NCBI GenBank assembly: GCA_052327205.1
Contig: CM126223.1
Span: 65,844,001-65,908,000, forward strand
Length of the DNA: 64,000 nucleotides
Reading direction: 5' to 3'
Source: Somniosus microcephalus
Taxonomy: Eukaryota
Below are positions 1 through 64,000 of the stretch, piece by piece. A program made the translations under genes and the position numbers. Below the pieces are notes generated by a model, which worked only from the letters and a program-made list of their open reading frames with translations, did not search any database and was not told the origin of the DNA. Positions within the stretch are counted from its first letter, which is position 1. Every line of letters starts with the position of its first letter.

Positions 1-2042
1 AGGGTGGGACCAACAAGCAAAGGGAACCTTGGATGACAAGGGAGATACAAAAATGCATTAGAAATAAAAGGGGGGCTTTTGGCAGTTACAAAAGACTAAA
101 GACGGAAGAAGCCCTAGAGGAGTATAAAAAGTGCAGGGGCATACTTAAAAAAGAAATTAGGAGGGCGAGGAGGGGCCATGAAATAACACTGGCGAGCAAA
201 ATAAAGGAAAATCCTAAGATGTTTTATAAGTATATTAAGGGCAAGAGGATAACCAGGGAAAGGGTAGGGCCCATTAGGGACCAAAGTGGCAATCTGTGTG
301 TAGAACCAGATGATGTAGGCGGGGTTTTAAATGAATTTTTTGCATCTGTGTTCACTATGGAGAAAGACGATGCAGACATAGAAATCGGGCAAGGGGACTG
401 TGACATACTTGAACATATTAGCATCGAGAGGGAGGAGGTGCTAGCGGTTTTAGCAGGCCAAAAAGTGGATAAATCCCCAGGCCCGGACGAGATGTATCCC
501 AGGCTGCTGTGGGAGGCAAAGGAGGAGATTGCAGGGGCTCTGACACAAATTTTCAGAACCTCTCTGGCCACAGGGGATGTACCAGAGGACTGGAGAACAG
601 CTAATGTAGTACCATTATACAAGAAGAGTAGCAGGGATAAACCAGGGAAGTACAGGCCAGTGAGCCTAACATCTGTGGTAGGGAAATTATTGGAAAAAAT
701 TCTGAGGGACAAAATTAGTCTCCACTTGGAGGGGCAAGGATTAATCGGGGATAGTCAGCATGGCTTTGTCAAGGGTAAATCATGTCTGACAAATCTGATT
801 GAATTTTTCGAGGGGGTGACTAGGGAGGTGGATGAGGGAAATGCTGTGGATGTGGTTTACATGGACTTCAGTAAAGCTTTTGACAAAGTCCCGCATAGGA
901 GACTGGTCAAGAAGGTAAGAGCCCATGGGATCCAGGGTGCCTTGGCGCGTTGGATCCTAAACTGGCTGAGTGGCAGGAGGCAGAGGGTGATGGTCGAAGG
1001 TTGCTTTTGTGACTGGAAGCCTGTGTCCAGTGGGGTACCTCAGGGATCGGTGCTGGGTCCCTTGTTGTTTGTGATCTACATAAATGATTTGGATGAGAAT
1101 GTAAAAGGGATGATCAGTAAGTTTGCAGATGACACGAAAATTGGTGGGGTGGTAAATTGCAAGGGGGAAAGCCTCAGGCTACAGGACGATATAGACGGGT
1201 TGGTCAGATGGGCGGAAAAGTGGCAAATGGAATTTAACCCTGAAAAGTGCGAGGTGATGCATTTTGGACGGACAAATAAGGCAAGGGAATACACAATGAG
1301 TGGTAGGACCCTAGGAAGTACAGAGGGTCAGAGGGACCTCGGTGTACATGTACATAGATCTCTGAAGGCAGCGGAACAAGTAGATAAGGTGGTTAAAAAG
1401 GCATATGGGATACTTGCCTTCATTAGCCGAGGCATAGAATATAAGAGCAGGGAGGTTATGATGGAGCTGTACAAAATGCTGGTGAGGCCACAGCTGGAGT
1501 ACTGTGTGCAGTTCTGGTCGCCTCACTATAGGAAGGATGTGATTGCTTTGGAGAGGGTGCAGAGAAGATTCACCAGGATGTTACCTGGGATGGAGCGCCT
1601 CAGCTATGAAGAAAGACTAAACAGGCTGGGGTTGTTTTCCTTGGAGCAAAGAAGGCTGAGGGGGGACCTGATTGAGGTGTACAAAATGATGAGGGGCATA
1701 GGTAGGGTAGACAAAGAGGAACTTTTCCCCTTAGTAGGGGGGTCAATAACAAGGGGGCATAGATTCAGGGTAAGGGGCAGGAGATTTAGAGGGATTTGGG
1801 GAGGAACTTTTTCACCCAGAGGGTGGTTGGAATGTGGAACTCAATGCCTAAAAGGGTGGTAGAGGCAGGAACCCTCACAACATTCAAGAAGCATTTGGAT
1901 GAGCACTTGAAATGCCATTGCATACAAGGCTATGGACCAAATGCTGGAAAATGGGATTAGACTGGACAGGGATGGATGGGCGGCGCAGACACGATGGGCC
2001 GAAGGGCCTCTTTCTGTACTGTAAAACTCTATGACTCTATGA
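1..2042 (+). mobile_element. CR1-clade LINE, ORF2 reverse transcriptase and 3' end (young copy; 5' part outside window)
   Basis: ORF 33..1862 has [26 protein letters not shown] and LEYCVQFWSP motifs. Apparent frameshift near 1790; CTCTATGA tail repeat. Confidence 0.95.
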
Positions 2043-3148
2043 AGTCAATGGGAATCGGGGGGGCGGGGGGCAAACGCTCCACTGGCTGGAGACATACCTA
2101 GCACAAAGATGGTTGCGGTGGTTGAAGGTCAATCATCACAGCCCCAGGACATCACTGCAGGAGTTCTTCAGGGCAGTGTCCTAGGCCCAACCATCTTCAG
2201 CTGCTTCATCAATGACCTCCCCTCCAACATAATGTCAGAAATGGGGATGTTTGCTGATGATTGCAGTGTTTAGTTCCATTCACAACTCCTCAGATAATGA
2301 AGCAGTCCATGCCCACATGCAACAACACCTGGATGACATTCAGGCTTGGGCTGATAAATGGCAGGTAACATTCGCGCCATACAAGTGCCAGGCAATGACT
2401 ATCTCCAACAAGTGAGAGTCTAACCACAATGCCTTGCCATTCAATGGGATTACCATTGCTAAATCCCCCACCAACATCCTGGGGGTCACCATTGATAAGA
2501 AGCTTAACTGGACCAGCCACATAAATCCTGTGGCAACAAGAGCAGGTCAGAGGCTAGGTATTCTGCGGAGTGTGTCTCACCTCCTGACTCCCCAAAGCCC
2601 TTCCACCATCTACAAGGCACAAGTAAGGAGTATGATGGAATACTCTCCACTTGCCTGGATGCGTGCAGCTCCAACAACACTCAAGAAGCTCGACACCATC
2701 CAGGACAAAGCAGCCCGCTTGATTGGCACCCCATCCACCACCTTAAACATTCACTCCCTCCATCACCGGCATACCATGGCTGCAGTGTGTACCATCTACA
2801 AGATGCACTGCAGCAACTCGCCAAGGCTCCTTCGGCAGCACCTCCCAAACCCACGACCTCTTCCACCTAGAAGGACAAGGGCAGCAGGTGCATGGGAACA
2901 CCACCACCTCCAAGTTCCCCTCCAAGTCACACACCATCCTGACTTAGAAGTATATCACCGATCCTTCATCGTCACTGGGTCAAAATCCTGAAGCTCCCTA
3001 CCTAACAGCACTGTGGGAGTACCTTCACCACATAACCTGCAGCAGTTCAAGGCGGCGGCTCACCACCTCCTTCGCAAGGGCAATTAGGGATGGGCAATAA
3101 ATGCTGGCCTTGCCAGTGACGCCCACATCACAAACAAATAAAAAAATG
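2043..3148 (+). mobile_element. Degenerate Jockey-group (CR1/L2-related) LINE, RT 3' half and tail
   Basis: QGSVLGP, FADD and IYKAQVRSMMEYS motifs with stops; tail AATAAATGCTGGCCTTGCCAGTGACGCCCACATC plus A-rich end. Confidence 0.85.
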
Positions 3149-4840
3149 CATTAGGTTAGAAGAGAGGAGTTTAAGCATTGGAAAAACTTTTACTTTCTGC
3201 TAATAATGCACTTTCCTATGCTGTTTGTATATAATGAGATATACATGTACACCATCTATATGGATTCATTTAGATATTCATTGCTAGAAGATTGTATTTG
3301 ATCTGTAGAGTATTTTCTTCCCAGACTGGGTACTACTTCCAGTGTTTGTGTTCATGGCAGAGCATCAAATGATAAAATAATTTTCCTGCATTACAAGGTT
3401 TTTCACTAGAAACCCATTACAGTATTTGGGAACCAGCCCAATTGACTGTAGCAAGGTGCAGCATATTGAGGTTCCATTAGATTCTACACTTTCTATAACA
3501 ACTTTATAATTTAGCATAGATTGTGAGGAATGAAGGGATATAATTTCTCAATTCTACATCAAGCCACACCCAGTTCTAGTGTATGTGGGCAATGCTTGCT
3601 TACACTTCAAAGCCATTCAGCATCCAACTTTATGATTATGTTTACGGCATCTTTGTGAACGTAAATATGCAAAAGTATAAAAGAATAGGCAGAAAAAGTC
3701 TGAGTACTTGAAACATGAGTCGGGAATGACTTATTAATTTTCCGAATACAATAATGAAACTTTTTTGTCCTATGACTGTATTCACTGAGTCATCAGGACC
3801 AATATTGGTTCATATTTATTATTCAGCTATTCTATCGCTTTAAAGTGATCACTTATTCAGAATCAAGGATCAGTAACAACCATCAAAACTTTAAATGACA
3901 TGAAATGCTGCACACTACACCCCAGGATTATTGTTAAGTGGTACATCACTTGAAGGGCTATGTGTTTATAGGATTAAATTCAGCACAAGACTCAACTGTT
4001 AGTATGATACCTTCAGCAGCAAGTTGCGAGTCTGGGAACTCCTAAAAATGCACTTTATAAGTGAGGTAGTACTACTGTGGCAAGTGTCATTGTAAGGGTT
4101 GGAGGTATCTGTAAATGTATCTGCAGAGTCCAAATTTAAAAAATAGCAACACATTTTGGAATCCCTATTTCAAAACTGCAGCAATAAATATCTACTGACT
4201 TTGTACCTATTTTACTTCCAAACTTTCATCATCTTAAACATATAGCAACTATAATCAGAATTCTAACTGATCACATTTGCAGTACGAAATGCTTCCTCAA
4301 TTTATTTGGGCCATCACATCTTCTGGCACAGGCTCAATGGGCTGAATGGCCGCCTTCTGTGCTGTACCATTCTATGACTCTGCGCTACCAATATTTGAAT
4401 TAGAAAGCTGACTTTTGTGTTAACACAAAAAGTGTTATTTCGATAGGGCTAGTTTAAAAAAGATAACTACCCAACATCTAAGATCTTTTCAAGCTGGTTT
4501 GAAACAAAAGGACTTGAAACCAGACTGACTGACCATCTAATGTGCATTTTGATTGTGTAATAAAAATAACAGGCTATGTAATGTGATACAAGATTAATAA
4601 ATTACAGCTAAATTTACTGCAATTATGTGGGGAGCAAAAGGCAGGGAAATCAGAACTAGAAAAGTTGTGCATGATCCTGACCATGCTATAAATTGGGGTC
4701 CAATTGGAAGGAGTACGGCATAAAGAGGTCATAATTTTCCACCAAACAATGCATATATACTGTAGATTTTTAAATTTAAAACAAATACAATATTGATAAG
4801 AACCACCCAACACCAGAGACATGCCCATTTAATTTCGTAC

Positions 4841-4987
4841 TTTGCTTTAGAGATGAATTTGTACGTATCATTCCAATATGCAAGCAGATCTGTAGCCTCC
4901 TCATCATAGACCCTGATATTATGGTACTCAAATATTCCTGGAAAGAAGTTATCAATTTCACGGGTGATGTTCAAGATGTACCGGATC
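4841..4987 (-). CDS. SSH2: SSH2 exon, DSP domain (IRYILNITREIDNFFPGIFEYHNIRVYDEEATDLLAYWNDTYKFISKAK)
   Basis: 147 nt, TAG acceptor, GTACGA donor; the gene continues beyond the window start. Confidence 0.95.
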
Positions 4988-5016
4988 CTAAAAATAGAAA
5001 TATGAAGAAATTATTA

Positions 5017-5339
5017 CAGGAAACTTTGGTTTATCCGGAGGTTATATGTCCGGAATACTCGATCTAATGGCAAAAATCAGGAGCCGTTTTCTATGTTTTT
5101 TTAGTTCTCGTTGCTTTTCTTTCCCCCCAGTCAAGCACTGCAAGGTCTGTAGCTATAGCAACAGCTTCAGCTACAGACGCTTGCAGCTGCAGCTGACTGT
5201 TTTGAAGCAACAGGGTTTGTTGATTCACACAGAGCTTCTCAGTTCCGTATGTTTAAACATTAACTCTGGTATGTCCGGCACTTTTGATGTTACGGCGCCA
5301 GCTCGGTCCAGTCAGTGCCGGATATCAGAAAGTTTCCTG
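5017..5339. mobile_element. Tc1/mariner-type MITE
   Basis: TIR CAGGAAACTTT...AAAGTTTCCTG flanked by TA; related copies at 14400 and 48209. Confidence 0.85.
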
Positions 5340-6307
5340 TACCATGTTAGGATTGGTCATTGCCATACAGAAAGTCTTTAAATTAAATATAAAACTTCCA
5401 CTGCCAGGTACACAGGATGCAGTTTTAAAAAAAAGTAACTTTTTTTGAGAATGTAAAGTTAAATATATTTTTCACATGTTTTGCATCTTGTAAAAAAGAG
5501 GTTTCTTTTAGATGGTTATAGTACAATGCAGTACCAAAACAAACATGACTGGCCTGCAGGGGGCGATAGCACCATTGTGATAATCTACAGGATGAATTAA
5601 TGTGAAAGTTATTGACTAAAAAAAACTGTTTGCAAAAGAAAACTGGATACAACCAAACTGCCAATGAAAAGCTTTGTAGGGAGGTGTAGTCAACAAATGT
5701 GTGCTTAAGTTATATTTAGCACAAAATTAAACTTGCACCAGATGAGAAAGGATGATTATTAACTGATCAATGGTGGCAAAACGTATTTCAATATTGACAC
5801 TTGAGAACCCTGTTAAAATGGAAAATGCAGAGAATACACAGACTTGTAGCATTAAGATTCCAACACACTATTGATCGCAGTGACTGGATACGAGTGCCCA
5901 CCCATACTTTCCTACATGGTTGAGTTTCTGGCCCCATCGGAGACAATGCCATCAGGTGAAGTGTCAAGTAAGAACAATGTGTTTCCTCACAGGGAGGACG
6001 AAAGAAAGCAACAGAAATGAATAACAGGGGTTGTTTTTGCATACATCCTAGTAGTCAGCTCAATGGAAACATCTTCTTGCCCTCCCTTTCAATTGGGCAA
6101 TAGAGCTAATTATATTCAGTCTAATTTTTACACAATAAAACAGTTTTCAACATGATAATTTTTCACTTACAGATCACAATCATTAAATGCTTTCTAACAA
6201 GTATAGCAACTGGGTAAATAAAAGCTACCAATAAATGCCCCAAGCGCTAAAATACACAGGGATACATGAATCAACAACACTACGGCTCTTTTAATTGACA
6301 AAAATAG

Positions 6308-6710
6308 GTTGTCGCTAGCCCAACGCATTACCGGCACCCGGCTACCGACCATAGAGCACATATACCAGAAACGCTGTCTACGGAGGTCACGGTCCATCAT
6401 CAAAGACCCTACCCACCCCAGCCTGTTCGCCCTCCTGCCATCTGGGAGACGCTACAGATGCATTCGCACCCGTACGACCAGATTTAGGAACAGCTTCTTT
6501 CCCAGGGCTGTCATCCTACTGAACTCCACAAATAAACTCTAAAGCCTGCACATCTATGGTTATGTTTATGTTAATATACTACAAGCCAAATGTATGCTGA
6601 ATGTTTTAATGTCTTAATCCAAATGTACACTCTCGGGAGCCGCAAGCCTACATTTCGTTGTACTGCACTTGTGCACTAACAATAAAAGTTGATTTTGATT
6701 TGATTTGATT
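6308..6710 (+). mobile_element. Rex1/Babar-type LINE 3' fragment
   Basis: IIKDPTHPSLFALLPSGRRYR..RTTRFRNSFFPRAV motif, AATAAA, (TTGAT)n tail, AAATAG target-site duplication. Confidence 0.85.
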
Positions 6711-7542
6711 AAATAGAAAAGTGTCTGCAAACATGTTTAAAATATCCTGCTTACAGTTCTTAGTCAATATGCTGCCTTGAGAGGAGTTAGATCCTACAGG
6801 TGTAACAAAAAGAACTGAATTATAGAAGAAAGAAGTTGTTGCCGGAAGAACTGGGAAGGAAGGAACATTTCCAATAGAAAACACTCCCCTATTAAACTGC
6901 TACAATAAAAAAAAACAGGCAAGAAGCATTTCTATTTTTAATCTTTTCTCTCTCCTCAGAAACCGCCTATTTCAGGTTTCTGCTCAGAGCCATAGTCCTG
7001 TCAGCACCTGGTGGTAAAGAACTATAAACTATCTTGTAAATCAGATCCCACACAAGTACTGGATTTTGACTTGGAGGCATTTGAACTGGGAAATTTCATA
7101 CAAGCCTGCAAGTGCAGAGGGGTAAGGGAAAGGAAGTAAAAAATACATGTGCCTCAAATTGATTTTCCCTCAGCATACCTATTACTGGATACTTGTTTTA
7201 TTTTCTGAAATATTTGGTAAGCAAATTCTGAAATGTTCAAGTTTAACTGGGAATCAAATTAAGTGGTTTTCATGTGTAGAACATTAACCAAAACGGATAT
7301 TGGGAAAAAACTGTATAATTCAAGAATTTGTTTTTGCGCCAAATCAACATTTGACAATTTGGGCTGGTCTTACAAAAACTTGATAAACACATTTTTAAAT
7401 GATCATATACAAGAGAAGATTACAATTGAGGGGCATGCAGTACTTTAACAGACTAAACCTTTTGCCCTTCATGCAGTGCTGGTCGACAGTTATGTTTGAT
7501 GGCTTGGCCAAACAGATCATGTTTCATCACAGAGGCCCTTAC

Positions 7543-7589
7543 CCTCGATTCTGTAAATCTTCTAAATTGGATGCATTCCACTCTGAACC
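7543..7589 (-). CDS. SSH2: SSH2 exon, DSP domain (GSEWNASNLEDLQNRG)
   Basis: 47 nt, CAG acceptor, GTAAGG donor, phase 0 to 2. Confidence 0.95.
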
Positions 7590-8669
7590 CTGAAAACAGA
7601 GAGAAGCTGGCTGAGATTCAGGTCTAACAGGATAATCCAAACAGATTGTACTGATATTGAGCACAGAAACAAAGTAGCTCAGGTATAGATGCAAGCAAGT
7701 TCCTTCCCCGCACCAAACCCCCCCCCCCACCCACCAACCAGGTGCAGTAATGCACCTACAGTCATATTTGAGCAAAAGGGAAGTTAAGCTTCCAGCAAAC
7801 TTGTACCCGGTCAAATTCTTGAATGATTCGATTAGCATATTAAAAGTTCTGTAGCAGTATTACTCTGTTACAACCATCTTACTTTTCCAGTTTTCTTCCA
7901 GCCTTTAAAAAAAAATAAAAAAATAATTGAATTAATGGCCATGGCTGGACAGGGTAGGACTGGCATGAAGATGATACCAAGCAGGATAATACAATAGTTT
8001 TAACTACTGTGAGTCTTGTAGTTTCCTTAACTTTCAGAGCTAAAGTGCAAAGTATGATGCACAAGAAAAACTGGCTCTCAATCTGTTGCTCCCCTGGAGA
8101 TAAATGTGGCTCTTGATGGAAAGCCACAAATTAACAGTGGTGTTGAAGAATGCAGAGGAGTCGGCTACTCATTCACTCACCATCCCAGTGGAAAGAATAC
8201 AAGTGCCGGTGACTCACCATGGAGGGGGGGGGGGTCAAGGGGAATGAAGAGAGGTGAAGTACAAGAATAAAACAGTAAAACATCCAACCCTGGGCAAGCA
8301 GAAAAGGGCACACACTAGTTCCAGGTTATTTTCTGAATGAACTGACAACCATGAGCTGTGAAAAGGTCACAGATTAAAATGGATTTACTGAGATATTCTT
8401 TGAAGTAATGCTTATGCCTTGCCACTAAAATAAATTCTCTTTGACTTTAAGGCCAGCTGACTATTGTCCATCCTTATAAAATAGACTGCAATTCAACATA
8501 AGCAGGCAGTAGCTGGCTTCATATTGTGAAATTTGAATACAGGAAACCTCGTCAGGACAGTTTTCAAAAGCAAGTACTCCAAAATAAGATAAGTCACAGC
8601 AGAGAGAAGTCAAGTCAAGTCACAAAGAAAAATGTATTTATATGAAACCGTTTAACTTCCTGCATTCCT

Positions 8670-9172
8670 GATATACTAGCCATAGAGGGAGTGCTGCGAA
8701 GGTTCACCATACTGATTGTCCCGTGAGGACAGATTGATTAGACTAGTCCTATATTCTCTAGAGTTTAGAAGAATGAGAGGTGATCTCATTGAAACATACA
8801 AAATTCTTACAGGGCTTGACAGGGTAGATGCCGGGCGGATGTTTCCCCCTGGCTGGGGAGTCTAGAACCAGGGGTCACAGTCTCAGAATAAGGGGTCGGC
8901 CATTTAGGACTGAGATGAGGAGAAATTTCTTCACTCAAGAGGGTGGTGAATCTTTGGAATTCTCTACCCCAGAGGGGCTGTGGAGTCTCAGTCATCGAGT
9001 ATATTCAAGGCAGAGATTGATAGATTTTTGAATATTAAAGAGAATCAAGGGCTATGGGGATAGTTCAGGAAAGTGGAGATGAGGTAGATGATCAGCCATG
9101 ATCTTACTGAATGGCAGAGCAGGCTCGAGGGGCCGAATGGCCGACTCCTGCTCCTGCTCCTATTTCTTATGT
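8670..9172 (+). mobile_element. CR1 LINE 3' fragment
   Basis: FPLAGESRTRGHSLRIRGRPFRTEMRRNFFTQ and the CR1 3' tail. Confidence 0.9.
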
Positions 9173-9454
9173 ATTCACAGCCAATGCAAAAGACAAATAG
9201 ACAGCTGACAGAAAACAACAAGCATTCACACAGCACCTCATCACATCCTTGGGACATCCCAAAGCACTTCACAGCCAATGTAATACTTTTATCACATACG
9301 TGATGAGCACATCTTGGGATTTCTCTGGAATTGACAGTGTTCTAGATTTGTCATAAAAGCTTAAAATGGCTACATTTGCATCCTTAATGACCCTCCAGCC
9401 AAGTTGGTAGTGCAGTGTGGTAGTGTGCCAATATGGTACACCATAAAGTGGCAG

Positions 9455-9900
9455 AACAACATCTTGCATTTATATAGCACCTTTAACATAGTAAAACGTC
9501 CCATGGCGTTTCACAGGAGCGTTAGTGAACAACATTTGACACTGAGCCACATAAGGAGATGTTAGGGCAGGAAGTGGTAGATTTTGAGGAGCATCTTAAA
9601 AGGAGGGGAGAGAGGTAGAGAGGCAAAGAGGCTTAGAGGGGGAATTCCAGCGCTTAGGGCATAGGCAGCTGAAGGTACGGCTGGCAATGGTGGAGCAATT
9701 AAAAATCGGGGATGGGCACAGAGATAGGGAGGGACGAGGCCATGGAGGGATTTGAAAACCAGGATGAGAATTTTAAAATTGAGGCGTTGCCAGGCCGGGA
9801 GCCAATGTAGGTCAGCGGGCACAGGGGTGATGGGTGAATGGGACTTGGTGTGAGTTAGGACACGGGCAGCAGAGTTTTGGATAAGCTGAAGTTTATGACA
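9455..9900 (-). mobile_element. L2 LINE 3' fragment
   Basis: LQLIQNSAARVLT..HSPITPV..LHWLP..FKILILVFKSLHG, with an L2 tail ending GCTATATAAATGCAAG. Confidence 0.85.
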
Positions 9901-10421
9901 CACGACATTCCCTAGAGATTCGGCTCCTAGTCTCAGGCTACCACAGGGGAAAGGTGCCAAGAGGAGGCAAGACAGCGCTCACCAGAGAGGATTTCTAACG
10001 TAGTCTCTCTGGCAAATATAACCCTTTGGAAATGTTCTTTCCTACTTTAAGAAAAAACTTACTACAGGAACTTAAATACTTAGACTTAATACAGATAATA
10101 GCAGTAAAAAAAAAACTGTGATAACATTAGTCAACAAGCAGGTTGCAGAGAAATTTCAAGCTTTAAAAGTACTCGAGAATTTCTCAAAACTTCTAATATT
10201 GTCGTAAATAGGAATCCAAAACTACAGTAATCACATTTGTATGAAGGAGGTAGAAAAACCAATGTTGTTTAGAAGCCAGCACAAGAGAGGCCGGTTGTGA
10301 TTTCCTTCCCTTTCACTCTCCTCAACTCCCCATCATCCATCAGATAACATTAATTTCTGCTATCACACACATACCCACAAGAAATAGTGATCAGAGGTGT
10401 GGCTGAGTATAATGATCATAC

Positions 10422-10550
10422 CAGGTAGACATGCTCAAATATCTCGGTTGGGTTGTCCATCTGCCTCAAGATTACAATCATCTCGTTATCAATGTACTCT
10501 TTAAATTCTCTCAAGTTACAGACCATCTGCATCTCCAATTCTGTGCGAAT
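10422..10550 (-). CDS. SSH2: SSH2 exon (IRTELEMQMVCNLREFKEYIDNEMIVILRQMDNPTEIFEHVYL)
   Basis: 129 nt, CAG acceptor, GTATGA donor. Confidence 0.95.
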
Positions 10551-10804
10551 CTGCAATGAATACAACAATTAGCTTTTGAGACCCATGCATTTTACACAAG
10601 GTCAAAAGCAATCAGCAGTTAAATAACGCAGGGTCAGAAAATTCTTTACTGGTAACCAGGCTAATGAAACATCAGATTTGGTAGCCCGGTAAAACTATTT
10701 TTTCAGTCCAAGTCAAGACAGTTCATTCGATCCTTCATTTAAAATCAGCAACCACCCTTGTTTGAAGTCATATTTCAGAATGAGAGTGATCATATGGAAA
10801 CCAT

Positions 10805-11544
10805 GGCCTAGAAATTCAGTTGGCTGCGCCAGCCATTAGCGCCTTAGGAGGAGTAGATCTCGAGCGCTAGGCACTTAGCGCCCGGGCGCAGCGCGATCTG
10901 CGCCTCGCCCCAACTTCAGTAGACATTTAGCGCCGGCGCAAAGTCATTGCGCGCGTTCATCTGCGCGCGCAGATCATGACGTCATTTCGTCGTGCAACGC
11001 CCTGTGCGCGCCCGGAACCAGAACTTCACTCGCGCCGCCCCATTGTGCGCCTGGCGGCCCGAACGACTGTGAAGTGGAACGGTACACAGCTGAGGTGGGC
11101 CGCGGGGAGCGCAAATTAAAGGGCACTCCTGCAGTAGAAAAGGCAGCCGTTTTGCAACACTCCTTCTTTGGGAGGAGGAGGAGGAGGAGGAACAACAACA
11201 AAGTGATGGAGAGAAGCCCTCCCCAAAAACACAAATACACTAGTCTCGGCCTGTCAAAAAAACAAATCCACCCTCCCCCTTTAAGAGCTCACCGGAGCCA
11301 GAGTGTCTGCCGGCAATCAGCAGCTCGCCGCACCTGCCCTGCGTCCAACTTCCGGTGTTAGCGCCCCGGGCTGCCGGCTTAGTGCCTAATGATAGTCGTG
11401 CATCGCCTGTTTTAGCGCAGCAGCAACCTCTTAAGGCGATGCAACTGAATATCGGCGAAGGGGGCTCGACTTTGCGCCGGGCGCAAACTTTAGCGGCCGC
11501 CCGACTTTACCGCCCCAAAAGTGGCTATACTGGATTTCTAGGCC
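10805..11544. mobile_element. PIF/Harbinger non-autonomous element
   Basis: TIR GGCCTAGAAAT(T/C)CAGT, 3-bp TSD CAT; both arms shared with the transposase-bearing copy at 34592. Confidence 0.9.
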
Positions 11545-11875
11545 CATATGTTCTGCACTGGAAGATGAAATTGAACTCAATCTCCAAACAGTTAAAATTG
11601 GGCTAGCTGGTTATTACACAGAGACAAGCAAGTGTACACTGTGTCAGTAAGAATCTTGGACAAGGTAAAGATGCATTCTAAAATTAAGTATCCCAATCAT
11701 TGTTTATATATATATTTAAGTTACATCACCTTAAGACCTCAAATTGCAAAACATTTGGGTTTTGAAGTTATTTCTCCATCTTATTTGCATGGTATTAAAA
11801 AATGTCAGCCAATGAATATCAATTCAGAATCTATTGTGAATCCTGTCAATTTTCTTTAGTAAGGGTATACACTAC

Positions 11876-11969
11876 CTCTTTTGAGGTGACGTTCTCCAAA
11901 TCCTTCTGCATCATGATCTCCCGAAGTTTAGTCTTGATTAGTCTTTCAGTCAGTTCTCGCTCTGTTGGT
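11876..11969 (-). CDS. SSH2: SSH2 exon, DEK-C domain start (PTERELTERLIKTKLREIMMQKDLENVTSKE)
   Basis: 94 nt, CAG acceptor, GTAGTG donor, phase 2 to 0. Confidence 0.95.
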
Positions 11970-12574
11970 CTGTAAGTGACACAAATACAATAATTATACT
12001 TTTGTTGGAAAGAAACGTTACCAGTAGAACATAGTCAGCTTTCAAATTGAAGGTCATATTTCCTGGTTAACCTCAACTAACAGTTGCTCTACACTGCCAT
12101 TTATTTTTAAGATCACATCCCCCACTTACAATTATTCTAATACTGTAACAAATAACCGGACCATGAAAAGGCAAGAAAGATGCATCTTACTCCAGGGCAG
12201 GACAATATTCGCCTGTACACATGAACTCTCATTGTTTTCAGCAACAAAGTTCAACTGGGAACTGTATCAATAAAAACTATTCCTTGGAGCTTTATTTTTT
12301 TAATTCAGCTAATCAAAATGCTAAAATGTATATGATACAAAAACAGTTGCCAGAGATGGTGTTTCTAAATTACAGAAAATGCATGTTAGCCTTTATTACT
12401 GTGAAGAGATTTCAAAAGCAAATCTACATTTCCCATCTGTAACTCCGGAGAAGTTAGCTGAAATTTGCAAAACGAATGGAGTGGATAATATGCACCAGAT
12501 GAACCCCAAACTGTGGTAAAAATTACTAATTTGATGGCCTGGTTACTAATTGAATGTCATATTTTAAATATTTA

Positions 12575-13285
12575 AAAGGTGCTATATAAATGCAAGTTTT
12601 CTGTAGAAAAGCATCCTAAGGCACAAAGATGCAAAGAAAATAAAGACCCCCAAACCAAAGGGGGAAATATTTGAAAAGGTGACCAACAGCTTGGCTAAAG
12701 AAGGGATTTGAAGGAGGAGATTGAGGTAGAAAAGCAAAGGGGTTTAGGGAGTTAATTCTAGAGCAAGAGACCTAGGCAACTGAAAGCATGGCTGCCAGTG
12801 GTGGGATGGTGTGAGAGGGGAGGGGGAATAGCACAAAAAACTAAGTCAAAGCAATAAGAATTTGGAGGCAGGGGGCTGTAGAGTTGGATGACGTTAAAGA
12901 GATAGTGAGGGGTGAGACTAAGGAAAGACTGAAACACAAGAGGGGAATTTTAACTTTCAGGTGTTGGGGACTAGGAGCTAATGTAGGTCAGCGAGGACAA
13001 GGGTGATGGGCAAGTGGTGCCTGGTGTAGGATAGGATTTGGGCAACAGAGTTTTGAATGAGCCGAGATGTACAGAGGATGAAGAATACAGGCCAGCTCGA
13101 AGAATATTGGAATATCCGAATCTGGAGGTGACGAGGCATGGCTGAGGGTTTCAGCAGCAGATGGTTGGAAGTAGCGGAAAAGATGGACAATGTTACAGAA
13201 GTCAAAGTAGGTGGTCTTTGTCTTATTACGTGCCTATGAAGCGCCTTGGGAGGTTTTCCTACGCCATATAAGTAGTTGTTGTATT
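12575..13285 (-). mobile_element. Old L2 LINE fragment(s)
   Basis: LIQNSVAQIL..HHLPITLVLADLH; similar to the copy at 9455; L2 tail-like pieces at the edges. Confidence 0.7.
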
Positions 13286-14399
13286 TTTGTCTGGTCCCTG
13301 GACAGAGTAACCACAATGCTTTAGTATTTTAATAAACAAGTTATTTCACCTATTATTTTTAACTATTAAATCACACACATAGATGAAAGGGGGGGCTTTA
13401 ACATACCGAGTCTCAAGACTACTTCTACACACAAGCTATACGAAAACATTTGAGGACTTGACTGGTTTGATCTGTGCCATCTTCCCAGAATGTTGAAGTA
13501 CGGTCACTACAGCATTCATTGAACACTGCAATTTTAATCTGAATCTCTATATTTTAAGCTACCCATATTTCCAACTCATCAATATTGCATCTGTTCACCT
13601 TCCATAGAAAGGTTGTACCATCAGCTTCCTAATAAGGTAGCAACTGGATGGTGTCTGCAAGTCGGTGGCTATCTGCAGTGCCCAACTTCTTATCACGGTT
13701 AGTAAAAATAGTCTTCCTAATCAACAAAAACTGTCACAGATGGGAGCCTATCTACTGGACCAGTTAGTATCAGCATGTTCAGATGTGAGACATGAAAGGT
13801 TTTGATTGTTATCAGGTCATTTTTTTTTTTTTTTAATGTAATTTTGCACAAAAATTTATGCAGCAAAATAAATGGAGAAAAAAAACTTCAACCAACAATG
13901 TAATACATGGCTACATTTTATTTCTATTTGCGCAGACTGTTGTACAAGGTGTCAGCAGAAATACAGTTGTAGGACAGGAAGACCGGTTTTATTTGCTATA
14001 TAGTGGGAAGCAGTTTTTAATTATATAGCTAATGTGCATCATAGAATTTTTATTCTTTTCAGGGTTTCCCCAGAAACATTTCAGAGGTTGGCCTGGCGTA
14101 TGGAATGGGAACGCTCCCAAGAAACCAAAGCAGGCACAACTTTTGGTTCAAAGCAGCAGGCGACCAATTCAAAATGACTGGTGTGACCTCGCACCCAATG
14201 GTAACTGGCCAATGATTACTTCTGCATTTCAGATAAATAGCTTCATTTAGTTATGGGTAAAAAAATATGCTCCATATCAAACACGGAAAATGCTAGAATT
14301 GTACAGCATGTCCATCAGCATCTGAAACAGCCAAGTTAACTGGATTCTGATGAGGGGACATAACATATGCCTGCATAACAGGCACTGCATTTCAACATA

Positions 14400-14735
14400 C
14401 AGGAAACTTTGTGATATCCGGCACCGACGGGACTGAGCTGTTGCTGTCCCATCAAAACTGCCGGACAAACCAGCGCTAATGTTGAAACATACGGAGATTC
14501 TCAGCTCCGTGTGAATCAACAAACCCTGTTGCTTAGCAACAGCTTCAAAACAGTCGGCTGCAGCTTAAAAGTGTCTCTAGCTGAACCTGTTGCTTAGCTA
14601 CAGACCTTGCAGAGCCTGACTGGGGAAAAAAAAAGCAACGAGAAGTAAAAAAAACTTATAGGAAACAGCTCCTGAATTTTGCTGGTAAATAGAGCTTTCT
14701 GGACTTTTAACCTCCGGATAAACCAAAGTTTCCTG
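14400..14735. mobile_element. Tc1/mariner-type MITE, inverted relative to 5017-5339
   Basis: Same TIR and TA flanks; internal sequence is the diverged reverse complement of the first copy. Confidence 0.85.
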
Positions 14736-15940
14736 TAATTCACTACATGTGAAGTGCTTGGTGATGTTTTAGACAGACAGGATATAAGGCTATAGAAAAT
14801 AAAGACTTTTTAATCCAGCAATACAGCAATCTTACTTGTATATACCTCCCTGTCCCAAGTACAAATTTAAGATCTATAGGTCATTGTTAAAAGGAAAGGA
14901 AGGGCAACATGACGTCTTTAAAAATCAGATCTGGTAAAATGTACAGATAGGAGCTCATTAATGATGTGTAACAGTCACATAAAAACACAACTGTAATCCC
15001 CCCAACCAGGCCTAAACCATGATCCCCACCCATGAATCCTGCTGATTATAATGTTACAATCATGTCCCGTCTACCTGTTTAACCAGTATGTACATATTGG
15101 ATACCTTGCCATTACTTTAAGCCTTGGGTTGCAGTGCTAAGTCTTCCCAAGTACGCCAGAATGTGCCCATCTTTTTTCTTCTTCTATATTTACAGGTGAT
15201 GCAATTATTGCAAACATAAAAATGTAACCATTGTGGCTTCAAAAAGACAAATAATATTGAACATGTATGCAAAACATTGTACAAAATAGTTTACACTGCT
15301 ATCCTATTCCATTCTTCCCTTTTATCTCAATGATGAAATGGCATAATGGTTGCAGCCCTTTAGAAGGAAAAAAATCTTGTGGTGCATTCCAGTTCTAAAA
15401 TAAAGTTCACAAGTAAACTCTATAGACTAAATTTGAAGTTTTAAAAGCAAAAATCATTATGTATAAGGACTCATCGGGGCTAAGGATCCCTCCTTTTGAC
15501 TGCAACACTTCAGGATAGAATTATCAGATATAAATGTCTAGGGATGAAAATCAAAACTTCTGTCTACTGAAGCATGTGTGTCTACATGCTACTATAGTGA
15601 TAATAAAAGTTATGCTGATTCAAATTCTTTAATAAAGGCTGGAGGAAAAAATTCCTTCAATTGAAATAGTTAAAACCATAGAATTTGACAGCACTGAAAG
15701 AGGCCATTTGATTAATTGTGCCTGTGCTGGTCTTGGCTGGAAAAATCCAAAACAAAACCCACTGCCCTGCTCTAGGAAGTCAGGAACAGGAATAGGCCAC
15801 TTAGCCCCTGAAGCTTGTGCTGTCATTCAATTAGCTCATGGCTCAATTAGATCAAGTAGATGCTAACCTATCCCCACAGTACTAAAAGGCTTTTACAGGA
15901 TGCTGGGGCCTCAAAGATACAGTAATCGGAATGTACATAC

Positions 15941-16135
15941 ACTTCAGCAAAGAGGACAGGTGAATCAGAGCGATGAGACTGCACATCCTGCATAGCATTC
16001 CACTCATTAACGAAGGACTGGTTGGAATTGATACGGCTCTCATAATAACTAATCCACGTTAGGTACAGACTCCCGGGGTAGTAGTTGTGCGTCCTGGCAA
16101 TCTCACAGGCTTTGTGCAAACTCTGCAAAGCTGAC
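15941..16135 (-). CDS. SSH2: SSH2 exon (SALQSLHKACEIARTHNYYPG...SDSPVLFAEV)
   Basis: 195 nt, CAG acceptor, GTATGT donor; overlaps ORF-track entry 15868..16128. Confidence 0.95.
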
Positions 16136-16733
16136 CTGAAAATAAAAATAATTCACAGTTGGTGTCACACATCAAAAAAATTTTCCCCCAAAGATGTGCT
16201 TAATAAATGAGGCTGTTTTGACAGCAGGGATAACAAAGGATTAATTTAGCTGTACACATTTACCAATATCTACCAAAGCAAGTGCATTTTTGATGTTAGA
16301 ATGACTACTGCATTTTTACATTTGATTATGATGCCAAATGAGAAAAATAGCAAGTAAACATGCAGCTTTTGGCTGCAACATTTAAACAATGCAACATTTA
16401 AACAATGCACAATGAGCTATAATTGTTTCAGTCAGAACATAGCTAAAATTCACAAACATGAACTTCTGGTCTTCACATGTACTAGCTTACAGATTTCCTC
16501 ACAACCAAACTAACAGAGCTTGCTGGCTTTTGCCGTGCTTATCTTCTGCACCATATCTCTTTCTGTAGCCATACAAAATTATGCAACCATTTGTCATTTG
16601 CATGTTATTTGAGAATACATGGTCAGCTTTTAGCTGAAACAGCACAGCAATGGAACTTTACATTTCATCATTAACAAATTGGTGCTGGAGAAAACCTGCA
16701 GAAAAATAGCAAAAATGTTCCAAAAGTTCTTAC

Positions 16734-16799
16734 CACATTGCCTGTACAGACACAGGCTTGAAGATGTGAATTCTGTTCACCGTCGACACACTGAATCCT
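16734..16799 (-). CDS. SSH2: SSH2 exon (GFSVSTVNRIHIFKPVSVQAMW)
   Basis: 66 nt, AAG acceptor, GTAAGA donor. Confidence 0.95.
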
Positions 16800-17612
16800 C
16801 TTGGGAGGGAAAGAAGAGCAGAAAAAACCATTTGAAATTATTAAAGTTATCAGCAAAACTTAGAAAAATAAACAGGTGTAACTCAAAATGGTGCACCCAC
16901 AATCTCAGTACAGGAAGGGCTCTGATCTGTCAACATGAGAAGTCAAGAGGGCTGAACACTTCTACAGTGGGTATAATCAAGGAAGGAAGGAAAGAAGGAA
17001 AGAAGACGTGAGCGCACGAAAGAGAGATAAAAAAAAAGAGGAAGTAATAAAATACCTTTTGGGGAAAGCCACACACAGTAACCAGTTCGTTAATTTAAAT
17101 TTTTTTTTCCCCATTATAAAATGACAATTCATATTTACCATGGCTTTCAGGGGATAACTTCCATCTTTCGGGAGTACACAAGGTGACAAAATGGCTGATT
17201 AAGTGCCATGGGAGCAGAACAAAATGTTTAAACAAAGTAGCGGAGTTGTTTATAGTTGAAAAATCCAAATTCTGTTGGTGGTAATTATGTCATAAATGCC
17301 ATGTGGTAATATGACAGTTCTTGTATTGTGATGGGCAATGGGCTTCCATCGCTGGTTGATGACGGAGTGAATGCTGGTCACATGATTCAGTTCCTAACCA
17401 ACTCCTGGCCAGTGAAGCGTTTATTAAGCCAACATCTTTGGTAGGAAAATACACCACATAGAATAGGCTTCAGCAATTAATTCTGTAAATAATTGAAACG
17501 CGAGTATACAGCTAGTAATGGCCATCAAGTCACTTATTTCAACTGTGGTAAAAATAAATTCCCCTCTCTTACCAACATTTTTTTTTCTTTGACCTTCTTG
17601 CTTAAAGACAGG

Positions 17613-18284
17613 GGCCTAGAAATTCACTGGCCTGAGCGCCACTTTTGAGGCGCTAGAGGGCCTAGCGCCGAAGTTATGGCCAGTTTAGAAATTGACAGGG
17701 GCCCTAAATCGGCGTTAGGCCGGTAGCGCTGCGCCGGCACCGATGACGTCATCGGTGTGCACAGCGTCCCGGTTGCCATGGTAACCCGCCCGAACTCGGA
17801 AATTGAGTTGCGGCCGCCTCGCCCGTGGCAGCCGCAAGCAACGTTCTGGCAGAGGTGCCTTACAGAACTTTGCGCCGGCGCATTAAAGGCCCCGCGGCGG
17901 CCGGCCGCTTTCCCGCCGGCCGCCTGGCCGCAGCTCCCTCCCCGGACTTCCCCCCCCCGGAACAGAAGCAAGCCCGGCACTTGTCCGAGGTGCCGGGCTC
18001 ATTTTTAAAAAGATTATCGCGGGCCGCGGCCGGGTGCAGGCAGCTCCTCCTTAACGGAAGGAGGAGGCCTGCACTTCCCGAGCCTGCCGCACCGCAGCGG
18101 GCGCCGCAGCGCCGGAATAGCGCCGCAATGCGGCGCCAGTTTTGAGGCGCTGAGACCCCTCAGTAGCGCCAGCAGCCGTTTGGGCGCGGCGCTACTGAAT
18201 TTTTGGCGCGCGCAGGGGGACTTAGCGCCGGCACTAACTTCCGGCGCTAAAGCCCTCGCTGCGCCAAAACCGAATTTCTAGGCC
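17613..18284. mobile_element. GC-rich Harbinger-type MITE
   Basis: TIR GGCCTAGAAATTC...GAATTTCTAGGCC; TSD imperfect. Confidence 0.8.
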
Positions 18285-18729
18285 CTGGACTCAGGCTGGG
18301 TTAAAGCTTTGCCTAACTGCCTATTTTTCATGCAAATTAAAGCAGAAAATATAAATGGATTTGAGAGATATATTCCCAAGAATTCTTCTGTTCTTACGAG
18401 ACCGCCTGGACAGTGATACAAGCAGGCTGTGACAAGCTGGGTGACGATGAATAAAAATCAGAACCAAAACCAATTCTGCCCTCATCAGATATCCACGCAG
18501 GCACACTTCCATCAGGCGTGGTTGGATAGGGCAGGAATCCAGACTGATTTTTCTTGTCACTTTGTCTCAGATAGGCTCCTTTTATACTACCAGTAACAAA
18601 TGCCTCTCCTTTGTGTTGTCTTGAAAGCAATATCTTGGAACAAGAAGAATTTTACTACTTGACATTTAGTGCTGGGTTCCCAAGGTTTTACTATTTGAGA
18701 TTAGATGTTTAGGTACTGAGTGTACTTAC

Positions 18730-18798
18730 CCATCACCATCCAAATGGATCAACGTGTCACTCCATAATGGAAGAACCAGGCCCATTGTGCAAGTATTG
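18730..18798 (-). CDS. SSH2: SSH2 exon (NTCTMGLVLPLWSDTLIHLDGDG)
   Basis: 69 nt, CAG acceptor, GTAAGT donor. Confidence 0.95.
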
Positions 18799-19084
18799 CT
18801 GCAAAGATAATGTAATCTAAAATTAGCATAGTTTCTGTATACTATGTTGCACATTGCTTTATGCCGATATCTTCAGCAGAAAGGATTACAGAGAAGGCAT
18901 AATCAATATAAGTCCATACAACTACAGTCTGTACTCAGCTCAAGTACATTTGGAAAAAGTGAAAAAAACATTTAAACTAACAAGAATTAAACTACAGTAC
19001 TGATATCAAGTGCTCTTGCTCTTCGATAAAAAGCAATGAGTTTAACAATGGGCTGAAGCACCTTCCAAAGCACATTTTTCTCTT

Positions 19085-19216
19085 ACAAAAGCAAAATACT
19101 GCAGATGCTTGAATTCTGAAATAAAAACAGAAAACGCTGGAAATACTCAACAGGTCAGACAGCATCTGTAGAGAAAGAGTTAACATTTCAAGTCGATGGC
19201 CGCTCGACAGAACTGA
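19085..19216 (-). mobile_element. Penelope-like terminal fragment with a degenerate hammerhead core
   Basis: Homologous to 44213-44350; core reads CTGTCGA..GAAATGTT on the minus strand. Confidence 0.7.
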
Positions 19217-19743
19217 CAGGATTTCCATTTGTCTCTTTACCGTGTTCTGATCGTCACAGTGGAATGGTTTCAATCCTCTAATACATTTTTAAATCTTCAA
19301 GTTGAGATCAATTGTATGCAAGGCTAAATATTTGTATTGTAGGATGAGCACAGTTTTGGTGAGCTTAAGCATATCAAAACAGAATTTAAGCAGCCATTCA
19401 GCTGGAGCTGCAATGTGCCAAAGAAAAAAAATGAATGAACTTGGTCTGAGAAAACTCCAGACGATTTTCTCAGTGCATTACTGCTCCGACTGAATCCGTA
19501 ATTTTATTTTTCTTCTGCACTGGCTCGCCTAACAATGGCCAGACAGCACAGAAACAAGAGGTGTAGACACAATATTTTTGAATACAGATATCTGCAGTAT
19601 GCAGAAATTTTTTTAAACCAGTATACGGAAAGTGTAGATTGCATTTATATTATATCAAATTATGTGTAATTTAACATATAACCACCACTTGTGCAGTCCA
19701 GATTTTGGAAACTGTGCTTATTGTGATCACTATATAACCTTGC

Positions 19744-19746
<3 letters not shown>

Positions 19747-19784
<38 letters not shown>
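19747..19784. repeat. (AG)n microsatellite
   Basis: Uninterrupted AG run. Confidence 0.95.
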
Positions 19785-19786
<2 letters not shown>

Positions 19787-21284
19787 GCTCAGGGAGACAG
19801 TTAACAGAAATAACTTGTGTTGACTGCACAAGATGACCTCATGGAAAGTTTTATAAAAAGCTCCCCATGATCAGAGGATATTCTTAGGTCCTCCCCCAGC
19901 CACATGCTCAAGCCATTTCTAAATGCACCCTGTAACAGAATGGCACACAAGAACCACCATCTTCAAACATCGAACTATAAAGAGTGTGTGTTGTCTTGTT
20001 TACATAGCAACAAGCAAGCATTAATCAGCATGAACCTGACAGATACAATGCTAGTTATTTGCTTGATCAGAAGATCGGAGGTTTATTAGAGAAGTGTTGC
20101 ATACTGTCACATTGGCAAACAGCTACAGTAGGAAGGTCTTAAACAGCACTTTCAGCCTTACAACAGGACATCATTGATAAAAGCCTCTATCTGCCCACTG
20201 ACTATGAAAACCTATAAATGTGTGCAGGGAACATGAGCTGATATTACAATGCAAAGCATATTATTCAAACAAGATTAATTACTTATGTCAAGTGCAATAT
20301 TTTTTTTCCTTGTGATTTAACACATTAGTAAGAGTTCTTCTTTAGATATCCTTTGTTGGGGATATTTTAACCTGGCTTTTTGAAGCAATATTTAGCATTT
20401 TATGAATAAAAGTTTAATGTTCCAGTGCAGAGATTCATTGACAATAAGTCAGTTAAAATCTTAAGGTTCATACCCAAACTACATCATTAAAAAAAGGGCT
20501 GCTCCAGTTTGGTTTCTTGCACAGTATATCTGAAGGATATTTTAAACTGGTTACAGTAATCTCATCACAGATGGGATTGCATCCATCACAAAGAATATTG
20601 AAAATTATTTTTGGGCAAATTTATTAATTGAGATGCTGCAATTTGAAAATAGATACTACAACACAAAAAAAGCAACAAAAATGTTAAATAATTGCTGGCT
20701 AAAAAATGCAACATGCTCAACAGGTGCTTAAGTCCAAATAAGCTCAGGAGAGACAGACAGACAGACAGAACCAAACCACCATGCGAGAGGGACAGAAAGA
20801 GTTTGGACAGGATACGTTACAACCCATTAATCATGGGCATCAGTTTAAAAAATGAGGAAGTGGGATATCCAAATGATCAAATAATGGCTAAAACCATATT
20901 CATTACTTCCCATTATGACATTGGTAAAAAAAAGCATTTAAATCACAAAACAAATCCTTTAACTGACAAAACTCTCAGCAACAAAAGCATTTCCTGCATG
21001 AATAAACTAATTCAATTAATACAAAAACAAGCTTTATGTAAAACAACAAGGAATCAGTTACAAGGCAGCAGTTCCAGCAAAGAGTTCAGATGATATAAAT
21101 TGCGACAGCAAAACTCTTTATGGTTAATCATGTTCTTTGAATCCCTCAAAGTAATTATTCTGCATTATATATTTCATAATTTATTTCAGCCTTAGGTCCT
21201 CACTATATTAAATGGCAATGAAAGTTTCACCATCAGTTTAAGCTTATAAAAAATGGTAACAGTCAAAGTTTGAGATTTTCTTAC

Positions 21285-21403
21285 CTATCTTTGAAGAAAT
21301 CCATTCCTAAAACAATACTTTCTTCCGTGTCTTGTCTGCCATTGGTGGAAACTACCACCATGTACCTAGTCAGTTCTAGATAAGCACTTTCCAACCGTAC
21401 AGC
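21285..21403 (-). CDS. SSH2: SSH2 exon (AVRLESAYLELTRYMVVVSTNGRQDTEESIVLGMDFFKDS)
   Basis: 119 nt, CAG acceptor, GTAAGA donor, phase 0 to 2. Confidence 0.95.
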
Positions 21404-22014
21404 CTGAAATTATTTAGAAGAAAATAAGCTCTGAAAGAGTTCTGTTATTTTAAGCCTTGAATAAAGAAATCTTTACATTTTAAATCAATTTATACATCCT
21501 CTCCCAACCTGGGGATAACTTTCGTGTAGGCTGGATTATCAATATTTATTTCAGAGAGCCAGTCTGCATCAAAACAACATAGCAATATTTGCAAACCAAT
21601 CTCTGAATGCCAGTCAGCTGACCTGGGACGGTTTATGGTCACCTGATCATAAAGCCAAGCTAGTTTACAGCTGTTGCCACTTATGCAATCTATTAACTGG
21701 CTTAATTATTGTAACGCATTAAAGATCTACAAATCCTGGTAAGTTTTCTGTTAAGATTCAATCTAAACAGTTTTTGTTCACTATGACAATGATACAGAGG
21801 CATTACACTGATGTTCACACAGCATTGTGTACAGTTAAAGCTTTAAGTACATCTGCAAATACTAAACATAGCAGGTATGATTCGATGGAGCTTTTGCAAG
21901 ACTGACCCGTTACAGGCCAATTTTGATTTAAATTTTGGCACGGGAACTGCAAGAATAAATATTTACAGATATAAACACAACCCTGGAATTGATCTGGAAA
22001 ATATTCAGAAACAT

Positions 22015-22678
22015 GGGGGTGATTTTAACCCACCCCGCTCGGCGAAACGGGGCAGCCATGCAGGTAAATCATCTCCAAAAACTTACCGCCCCATTCCCTC
22101 TCCATACCGGCCCGTTTCCACCCTAACTAGGCCCTATTTTTAGCCAGGCGAGGCACCCACCCTACACATGGAAGCCTCATGCAAATCAGGGTCCGATGAG
22201 GCCGTTAGGACTCCAATTGCATTTTAACTGCTGATTGTACTGAACATGGCAGGCACCCTGCGCAATTAGTCAGCAAAAAAAGTGAGGGCCCCAAAAAGGT
22301 AAGTTTTAAACTTAACTTCGCGGAGTGAGGTGGAGCACTCTTACTCCTCTGGCTCCCACAAAAGGAAAGTCTGGGCCTCTGCAGTCCCAACTCATCCCCG
22401 CTTCCCACCGGTGAGATCCTGCCAAAACCATCCCCTGCAATGTACCTGCTCACCAGCAGATGGCCTGATCTCTGCCTATCAGCAGCTGGCCAGCTGCCTC
22501 TTTTATGCCCATTTCAGGCAGCCAGTGGGATGTAAATGAGGTCTGGGAGTTAAGATAGCCTGGGACTCAAATTAACATATTCTGGAAGGGGGTGGGGGGG
22601 AAAGAGAGGGGGTGTAGAGAATGTGTGACACTTGCCCCCTCACCTAGCTGAAACCCACCCCCCATTAAAATCCCACCC
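22015..22678. mobile_element. Degenerate Harbinger-type MITE
   Basis: Imperfect TIR GGGGGTGATTTTAA / TTAAAATCCCACCC around a GC-rich body. Confidence 0.55.
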
Positions 22679-23184
22679 AGACATTGTGACAGACATTGCT
22701 GAGTATAGTAGAAGCAGAGAGAGACTTGGCAACTAAAGCCCTTTATGAACACCTGCCACATCACAAGATTTATTGTAAAGTGCACATAGTTCTCCCAGGA
22801 GCAGTTGCAAAGTAAACTTCCTAAACATCCGTACAGCAACAAGTATTATTTTTAGCTACCTATGCAATAGCGATCTTTATGCTGTATTATGCTCAAGTGA
22901 AGCAAACTAGTAGAATTCACATTTAAAAGGATGAACGCTTTGTGGAGCACAAGTGCAGTATTGTGGTTAAGTTGCACAGAGCAGCCTTCTTATTTTGAAT
23001 GTATTTTCTACTCTTCACCCTCTCTTTGGGTTTTGCCATGAGCCATCCCTCAGCTGAGGAAATAAGACGGCTGGTAACTCGGACTTATGACCATGCTGAT
23101 CTTGAGCTGGTTGCTAGGAGATAGAAGACAGCCCTGTTTTTGATTCTCCCTCACACTTTTGAATTTCCTGCTGAGTTACAAAGA

Positions 23185-24290
23185 AAGAAGTCGCCTTTCA
23201 CAACCTCAGGATGTCCCAAAGTGCTTCACAGCCAATTAAGTACTTTTGAAGTGTAGTCACTGTTATAATGTATGGATTTTGCACACAGCAAGGCCCCACA
23301 AACAGCAGTGAGAAAAGTGACCAATTAAACAGTTTTAGTGGTATTGTTTGAGGAATAGTATTGGCCGGGACACGGGGAGAACTCCCATGCTTGGGAGGTC
23401 TCCCCGTGTCCCGGCCAATAATAGGTCTTGGAATTTGCTGCCCCAGAAAGCTGTGGAAGCTACATCATTAAATAAATTTAAAGCAGAAAGAGAGAGTTTC
23501 CTAGAAGTAAGGGGAATTAGGGGTTACAGGGAGCGGGCAGGAAATCGGACATGAGGCTAGGTTCGGAATGGTCATGGCCCTGTGGGTGGCGGAGCGAGCC
23601 CAGGGGCCGTGTAGCCTGGTTCTGCTCCTACTTCTTGTGTTCTAATTCTGTGTTAGATTTCAGGAGATGGTTCTATTCACAGGGATTAGTGGAGACCTCG
23701 GGAACAGGCTGCGAGCTAGGAGTCCTTCAAGAGTAAATTGGGCCTGTTCCTGGCTGGGGTGGAGATCACCTCTTACAGAAGGTAAGTACTGCAGGAAATA
23801 CAGGGACAGAGTGATCTCCTGGACGAGTTTCGATCGCCTAGAGGGGTCGGAGAGGAATTTCCCAGATTTTTTTCTCCCAAATTGGTCATTGGGTTTTTTA
23901 ATCTGGTTTTTCGCCTCTCCCGGGAGATCACATGGGTTTGGGTGGGATGGAGAGTGAAAGTAGATTTGAGGTTAGGATCAGATCAGCCATGATCTTATTG
24001 AATGGCGGAGCAGGCTCGAGGGGCCGATTGGCCTACTCCTGCTCCTATTTCTTATGTACTTATATGCTCTTCTTCAAATTCTGCCATGGGTGCTTTATGT
24101 TCACCCAAGAGGGACCTTTGGTTTAACATCTCATTCGAAAAGAAAGCACCTCCAACAGTGCAGTGCTCACTCAGTACTGCAGTGGAGCGTCAGCTGAAAT
24201 GATGTGCTCAAATTCTGAAGTGGGGCTTGAACCCATAACCTTCTGATTCAGAGGCAAGAGTACTAGCACTGAGCCAAGGCTGACACCTAA
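23185..24290 (-). mobile_element. Deu-domain tRNA SINE interrupted by plus-strand CR1-related 3' fragments (about 23421-24063)
   Basis: SINE breaks at ..ACTCCCATGCT and resumes at ATGCTCTTCTTC; collinear with the copy at 58715; CR1 tails inside. Confidence 0.7.
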
Positions 24291-24331
24291 AGTTTTCCTC
24301 CTCCCCACAACATGGAGATGTACTCCTCCCC

Positions 24332-24700
24332 ACAGCATAGTGGTTAGCACTGTTGCCTCACAGCGCCAGGGACCCGGGTTCAAATCCGGCCTCGGGTGAC
24401 TGTCTGTGTGGAGTTTGCACATTCTCCCCGTGTTTGCGTGGGTTTTCTCCGGGTGCTCCGGTTTCCTCCCACAGTCCAAAGATGTGCGGGTTAGGTTGAT
24501 TGGCCATGATAAAAATTGGCCCTTAGTGTTAGGGGGGATTAAATACGTGGGGTTACGGGGTTACGGCTTGGGTGGGATGGCTGTCTGTGTAGGGACTGGA
24601 TGCTAGGGTTTGGATGATCAGCCATGATCTCGTTGAATGGCGGAGCAGGCTCGAAGGGCCGAATGGCCTACTCCTGCTCCTATCTTCTATGTTTCTATGT
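24332..24700 (+). mobile_element. HE1-like V-SINE (tRNA head, V domain, CR1-derived tail)
   Basis: A box TAGTGGTTAG, B box GGTTCAAATCC, V-domain TGTGTGGAGTTTGCACATTCTCCCCGTG, CR1-like tail with TTTCTATG-like repeats. Confidence 0.9.
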
Positions 24701-26064
24701 TACTTAACCCCTGCTCAACACCGAGGGGCCCTGAAATGCCTAGAAAATGGTACATGATGGTAGAAAATTAAATAAATTGACAGTTGTGACATGAATTGTA
24801 GGCTATGATATCATTAGAACTAAATTATAGGCAGCACAAACATACGAGAATAGTTGATTCAATCTCTCAAGTGAAATGGGTGAATGTATTATAGACCCAA
24901 GTCAACACCTAACAAAACTCTTGGTGGCTAGGCAGTCAATATTTCATGACTTGTCATTAGTTTCCAGGACCTTCCCTATTGCAACCACAAATACTTGTAA
25001 TCCCTAATCCTGGGAAGGGGAAGTTTTTAAAAAAATATTCGCAAACAGTGAGCAACATGCTTACAGTAGCACATAAGTGACTCACACCTCACTGCTGTAG
25101 TTCACCCGAAAAGGAGGACACATTTTTAGGAAACAGAAATCGTTTAATTTGGGTGCAACTTTTGGGAAATAGACTTCAAATTTAAAAAAACTTCAGTTTA
25201 GGCTTACATAATTTCTTTATTAAATTCTAGCAACAACCCAGTGCATTTATTTTTCTTAGCTTGGCTAAACTTGAGGGGCCAAACATCAACTAGGATAAAT
25301 TTATAAATATATATTCTATGAAAAGTACAACACTGTACTTCCAATCTATACTGTGTTAAACAACAGTATTCCCTTATAAAAAGGCATAAGCAAGGGTAGC
25401 TAGTCATGCGTTAATGCCCGGTGAATGTTTGACATTCCAAATAGATATCATTCAAAGCTGGCTATATTGGACAGTGCGTCAATACAACTGATAATCATAA
25501 ACAAAGTTCTACATGTCACATTCCTGTTCTCATCATTTCAAATCTTAATGTGTTAATTGGTCGTCCACCAGTCTTATTGGCAGACATTTTTAAAGCAGTT
25601 CCAAATATATTGTACATTATGCAACGTTTTCCCCCACAGTCCCCTTAAGCATATTGCTCACTGTTTGCGAATGTGTGTTGAGTGATTTCAGTATTTAAAG
25701 TGTGTATGCCAAATTTTCCATATTTAATAAGAGAAGACTGAATGCAGCACCAACTCGTGTTCTGACACTTTGACTTGATTAGTATTGTGTCTTTTAATGA
25801 GGTCAGACCAATCTATGGTTAGCTGGGAGCAGATTCTGTAGCTTGGAGTAGGGAAGCTGCTCCTGTTGCAAGGAACGGTCAATGCAGCCTCCACATCTGA
25901 AAAGCACAACAAGGAACTTCAGTGAAACAGCTGGAACATAGTTTGTGGCATTTCTTTTGAAATCAAGGATGCCCTGTATGAAAGCTTTTCCATGTACTGA
26001 CTTTCAAGGCACAGTGCATTCCACTTCAAAATGTCAGGAACAGCAATTACTGGACATCAGTAAG

Positions 26065-26468
26065 TTTTTTTATTTATTCATTCATGGGTTGTGGGCATCA
26101 TTGGTAAGGCCAGCATTTATTGCCCATCCCCAAGTGCCCTTGAAAAGGTGATGGTGAGCTGCCTTCTTGAACCGCTGCAGTCAGTGTGGTGAAGGTACCC
26201 CCACAGTACTGTTAGGTAGGGAGTTCCAGGATTTGACCCAGCGACGATGAAGGAACGGCGATATTTTTCCAAGTCAGAATGGCGTGTGACTTGGAGGTGG
26301 CGGTGTTCCCATGTGCCGGCTGCCCTTGCCCTTCTAGGTGGTAGAGGTCACAGGTTTGTAAGGTGCTGTTGAAGAAGCCTTGGCAAGTTGCTGCAGTGCA
26401 TCTTGTTAATGAATCACACTGCAGTCATGTTGCACCGGTGGTGGAGGGAATGGATGCTTAAGGTGGTA
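26065..26468 (-). mobile_element. 3' fragment of the same LINE family as 2043-3148
   Basis: Reverse complement of about 2740-3140. Confidence 0.85.
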
Positions 26469-26661
26469 TAACTGTATTTATGGAAAATGGACAATAGGGG
26501 AGCTACTTAGTGATTGTTTTTTACATTCTGTATTTAAGGACACTATATGAAAGGACAGGGATTAAAATAAGAGGCAAACAACCAAACATAGCACTGTTAC
26601 CACGATTACCAGTAACTTACAATTTCCCACAATATACTGCAGATTCCCTATAAAAATTAAT

Positions 26662-26816
26662 CAATGTTCCCCTTAAGGTGTGCGGCTGTGCACCAATTGA
26701 GGTCCCGCGCAGGCCGCTCACAAGCTCCTGCCGCTGGGAGAGATATCACGCAGCAAAATTAAAGGGACCGCACACACACACACAATTTTTTTTTTTTTTT
26801 AAAAGAGGGAATATTG
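26662..26816. mobile_element. Short hAT-like MITE
   Basis: TIR CAATGTTCCC / GGGAATATTG; body similar to the element at 45124-46812. Confidence 0.65.
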
Positions 26817-26879
26817 GTTTTAATGATAGAAGCACAGATAATATACAAATTTGTACAGATAACATACAAATTTGTACAA

Positions 26880-27114
26880 TCAAAGGAAAAACCACAATTG
26901 CTGGAAATCTGAAATAACAAAAGATGTTAGAAATGAACAACAGATCAGTCTACATCTGTAAAGAGTAAACGCAGGTTATGACAATTTGGGTATGTACCTT
27001 TCATCAGAACTGATGACTTCTGATGAAAGATACACATCCAAAATGTCATAACTTGCCTTCCCACTTTATAGATGCTGTCTGACCACCTGTGCATTGCCAA
27101 CATTTCCCGGTTTT
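26880..27114. mobile_element. Old Penelope-like inverted pair with two decayed hammerhead cores
   Basis: Imperfect palindrome centred near 27014 with TCATCAG / CTGATGA cores pointing outward. Confidence 0.6.
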
Positions 27115-28022
27115 ACACTGGAATGTGTGTTTGGAATGCGATCAGCTTTTTGAGGGTTTCATTTTAGTTGACCACATCAGTTGTACAACTAACAAATACT
27201 GCTACAGAACTGATGTCAACACAATCTGTAAATACATAAAATTTTGTGCAGTAAAACTAAATGCCAGAGATGATTTGTCTTCTGAACAGGATTTTTTAGT
27301 AAAACAATTTAGTTTTGTTATGCACCTAACTTATGTGGAAGTGTAGCTTTAACTGTGAAGGAAGGTTTGCAGCCCCAAATCATAGTACACGAGAAAATAC
27401 ACAACAGAAACATGGTTAAACAAAAATCTGCACTGATCACAATAATTTTTTTTTTTTGAAGTCTAAAGTATTAAATATATTTTTGCTACTTAACTTTCTT
27501 ATTTATGGAGACCCAAAATTTATTAATAACTTCACAATGGTGTAAATGCCCAGGAAAGGCAGATACTAAATATTAAAAAGAAATATATATCAAACACGTA
27601 CATACCATGATCAGCTTTCAGGACGACACTTTATGCTTTTGGGTGAGAGGCAGTATACAATGAAAGAGTTAAGTATTTTTTGCACTCTTTTTGTGTTTAC
27701 ATTTGCACGGTCTATCATGTAGACATGACCAGGTCCACAGGCTGCTGTCAGTCTGCAGCAGGTTGTCTTAAATGCCCCAATAGCTAACTGGTACTATGAA
27801 CAGTTGGTAACAAGTTCTCACCTATAGGTGTACAGATTCAAATGTCGTGAGTTTCATGCAATATTATGCCATGCCACTCAAGTAAAATGAATGGATTTCC
27901 GATTTACTTCACGTGAGCAGTAGCACCGTGCAATTTAGGCTCTCTGAATCTGGACTGCTGTGTTTTCAGTCATCCAGCATGGAGCTGTTGCAAGTACAGT
28001 GTAAAACCTGCACTCAGACTTT

Positions 28023-28743
28023 GGCCCGTATTTTCTGATCCCTACGGGCACATCCGTAGACCTCGCAAATGCCGGTTCCAGGCATGCGAAGCGCATGTGC
28101 TGAAAACCGGCATTTCCGATCCGTCAAGAATGCTCTTGACAGAACGGACGCCTGCCCTGGAGAAGGGCCTCTGCAAGGGGGGGGGGGGGGAGGAGAAAGA
28201 GTTCCGCTTTCGGCAGAACCTCCGCCAGCTGAAATCACTTAAAAATCTTACGCCTGGTAAAAGCAAGCATAAGGTTTGCTTTTACCAGCATAAGAGTTTA
28301 AAAAAGTAAAAACATTTTTTCACTCATTTATAATTTCAAAATACTTTTTAAAGGTAAGTTTATTTTTAGCCCCGTAAAAAACTAATTTGTTTCAAAAAAT
28401 TAATTTGTTTAATATTTAATGTAATTTTAAAAATGTGATAAAAAATGTATTTAATGTTTTGATGTCTTTTTGGGATGATCTCCATTCATACTTTTGACAT
28501 GTCTAAGCTGTCAAAAATATGAAGGGAGATTCCCTTCCCCCATTGGCTCCCATGGCCCACGTGATCCCAGGGACGCTTGCGAACCTCATACGCCCCTGCG
28601 ATATGTGGGCCCTGCACATTTCGTCGTGGACAGGCCCAGGAGCGGAAATGGCCAGACCTCTGGAACACTCAGGTAAGGGCGTAGATTTTTTCCAGATCGG
28701 AGTCCTCCGCACGCAGGAAGCCTCCGATCGGAAAATACGGGCC
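28023..28743. mobile_element. Harbinger-type MITE (second family)
   Basis: TIR GGCCCGTATTTTC; AT-rich centre; homologous to 39724-40454. Confidence 0.8.
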
Positions 28744-29724
28744 AATGAGTAGGGACTAAACACAAAGCAAATCCCATCTAGTGGAATGACTGAATTTGTT
28801 TAAACGATGAAATTCAAACAAACATTCAAATACTTAATGTCATCTGTAAACAGGAATAAAAGACCAAACTAGATTTAAATAATGTCTCTTTTTTTTTAAA
28901 AAACAGTAACTGTACAATAGGCACTACACATTAGTGTCTGGTCCAACTCAACAGTAAAGTCAACCCTGCAGTGAATATATAACTGCACACAATATATAAC
29001 TGCACACAACAGATTTATTAAATACAGAAGTCTTTGATTTGATTTGATGATATATCCAAGGTCCACTATAATTCTGAATGTAAATTCATTAAAAGGGAAC
29101 CGACTGAACGTTGTTTTAGGAGTTCTTGGAAAAGTAAAAATTGCAATCAAGTAAACTTCAGGGTTTTAGAAAATGAGAAACTACTGTAACTCGTTGAATC
29201 TCTAAACCTCAGTATTTAAAAAAAATCTTATGCAACAGTACTAGGCACTACAGTACCTTTTCCAGATAAGGCTTGGCGGTTTTAAGAACAGGCTCCAAAA
29301 AAAATTTCTTACAGCGAAATAATATGTATAAAGTTGCTGATCCTATATAACTTCATTAACTTTCATGAATGCCATTTTTGAAAATTAAGATGGCTCAAAT
29401 GAGATTGTGTCAACATAAATACAAATCCAGACCACAAAATCTACTGTGTTGGTGCACAGGATATGGCAACACAACATTTCATGCCACCACTATGATGTCC
29501 TGTTTGATAAATCAAGCGGCAGAGTTTAAATGTGGCCTCCGCTCTGCTGCTGACCAGCAACATGGTACAATGTCTATATCTAGAGGGGTGAGCGTTGGTA
29601 CTGCAGGACTCTGGCACGAAGATTTACACAAGAACCTTTATTTTTTTGTTAGGGCTCTGGGAGAGTACCATTCACGTAGACACCTGCGATCTACAAGTGC
29701 CAATCTGTACACTTTGCCCGTGAT

Positions 29725-29939
29725 CCTCTGGTCCCCCAATGGAGAGCGCCTCTGGTCCCCCAATGGAGAGCGCCTCTGGTCCCCCAATGGAGAGCGCCTC
29801 TGGTCCCCCAATGGAGAGCGCCTCTGGTCCCCCAATGGAGCGCGCCTCTGGTCCCCCAATGGAGAGCGCCTCTGGTCCCCCAATGGAGAGCGCCTCTGGT
29901 CCCCCAATGGAGAGCGCCTCTGGTCCCCCAATGGAGAGC
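29725..29939. repeat. Minisatellite, about 9 x 24 bp (CCTCTGGTCCCCCAATGGAGAGCG)
   Basis: Near-perfect tandem copies with one internal variant unit. Confidence 0.97.
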
Positions 29940-30914
29940 AAATGTCAAGAGATTCTAGTTTTTCCATGTCTCTGACCTCTACTCTTGGGAACCATGAGAA
30001 GTTGGGGGTCTGAATGCTGGAGGCATGCAATTTGTCAGCTTTATGTTTTAGTGTGCCAATGGCAGGAGTACCAAGCTTCTGCCAATGATTGTACATTATC
30101 TTATAAAAGTGCTTCATGTTTCTCTTCAGAATTGAATTTGCACCAGAATCATTTCAGAAAAAGATAGTATAAATAACAGTATAAAACTATTGTGAATAGA
30201 ATGGAGACTGATTTCCACTTATAATGTACCATTTCTGCTATATAGGTCAGAAACTTTAACAGATTATTCCAAATATCAGTATGAATCTGGCAACTGAAAG
30301 TAGCAGCTTTTGGGTGGATGATAATACCCTGCATTGTGACGACCATACACTTGATTACTGCAATAAATGGCTACACTATGGAAGCTATTTTTCTCTTATT
30401 TAAAAAAATGTAATTTACCCTTCCCTTTCTAGGTTCCACTTTGCAAACTATGCGCCACTCCTCAACTGAGCATGATCAGGCAAGCTCCTCATTGACCATT
30501 GCCAATGCCACTCTGGGTCAGCAGCAAGCAGTACACAAAAGATTTCAGATATGGTACCTTTCCAATTCCCAATGTAGAGTGCGCCAAGCCCCTGCTTCAC
30601 ACCTTCACAACTCGCCATATAATGAATCCCCAATTTTAGTAAGTGGGAAGGGGCAATGGGTAGGGTTGAGTGAGTGAGTCAACCCAGTGTTCTTGCATAG
30701 CGCTCGATTCAAGGTCAGAGTTGGCTAACGGCCTGCAAACAAGTCAGCTGCTCGCCCCCTCAGCTGGTTGAATGTACATGAGAATATGAAACAAATACAT
30801 TTCTGTGGGAAAATTTCCATTGGTTTTGCCAAAGGCACAGTTTTGAACATAAAATCTGCATCAATCCACTGAAAGGAAAAGGCAGAGGAATTTGCATATA
30901 CATGGATAACTCAC

Positions 30915-30979
30915 CAATCGGATGTTGTCTTCAGGTCTAAGAAGAGTGAACATTGCTTGTAGGTGCTGTTGAAGGTCAC
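30915..30979 (-). CDS. SSH2: SSH2 exon (GDLQQHLQAMFTLLRPEDNIRL)
   Basis: 65 nt, TAG acceptor, GTGAGT donor, phase 1 to 0. Confidence 0.95.
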
Positions 30980-31132
30980 CTAAACAACAAAAAAAACCAC
31001 AGTAAGGAGCTGGATTTGGAAAAGTGAAAGAAATTAGTGCCAAGTATTTGTGATAGCTCAATGAATTTCAGTTATCGTCATCGCAAGTATATACATGGCT
31101 GCATGTGACTCTTCTACATGTGCATAGCTGTG

Positions 31133-32222
31133 GATTTTGATAATCGGGGGGCAGTACTGTGCGGCGGGGGCAGGTTGGTAGAGGACCTTTGTCTTACGGA
31201 TGTTTAATGTAAGGCCCATGCTCTCGTACGCTTTGGTGAAGGTGTTGACGATGGTTTGGAGTTCGACCTCCAAGTGAGCGCAGACGCAAGCGTCGTCTGC
31301 ATACTGTAATTCAACGACAGAGGGTGGGACGACCTTGGATCTGGACTGGAGGCGACGGAGGTTGAACAGTTTCCCGTTTGTTTCGTAAATTAGCTCCACT
31401 CCAGTGGGGAGCTTACTGAGGGTGAAATGGAGCATTGCAGCCAGGAAGATCGAGAAGAGCGTTGGTGCGATGACACAGCCTTGCTTGACCCCGGTTTGTA
31501 CGTGAATTGGGTCTGTGGTGGAACCGTTGGTCAGGATCACGGCTTGCATGTCGTCGTGAAGCAGGCGGAGGATAGGGACAAACTTTTGAGGGCAGCCGAA
31601 TTTGAGGAGGACACTCCATAATCCCTCACGGTTGACAGTGTCGAAGACCTTTGTGAGATCAAAGGCGGCCATGTACAGCGGTTGGTGCTGTTCCCTGCAT
31701 TTCTCTTGTAATTGACGTGTGGTGAAGATCGTGTACATTGTGCCCCTTAGTGGGCGGAATCTGCATTGCAACTCTGGGAGGAGCTCTTCGGCCACTGGGA
31801 GAAGGCGATTTCCCGATACGAGACTCCCAAAACAAGCGCTCTACTCGGAGCTCCGGCACGACAAGAGAGCCCCAGGTGGGCAGAGGAAACGCTTCAAGGA
31901 CACCCTCAAAGCCTCCTTGAAAAAGTGTAACATCCCCACCGACACCTGGGAATCCCTAGCCCAAGGCCGCACAAAGTGGAGGAGAAGCATCCGGGAAGGT
32001 GCCAAACACGGAGTCTCTTCGCCGGGAGCAAGCGGAAGCCAAGCGCAGGCAGCGCACGTCAACCCAAACACCTCACCCACCCGCCCCTTCAACCACCGTC
32101 TGCCCCCCCCTGTGACAGAGACTGTAGGTCCCGCATTGGACTCATCAGTCACCTGCAAACTCATTTTCAATGTGGAAGCAAGTCATCCTCGGCTCCGGGC
32201 TCCGAGGGACTGCCTAAGAAGA
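31133..32222 (+). mobile_element. RTE-clade LINE with 5' inversion (RT segment on minus 31133-31810; 3' end on plus 31811-32222)
   Basis: FDLTKVFDTV, GVKQGCVIAP and QYADD on minus; RLPKQALYSEL..GGQRKRFKDTLK on plus; (AAG)n tail; ATAGCTGTG TSD. Confidence 0.9.
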
Positions 32223-33136
32223 ATAGCTGTGCAAATTTTCCCATTTGGAGATGGGTAACACTTCAATCCTAAAACGTTACATGCGCACACAGAGATCTCC
32301 CATGGCGCTGTACTCATGGAGTCAAAGCGAAGTGTAGTTTTTAGATGAAGTGAGGGGATAATTCGACCAGGCACAGACGGAATTCAGTCATCATTTTAAA
32401 AATCATACATTTTGTCCTTTTTAAAAAAAAGTGTTTTATTTTTTCCATGTTCACATTTATCATGGAAACTAATTTATACCCTTCCCTATGGCTCCAGTAT
32501 AAATCACAAATAAAGACTCATTTACAAAGGTTCAATCAATACCAAGGAAAGTCTTAAATCAGTGACGATCATGCACAGCCATTGAGAGGTCACTTGATAC
32601 AGTCAGAATTTGTTCCCCACAGCTGCAAGAGATGCCAGGGGCTGTCTATCGGAGACCTGAATCTAAACAGTGATGAATTTTTGAAGAAATTCAGCAAGGG
32701 GCTTTTAGAACAAGAGGTTTATCGAGTTATATTATGTAACGCAAGGCTATTGTAAGAGTTGCAATGATCGTTTATGACAATTAGTTGCCTTATTATTCTG
32801 GCTGCAATGCTCACTCAGAAGAGCGAGCAGAAAGATGGATACTTCTGTTTTCAGGTGTCAGGCAACACAAATTTATAAAATTTCACTTTTACACATTGAA
32901 TAATGAAGAAGCCAAATTCAAGATGGATTGATGGGTTGCAAATGCAGAAACTGTCCTCATATGCCATTGACTGCAGAAATTAGAAGAAAACTTGAATGTA
33001 GAATTAAACCAGAAGTAGGTAATTACAAAATGGAAAACTAGGGTGTTGAAGGCTACAGTATTCCAATACCACATCTCCCTCATATAGAACAATTTATTCC
33101 TCAACACTTTTGTGTAAGTGTTTGTCAGATTACAAT

Positions 33137-33887
33137 GACCCAGAATTTGAGGTGGGTAGTAACAGCGAACAAAGAGTGTTTGCTGTTATTACCCCTTTGA
33201 AACAGACCACAACTTCAGGGTTTAGCACATGCGCACCCTAACGCAGAAATCCTGAAGTTGCGGTCAGTCATTCACTGCTCCGACACTGGCTGCGCTGCGG
33301 ACCCCCCCCTGCCTCGCAACCACATAGCCGGCAATCAGTGTACTGGACGATAACTTGGGCTTTACCACGGTAATATCGCTGTTAAATACCCTATTAAAAG
33401 CTAGACCTTGTTGGATTAGGTGTAACTGGGGTTTGAACAACATACTGACTGCTAAACAAACGTGGTGGTCCTGAAAAACTAATTTTAATGATGGGAGTGT
33501 CAAATTTAATTAATGAAAATTACAATTCAAGAAACTTCAAAAAAAAACATTTAAGTTTGTTCATATTTATTTCAGGGTTACCTTCCACCCCCACCCCCAT
33601 GTAAGAGCCCTAATCTTAATTTTGCTCTCTAACATTTAAAAAAAGTCAGAAAAAAAGGAGTTTCTTCACTTTCTGGTTCCGTCTGAGAATTCTGCAGTGA
33701 TTGGCTTAGACAGCCTGTTGACATCACATCAACTCGTGCTATGGAATTCCCACTAAACTGCACTGATCTCAACCGCATGTCGAAAAAGCCGAACTTCTCA
33801 CCAGCGATCGCGACATCTTTGTGGGCAGTTTTCTTCGAGGCCAGTGGCGAACCCTTGTGTTTCGCCGCTGACTGCAAATTATGGGCC
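33137..33887. mobile_element. Harbinger-type MITE (third family)
   Basis: Imperfect TIR GACCCAGAATTTG / CAAATTATGGGCC with AAT TSD. Confidence 0.7.
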
Positions 33888-34591
33888 AATATAAATGCAT
33901 TCTTTTACAAGACTGTGTAGTAAGCGCTTAAGTGAATAATGGCAACACATGCCAAGTAATAAGGGAACGAAAGATGGGTAAATAAAGATAGGAAATTATT
34001 AATTTCCTCTCAATATCACCCTCAGGAAGTAGATGGGAGTTAAACAAGTCTGGCAATCTCATACGCTGATGAGCCTTGAAATACACTAAAGTAACAGGAT
34101 AGCAAACTGGTAGTTGCAGCTCTTCAAAGCCCTTAGGACACCTACTGTTTCGATTGCAGGCTGAAGTATAGGCAACAGAGAGGCTGGGCACAACGACTAT
34201 TTAATCAGATTCGCTGGATGCCCAGATCTATGCTTCTACTGTGGGTTTGGTTATATTGTTCCTTTAACATTGATGAAGGGTTATGCATCAATGTAAAAAT
34301 GGCAGCATAACTCAGGAAACTACCAAGTGCACTAATGCTGGGAGGTACGAGACCTCTTCTGCAGGCCATCTCACACCAGTTTAAATCTGCACAGAGTACA
34401 GTACAATTCTAGTCTTATGGTCTGCTATCATTACTTGCAACAGCTTGCCTCATGTCAGATATTGAGGAGGAATTATTCATGACAACACTGGGCCAGATTT
34501 TACTTTGGAGTGGGTGGGAAGGAAGGAAATTGCAGAAACAAATCCTTAAAACAATTTTGATTTAAAATCATATGTGCAAGCAGGATACATG

Positions 34592-35941
34592 GGCCTAGAA
34601 ATTCAGTTGCTTGCGCCAGCCGGTAGCGCCTTAGGAGGAGGAGATGTTGGGCGCTAGGCGGCTAGCGGCCGGAGCGCAATCTGCGCCTCTCCCCAACTTC
34701 ACTCACGATTTTGCGTCGGCGCAAAGTCTTTGCGCGCGCTCAGCTGCGCGCGCAGATCCTGACGTCATTTCCTCGTGCAACGCCCTTTGTGCGCCCCAAA
34801 CTGGAACTTCAGTGGCGCCGCCCTTCTTTGCGCCTGGCGCCCCCCAGCGACTGGTAGAGGGGAACGGTTCCCAGTCGCTGCGGGGTGCGCTATTTAAAGG
34901 GGACTCCTCCTGCATTATAAGTGACAGCCATTTTGTGCCAATCCTTCTGTGTGAGAGACAAAGGCAGAGAGCTTTCTGCTTTGACTCAGCGCTCGCACAG
35001 GCTTCAGGCCAGAGCTTTGCACTTGGATTTCACTTTCAGTGCCATAGCCTTGAGTCGCCACATATACTGTAATGGGGGCTACAATGGGTGGAAACGTTGG
35101 CTTTCTGCATTGCATTCAAAGGGATCAGAGACGCCGTGAGAGAGTGCCAGTCATGGCCAGACGGAGAAGGGCCAACAGGTGTCGGCACATGAGGCCTTAC
35201 CCACCCAGGGTATACCGCCAGCAGTTCTCATATCTGAACATGTCTGAGGAGCAGTGTGTTCGGAGGCTGCGATTCAGAAGGGAGGTGGTCACTGAGATCT
35301 GCCACCTGCTTCGCAGAGATCTGCAGCCACAGCTGAGGAGCAGGACATCTCTGTCGGTGGCAGTGAAGGTGACGGTGGCTCTCAACTTCTATGCCACCGG
35401 CTCCTTCCAATCCGCTACTGGGGACATTGCCAACATCTCCCAGTTCGCGGTACATTGCTGCATCCGACAGGTGAACAATGCCCTTTTCAGAAGGAGACGT
35501 CAGTACATCTCCTTCCCCATGACCCTGGACAAGCAGCAAGAGCGTACAATGGGATTTGGAAGAATAGCGGGCTTCACCATGGTCCAGGGCGTAGAACTGA
35601 TGAACCAGCATTGGTCAGGCCTTGCTTCAGGGCTGCAGTGCGCAGGGCATGGCAGCCAGACAAGTCCACCCTCCCCCTTTAAGAGCTGACCGGCGCCAGA
35701 GTGTCTGCCGTCAATCAGCAACTCGCCGCACCTGCACTGCGCCCGCCCTCGGGGGTATCGCCCCGGACCGCCGGCTTAGCGCCTAATGATAGTCGTGCAT
35801 CGCCTGTTTTAGCGCAGCAGCAACCTCTTGGGGCGATGCGACTGAATATCGGCGAAGGTGGCGCGAACTTGCGCCGGGCGCAAACTTTAGCGGCCGCCCG
35901 ACTGTAGCGCCCCGAACGTGGCTATACTGAATTTCTAGGCC
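34592..35941 (+). mobile_element. PIF/Harbinger deletion derivative retaining the N-terminal transposase ORF (35072 to about 35590)
   Basis: Perfect 16-bp TIR GGCCTAGAAATTCAGT, TSD ATG; HARBI1-like VALNFYATGSFQ..GD..ISQ..FP..GF..VQG. Confidence 0.92.
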
Positions 35942-36799
35942 ATGATGTTATATGCAATTTCCTCTACCATCTTTTCTGTCAAACATGTAAATTAATTTAC
36001 CACTTCAGGAGTTTGTGGTTGAGAGATTTTTGTAAAATCAGTAGGGTTATTAAAATGGTAATTCATTTAACAATGGGTCAAAAGTAAACAAGAGAAGGAA
36101 CTCCTACATCAAGTATTCAGTGGACAAACTGCAAACTACCACAAAAAGTGATGTTAGTTGGTAAGTCGGAGTCATGTGATTTTTTCCAGTTAGCCATTCA
36201 TTTATGTAATCTGCTATGCATTACACAATGTTGTCATTTCACATCAGTACTAATGAAACTAAATGCGTGATTTAATATGTAAATTTTTCATTTGTTGCAG
36301 GTGAACGAGCGCTTACATTTGTGCTAAAAGAAACCTAAATTTATCACGATCTTTGCTCGCACATTTTTGAAGTTGCTTCATTAAAGCATTCAAGTGAATG
36401 GAAATAATCCTCTACACCCCATTCTATACTCAACAGTGCAATATATTAGGACTTTACTTCGAAACAAATAGCTGTTAAACTAGTAAAAAATATTCTGTCA
36501 GTCATTAATGGCACATTTTGTTTTGCCATCTGAAGCCCTGAAATGGTCAGAAAACCAAAGTAAATATTGCGCCACTAGAACTTGGGTGCACTACAGAGAT
36601 GGTTTGTACCACACCAAAGACAACATAAATTGACAGTGGCTTAATGTAGATGGACATTTTTAGGCCTCCTGGTGGATTGAGTGATTACAGCACTCGTGCT
36701 CAGCTTGTGCAAGCCCACCATATACAGGCCAGCAACCTTTTGCTCATTGTGACCTGTATGGAATGCGGAGAGGACGGGGAGGGGCAGCAGGTGGGGAGT

Positions 36800-37265
36800 G
36801 TGGAGAGGATGGGCTGTCCTATGAGGAGTGATTGAGTAGAATGGGCCTATATTCTCTGGAGTTTAGAAGAATGAGGTGATCTCATTGAAACGTTTAAAAT
36901 TCTTAGAGGGCTTGACAGGATAGATGTTGAGAGGTTGTTTCCCCTGGCTGGAGAGTCTAGAACTAGGGGGCATAGTCTCAGGAAAAGGGGTTGGCCATTT
37001 AGGACTGAGATGAGGAGAAATTTCTTCACTCAGAGGGTTGTGAATCTTTGGAATTCTCTACCCCAGAGGGCTGTGGATGCTCGGTCGTGGAGTATATTTA
37101 AGACTGAGATTGATAAGATTCTTGGGCACTAAGGGAATCAAGTAATATGGGGATAGGGCGGGAAAGTGGATTTGAGGTAGATGATCAGCCATGATCTTAT
37201 TGAATGGTGGAGCAGGCTTGAGGGGCGTATGACCTACTCCTGCTCCTATTTCTTATGTGCCTATG
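36800..37265 (+). mobile_element. CR1 LINE 3' fragment
   Basis: RNFFTQRVVNLWNSLP and tail. Confidence 0.9.
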
Positions 37266-38180
37266 TAAGTTGCAAAGAATAATTTTGCAAAAAAACCTGC
37301 ATGTTTTAATGTGGAACAGGCTGTTGAAACTAGACTACAATATAGACGGGTGGGTTTCTATTGCAATTGGAGATGCAGTCAGTATTGCTACAAGACACAG
37401 TTCTACAATATAAACTACAGCATAAAACTGACCAGAACTCATCATGAAGTCATCAAAATCCTTTGAAAGAAATAGTCTTGACCAATGTGGATGTTGTCTA
37501 ATCGGGAGGTGACCAAGCCAGATGAGAAATCTTCTAAATCTTGATAATTTTGCACCAGTCATTTTGCAGTATTTGTACTGAAGTCAAAATTCCCACCCTT
37601 CCCCCATACTTCGAGCAGAAGTACAAGCTTACTTCCTTTTTTCAGCTTCGAGAATTACAGCTGTGCCAGCACTCAACCCAGACTTTCAGTAATGATAGTT
37701 CCCCATGACGAGAAAGTTAAATATATACACACATGCTCATTAGTATTACCAATAATTAATTAGGCTCCACTCCTCATTAAATCCTTAACTGACATGGAAG
37801 CTTCAACAACTACGCGGAGGATGCTGGGAACGCTTCTGTGTAAGCACAGAAAAAAGTACAGTGAATCGCTATTCTGTACTAACAGTGTAACTGTATTCAT
37901 TGATTAAAGTTGCTTTGAATATACAATATAAATTATGTACATTGTTTATTTCAATTTTAAAAACTTCACGCCAGTGCCTTGCGCCAAGAGAAAAATAATT
38001 GGTGTTGGTGTGAACATACAAGAGACGGGGCAAAAAAAGTGAATCATTGGGTGACTTCTGAAAATCTCTTCACCAGCTTTACTGTGTTATATTCATTGCC
38101 CTGGGTTTAAAAAAAAAAAATCCAGCTTCACTACAATGTCACCCCAAAAGGCAACCGATTCCCATTTGTAGGGCACTTAC

Positions 38181-38284
38181 CCGCATGTTTATTGCGCCGG
38201 TGATTGAGTCGGGGTGCAGCCGAGCCATTTCCTCGAGGCAGGAATAAGGCCGCGCCCTTTACAGTCAAGAAGCTCTCACTTATG
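38181..38284 (-). CDS. SSH2: SSH2 exon (ISESFLTVKGAALFLPRGNGSAAPRLNHRRNKHAG)
   Basis: 104 nt, polypyrimidine-CAG acceptor, GTAAGT donor; translation matches the Slingshot N-terminus. Confidence 0.95.
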
Positions 38285-38671
38285 CTGTGAAAAAGAAAAA
38301 AGTTAATTGAAGTAAAAGAAACTAAAATATTAACACCAGAGCAAATTACTTAACAGTATTAAAATGAACTATGGATACAAGTAGTTCCAATGGAGGACGG
38401 TAGCACTAGCTGGTTATAAGCATGTGTGGCATATACAAGGCAGAACTCCCCCCCACAATTCCCAACTACATTACTCAGTGGACCGTGTATGGCTCCCCCA
38501 TTAACAGGGAAACCATATAAATCAAGGCCCCTCGTCAGAATGCATTAGGAAATGTAAAAAAAAGAGTTTTAAAGAACTGCCTTGGCTCTTAAACACACAT
38601 TGTGCTAAGAATATGCTCAACGAAGTTAACCCAAATGGTTTGATGTAATAGCTTTCTCAAATTATTACATA

Positions 38672-39010
38672 AAGATGCAGATGTAATTTATCTAGATTTT
38701 CAAAAAGGCCTTCGATAAGGTACCCCATAATAGACTGATGAACAAATTCAGAAGAAACTTCTTTACCCAGAGAGTGTTGAGAATGTGGAACTCGCTACCA
38801 CAGGGAGTGGTTGAAGTGAATAGTATCGATGCATTTAAGGGACGGTTAGATAAGCATATGAGGGAGAAGGGAATAGAGGGTTACGCTGATAGAGTTAGAT
38901 GAGGAAAGCCGGGAAGAGACTCGAGTGGGGCGTAAACACCAGCATGTACTGGTTGGGCTGAATGACCTGTTTCTATGCCGTATATCCTAGGTATGTAATC
39001 CTATGTATGT
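38672..39010 (+). mobile_element. Internally deleted CR1 fragment
   Basis: DVIYLDFQKAFDKVPH-like segment joined directly to RNFFTQRV and the tail. Confidence 0.8.
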
Positions 39011-39723
39011 AAAGATGCTTTGATCATATGGAAAAAAGGTCAACAAAAATGCAAGCATGACTTCAGATTCAATGTTTATGAGCTTCAAGTGGCATAATAT
39101 CACTTAAATTCTAAAAGAAACACTGAAGTTACAACAGAAGTGTATTCCTTAGAATAAAAACAGGGGAGAAAAATAGGAGGAATAAAAAAGGAAAATGGTG
39201 AAAAAAGGAGTATTATAAACAACTTTAAATAAAATTGAAATTTGTTTCCATGACCATCACAGTAAGAAAGTTTTTTGTAACATCTAAACAGCCATATTAC
39301 TGCAATTAGTGCAGGTGTCAGGCTCACTGAAGTAGAAACAATGATTCAGAGAGATCTTTTTTATTTTTTACAATTTCCCTGGGCATGTCAGCAATATATA
39401 GGATAATACAACCATTTATACAGCGTCTTTAACATAGAAAAATGTCCCAAATAACTTCAGAGACACACAATCAAAAAATGGAAGATGAATTAAAGGAGAT
39501 GTTAGAAAAGGTGACCAGAAACTGATCAGTGAGGAAATGCAATTCACACAATGAATTAACAGTAGATTCAAATAAATAATGACTTAGGCTGTTGGCTTCA
39601 TTACTTGCAAATTGATATTAATTCAGTTGAAAGTAGAGCAGCAGTGATGACCTTTGGTACACATGACAATGCACAATCGTATAAAGCTTGGCCTATTCAT
39701 CTTCAAAGACCATCTGCAACATA

Positions 39724-40454
39724 GGCCCGTATTTTCCAATCTCAACGGGTGTGTGCACGGTGTACCCACACCCGTAGGGACCTTGCAAGTGCCGGTTTCA
39801 GGCATGCACAGCACATGCGCTGAAAACCGACATTTCCGATCCGTCAAGAATCCTCTTGACAGATCGGACGCCTGCCCTGGAGAAGGGCTTCTGCGGGGGG
39901 AGAGTTCCGCTTTCTGCAGAACCTCCGCCTGCAGAAAACCCTTAAAAATCTTACGCCTGGTAAAAGCAGGGACATAAGGCCTGCTTTTGCCAGCATAAGA
40001 GTTTAAAAAAGTAAAAAAATATTTCCCCCCCCCCCCCACTCATTTATAATTTAAAAATACTTTAAAAAAGGTAAATTTTTAGCCCCCTAAAACTAATTTT
40101 TCCCCCCCAAAAATAATTCTTTAAAATTTAATTTAATGTAATTTTAACTAATTTTAAAAAGGTGATTTAAAAAATGTTTTGATGTGTTTTTTCAGTGATC
40201 CCCATTCATACTATTGACAGATCTAACCTGTCAAAAGTATGAAGGGGGATTCCCTTCTTTTATTGGTTCCCCATGGCCCACGTGATCCCAGGGACGCTTG
40301 TGAACTGCATGCGCCCCTGGGATACGTGGGTCCTGCGCATTTCGTACAGCAGAGGCCCAGGAGCGGAACCTCCGAAGCCCTCCGGTAAGGGCGTAGATTT
40401 TTTCCAGATCGGAGGCATCGCATGCAGGAAGCCTCCAATCGGAAAATGCGGGCC
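39724..40454. mobile_element. Harbinger-type MITE (second family)
   Basis: TIR GGCCCG(T/C)ATTTTCC, ATA TSD. Confidence 0.85.
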
Positions 40455-42204
40455 ATAGTATTTAACCCAACAAATTGGACAGGAGATAAAAGATGTTTGG
40501 TTTAACACTGATGGTATAAACCCGCGCAATGGTGCAACCTTCTGAAAGATACTGCAGATCTTCTTAATCTGTTTTGGCTGCAGTCTGAAAGTCAACTTTT
40601 TCCGCTCATACTCTTAAAGTAGGAAAATAACAATCTGCGGATTCAATGAGGGGAGGGTATTTTGTAACAGTATGAAGGCATCTCTGCACCCTCTTAAAGC
40701 CTTTTCAGTTCAGGTCAATATCAGCATCTAGATATCTGGAAATAAGTGTCTCCTGCTCCATTTGAAATACAGCTCCAGAGCTGACTTGGGTGTGCAGTAA
40801 CTGTATGTTGTTATATAAACCAGAACAATTTTTTGAGGTACTGTTCTTTTAAATACAGAAGGACTTGCTCTCGCCAGTGTTCAGGCGGACTTTTCAAGCT
40901 TTCACGGAAGATGTTGCATCTTCCAAAAATTGGACTAGTGTAGACTGGAACATCACAGCGAGAAAGAAACTCGGCTATATTTTTAAATTCACACAGGCTG
41001 TTATAGAAGAAGTTAGAAGAAAACACTTTTGTCATAGCAAGTGTCCTGTAAGGCATTTGTATACAAGAAATCAGCACAATTACATGAATGATGAAATGAC
41101 ATTAAATGTTTTATGAACTGCATCTATTGCAACTTAAAAAAAAAAAAAAAAATTTGAGCAAAAAAGTTAATTGAAACCCCCAAATCTTCACACTGGAGAA
41201 GCAGAGTGGCTCTTGGAACACAAGCATCCCCTGGCAAGATTAGGAAAGAATTCCAGAGATAACTGTTTCAGACTGCTCCAGAAATGAAACCCCCTCCCAG
41301 AACTCCCAGTTACAGTAACAATAGACGAGACTGATTCTCTTGCTGCGTGATGAACCTATTCTGACAGCATTTATCTTACAAAATTTCAAGATAAATGAGT
41401 TACTGTACATATATGCCATTTCCCAGCCAACAGCACAGAGACATACCAGCTCCCGCATTTTTGAAGCTGTTTCATTAAAGACTGAACTTCAACGTAGAAC
41501 ATTACATGGAAAGTTCCACAATGTTGTGCCATCTCTTTACATACAAAACTACTATGAAATGCAACTTTGACCACAAACCACAGTTGTAAACTTTGACGTC
41601 ACACCAGGTTTCACTTCTTTCCAATTCTGCAAACTGACAGAATTCTTATAAACATGCCCTTGCAAAAGAAATTTGTGTTCTCTGAAATAAATTGCAACAG
41701 ACTAACAAATGGTAAGCTTTCATATACCTCAGTGCATGAGAATTAAATACATATAGTGACTCTCATGAAAGTCAATTTTTAAACAGCATTAGAAGAAAAA
41801 AAAATTAACCTAATTTTTAATTTAGTTTAAGTTGCTAAAATAGGTAGGCCTAGAATAGATTTAAGGAAAAGGGATTACGTATCCTGTAGTAGCAACGAAG
41901 GACAACCAGTTTTATCCTTGTCCTCCGACCTTCAATGTGTATTAACTATAACTAATTTAAAGCCTAATTGCATTTAATCTGTACATTTCTATTTTCTGAT
42001 ACTTGAAGTGGAACCATCTAGCCTGTCTGGGCCTAATGTGTTCAATATAGGCCTGAAACTCTTGCATGCTCAAGATTATTGGCAAAAACAGTGCCCACTA
42101 TTAAAGGTCAACAGGCTTCTTCTCTTTAAATGATTAATTTTACAACAATGCCCCAATGAACTGCTTCATACATTATCACTGAAATCAGTAAGTATGTCCA
42201 ATTG

Positions 42205-42492
42205 CCCTGCACCCCTTCCAAGGCCAACCTATCTTTCCTGAGGCGTGGTACCCAAAAGTGAATGCAGTACTCCAGATGGGGTCTGATGAAGGTTCTGTAC
42301 AACTGAAGCATTACTTCTTAATTTTTTTAAATTCCAAACCCACTTGAAGTGAAGGCCCACATTCTATTTGCATTTTGTAGCTGTGTGCACATGGACACCT
42401 ACAGCCCTTTGCTCCTCCACAGCTCCGCACATGGACACCTACAGCCCTTTGCTCCTCCACAGCTCCTAGTCTCTCTCCATTAAGAATATAGG
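42205..42492 (-). mobile_element. CR1 fragment with an internal 40-bp tandem duplication (42387-42466)
   Basis: RPHLEYCIHFW motif; two identical 40-mers. Confidence 0.8.
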
Positions 42493-44212
42493 ACAATCTC
42501 AGTATACCATTGGACTGGCTCGGCTTTCTTTACACTGGGTATAGAAGCAATGGGTTAAAGTTACCCTGCAGTCAAGTGCAATGTAAAATAATTTTGTGAT
42601 GTATGGTGTCTTCTGTGGTAAGGAGCCAAGATGCAGAAATTCTCAAGAAACGTATTCTTAATTAGGAAAAGATATAAAAGACTAAAAAGGTACAGTGGTC
42701 ATTGCCTTTTGTACCACAGAATGCTGCCTCTGACTCCACAAGGAGAAAAATAAGAAAAAATGCAATAGTGCTGGATCAAGGAACGTACAAGGTTTCTCGG
42801 GGGGGGGGGGGGGGCAATCTAACCTGACGCAAAACATCACACATAGCCAAACTGGTATACGGTACTGCACCAATGGATTCTGACAGACAATAAAATTGGG
42901 CTGAGGCATATAATTTAGAAAGGATGGGAGATGGTTAATATAGGACGTTCAACTGTATTTACGAACAATTTGTGTTATAAACACTAGAAAGGGCAGCACT
43001 TCAAATAAACAAAAGTTACCATTTTTGGTGTAACTCCCTCACTGTTTACAAAGCCTGTACAATACAAAAGTGGCTCATTCTGGAATGCTAAACATGCCTT
43101 TTTTGTGCGACAATATACCAAAACTATTTTTCTTTGTGTGGGGTGGAGTGGACCAGGGCAAGGGAAGAAGAAAAACACAGTAGCGATCTAATTCTTGGCA
43201 ATGTATGAAAAAGAGCAGAGTTATATGTCAAAATTAATAAATTGCGACGTCCTGGTCTTGTTGCAAGTTGCTATACAACAGCCATATGTTGGACAATTAA
43301 TTTATTCTTCTCCACACCCACCACTACATAGTTATGTACAACATTCTAATTATAATGCATATACTACTACCTGCATTATAGCTCATGTTCCTCTGTGCTC
43401 CATACTTCAAAATTAAATTAGTATGTTCCAAAATTGGATTGCAGCTAGGATAATACGCACATCATTACATTAATTTAAAATATTTTTAATGAAATAGCCG
43501 ATTAGTTGAGGATTTAATATGTTAAGAACACATGATCAAAGAAATAGGAGTAGGAGTAGGCCATTCAATTGTCAGCTTCAATTCCGCACACCGTGAAATC
43601 AGATTTTATTCAGGTTTTGGGGCAGACACTGTGCAGCAAATGTTTACTGCTGTAATGACAGAAGTTTTAATTATGCACAGGTCTGAAGTAAACTGCTGGT
43701 GTCCTGCTTGGTTACGCAGCCTACATCCAAACCTAGAAATAAGAATTAAGCGCACATCATTTGTATTAAAGATTAAGCTGCAAATTCAAAACAAATGCAC
43801 ATGCACAGATATGGAATGAAATGGGTCTGTCATACATTTCACATCAAACTATCCATATGCTGTAAAAGGAGCATCAACAGCTATAGACAAATTTCTCTCA
43901 TCTTTCAGTCATGCTTGTGTGTAAATTGAGGAGATGCCTGCTACTCCCTACATTACACTCAACTGTTGAAGATTACAGTCTGCCAAATTATAGTATGCAC
44001 CGAAAAACATAAGCAAGATTCTCCTTGAAGGAAAAATGCCGGAATTCTAAGAACACATCTGCAACAATTTGCAATTAGGGATTTCCCTTCTTTTCAATGC
44101 TACACAACACTAACTCGACTCAAATTTCCTCAGGCAATTGTACATTTACCAAAATATAGTGCAAACTCCAATAGAGCCATGCTGTTATTGGAACTGCATA
44201 TCTTACAACCCT

Positions 44213-44350
44213 AACAAAAGCAAAATACTGCGGATGCTGGAAATCTGAAATAAAAACAGAAAATGCTGGAAATACTCAGCAGGTCAGGCAGCATCTGTAG
44301 AGAGAGAAACAGAGTTAATGTTTCAGGTCGATGACCCTTCGTCAGAACTG
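44213..44350 (-). mobile_element. Penelope-like terminal fragment beginning at a hammerhead motif
   Basis: Near-identical to the reverse complement of 47611-47746. Confidence 0.8.
44313..44349 (-). ncRNA. Minimal type I hammerhead ribozyme motif
   Basis: AGUU-CUGACGA-A-GGGUC(AUC)GACCU-GAAA-CAUU-AACU. Confidence 0.6.
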
Positions 44351-45123
44351 TATTTATCTTACCTATTGGGCAAAATAAAAACATTTATAGCCCTCAAAAA
44401 GAATGAGGGCACCTTTCAAAAATAAGCACATTTTAAACTTCACTAGCAGTATCTAAGATATAGCCACAAAGATTACTCAGTTGTGGTTCAAAGACTATGT
44501 GCATAGTCATTTCACATTGTTAAACCCAGTTACCAAATGTACTTGGAAAAATGCTCTCGAGTCTAAATGGTCATGACTATACATTGGACAGGACCTTTCA
44601 TTCCAGGTCGTAATTTTTGAACAATAGATTTTTGATCTATGATGTCCAAAAATATGTTGGTTCATCTTACCATGTTCATTAAATTTTCAACTTACTACAA
44701 ACACCAGCATTTCTGTATTACTTAATGTACCAGATTAGTAGCAGAATAAGGACACAATTAATATCAACATTTAAAAACACCATCAGGAAAAACAATTGAC
44801 ATGAGAACCTTTACTTACAAAACAGTTTTAGTATGCCTCAAAAATCTAAGGAAAACATTTACTAAATAAGGCACTTTCTAAAAGTTGCATGTACATAGGT
44901 AGGTAAAGTCATAAGACCACTAGCATGTTGGGCTTTATAAATAGGGGTATAGAGAACGAGAACAAAGAGGTTATGATAAATTTGTACAAGGCAATGGTTA
45001 ATCCACAGCTAGAGCACCTTGTGCAGTTTGGATGCCCCATTACATAAAGGACATTAAAGTATAGCAAGCATTTCACATTGATTCACCAGGATGATACGAG
45101 GGATAGGAAACTATAGTTATGAG

Positions 45124-46812
45124 CAATGTTCCCGCTAAGGTGTGTGCGCGCGTGGCCGTGCATTAATGTGAAAGGTCCTGCACAGGCCGCTCACCGGCTT
45201 TTATATTTTAAGAACATAAGAAATAGGAGCAGGAGTAGGCCATTCAGCCCTTCGAGCCTGCTCTGCCATTCAATGAGATCATGGCTGATCTTCTGCCTCA
45301 ATTCCATTCACCGGTCCTATCGCCATATCCCTTGATGCCCTTACTAGTCAGAAATCTATCGACTTCTGTTTTGAATATACCCAATGACCGAGCCTCCACA
45401 GCCCTCTGGGGTAGAGAATTCCAAAGATTCACCACCCTCTGTGTGAAGAAATTTCTTCTCATCTCAGTCCTGAATGGCCTACCCTTTATCCTGAGGCTGT
45501 GGCCCTTGGTCCTAGACTCCCCAGCCAAGGGAAACATTCTCCCAGCATCCATCCCATCAAGCCCTGTAATAATTGTGTATGCTTCAATGAGATCCCCTCT
45601 CATTCTTCTGAATTCAAGAGAATACAGGCCTAGTTTACTCAATCTCTTCTCATACGGCAGTCCCGCCATCCCAGGAATCAATCTCGTGAACCTTCGTTGC
45701 ACACCCTTTATGGCAAGTATATCCTTCTTTAGGTAAGGAAACCAGAATTGTACACAGTACTCCAGGTGTGGTCTCACCAAGCCCCTATATAATTGAGTAA
45801 GACTTCTTTACTCCTGTATTCAAATTCTCTTGTAATGAAGGCCAGCATACCATTTGCCCTCCTAATAGCTTGCTGCACCTGCACATTCACTTTCAGTGTC
45901 TCATGTACAAGGACACCCAGGTCCCTTTGAGCATCTGCATTCTCCAATCTTTCACCATTTAGGAAATACTCTGCCTTTGTTTTTTCTACCAAAGTAGATA
46001 ACTTCACATTTATCCACATTATATCCCATTTGTCATGTTCTCGCCCACTCACTGAGCCTGTCGAGATCCCCTTGAAGCCTCTTCACATCCTCTTAGCAAC
46101 TGACACTGCCACCTAGCTTCATGTCATCAGCAAATTTGGAAATGTTACATTTAGTCCCCTCATCCAAATCATTGATATAGATTGTGAATAGCTGGGGCCC
46201 AAGCACCGATCCTTGCGGTACCCCACTAGTCACAGCCTGCCAGCCTGAAAAAGACCCATTTATCCCTACTCTTGTTTTCTGTCTGTTAACCAATTCTCAA
46301 TCCATGCTAGTATATTACCCCCAATTCCATGTGCCCTAATTTTGTTCACCAACCTCTTGTGTGGGACCTTATCGAAGGCCTTCTGAAAATCCAAATACAC
46401 CACATCTACCGGTTCCCCTTTGTATACTCCACTAGTTACATCCTCAAAGAACTCCAATAGGTTTGTCAAACAGGATTTCCCTTTCATAAATCCATGTTGA
46501 CCCTACCCAATCTTACTATTAGTTTCTAAGTGCCCAGTTATTGCAACCTTTATAATAGATTCCAGCATTTTCCCAACTACTGACGTGAGGCTAACAGGTC
46601 TGTAGTTCCCCGTTTTCTCTCTCCCTCCTTTCTTAAATAGCAGGATTACATTTGCTATCCTCCAATCTGCAGGAACTGTTCCAGAATCTATAGAATTTTG
46701 GAAGATGACAACCAATGCGTCGTAAATACCACGCATGCGCAGAAGTTTAAAGGGCCCACACACTAAAAGAAACAGGCCGAGCAGAACAAAGCACAGCTTA
46801 CATGGAACATTG
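45124..46812. mobile_element. hAT-like MITE, itself interrupted by a CR1
   Basis: TIR CAATGTTCC / GGAACATTG; 8-bp TSD GTTATGAG / ATTACGAG (6/8). Confidence 0.75.
45210..46720 (-). mobile_element. CR1 LINE RT fragment with 3' tail
   Basis: Frameshifted ORFs with YRPVSLTSVV, DFQKAFDKV, KFADD and LEYCVQFW. Confidence 0.93.
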
Positions 46813-47355
46813 ATTACGAGTTTAAAAAAAAAAAGAAACTTGAGATTCTGGAAATATTTCCACTGGAGCAGAAAAAGCCAAGAGAAGATTTAAAAGGAGG
46901 TTTTTAAAACAATAAAAAAAGATTTTGATGGAGTGAAAAGGGAGAGACCATTTCTTCAGGTTGAGGAATCAGTGACAGGGAGCCATCAATTCAAGTAAGA
47001 GCGAGGAGAGAAGCTGGAAGAAATGTCTTTATGTAGAAAGAGCATGAAATGCTTTGCCACAGGGTGTGGTTGAGTCAGAGATCACTACGTATTTTAAGGG
47101 AAGAGTAGATAAACACTTGGAGTAGATAATGACGTAGGGCTATGGGGAGAAAGCAGGGCAGTGAGATTAGTTTTGGATTGCTCTAGCAAAGATGGGACAC
47201 AGACCAGATAGGCCAAATGGGCTCCTCCCGTGCTGTAAGCTTCTATGGTTGTACAAATCTCATGGGCAGTTTACACGTATGATTATACTGGAATCAAAAC
47301 ACAAGATGCTGGGAATACTCAGCAGGTCAGGCAGCATCTGTGGAGAGAGAAACAG

Positions 47356-47392
47356 AGTTAACGTTTCAGGTCGATGACCTTTCGTCAGAACT
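47356..47392 (-). ncRNA. Minimal type I hammerhead ribozyme motif
   Basis: AGUU-CUGACGA-A-AGGUC(AUC)GACCU-GAAA-CGUU-AACU. Confidence 0.7.
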
Positions 47393-47611
47393 GGAAAAAG
47401 TTGGAGATGGAACAGATTTTTCCGCAAGTGTAGGGGCAGGGAAAGTGGGGAGGGGAGGAAAGAACAAAAGGGAGGGTCTGTGATAGGGTGGAAGGCAGGA
47501 GAGATTAAGAGACAAAAGGGGTGATGGTGCAAGACCTTCCCTTTCGTTCTTTCCCCCCCTCTCCCCGCCCCTACACTTGCGGAAAAACCTGTTCCATCTC
47601 CAGCTTTTTCC

Positions 47612-47648
47612 AGTTCTGACGAAGGGTCATCGACCTGAAACGTTAACT
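47612..47648 (+). ncRNA. Minimal type I hammerhead ribozyme motif
   Basis: AGUU-CUGACGA-A-GGGUC(AUC)GACCU-GAAA-CGUU-AACU. Confidence 0.7.
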
Positions 47649-48208
47649 CCGTTTCTCTCTCCACAGATGCTGCCTGACCTGCTGAGTATTTCCAGCATTT
47701 TCTGTTTTTATTTCAGATTTCCAGCATCCGCAGTATTTTGCTTTTGTACGATTATACTGGACTGGAATCTAGCTTGTAATAACCAATAAAGTGGAAGAAA
47801 GAAACAAAGGCTGCTTTCATACCAACGCTTCTGTATCGATAGCAATGGTTTCAGATGTGGGACGCAAAAGTGGCAGCACAATTTGGGAGCCAGAATGGCG
47901 ATCTGACTCCCAAGGTCCAAACTAATGACAGCACAAAAGTAAACTCGCTGGATTTGCCAAGGCTGCGGACATAAAATGTTTCTACTGTTGTGGTACCGTC
48001 CTGTCTAGCAAGTTAGTTGGAAGAGGGATGCGGAGATACAGTTGGGATTTAGTGGAATATTTGTGCCATGCTTTGTGACATTGATGTTATACATGTTGGG
48101 CTGGATATTATATTTATAATGTTGAATGTTTCTTCTTCAAATGGTATCTGAACACCACCTGTTCACTTCACGGTGTTCCTACATATAGATAGGCTCTTCT
48201 TCAAACTA

Positions 48209-48477
48209 CAGGAAACTCTTTTTTTTAATCCAGCACCGACGGGACCGGCGTGGTACCGGTTGATCAAAAAGTCCGGATTACGGAGAGGTATACTTACTAA
48301 GGTACGAGAGCATGGCCACAGGTGCAGGAACCCCGGTTACACAGTCACAAATCCAGGAACCCCGGTTACACGGCCACTAATATGAAGTAAAACTTACCTG
48401 AACCTACTCCTGAATTTTGCCGGTTAAGAGAGATTTCCGGTTATTTAGGTGCCGGTAAAGAAAGAGAGAGTTTCCTG
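48209..48477. mobile_element. Tc1/mariner-type MITE, related subfamily
   Basis: TIR CAGGAAACTCT / AGAGTTTCCTG with TA flanks. Confidence 0.8.
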
Positions 48478-50171
48478 TATACAGCAACATTTTATTCTTG
48501 ATGACTGACTTGTTTAATTCTGCAATGTCTGTCAGGATACCAGCCTTAATTTAGAGCATTTAGGTTTTCAAAAGGTTTAAAAAACCCTGCTAAGTATGGA
48601 AACAACCAAAATAAGCAAAAAGGGAAGTTCATATTTCAGAAACTCAACTTTTTAAAAACAAAACACTCACAGCTTCTGATTCTCATTGTGCAAAAACCTC
48701 TTTATCCTGTGTACACGTGCCTGGTTTTTCAAGCTTTCAAACTGTTGCTAACCAGATGGTTTGGGGTTTTATTTACACTGAAGAAAAGTTACTACTCTTT
48801 GTCTTTGACCGGTTTGTTTAGCTAAAAAAAAGTGCGGTTAAAGTGAACAAAGCAAACAACTGCACTGCTCCCCAATAAAGAGAGCACATTCAGTGTTTCT
48901 GGTTAGTCTCTCTCCTTTCTCACTCTCTCTCTTTGTCTGCAATCAAGTACAAGGATTCAATTTGCTGTGCATAAAAGTTTACCTTCCCTAATTTGCAATC
49001 TCAGAATGTTATTAGTGATGAAAGTGCCCATGAACCTGCTCAATGTGAAAGCAAATTGCTTTGGTTCTGTCTCACAGCACTAATGAAAATCGCTGGTTTT
49101 AATTGTAATTAATTTACTGCTCTGTTAAGTGCACCTATTCAATCACTCGCTTTCATTTTAAAAATGTAAAGAAAAGGCCATTGTACAGCAGCTCGTCAAA
49201 GTCAATTCGGCTCTAAAGGCGACCATTATTAACAGTTTCACAATCAGGCTTTCAGGCAACAATACCACTCCAACAGTAAATGAGAGCAGCCTCTTTAATC
49301 TTATTGAAACACATCCTCATTCAGGAGCTGACATCAAGGAAACCACTGGTAAAAAATAAAAATAAATTTAAAAACACTTTCTCAGAGGGTTATTAAATTT
49401 ACAAACTAAAATTATCCACTGCTTTATAGATTGAATTAATAATTCACAACAAAGGTTTCTGGATTGAAACCAGATTAAGACCACAGAAATAGAAAAGGCA
49501 AGTCCAATATACAGATGAAAAAGAGGTTTATAAAGATTATAAAGAAAAAGAATGCCAATCAGGAAAAAGTAAATTTAGAACAGGTATTAGAAAAGCTTCT
49601 TTATCTCCGTTAATAGATTGTTTCAAAAATCTATTGGAATAAAGAGAAAACATTTGGAGTTATGCAAAATATAAATCAGATCTTATACAGTACGATTGTT
49701 AGGAGGCATGGGCTTCGATGTTCAAATGGCCTTTTTCCTTCCTTGACTTTTCTTTCATTATTTTGAGTTTATTTGGCCAAATGGCCACACAACTAGAAAA
49801 GCATTTCCAGAAGAAAAGACATTTAGTTCAATTCATTCACAATAGAACACAATAGTGCCATTTGGATATTTTTCTGCAGCAGAATAAAAGTTGCCAGTAG
49901 GTTCAGAATTAAACCCGAGCCTTTCTTCTGATTTCTGGGTCTCCCCCAACTCTATCCTTGGTACCTCTAATGGAGACTGTACTACTAAAAAGCAATACGG
50001 AAACGAGAGACAAAAATACAAGAACAGTAACTGAGGCAAGGCATGGAAAATACAAACTGCAAAGTGGATAGAAAGAACAGAAAGAAGGGCACACCAAATT
50101 TATCCAATGAACTCCGAGGTGTGGTCTGGTGTCACACAGACCAGAAAGGTCTCAGTTTTAGTCCCCACACT

Positions 50172-50292
50172 CCTCCTCATATTATATAGTGGAAAGAAAG
50201 TGCCTATAATTAGCAGGCATAATGCAGAGTCAGTACATGTACAGATCAGTCATCACAGGCATAAAGACAGCACAGAATTTAAAGTCACACAG
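50172..50292. repeat. 120-bp direct repeat, copy 1
   Basis: High identity to 51772-51890. Confidence 0.9.
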
Positions 50293-51771
50293 TAAAAGAG
50301 CTAAACAGGCTGAACGCTGTGCAGCGATACCATTCACATTTACTTGAATACTCATCAGTCTCAGGCAGAATGGGCACAAATGCCTGATCTTGGATTGTAG
50401 ATCGTGCCCGACAGTGCTGGTCACATCAACAGCTCACTCAACGTCCGCTGCAACACCATTGTCAAATGGAGAGCCAAAGGCTCAGTCAGTCTGCAGCACA
50501 TCATCCCGGCTGAGGAGCCCTGCAGCCAAGGGGGGGGGGGGGGGGGGGAAAGGGGCGGTTAAATTTGTGCGCGTCAGATTTGGTGCTTACAGTGTCTATT
50601 GGTACACCGCCAGGTACTTAACCTTCTTCCCTAACTGTCATTATGTATTAAAGAACTACAACATTGCTATTACAGGTTGAGAGAAATAATGTATCCTTCA
50701 CTACAAGAAATTCTATGCCCAGTATACATCCTAAGCTAATATAGCTGAAGCCTGTGGGCACAAAAGCTCCACACCAGATGATCAGAAGCAAACTGCATCA
50801 CTCCTTAAAAACTGGTTATTTTAGTAACTTGCACATGGGAACACATTCTATAAAAAGCAATGTCCCTATTTAACATGTCCTATTTAATTAGTGCCAACTG
50901 TATAGGCCATTTACATGCAAGCAGGATGACAGAATTTCAAACCTCACACCATTCAGCACAGAAGGGGATTCAGGTCAGCCTGCTAGCAGCTACCATGTCC
51001 GCCAAGGCCAGACTGACTATATATAGTTAAGCTATGCCCAGCATTTTATAGAGCTGTGCTCTCCACTTTCCTCAACTGGTCACCGTGATAGAAACAGCCT
51101 CAAGCAGGCAGGGCAGCTTGTACCAGGAACAATAATAATGAAATGAGACTCTGACATTTTTCTGATACAATCAAAGTTCTCTCCAGTTTGTTAAATCATC
51201 AATCGCTTTCTACCATTTTCCAGGAATCCGATATGGCAGTTTTACTGGATATGCCACTCCCAGTTCAGAAACTGGCAAACCTTCAAAGCACTGACTGAAA
51301 TAAGGTTTTTCCTGCAGTCCTGTTTTTGCCCTAAAAACAGGAGTGCATGATCTACACTTTAGAATATTTATAGGCATGTCCCCTATAATTCCACTCTACA
51401 AAAGAATTATTTATCAGAAAATTCTAGATATACAGTTTGCCCATCCCAAATCCCGTCTGCTTTCCTGAACTCTCATTTATACTGGGGTATGGGGGCAACC
51501 AGCCCTGCAGAAGCACTAGTGACTATTCACGTGTGGGTCCGGACTTGAGCGCTGGCAGGCTGTTCCACTGGTTTCTTTGGGGGTAGGTGGTGCCACACGG
51601 TCAAGCCAGATATCGTCCTCTAAAATGCACACCTACCAACAGGGGTCACTCGATCATGATCAGGAGCAAAACACATGGCTGATTTACAGCCACCCCACCC
51701 CCTGCCTCGAGTCCAGGGATTTTCTTGGGTAATAAAATACAAAATGAGTGGAATGTCATTTTAAAAATTCC

Positions 51772-51890
51772 CCTCCTCATATTATAGTGGAAGCAAAGTG
51801 CCTATAATTAGCAGACATAATGCAGAGTCAGTGCATGTACAGGTCAGTCATCACAGGCATAAAGACAGCACAGAATTTAAAGTCACACAG
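51772..51890. repeat. 120-bp direct repeat, copy 2
   Basis: High identity to 50172-50292. Confidence 0.9.
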
Positions 51891-54489
51891 CTGAAAGCTG
51901 TGCAGAGAGATTATCCATATATCTCGCAGGGCATTGCTCACGGGTAGAAAAAGAGAGTCGGAGTCAGAGTACTTTGCCGTGTCCTTGCGTTTTACCCGAA
52001 AGACGTGCTGCAATTGCTTTTGCTTGCGGCATTACTCGATCAAATCTGGCCCTTTTATTTGGAGGTCAGTACTGAGTAATGGCTTCCAACTTTGTGCCAG
52101 ATTTGGGAAGGCTGGTAAACACACAACTGGTGAAAAAAGGTCATTTTGAAGATGCTTTATGTTATACATGGCAACATAATATTTCCAATGGGCGATTGTT
52201 CGACCTTCCAGCAACATTCACAGCCAACCCATCAATTAACTTGTGACTTTTTAAAAAAAATTAAAATTTTCCCATTATCAAAGTAGCTTAAACTTTTAAA
52301 TCTCACAGGCATGCCTACTGAAATAACTTTAAAATGCACACAGTAAAATCATTGCCATTAATTATTTGCAACTTGAACAAAATCAGGACATGAAATATTT
52401 ATCAAAAACATGCCAGAAAATACAGCACCGAATGCAGTCAACTTTCTCAGTACAATAGGATCAAAGTTCATTTATTGACTAAATACTTGCCGTCTGGATT
52501 ACTTTTCCAGACCTAGTGGTACTTGAGCCTAGTGGACGTTTCTGTAATGGAGAAAGCTTCAGTCACGCTGCACAGAAGCTCTGCTCAGACTCCACACCTC
52601 GGCACCCCCAACTTAGGACTGTTAAATTGCAGATTTCTCGCCAAAATAAACCAAATAGAAACGGGATTTGAATGAGGTGTTGGTAAACTTGTTTTCTGTT
52701 TCACTTATGCTACCCCACTCTCAGTAAAAGAATACTAATGGGATACATAACAGGTACATCATGTGCACTACCTGGGTTTATCATAAACAATCTTAAACTA
52801 TTTTCAGCAATTAATTGAATCTTCATAAGGAATTTCATTTAAAATCCCCAAAATATACTGAAATACTCTGATAACTGAGAAGTTGTGGCAACACTCGACA
52901 GGCAAAAATCGCTGAATATTGAACAAAGCCTTCAATCTCACTGAAGTACAGTACTTTAACTGATTTTTAAACATTTAATTAAGCAAATCTAAGGTTATAA
53001 AGTGCAGTCAAGACTTTACTAACATTTTCTGAAGCATAACACTCACTTCTGTTTTATTAAAATCCTTAATTAGATCTCCTAATACAGTATACACTGTTCC
53101 TATCTGCACTGGTGAAATGAACAAAGTTATCCAAAGCAGTGGATTTACTGCAAGTGGGAGCATTTCTCTCATTCCTAACATTTATTGACATAGCTATAGC
53201 ACAGTATTTACCAAAAAGAGTCATATTTTCCATTTTCAGAACAAAAATTAAATATTTTACAGTGGAGGTTATCAAGAAAATAATTTTATAAAGCTAAATA
53301 ACAAGGTCCACTCCCTCACCATGACTTGGCTAATGACTAACTGGTGTGGCATGATGCTGGACTGACATGGCAGTTCCTAGTGCAAAGTTTGGTGATCTGT
53401 GACAAAAGCACCAGGGAAGGCAGTAGAATGAACACCTTGGACTGGGCTGGAGAGGGAGGCGGGTGGGGGTATATGACTAGGTTTCCTGCCTTTACCATTC
53501 ATCTAACCCAGACAACCCCTAACCTGGAACTGGATAGGAGAGGGGAAAGCATTAATGATCATAAAAACAAATTGAAAAGGGAAGTACCTGAATGCAAGTT
53601 TATGTGGAGAGTTGAAAACTAGGTCCTGCAAAACAAAGTGCAGAGACCAGTTTTGATTATTTTGGTGCCAGAGTTCAAAAAACTTGATTTTTTCCCACTC
53701 ATTTGAATGACCCAATAATTTGATTACAGAACACGGCTATCGTTTTTTTTAAAAAGGCTAGGTTGTTACAATTTTATGAACACACACTCTCTAAAAACAC
53801 TAATACCTGTAAAAAGAATTGTTATTTATATATCATTTGTGTAATAACTTCCATTCCCTCCTTGCATAAAATAATTTCCTGTTTTTTTTGTTCCCGGTGT
53901 ACATTTATGCTTTACAACAGCGCTTAAAATGAAAGCGACCCATCAATGTAAAAGGGTATGCCCCTATAACTCGAGATGTCCACATTTCTGCCATAGGAAG
54001 TATATGTTTATATAGCAAACTGCAGTGATGCAAATAATAACCATCCCTTACCAGCATGGAGAGCTGCACCCCTTACTACAAATGGACTGTGGTCTAAAAT
54101 AGATGTTCAAACTAGATACATGCTGCTAAAATGTGATAACTGCACATTTCAAAAAAAATTAAAAACTGTTACCAGTACAAGCACCTTAGTTCCAATACAT
54201 CCAAAGCCCCTAGTTAAGTTACAGTAATTCTTGATGCTTTATGCAAATGAGTCACTAACAAACTGCGCAATATAGTTCACCAATGTCACCTGTTGTTTGT
54301 ATGTTTTATCGAAAGTAAAACAGTTAAGTCATATCTGATTCAGGTGCTCCACAAAAGGCTGTGGGAAAGCGCTAAAAACAGCTGCGCAGTCCTGCCTAAG
54401 GAAAACATTGACTTGACTCCACTCAGACAAAATATGTATTTGGTTTAATGTAACAAGTGAGCAAAGGGAGAGGAAAAGAACCACGTTAT

Positions 54490-54862
54490 TTAGCAATTGT
54501 GAAGGGGATTGATCGGGTGGATGCGGGGAGGATGTTTCCACTGATGGGTGAGACTAGAACTAGGGGGCATAATCTTAGAATAAGGGGCTGCCCTTTCAAA
54601 ACTGAGAGGAGGAGAAACTTCTTTACTCAGAGGGTAGTAAATCTATGGAATTTGCTACCCCAGAGAGCTGCGGAAGCTGCAACATTAAATACATTTAAAA
54701 CGGAGATTGACAGTTTCCTAGCAGATAAGGGAATTAGGGGTTACGGGGAGAGGGCAGGGAAGTGGACGTGAGTCTAGGTTCGGATCAGCCATGATCCTAT
54801 TGAATGGCGGAGCAGGCCCGAGGGGCCATATGGCCTAGTCCTGCTCCTTATGTCTTATGTCA
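54490..54862 (+). mobile_element. CR1 LINE 3' fragment
   Basis: RNFFTQRVVNLWNLLP and (CTTATGT)n tail. Confidence 0.9.
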
Positions 54863-56789
54863 ATGCTGTGAAGCATTCCATTTCTAATTGGAAAAAAACA
54901 GCTGGAAAAAAATATTTCTGATTAAGCCATCAGCAACCATCAGTTTTACTATCACATAGCTGAAGAGATGCATGGTAGGATTTTGAATTTATACAAGTGG
55001 AGCAGCCACACAGCTCATGAGCAACAATGCCTCAAGTGAACTGTGGTGAATCTTGAGTAGAAATGAAAACATCACATAGTATAAATGGAGCAGGCTCCAC
55101 AGCAGCAGTAGGCAAAGCACTGTAATGCATACATTATGGCTATTATCAAAAATAGGCAGAAAAAAATTTAGGTTGGGGAAAGAGGTGAAAGTCATGGGGT
55201 GATGCCAGTTTTATTATGCTCTCCTAAGAGTGGAAACCTGTTGCAGCTCAGATCCCGAGAACATGCTGTTCAGGAACAATTTATACAATATTTTGGTGGC
55301 ATTAAAATTAAATGTACAATGGGTCATGGATGGCTCAAGAATCTACTCGTCAATTAACAGCTAATGCTCTCCACATTAAAGCTAATTTAGAACCAGGATC
55401 AGCAAACAGAGTTCTGTAATGAAACTTAATTAATTTTCAATCACATATACAAAATACTAAACATGCACTACCACAGCAAAGTATTATTATGGCCAAGGAG
55501 GAAATTAAGTAACTTATTTTGGGACTGTATACAAGTAAAAGCAGTTCTGTAATTGTCTGAATTGCTTCCGCTGTGCAATCTTCCATGGCACCTGCCTCAT
55601 TTATACTGTGGGACAAATTCCATAAAGATCAAAAAGCTGTGCATACATGAGTCATTTATTTGGGATTTCATTTCTGGCTATCTTATCTTTTCTGATGACT
55701 GGCTGGCAACTGGAAAACCACCTCACTGGCCTGTTTGAACAGGCTGCCTACGACTGGAAAACAAAATGGTGACTGTACCATTATAGGCACTGCTGCATTG
55801 CTGTTCACTGCCACTTGCAGAGAAACCAGATAAAACCAGCCCCCAGAAATAGTTCTGCCACCTTAATTATTTTACCACTGCAGAAGCTTGTATCAAACAT
55901 GGAACTCCATGAAACTAATTAAGGTTTTTTTCTTCGGCAGTGAAAGCTGCTCATTTCTTCTGCACCCCTGGCACTGTGACATCCCCACTAAGGTAAATGA
56001 GACCGCAGTGCTACCTCTGGAGGTTCCAATATCCACCAAACCTGCTTTTAGATTAGATTTAGCGGTGTTGCTAGCACCACTCTTTCCCTGGGTCTTGCAC
56101 AGTCAGCAGTAAACTCAAGTAAACATGTTGGATTCACTAAGGCTGGCAGCTGGAAGAATGTGACTTTAAAAAAAACTTATCTTCCAACTGTAGCAAATCC
56201 AAGTTTACTTAAGAGATTGAGACCCACAGTTGGAGAACTGATGCCACTAGCAACCCACTGAAATAAGAAAGCAGCACTAAAAAGGGTATGCTGCGACTAC
56301 CAAAGGCAGCACAAGTTAGTGGGTGCGAGAAAAAGTGGGCGCGAGAGCAGGCGGGCGGGCAAGAGAGAAAAAGAAAAAAAACACACGATCTTTTCTGGCC
56401 ATCGGAGTAGCTCAAACTATACCTACAAGCTGGCAACAAAGTTTTTCACTTGCTGACATGTATGGACCTTCATCGGCCATTGAGGAAGGTCTGGTGTCCA
56501 GAAAATAAATTCAGTCTGCAACCTGGAAACTTGCGTTTGCACGGTTGTTATTGTATTGTTCCAATGCTATGGAATCTGCCCCACAGAATAAACCGGATGG
56601 ATTTCACACAGAGACTTCACTTTAAGAAGTAGTTCTTTAATATAACGACAGCATGAAAATAATTAGCTGGAGGAGTTAATATAAAGAGAGTATCTAAGGT
56701 GTGAGGCAGCTAAATTATTATGGGTTACTAATAAAAATGTTAATTCAGCTGCTTCACACTGCTGGGCTCAATTAATGCTAGTTTGGCCG

Positions 56790-57210
56790 AGTTGGAAACA
56801 TTCCTGCCTCCAAGTCAGACATGTTGTGGATTCAATCCTCATTATGGACATGAGAACATAATCTAGGGAGACCCACAGCGCAATACAGAGGGAACATTGA
56901 AATGTTGTCTTTCGGATGAGACATTAAACCAAGCCCTCATGTACCCTACTCAGGTAAATATAAAATATCCTATGAAGAAGAGCAGGGGTTTTTCCTGATG
57001 TCCTAGCCAACATCGTCCCTCAACCAACATCACCAAAAACATTATCTGATCATTCCTTCATATGCTGTTCGTGTGACCTTGCTGTGGGCAAATTGGCTGC
57101 CATATTCCCCAAATAACAATGACTACAATCAATAGATTATCTTTAATGCACAAAGCTCTTTGGGACTTCATGAGGATGTAATCAGTTCTATATAAAAACA
57201 GGTTCTTTGT
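56790..57210 (+). mobile_element. Old Deu-domain SINE
   Basis: B-box-like GGATTCAATCC, GTCTTTCGGATGAGAC, ACCTTGCTGTG..AAATTGGCTG, L2-like tail. Confidence 0.7.
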
Positions 57211-58714
57211 TTATCATTCAGTTCCAAGGAAGCTTCAACTGGTAACTTTATGTAAATTCAGTGCATCAACACTGGCTGGGTCAGTACTTCCTCCTAGCCA
57301 GTTCCCCAATTAAGTCATCAGCATGAATTGTGCAAGCAAAAATACTCCCACAAAGAAAAGCAAAAATACAGATATATTCTGTATCTGTATTATCAGATAG
57401 GGTTAATAAACCCATTTGATTAAAGTAGTGCTAATGGTTAAGAACAGACTACAATAACCTTGCAGTCTATTTTAATTATGCCTACAGCTTTTAAATGAAG
57501 TTTTTTCCCCCCTCTCAATCCTAATCTATTGCACATGGTAGTGCTTGAAATGAAACACTCGCACTCAAAAGGCAACTGGTATCCACGTGAAGTAGGTAAT
57601 ATCTATGCAGAATTTTCCCACTTGTGTGTGAGTAACACAATGGGGGACCTGTCACAATATATTCCACCACAATAGTTATGCTTCAACAGCTGGTCACGCA
57701 GACAGACCAGTTTTAGCTTCAAGTGCCGTGAAAATTCCCAAAGTTCACTTTAATAGGATTGTTTATATGCCAAAATGTTGAAGTGAAAATCAATACAAAA
57801 CTACCGCTTGCTAAACCAGACAAACTTCTTCATTATAAGCACCCTTACAAAAAAAAAGAGGAACAATGAAAAAGTAAAAACAACAGAAAATGCTGGAAAC
57901 ACTCAGCAGGTCAGGCATTTGTCTGTATATTTCTTCCTCCACCTCCCTTCCAGTATTAGGTGGTCTGTTCAATGCATGAAGTAAATGAGATTCTTAGCCA
58001 TTTTCAATGTAATTAAAATCCTTAAACACATAACTTGCATCAGCAATTTTCTCCCAAGTACATGCCCTTCTCAAATTGCCAGATACAGAACTCCAACTTC
58101 CTCTTGTATGCCAACTAGCTCCTGACTTGCATTAGTTTTAACAGTGGCCCAGTAGCAGATCAGTCACATATTGCCAAAGAAGAAAGTGATGGATTCATAA
58201 CCTCAAAAAAGTAGTTACTGTAGATAGAGCTTACTGTTTCATGGTTTTGACACAGACCAGAGCAAGTAATGAGACTCAAAGCAAAAAGAACTTGAGATTA
58301 CAGGCATACCAATTAATTTTTGCATTAATGCAAAGTAATCATCTTGTATGCATCAACAAAAGAGTAGCAGTGTAAAGACTACCAAACATACTAAAGACCA
58401 CAGGTGAGAGACTGCCTCCGGTGCAGTGTAAAACATTAGCTAAAGCCGTATTTATATTGTACCAAGATTCATGCTTATGGTGCTAGCTCCCAACATTTTT
58501 TTTAAAAAACTGAGTATTCCGGACCCAGGCCTTCATGAATCACAGCAAGTTTAATCTTGGTGGTAGCTGGCCGTGCAAGATTTGCACATCAGATGTCGGT
58601 GCCACCAATGCAGGCCTGAGCGTACGGCAAAGGCAGCTTAAATGATGCAAACTGAGACTACTAATGAGTACTGAAACAGAAGTGAGAAAGAAAAATGAAC
58701 AAGAATGAAAGAAA

Positions 58715-59110
58715 ATTTGCCTTTATATAGCGCCTTTCACGACCTCAGGACATTCTCAAAGCACTTTATAGCCAATGAGGTACTTTTTGAAGTGTGGTCA
58801 CTGTTGTCATACAGGCAACCAACCAACACTGCTATCAATTTGCACACAGCAAGATCCCAGTAAGAGCAATAAGATAATGACCAGATAATTTGTTTAATGA
58901 TGTTGACTGAGGGATAAATATTGGCCAGGGCATCAGGGATAACTCCCATGCCAAAAGATGGCACCTCCAACGGTAAAGCAGCCCCTCAATACTACACTGA
59001 AGTGTCAGCCTAGATTACACGCTGAAGACTCCATGAACTCATGACCTTCTGACTTGGAGATTGCCTCCGAGTCAGAAGGTCATGGGTTCATGGAGACTGC
59101 AGAGCCAAGT
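58715..59110 (-). mobile_element. Deu-domain SINE with a fold-back at its head
   Basis: Collinear with the SINE pieces at 23185-24290. Confidence 0.75.
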
Positions 59111-60056
59111 AAAATCAGCTGAAGTTTGGATCAATCAGTACAAAAAAAACTGCCTTGCTAGTGACAATGATGCTGAAGAATTCTAGAACATTTTTTTTTA
59201 AAGAAGTAACTGGGAGTTCTCGCAATGTCCTGATCAATATTCATTCTTCAACCACCAAAACTTAAGTGGTCACTGAGGTTTTTCCTTTCATTATTTGAGA
59301 CCTTGCACTGCGCAAATCGAATAGTGTGTTTGCCTACAAAATAACAGTAGCCCACTGCCTATACTTCTAAAGTAATTAACTAGCTGCGAAAGGTTTTGGG
59401 AAATTCCAAGGGTGTGAAAGGCATTATATAAATGCCAGCTCTTTCTCACTCAACAGTCACGTTAGTTTCAGATGATAAAATTGATTGAATTCTGAATAAC
59501 TAATTTCTACTGCAGCTTCAAAACAGGAGGTATATACATGCAAGATTGATTACAAAGTTGATTAGTGGGGGGGGGGGGGGGGGGGGGAAAGTCTGCCTCA
59601 CTTAGCCAGGAAAAGGAAGGGCCAATCCTTCATCATTCAAGTGCTCTTCCTGGCAGATCAAGCAAGTGACATTAATGCTAATTGTGGAATTTCTATCAAA
59701 AATCTAAAACAGGACGACGTGGGTTGGGAGGTAGCATTTTGGGAAAGAGATTCCATTTTGCTCAGAACATTGCTCAATGCATTAATATTTCATAGATTAC
59801 TTAAGTGAAAAGACATCGATATGATGGCAACGATTACTGCAAGTGGGATAAAACCCAGTCAGCAGATTTGTGTTATTGAATACCTCAAATTACAAGCTCA
59901 ATGCTGTAAATAACCCACCACAGAATACATTTTAAAAGGTGTACTGTGATAGTAACAATTACTAGACACTCTTATACAGCCAATGCACACTTCATATACT
60001 GTTAGAATTATTGTATAGCAATATCAATTTAAATTGCATAGGGTATTCGTACTTAC

Positions 60057-60184
60057 AGGAGGTTGATCTCATTTTGAGAAATAACCGCATTTTCTGAAAA
60101 GTAAGGCGTCATCTTCACGCCATAGCAAGAACACCAGCTCCCGACATCTGGCTTTTCTTCATTCAAAATAGCGTCCAGAGTCAT
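60057..60184 (-). CDS. SSH2: Slingshot homolog 2, alternative first coding exon (MTLDAILNEEKPDVGSWCSCYGVKMTPYFSENAVISQNEINL-L)
   Basis: ATG at 60184 opens 42 codons + 2 nt, then a GTAAGT donor. Phase 2 matches the exon at 38284. Resembles a recalled mammalian SSH2 isoform N-terminus (..MIPYFSANAVISQNAINQLISESF). Confidence 0.85.
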
Positions 60185-60349
60185 CTGGACACTTATTAAT
60201 TAAATGTATATATATATATTTTTTTTTAAAAAGCTATCGGCCCTTATTTTCGCAATCGATCTCAAAAAAGGAACACATTTAGAATGTTAAAATCAAATCA
60301 GAGATTGTTAACTTCTTGTAGGATTGGAGGTCAAATCGCTTGAAGGAGT

Positions 60350-60900
60350 TAACAGATAACCCGTGTCCTGCAGATTAACTGGGCAAAGCTATCTGCGTTC
60401 GGTGCATGGACTGGATTACTTTGTCGTGCTGAGTGCAAGCGGAACTCAAGAGCACGGTATGCGAGTGTACAGCGATGGGGCTTTCGCATGCACTCAGCAC
60501 CGAGCTCTCGCTGCGTCTGTGCCGACTCAGCCCTGCGGCAGTGGTGCAGTTGTATTAAAGAAAAAAGCGTCGAATTCAGGACAGTCACAGGGATCACCGT
60601 TTCATTCTGAAGCTTCGAGGAGATTGGGCTGGAAGAATCTCGATTTCCTATCCTACTATTCCGGTCCGCGCTCAGTTTGTGTGCGCCCCTCTCTTTGCTC
60701 CCTGTATAAAGCCCACGCTGATCTGACAACTTATCTGCTCTGGTTTCCCGGTCAGCTGTTTCACAACTGCAGCGCACTTCCTCCAGAGCCGGGGGGTGGA
60801 GGAACAGGAGGACGTCAAGGGGTTATCAGACAGCCAGGCGGTCGCGCCACAATCCCAAACAAATCACAAAAGCTCGATTAAACTCCCATTCTTCCTGTAT
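60350..60900 (-). promoter_or_regulatory. CpG-enriched putative internal promoter / 5' UTR of the alternative SSH2 first exon
   Basis: Locally raised GC and CpG content in non-repeat sequence just upstream of the ATG at 60184. Confidence 0.55.
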
Positions 60901-61538
60901 CGTTTCTACCCAAAAAAAACTTACTCGACGCCAAACTACAACCTTAGGTAATGTTTTATTTTCCCAGTACAAACGCCGTACCCGAGTTATCCGGACAACT
61001 AATTTGCAGTTACTTCACGTGTAAAATGTAACCAGTAATTTACTTCCTTAAATCATTTGCTTTTGTTAAACGAGTAAGGCTTAATAGTTTACACAGTTTT
61101 TAAAAAATTCTTAAATCTCTATTTTATACTTACTGCCTATCTGACCACATACCCCAAACACCACCTCGGAGGAAAGGCAATCACGAATGTCTCTGGGAAC
61201 TTCTATCCACTTTTCTTCCCTCCCATCACAAAGGTGCTTCACCTCTGCTTGGACACCCACCCAATGACCCAGCTGAGATTGGCAACATATCTCCTGGGAG
61301 AAAGCAAATGCAAACATAAAATACTGGGATTTGAAACTGGCTCTCACCCCGTAATCTATTTCACTTATCTTAGTGTAGCATATTTCTATTTCTTTTTAAA
61401 AGTTTCTGGCATTCCTGAAAGCGCAGTGAGTAAATGTATTGCTTGGTGTGGTTGTGGCTGATAAACTAGAACTAAAGTGGGTGTGTGTAGTCTGTAAGCT
61501 TTTAGCGAGAGCAATGGTAGGGGTGATGCAATTAGACT

Positions 61539-61610
61539 GGGAGTTTGGGGTAAGAAGGGAGGGGCTTGGGGTAAGAAGGGAGGGGTTTGGGGTAAGAAGG
61601 GAGGGGCTTG
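61539..61610. repeat. G-rich 21-bp tandem repeat (about 3.4 copies)
   Basis: Unit GGGGTAAGAAGGGAGGGG(C/T)TT. Confidence 0.9.
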
Positions 61611-62634
61611 CTGCTACTATAATAATCACTATACAATGAGTCCTCCTCGAAAATGCATGTATGTGGAGTTCAGGTGGGGCAAAAGTTGCACAGTAAGATC
61701 GCACGCTGACATTTTGGCTTATGCATGAAGAATGGGCATCAGAGACTGCCAGCACCTGTGGAACCTAACCCCACCACAGATCAACAGATTGAAGGGGAGG
61801 GGGAATTTAAAAAAATATATATATTTAAAATCCAGGAGAGGCGTGAAATAATACTTCACTTTCTCTCTGTGACCCCAATTTGTAGTCTCCAGGTGGAGTC
61901 AACAGGGTTGTGATCAGAAAGCCAGTGAATGCCAGCAAGTGATTGAAGAAGGCAGGTCATCACAGCTGAATTTGATGCTGTCCCCAACTGACTACATATG
62001 AAACACACTCACTCTTTCCAGCAGGGATCACTTGATCATAATCAGGAGAGGGATAGCTGGAAATGTTTTCCGCCACCTAGTCCAGGAACACTGAAGCCAA
62101 ATGTATTCATCTCCGGATTGCCTTGGCAGGAATCTGCTAGCTCAGCATATTGTGTGATGTATTTATCCAGTGGCAGTCCTTCCTGGAATATTTTTAACTA
62201 CAAAAAAAATTTCTTAGAAAAAAAAAGTTGGCAGAAGTAATTTTAAAGGAAATTAATCACTTGTGTATTAGTTTTTAAGATATTATTTCTTTGACATATA
62301 TGAACATGGACACCCTCTGTTAATCACAGATGGGAAAACATCATGGAGTGCATTCACCAGCCAGCATAGATTTGAGACATTGTTATTTTACAGATTATGG
62401 GGGAGCTGTATATCTTTTACAATACTATTCACACTGAAACCCAACTGGATTACATGTTCTGCACAGATCCACTTGTCTGCTTTTCTTCACCTTGAATGAA
62501 ATCTCTTGGGGTCTACATTGGAGTCCCTCAACTAAGGTTTGCTAATTTATTCAAAGGAGGCTGTTACCACACAACCATGTCAGAAGTTCCTCCTCCCCAC
62601 AGAATTACTTTCTGAAGGGAAATAGTACATGTTA

Positions 62635-63130
62635 TAGAACCACAAAGAGCCCATTTAGTGAATCATATCTATGCTGGCTCTGCTAGAAAAATTCAAAACT
62701 ATCCCCACTACCTTGATCTCTTCCCATAACGCTGCATCTCTATGTATATCTACTCTTCAAATATACAATGGTCTATACCTCAACTAATCCCTGTGGCAAA
62801 GGATTTCATGCTCTCTCTCTCTAATTTCTACTAACTTCTCACTCTAAATGAGGATTTTACATTAACTCTTCAACACTGATTTTACAACCAAAGGAAATAA
62901 TCTCTTCCTATCCGCCCTATTAAAACTTTTAATTTTAAAAACCTCTACAATACCTGCTCTTGGTCTTCTGATCCAGTGGAAATAGACCCAGCATTTCCAG
63001 TCTCGCCACACAACTACAGTTCCTCATCCCTTGCATCATCCTGATGAATCTATGCTGTACATTATGACTTTAATATCTGTTCTGTAATGGGGCACCCAAA
63101 ACTGCACATAATATTCTAACTGCGAATCAC
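62635..63130 (-). mobile_element. Old CR1 3' fragment
   Basis: Decayed LEY(V)QFWVPHYR-like segment and tail. Confidence 0.65.
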
Positions 63131-63199
63131 CTATTCATTGTAAAGCATTTTGGGACATCCTGAGCTTATGAAAAGTGCTAATTAAATTATTTCTTTCTT

Positions 63200-63350
63200 A
63201 TGGTCTTATATTTCCAAGTCAGGATGGTGTGTGACTTTGAGGTGATGGTGTTCCCATGCGCCTGCTGCCCTTGTTCTTCTAGGTTGTAGAGGTCATGGGT
63301 TTGGGAGGTGCTGTTGAAGAAGCCTTGGTGAGTTGCTGCATCTTGCAGCT
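63200..63350 (-). mobile_element. Fragment of the 2043-3148 LINE family
   Basis: Reverse complement similarity to about 2800-2955. Confidence 0.75.
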
Positions 63351-63524
63351 GCTCTAATGGCACAATTGGTAAAAAGTGTATAAATGGCCTGGTGTGGTAC
63401 AGAATAACAGACCAGGAATGTCCACGGTTCAATCCTGATGGAAATACACAGCAGCTCCGGCAGCACTTGTGGAGAAACAGATATCGGTCAGTCGACATTT
63501 CAGGTCTTGAGACCCTTCTTTAAG

Positions 63525-64000
63525 AGGGGGTTGATGGTAGTGCAGTTGATGTGTACATAGACTTTTAGAAGGCGTCTGACAGAGCGCCACATAATAGACT
63601 GGTTAACAAAATTTAAGCTCATGGGATTAAAGGGGCAGTTGCAGCGTGGATATGAAATTGACTAAGAGGCAGAAAGCCGAGAGCAGTAGTGAGTGGTTGT
63701 GTTTCCAGACTGCAGGAAAGTATACAGTGGTGTTCCCCAGGGGTCAGTATTAGGTCCACTGCTCTTTTTGATATATATTAATGACCTGGGTATAGGGGGC
63801 CTAATTTCAAAGTTTGCAAATGACACATAGCTCGAAAATGTAGTAAAGCATGAGGAAGATAGTAGCAGACTTCAGGACAACATAGACTGGTGAAATGGGC
63901 AGGCAGATTCATTTTAATGCAGAGCAGTGTGAAGTGATACAGCAATATAAATTAAATGGTACTTTTTTTTTTAAGGGGGTGCAGGAACAGAGAGATCTGG
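63525..64000 (+). mobile_element. Decayed CR1 RT fragment
   Basis: [21 protein letters not shown] and KFAND motifs. Confidence 0.85.

Follow-up and report, generated by a model that had tools for sequence, protein, structure and literature searches.

Two hammerhead ribozymes, predicted to be silent, in a head-to-head insertion of an abundant and probably Penelope-like repeat of Somniosus microcephalus

Two intact minimal hammerhead ribozymes, one on each strand, lie in an inverted unit of 453 bp (47293-47745) within a 64,000-nucleotide stretch of the Somniosus microcephalus genome, here called the window, whose positions are used throughout. The question raised by the locus is whether these ribozymes act on the gene around them or are remnants of the repeat that carried them in. 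The evidence points to the second answer: the unit probably consists of two truncated 3' ends of a very abundant, likely Penelope-like repeat, joined head to head within a target duplication, likely in one event, with both hammerheads predicted to be silent. Hammerhead pairs on opposite strands of Penelope-like elements have been known since 2014, and the unit is most likely an ordinary, inert insertion of the kind already described. The locus itself matters little, since it is a single insertion scar among the very many that this abundant repeat has left. Its modest value is mechanistic: its junction can be read, only one arm has a tail, and both arms share a rare variant, features that speak for priming from the two target strands and against a simple fold-back. 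It also counsels caution, as an 'intact ribozyme in an intron' of a shark genome will usually be repeat debris.

The two 37-nt hammerheads are of minimal type I and differ at one base. The left one (47356..47392, minus strand) has its predicted cut between 47360 and 47359, and the right one (47612..47648, plus strand) between 47644 and 47645. Both follow the layout AGUU-CUGACGA-A-stem II-GAAAC-GUU/AACU (the slash marking the cut), with the loop AUC closing a stem II of AGGUC/GACCU in the left motif and GGGUC/GACCU in the right. In each, the core CUGANGA and GAAA surround the paired stem II, stem I is AGUU/AACU, the NUH triplet is GUU, and a palindromic C-G pair at 15.2-16.2 stands without a loop 3. 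An extra A sits between positions 9 and 10.1, and the 10.1-11.1 pair, the first of stem II, is A-U (left) or G-U (right), not G-C; a sister subfamily, visible as a loose end at 47656, has G-C there. The AACGUU named in the original prediction as replacing stem III does contain a palindrome, but the palindrome proper is the 4-nt ACGU, the outer letters being core A14 and the cleavage-site U17. Cleavage at GUU is slower than at GUC. GUU is among the cleavable triplets listed in PMC3138052.

A descriptor that asks for both stems I and II, the core, complementarity at 15.2-16.2 and an NUH triplet matched the window at exactly two sites, the two arm motifs, as against none in 100 Markov-simulated 64-kb sequences. 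The expectation of an inverted repeat with one intact minimal hammerhead per strand is borne out by these sites and by the agreement of the arms at 172 of 185 bases. The Rfam check proposed for the hammerheads came back empty, the window having no match that reaches the gathering score and none of its 34 matches at E<=10 belonging to a hammerhead family. MicroRNA matches in Rfam were discarded, merely reflecting the long hairpin. Two pattern scans of metagenome contigs gave no match to the hammerhead motif, and one match each in the viral and prokaryote genome collections was judged from its flanks to be chance. Across seven window copies, 85.7% of the stem cells are paired and 3 of 11 pairs show two-sided change, a result that did not exceed shuffles (75/500 and 119/500). 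The consensus of the sister subfamily (679 RNA reads at the loose end) has a different yet paired stem II and a GUC triplet. None of the five other aligned window copies passes the descriptor, whereas both arm motifs do. If 33 bases are constrained and each arm has changed by 2-4%, both motifs would be intact by chance alone with a rough probability of 0.07-0.26; weak selection, or conversion between the arms, may lie behind their preservation.

The arms pair over 163 nt (47288-47450 with 47554-47716, 93%) and again over 33 nt (47447-47479 with 47532-47564, 88%) at a spacing of 52 nt; a global alignment has, beside the 172 matches, a single 7-nt indel and 13 substitutions. The two halves are not symmetric. 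The paired part of the left arm (47293..47479, minus strand) is the 3' end of the repeat without its tail, ending at the position that corresponds to a pile-up of family 3' ends at 47712-47713. The hairpin loop of 52 nt (47480..47531, minus strand) is present in a single copy. Family reads cover it up to 47533, where they pass on into more of the family's sequence (1434 RNA reads), so that the loop belongs to the left arm as its upstream continuation, and the head-to-head junction is a 2-nt microhomology, AG, at 47532..47533, between the loose end at 47533 and the start of the arm alignment at 47532. The right arm (47532..47712, plus strand), likewise the 3' end of the repeat, has a 5' end 54 nt shorter than that of the left arm and alone bears a tail of 33 nt (47713..47745), which reaches a second family pile-up and for which the left arm has no counterpart. 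The tail overlaps an imperfect internal repeat with a spacing of 29 nt (47688-47709 and 47717-47738). A stop-free frame of 150 codons (minus strand, 47260-47712) crosses the junction; it has no Pfam match and is likely a chance product of pyrimidine-rich sequence.

The unit is flanked by target-site duplication copies at 47277..47292 and 47746..47761, and no third site within one mismatch of the 16-mer occurs in the window. The predicted 16-bp target duplication is therefore present at both ends, but its copies are identical at 15 of 16 positions, and it may originally have been 19 bp, followed by a 5-bp duplication on the right (read by eye). The left boundary of the unit is uncertain by about 5 nt because the end of the target looks like the element. 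In a more distant organism, one contig whose flanks differ by about 2-6% enters the left arm for 27 nt at this place, below the 31-nt bridging rule, and suggests that the insertion is old and retained.

Three DNA runs from three organisms and one RNA run were placed on a 3-kb stretch (46700-49700). It drew 125,288, 120,293 and 137,847 contigs in the three organisms, other repeats included, and summed depth, which is not copy number, exceeded 3.6 million on the bins from hammerhead to tail against roughly 2-20 in the unique flanks. The 3' ends of family members accumulate, in each of the three DNA runs, at 47712-47713 (547, 533 and 552 contigs) and at 47745-47748 (up to 894, 822 and 895 contigs), counts taken from the best-supported rows. 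The two sites lie about 33-36 nt apart, the left arm ending at the first and the right arm at the second, and beyond both follow unrelated AT-rich flanks (agreement 0.36-0.40). At the other end, family depth drops several-fold upstream of the hammerhead stem I start, and four copies have their 5' ends within about 3 nt of it (window 44350, 19215, 27012 and ~27017). The site resembles an initiator (consensus YYANWYY). If transcription starts there, the 135-nt copies could be run-off cDNAs comparable to a strong-stop product. A splice origin of this 5' boundary was rejected, as three copies retain the CAG yet share nothing upstream. Family 5' ends cluster a second time at 47664-47665. A 22-nt motif occurs in the repeat in three imperfect copies (47596-47617, 47688-47709 and 47717-47738), one ahead of the 5' boundary at the hammerhead and one ahead of each of the two family 3'-end sites.

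Membership among Penelope-like elements is likely, judging from the terminal anatomy together with the ribozyme. Several features of these elements are present: an optional tail of 30-40 bp with two 3'-end sites, in each of the three DNA runs; copies truncated at the 5' end and joined at variable junctions to an inverted neighbour; and a target-site duplication with AT-rich targets, the latter read from the flank consensus. The Penelope-like origin originally proposed is thus supported by the two 3'-end sites, the one-sided tail, the inverted truncated copy and the target duplication. A search with one 45-residue reading frame of the repeat as query linked it to no RT or GIY-YIG protein; none of six candidates scored, and none of the 15 phmmer matches carried either domain.

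The layout is familiar from published systems. According to Arkhipova et al. 2013 (PMC3846280), a typical Penelope insertion has an inverted pLTR, an optional one-sided tail of 31 bp and a target duplication of 9-10 bp; Craig et al. 2021 (PMC8557442) describe the same layout and name the origin of the inverted copies and of the one-sided tail as open. Endonuclease-bearing Penelope insertions (PMC3846280, PMC8557442, PMC2377424) share with the unit the head-to-head inverted pLTR, a tail on one arm (33 nt here) and a duplication around the whole. The duplication is 8-10 bp in the rotifer examples, as opposed to 16-19 bp in the unit, whose junction is a microhomology with a 52-nt loop in place of a palindrome, and both arms of the unit are short and without an ORF, unlike the insertions described by Schostak et al. 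2008 (PMC2377424) and others. Dual minimal hammerheads, 100-700 bp apart on opposite strands, were reported by Cervera and De la Pena 2014 (PMC4209133), who also describe a truncated element with a second, opposite-strand motif at its 5' end. Their minimal hammerheads from Penelope pLTRs resemble the present motifs in the U-rich lead-in, short stem I, CUGANGA with an extra base, stem II, GAAA, palindromic C-G and NUH, and rows of their Fig. S3 include, as here, GUU as the triplet and a first stem II pair of G-U or A-U. The consensus first stem II pair is G-C, from which the unit departs, and no ORF is attached in the unit. Supplement file 2 of that paper has no mention of shark or Callorhinchus milii.

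Another close system is Poseidon of the green anole, studied in vitro (PMC11167929). Frangieh et al. 2024 tie an optional tail of 30-40 bp to two RT start sites, and the Poseidon protein, a predicted dimer, nicks and extends both strands in vitro. Alike are the two 3'-end sites bounding a tail, the AT-rich flanks, the hammerhead just upstream and the lack of an RNA-end pile-up at the cut; different are the start sites, which in Poseidon lie in an AC-rich stem-loop of the ORF, whereas both ends here follow copies of a 10-nt motif repeated in pyrimidine-rich sequence. The likeness assigns the unit to neither clade, Poseidon or Neptune. Animal non-LTR retrozymes (Li et al. 2026, bioRxiv 10.64898/2026.07.22.740005) are also non-coding, derived from pLTRs and equipped with type I hammerheads, and one sampled species is a cartilaginous fish. 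Retrozymes are head-to-tail tandems whose same-strand ribozymes are able to pair, whereas the unit is inverted, and no head-to-tail tandem with at least two same-strand hammerheads was found at it. The literature search on hammerheads, Penelope and sharks together brought up no title on shark elements. In PMC6155905, the word 'shark' stands only for the shape of the ribozyme.

The window holds further members of the family. The fragment at 44214-44350 (minus strand) has 3 differences from the right arm in 135 nt, and window alignment found single fragments at 19081-19215, 57876-57917, 63436-63518 and 14279-14324 (minus strand). All five have the minus-strand orientation of the Slingshot gene discussed below, and none passes the descriptor, a number too small to interpret. 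An older inverted pair of a related subfamily (26899-27103) has 86-nt arms, 77% complementary and 8 nt apart, with a tail on one arm only and both hammerheads decayed; a 21-nt tandem duplication (26834-26878) adjoins it.

How was the inverted pair made? The two-base variant at 47422..47423 (minus strand) is common to both arms, occurring in the right arm at 47581-47582. Other letters at these sites account for 98.0-99.9% of the contig depth per DNA run and 90-97% of the RNA reads, frequencies in which depth weighting favours consensus-like contigs and some differences go uncounted. As so rare a variant stands on both arms, one event most likely made both. The variant points to one source RNA or locus; conversion between the arms after insertion explains it equally well. 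A pathway consistent with the anatomy starts with the element endonuclease, which would nick both target strands about 16-19 nt apart. Each nick would then prime reverse transcription, with element RNA of a single source as template: the left arm, without a tail, would begin at the inner start site and the right arm, with the tail, at the outer one. Both cDNAs would stop after about 210-240 nt and anneal at two bases, and the gaps would be filled. We give such double priming from both nicked strands about an even chance. The older pair at 27 kb has two 5' ends that are nearly level and hence lends no support to the longer tail-less arm that would be expected. Should double priming prove general across the genome, a step in the life cycle of the retroelements most closely related to telomerase would be settled, and the very many shark pairs would allow this step to be tested from genomes alone.

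A more specific version is tentative and, on balance, doubtful. Here one protein dimer on one RNA would make Penelope inverted pairs, and the motif copies at 47688-47697 and 47717-47726 would set two RT starts, one per nicked strand. Such a rule, if true, would explain the one-sided tail, the target duplication, the shared variant and insertions born silenced in both ribozyme and splice acceptor. It was not found in the Penelope literature searched, and the formation of inverted pairs is not treated in the parts of PMC11167929 consulted. A different route to the same element and the same silence is self-priming or fold-back of the inverted arm, for example on an antisense template, with endonuclease resolution leaving the one-sided tail. 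Fold-back accounts directly for the shared rare variant and is the published proposal for head-to-head junctions (Arkhipova et al. 2013, PMC3846280), the tail being ascribed to endonuclease resolution by Craig et al. (PMC8557442). However, the first cDNA would have to carry the loop, which makes it the tail-less left arm, so it cannot template the tail of the right arm, and the junction is a 2-nt microhomology with a 52-nt loop and not a palindrome. Fold-back is therefore unlikely, and priming from both target strands remains the preferred reading.

The host gene encodes a Slingshot phosphatase on the minus strand. Four minus-strand ORFs match the Slingshot PH-like domain (PF23040), the phosphatase domain (PF00782) stays below cut-off, and one exon is identical at 45 of 47 residues to PDB 2NT2 (SSH2), with SSH1 and SSH3 lying outside the comparison. 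The nearest predicted Slingshot coding exon, an internal one from a splice-site scan (38181..38284, minus strand), lies 9 kb from the unit, downstream as the gene is transcribed. Its ORF has no Pfam match and carries a Slingshot-type motif; the exons with domain and structure matches are downstream ones. The same scan found no upstream Slingshot exon in 38.3-64 kb. The unit is probably intronic in this gene.

The original prediction held that transcription in either direction yields one ribozyme together with its antisense, and this follows from the head-to-head arms. It further expected antisense-first silencing on the minus strand; folding supports this and extends it to both directions, the antisense arm being transcribed first in each. 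What finds no support is the idea that the motif in the SSH2 pre-mRNA would be masked only once the downstream arm is made: with the antisense arm first, the hammerhead fold is predicted to cost +33 to +63 kcal/mol over the best fold throughout, at 14 transcript lengths (7 per strand) from completion of stem II onward, and the probability of stem II is at most 1e-11 at all of them. Folding was treated as an equilibrium at each length, with no kinetics and no proteins, and in this model masking by the hairpin leaves no unmasked window. The predicted silence of both motifs is due to the antisense arm being made first; in an arm alone the hammerhead fold costs +3 to +7 kcal/mol.

Even in the isolated left motif, the core is predicted to mispair with the cleavage strand, and for two copies ViennaRNA gives a free fold of -22.9 kcal/mol against -9.7 and -8.5 kcal/mol for the active swapped dimer, tertiary terms not included. 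The notion of the two ribozymes as a functional pair finds no support, as they lie on opposite strands and never share one transcript; no intact same-strand partner for either exists in the 64-kb window, and the same-strand copy nearest to the left motif (44.3 kb) has a broken stem III. A paper by Lunse et al. is said, by its title, to show minimal hammerheads cleaving as dimers. The 'efficient' dimeric cleavage once assumed is at odds with PMC4209133 and the review PMC6765202, in which minimal hammerheads do not act as monomers and act weakly as dimers (low activity even for dimers and trimers in PMC4209133), and with PMC11167929, in which the ribozyme of the anole element did not cut without its protein. 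In Li et al. 2026, 1 of 9 frog retrozyme dimers cleaved. Very likely the ribozymes do nothing at this locus.

In an RNA run from a closely matching organism, of which about 24% was read, 16 of 30 bins, the unique flanks, have zero depth, so all element RNA reads stem from other copies. Three read-end pile-ups were listed, at 47310, 47447 and 47558, and none at the predicted cut, which fragmented libraries may hide. An antisense bias of the RNA reads was dropped, library strandedness being unverified and the skew varying from row to row. A T-to-C excess in the arms was likewise dropped as an editing footprint, as both letters exist in the family and reads go to the better-matching arm.

Even with inert ribozymes, the 190-bp hairpin could act on the host gene as dsRNA, through editing, small RNAs or a hidden splice acceptor. 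The whole unit is predicted to fold at about -338 kcal/mol (z about -30), and Penelope copies yield small RNAs in a rotifer according to PMC3846280. The hairpin also buries an acceptor-like site, a pyrimidine tract with CAG/ATG at 47652..47669 (plus strand), whose mirror copy at 47335-47352 lies on the host sense strand; its unpaired probability is 0.000 in the unit and 0.41 in the arm alone. The translated repeat frame matches 15 proteins; of ten that were looked up, two have names, being gene models of Heterodontus francisci and Scyliorhinus torazame, and these two shark models probably use the same acceptor-like site. A peptide starting at the repeat ATG occurs in both models. Here, the repeat CAG/ATG with a donor-like site in the flank would give a 63-nt in-frame pseudo-exon (47275-47337, minus strand). 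However, any inverted repeat should form a strong hairpin and the family has many such pairs, so that an effect of the dsRNA on the Slingshot gene is quite improbable.

It is very improbable that the 453-bp unit is a non-autonomous fold-back element copied whole. A single target duplication flanks it, and another junction, from about 47372 to 47665, is found repeatedly in all three DNA runs (at most about 20 contigs in each), perhaps because some inverted pairs are spread as units or because the place is a hotspot. Against whole-unit copying, family reads leave the reference at 47533 for further family sequence, and the window holds no second copy of the unit's junction. Among the best 15 joints (1825 further joints and 3402 further loose ends exist), 12 link left to right arm, each with a distinct coordinate pair, a count that excludes reads spanning the unit's own junction. 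With variable junctions elsewhere, the unit is probably the family's usual insertion scar.

Regulation of the Slingshot gene through conditional self-cleavage of its pre-mRNA is scarcely credible: both motifs are intact, the distant-organism contig suggests an old, retained insertion and amniotes have domesticated intronic hammerheads (PMC6155905), but with the antisense arm made first the hammerhead fold is predicted to cost 33-63 kcal/mol, there is neither a stem III nor an intact same-strand partner in the window, the left motif in isolation is predicted to mispair its core, and the minimal hammerheads of PMC4209133 are inactive as monomers.

Other repeats share the window. RT ORFs (PF00078) of other retroelements occur at 3-1859 (plus strand, 619 codons) and 31058-31840 (minus strand, 260 codons), presumably of CR1/L2 type, and the former is similar in DNA to 45392-46667, beside the unit. 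Self-inverted hairpins at 23356-23423 (68 nt) and 59022-59102 (81 nt) are unrelated to the hammerhead family. An ORF of 211 codons at 35054-35689 (plus strand) has no Pfam match at E<=0.01 and resembles a Harbinger-type transposase. A 24-nt unit is repeated in nine nearly identical copies at 29725-29939.
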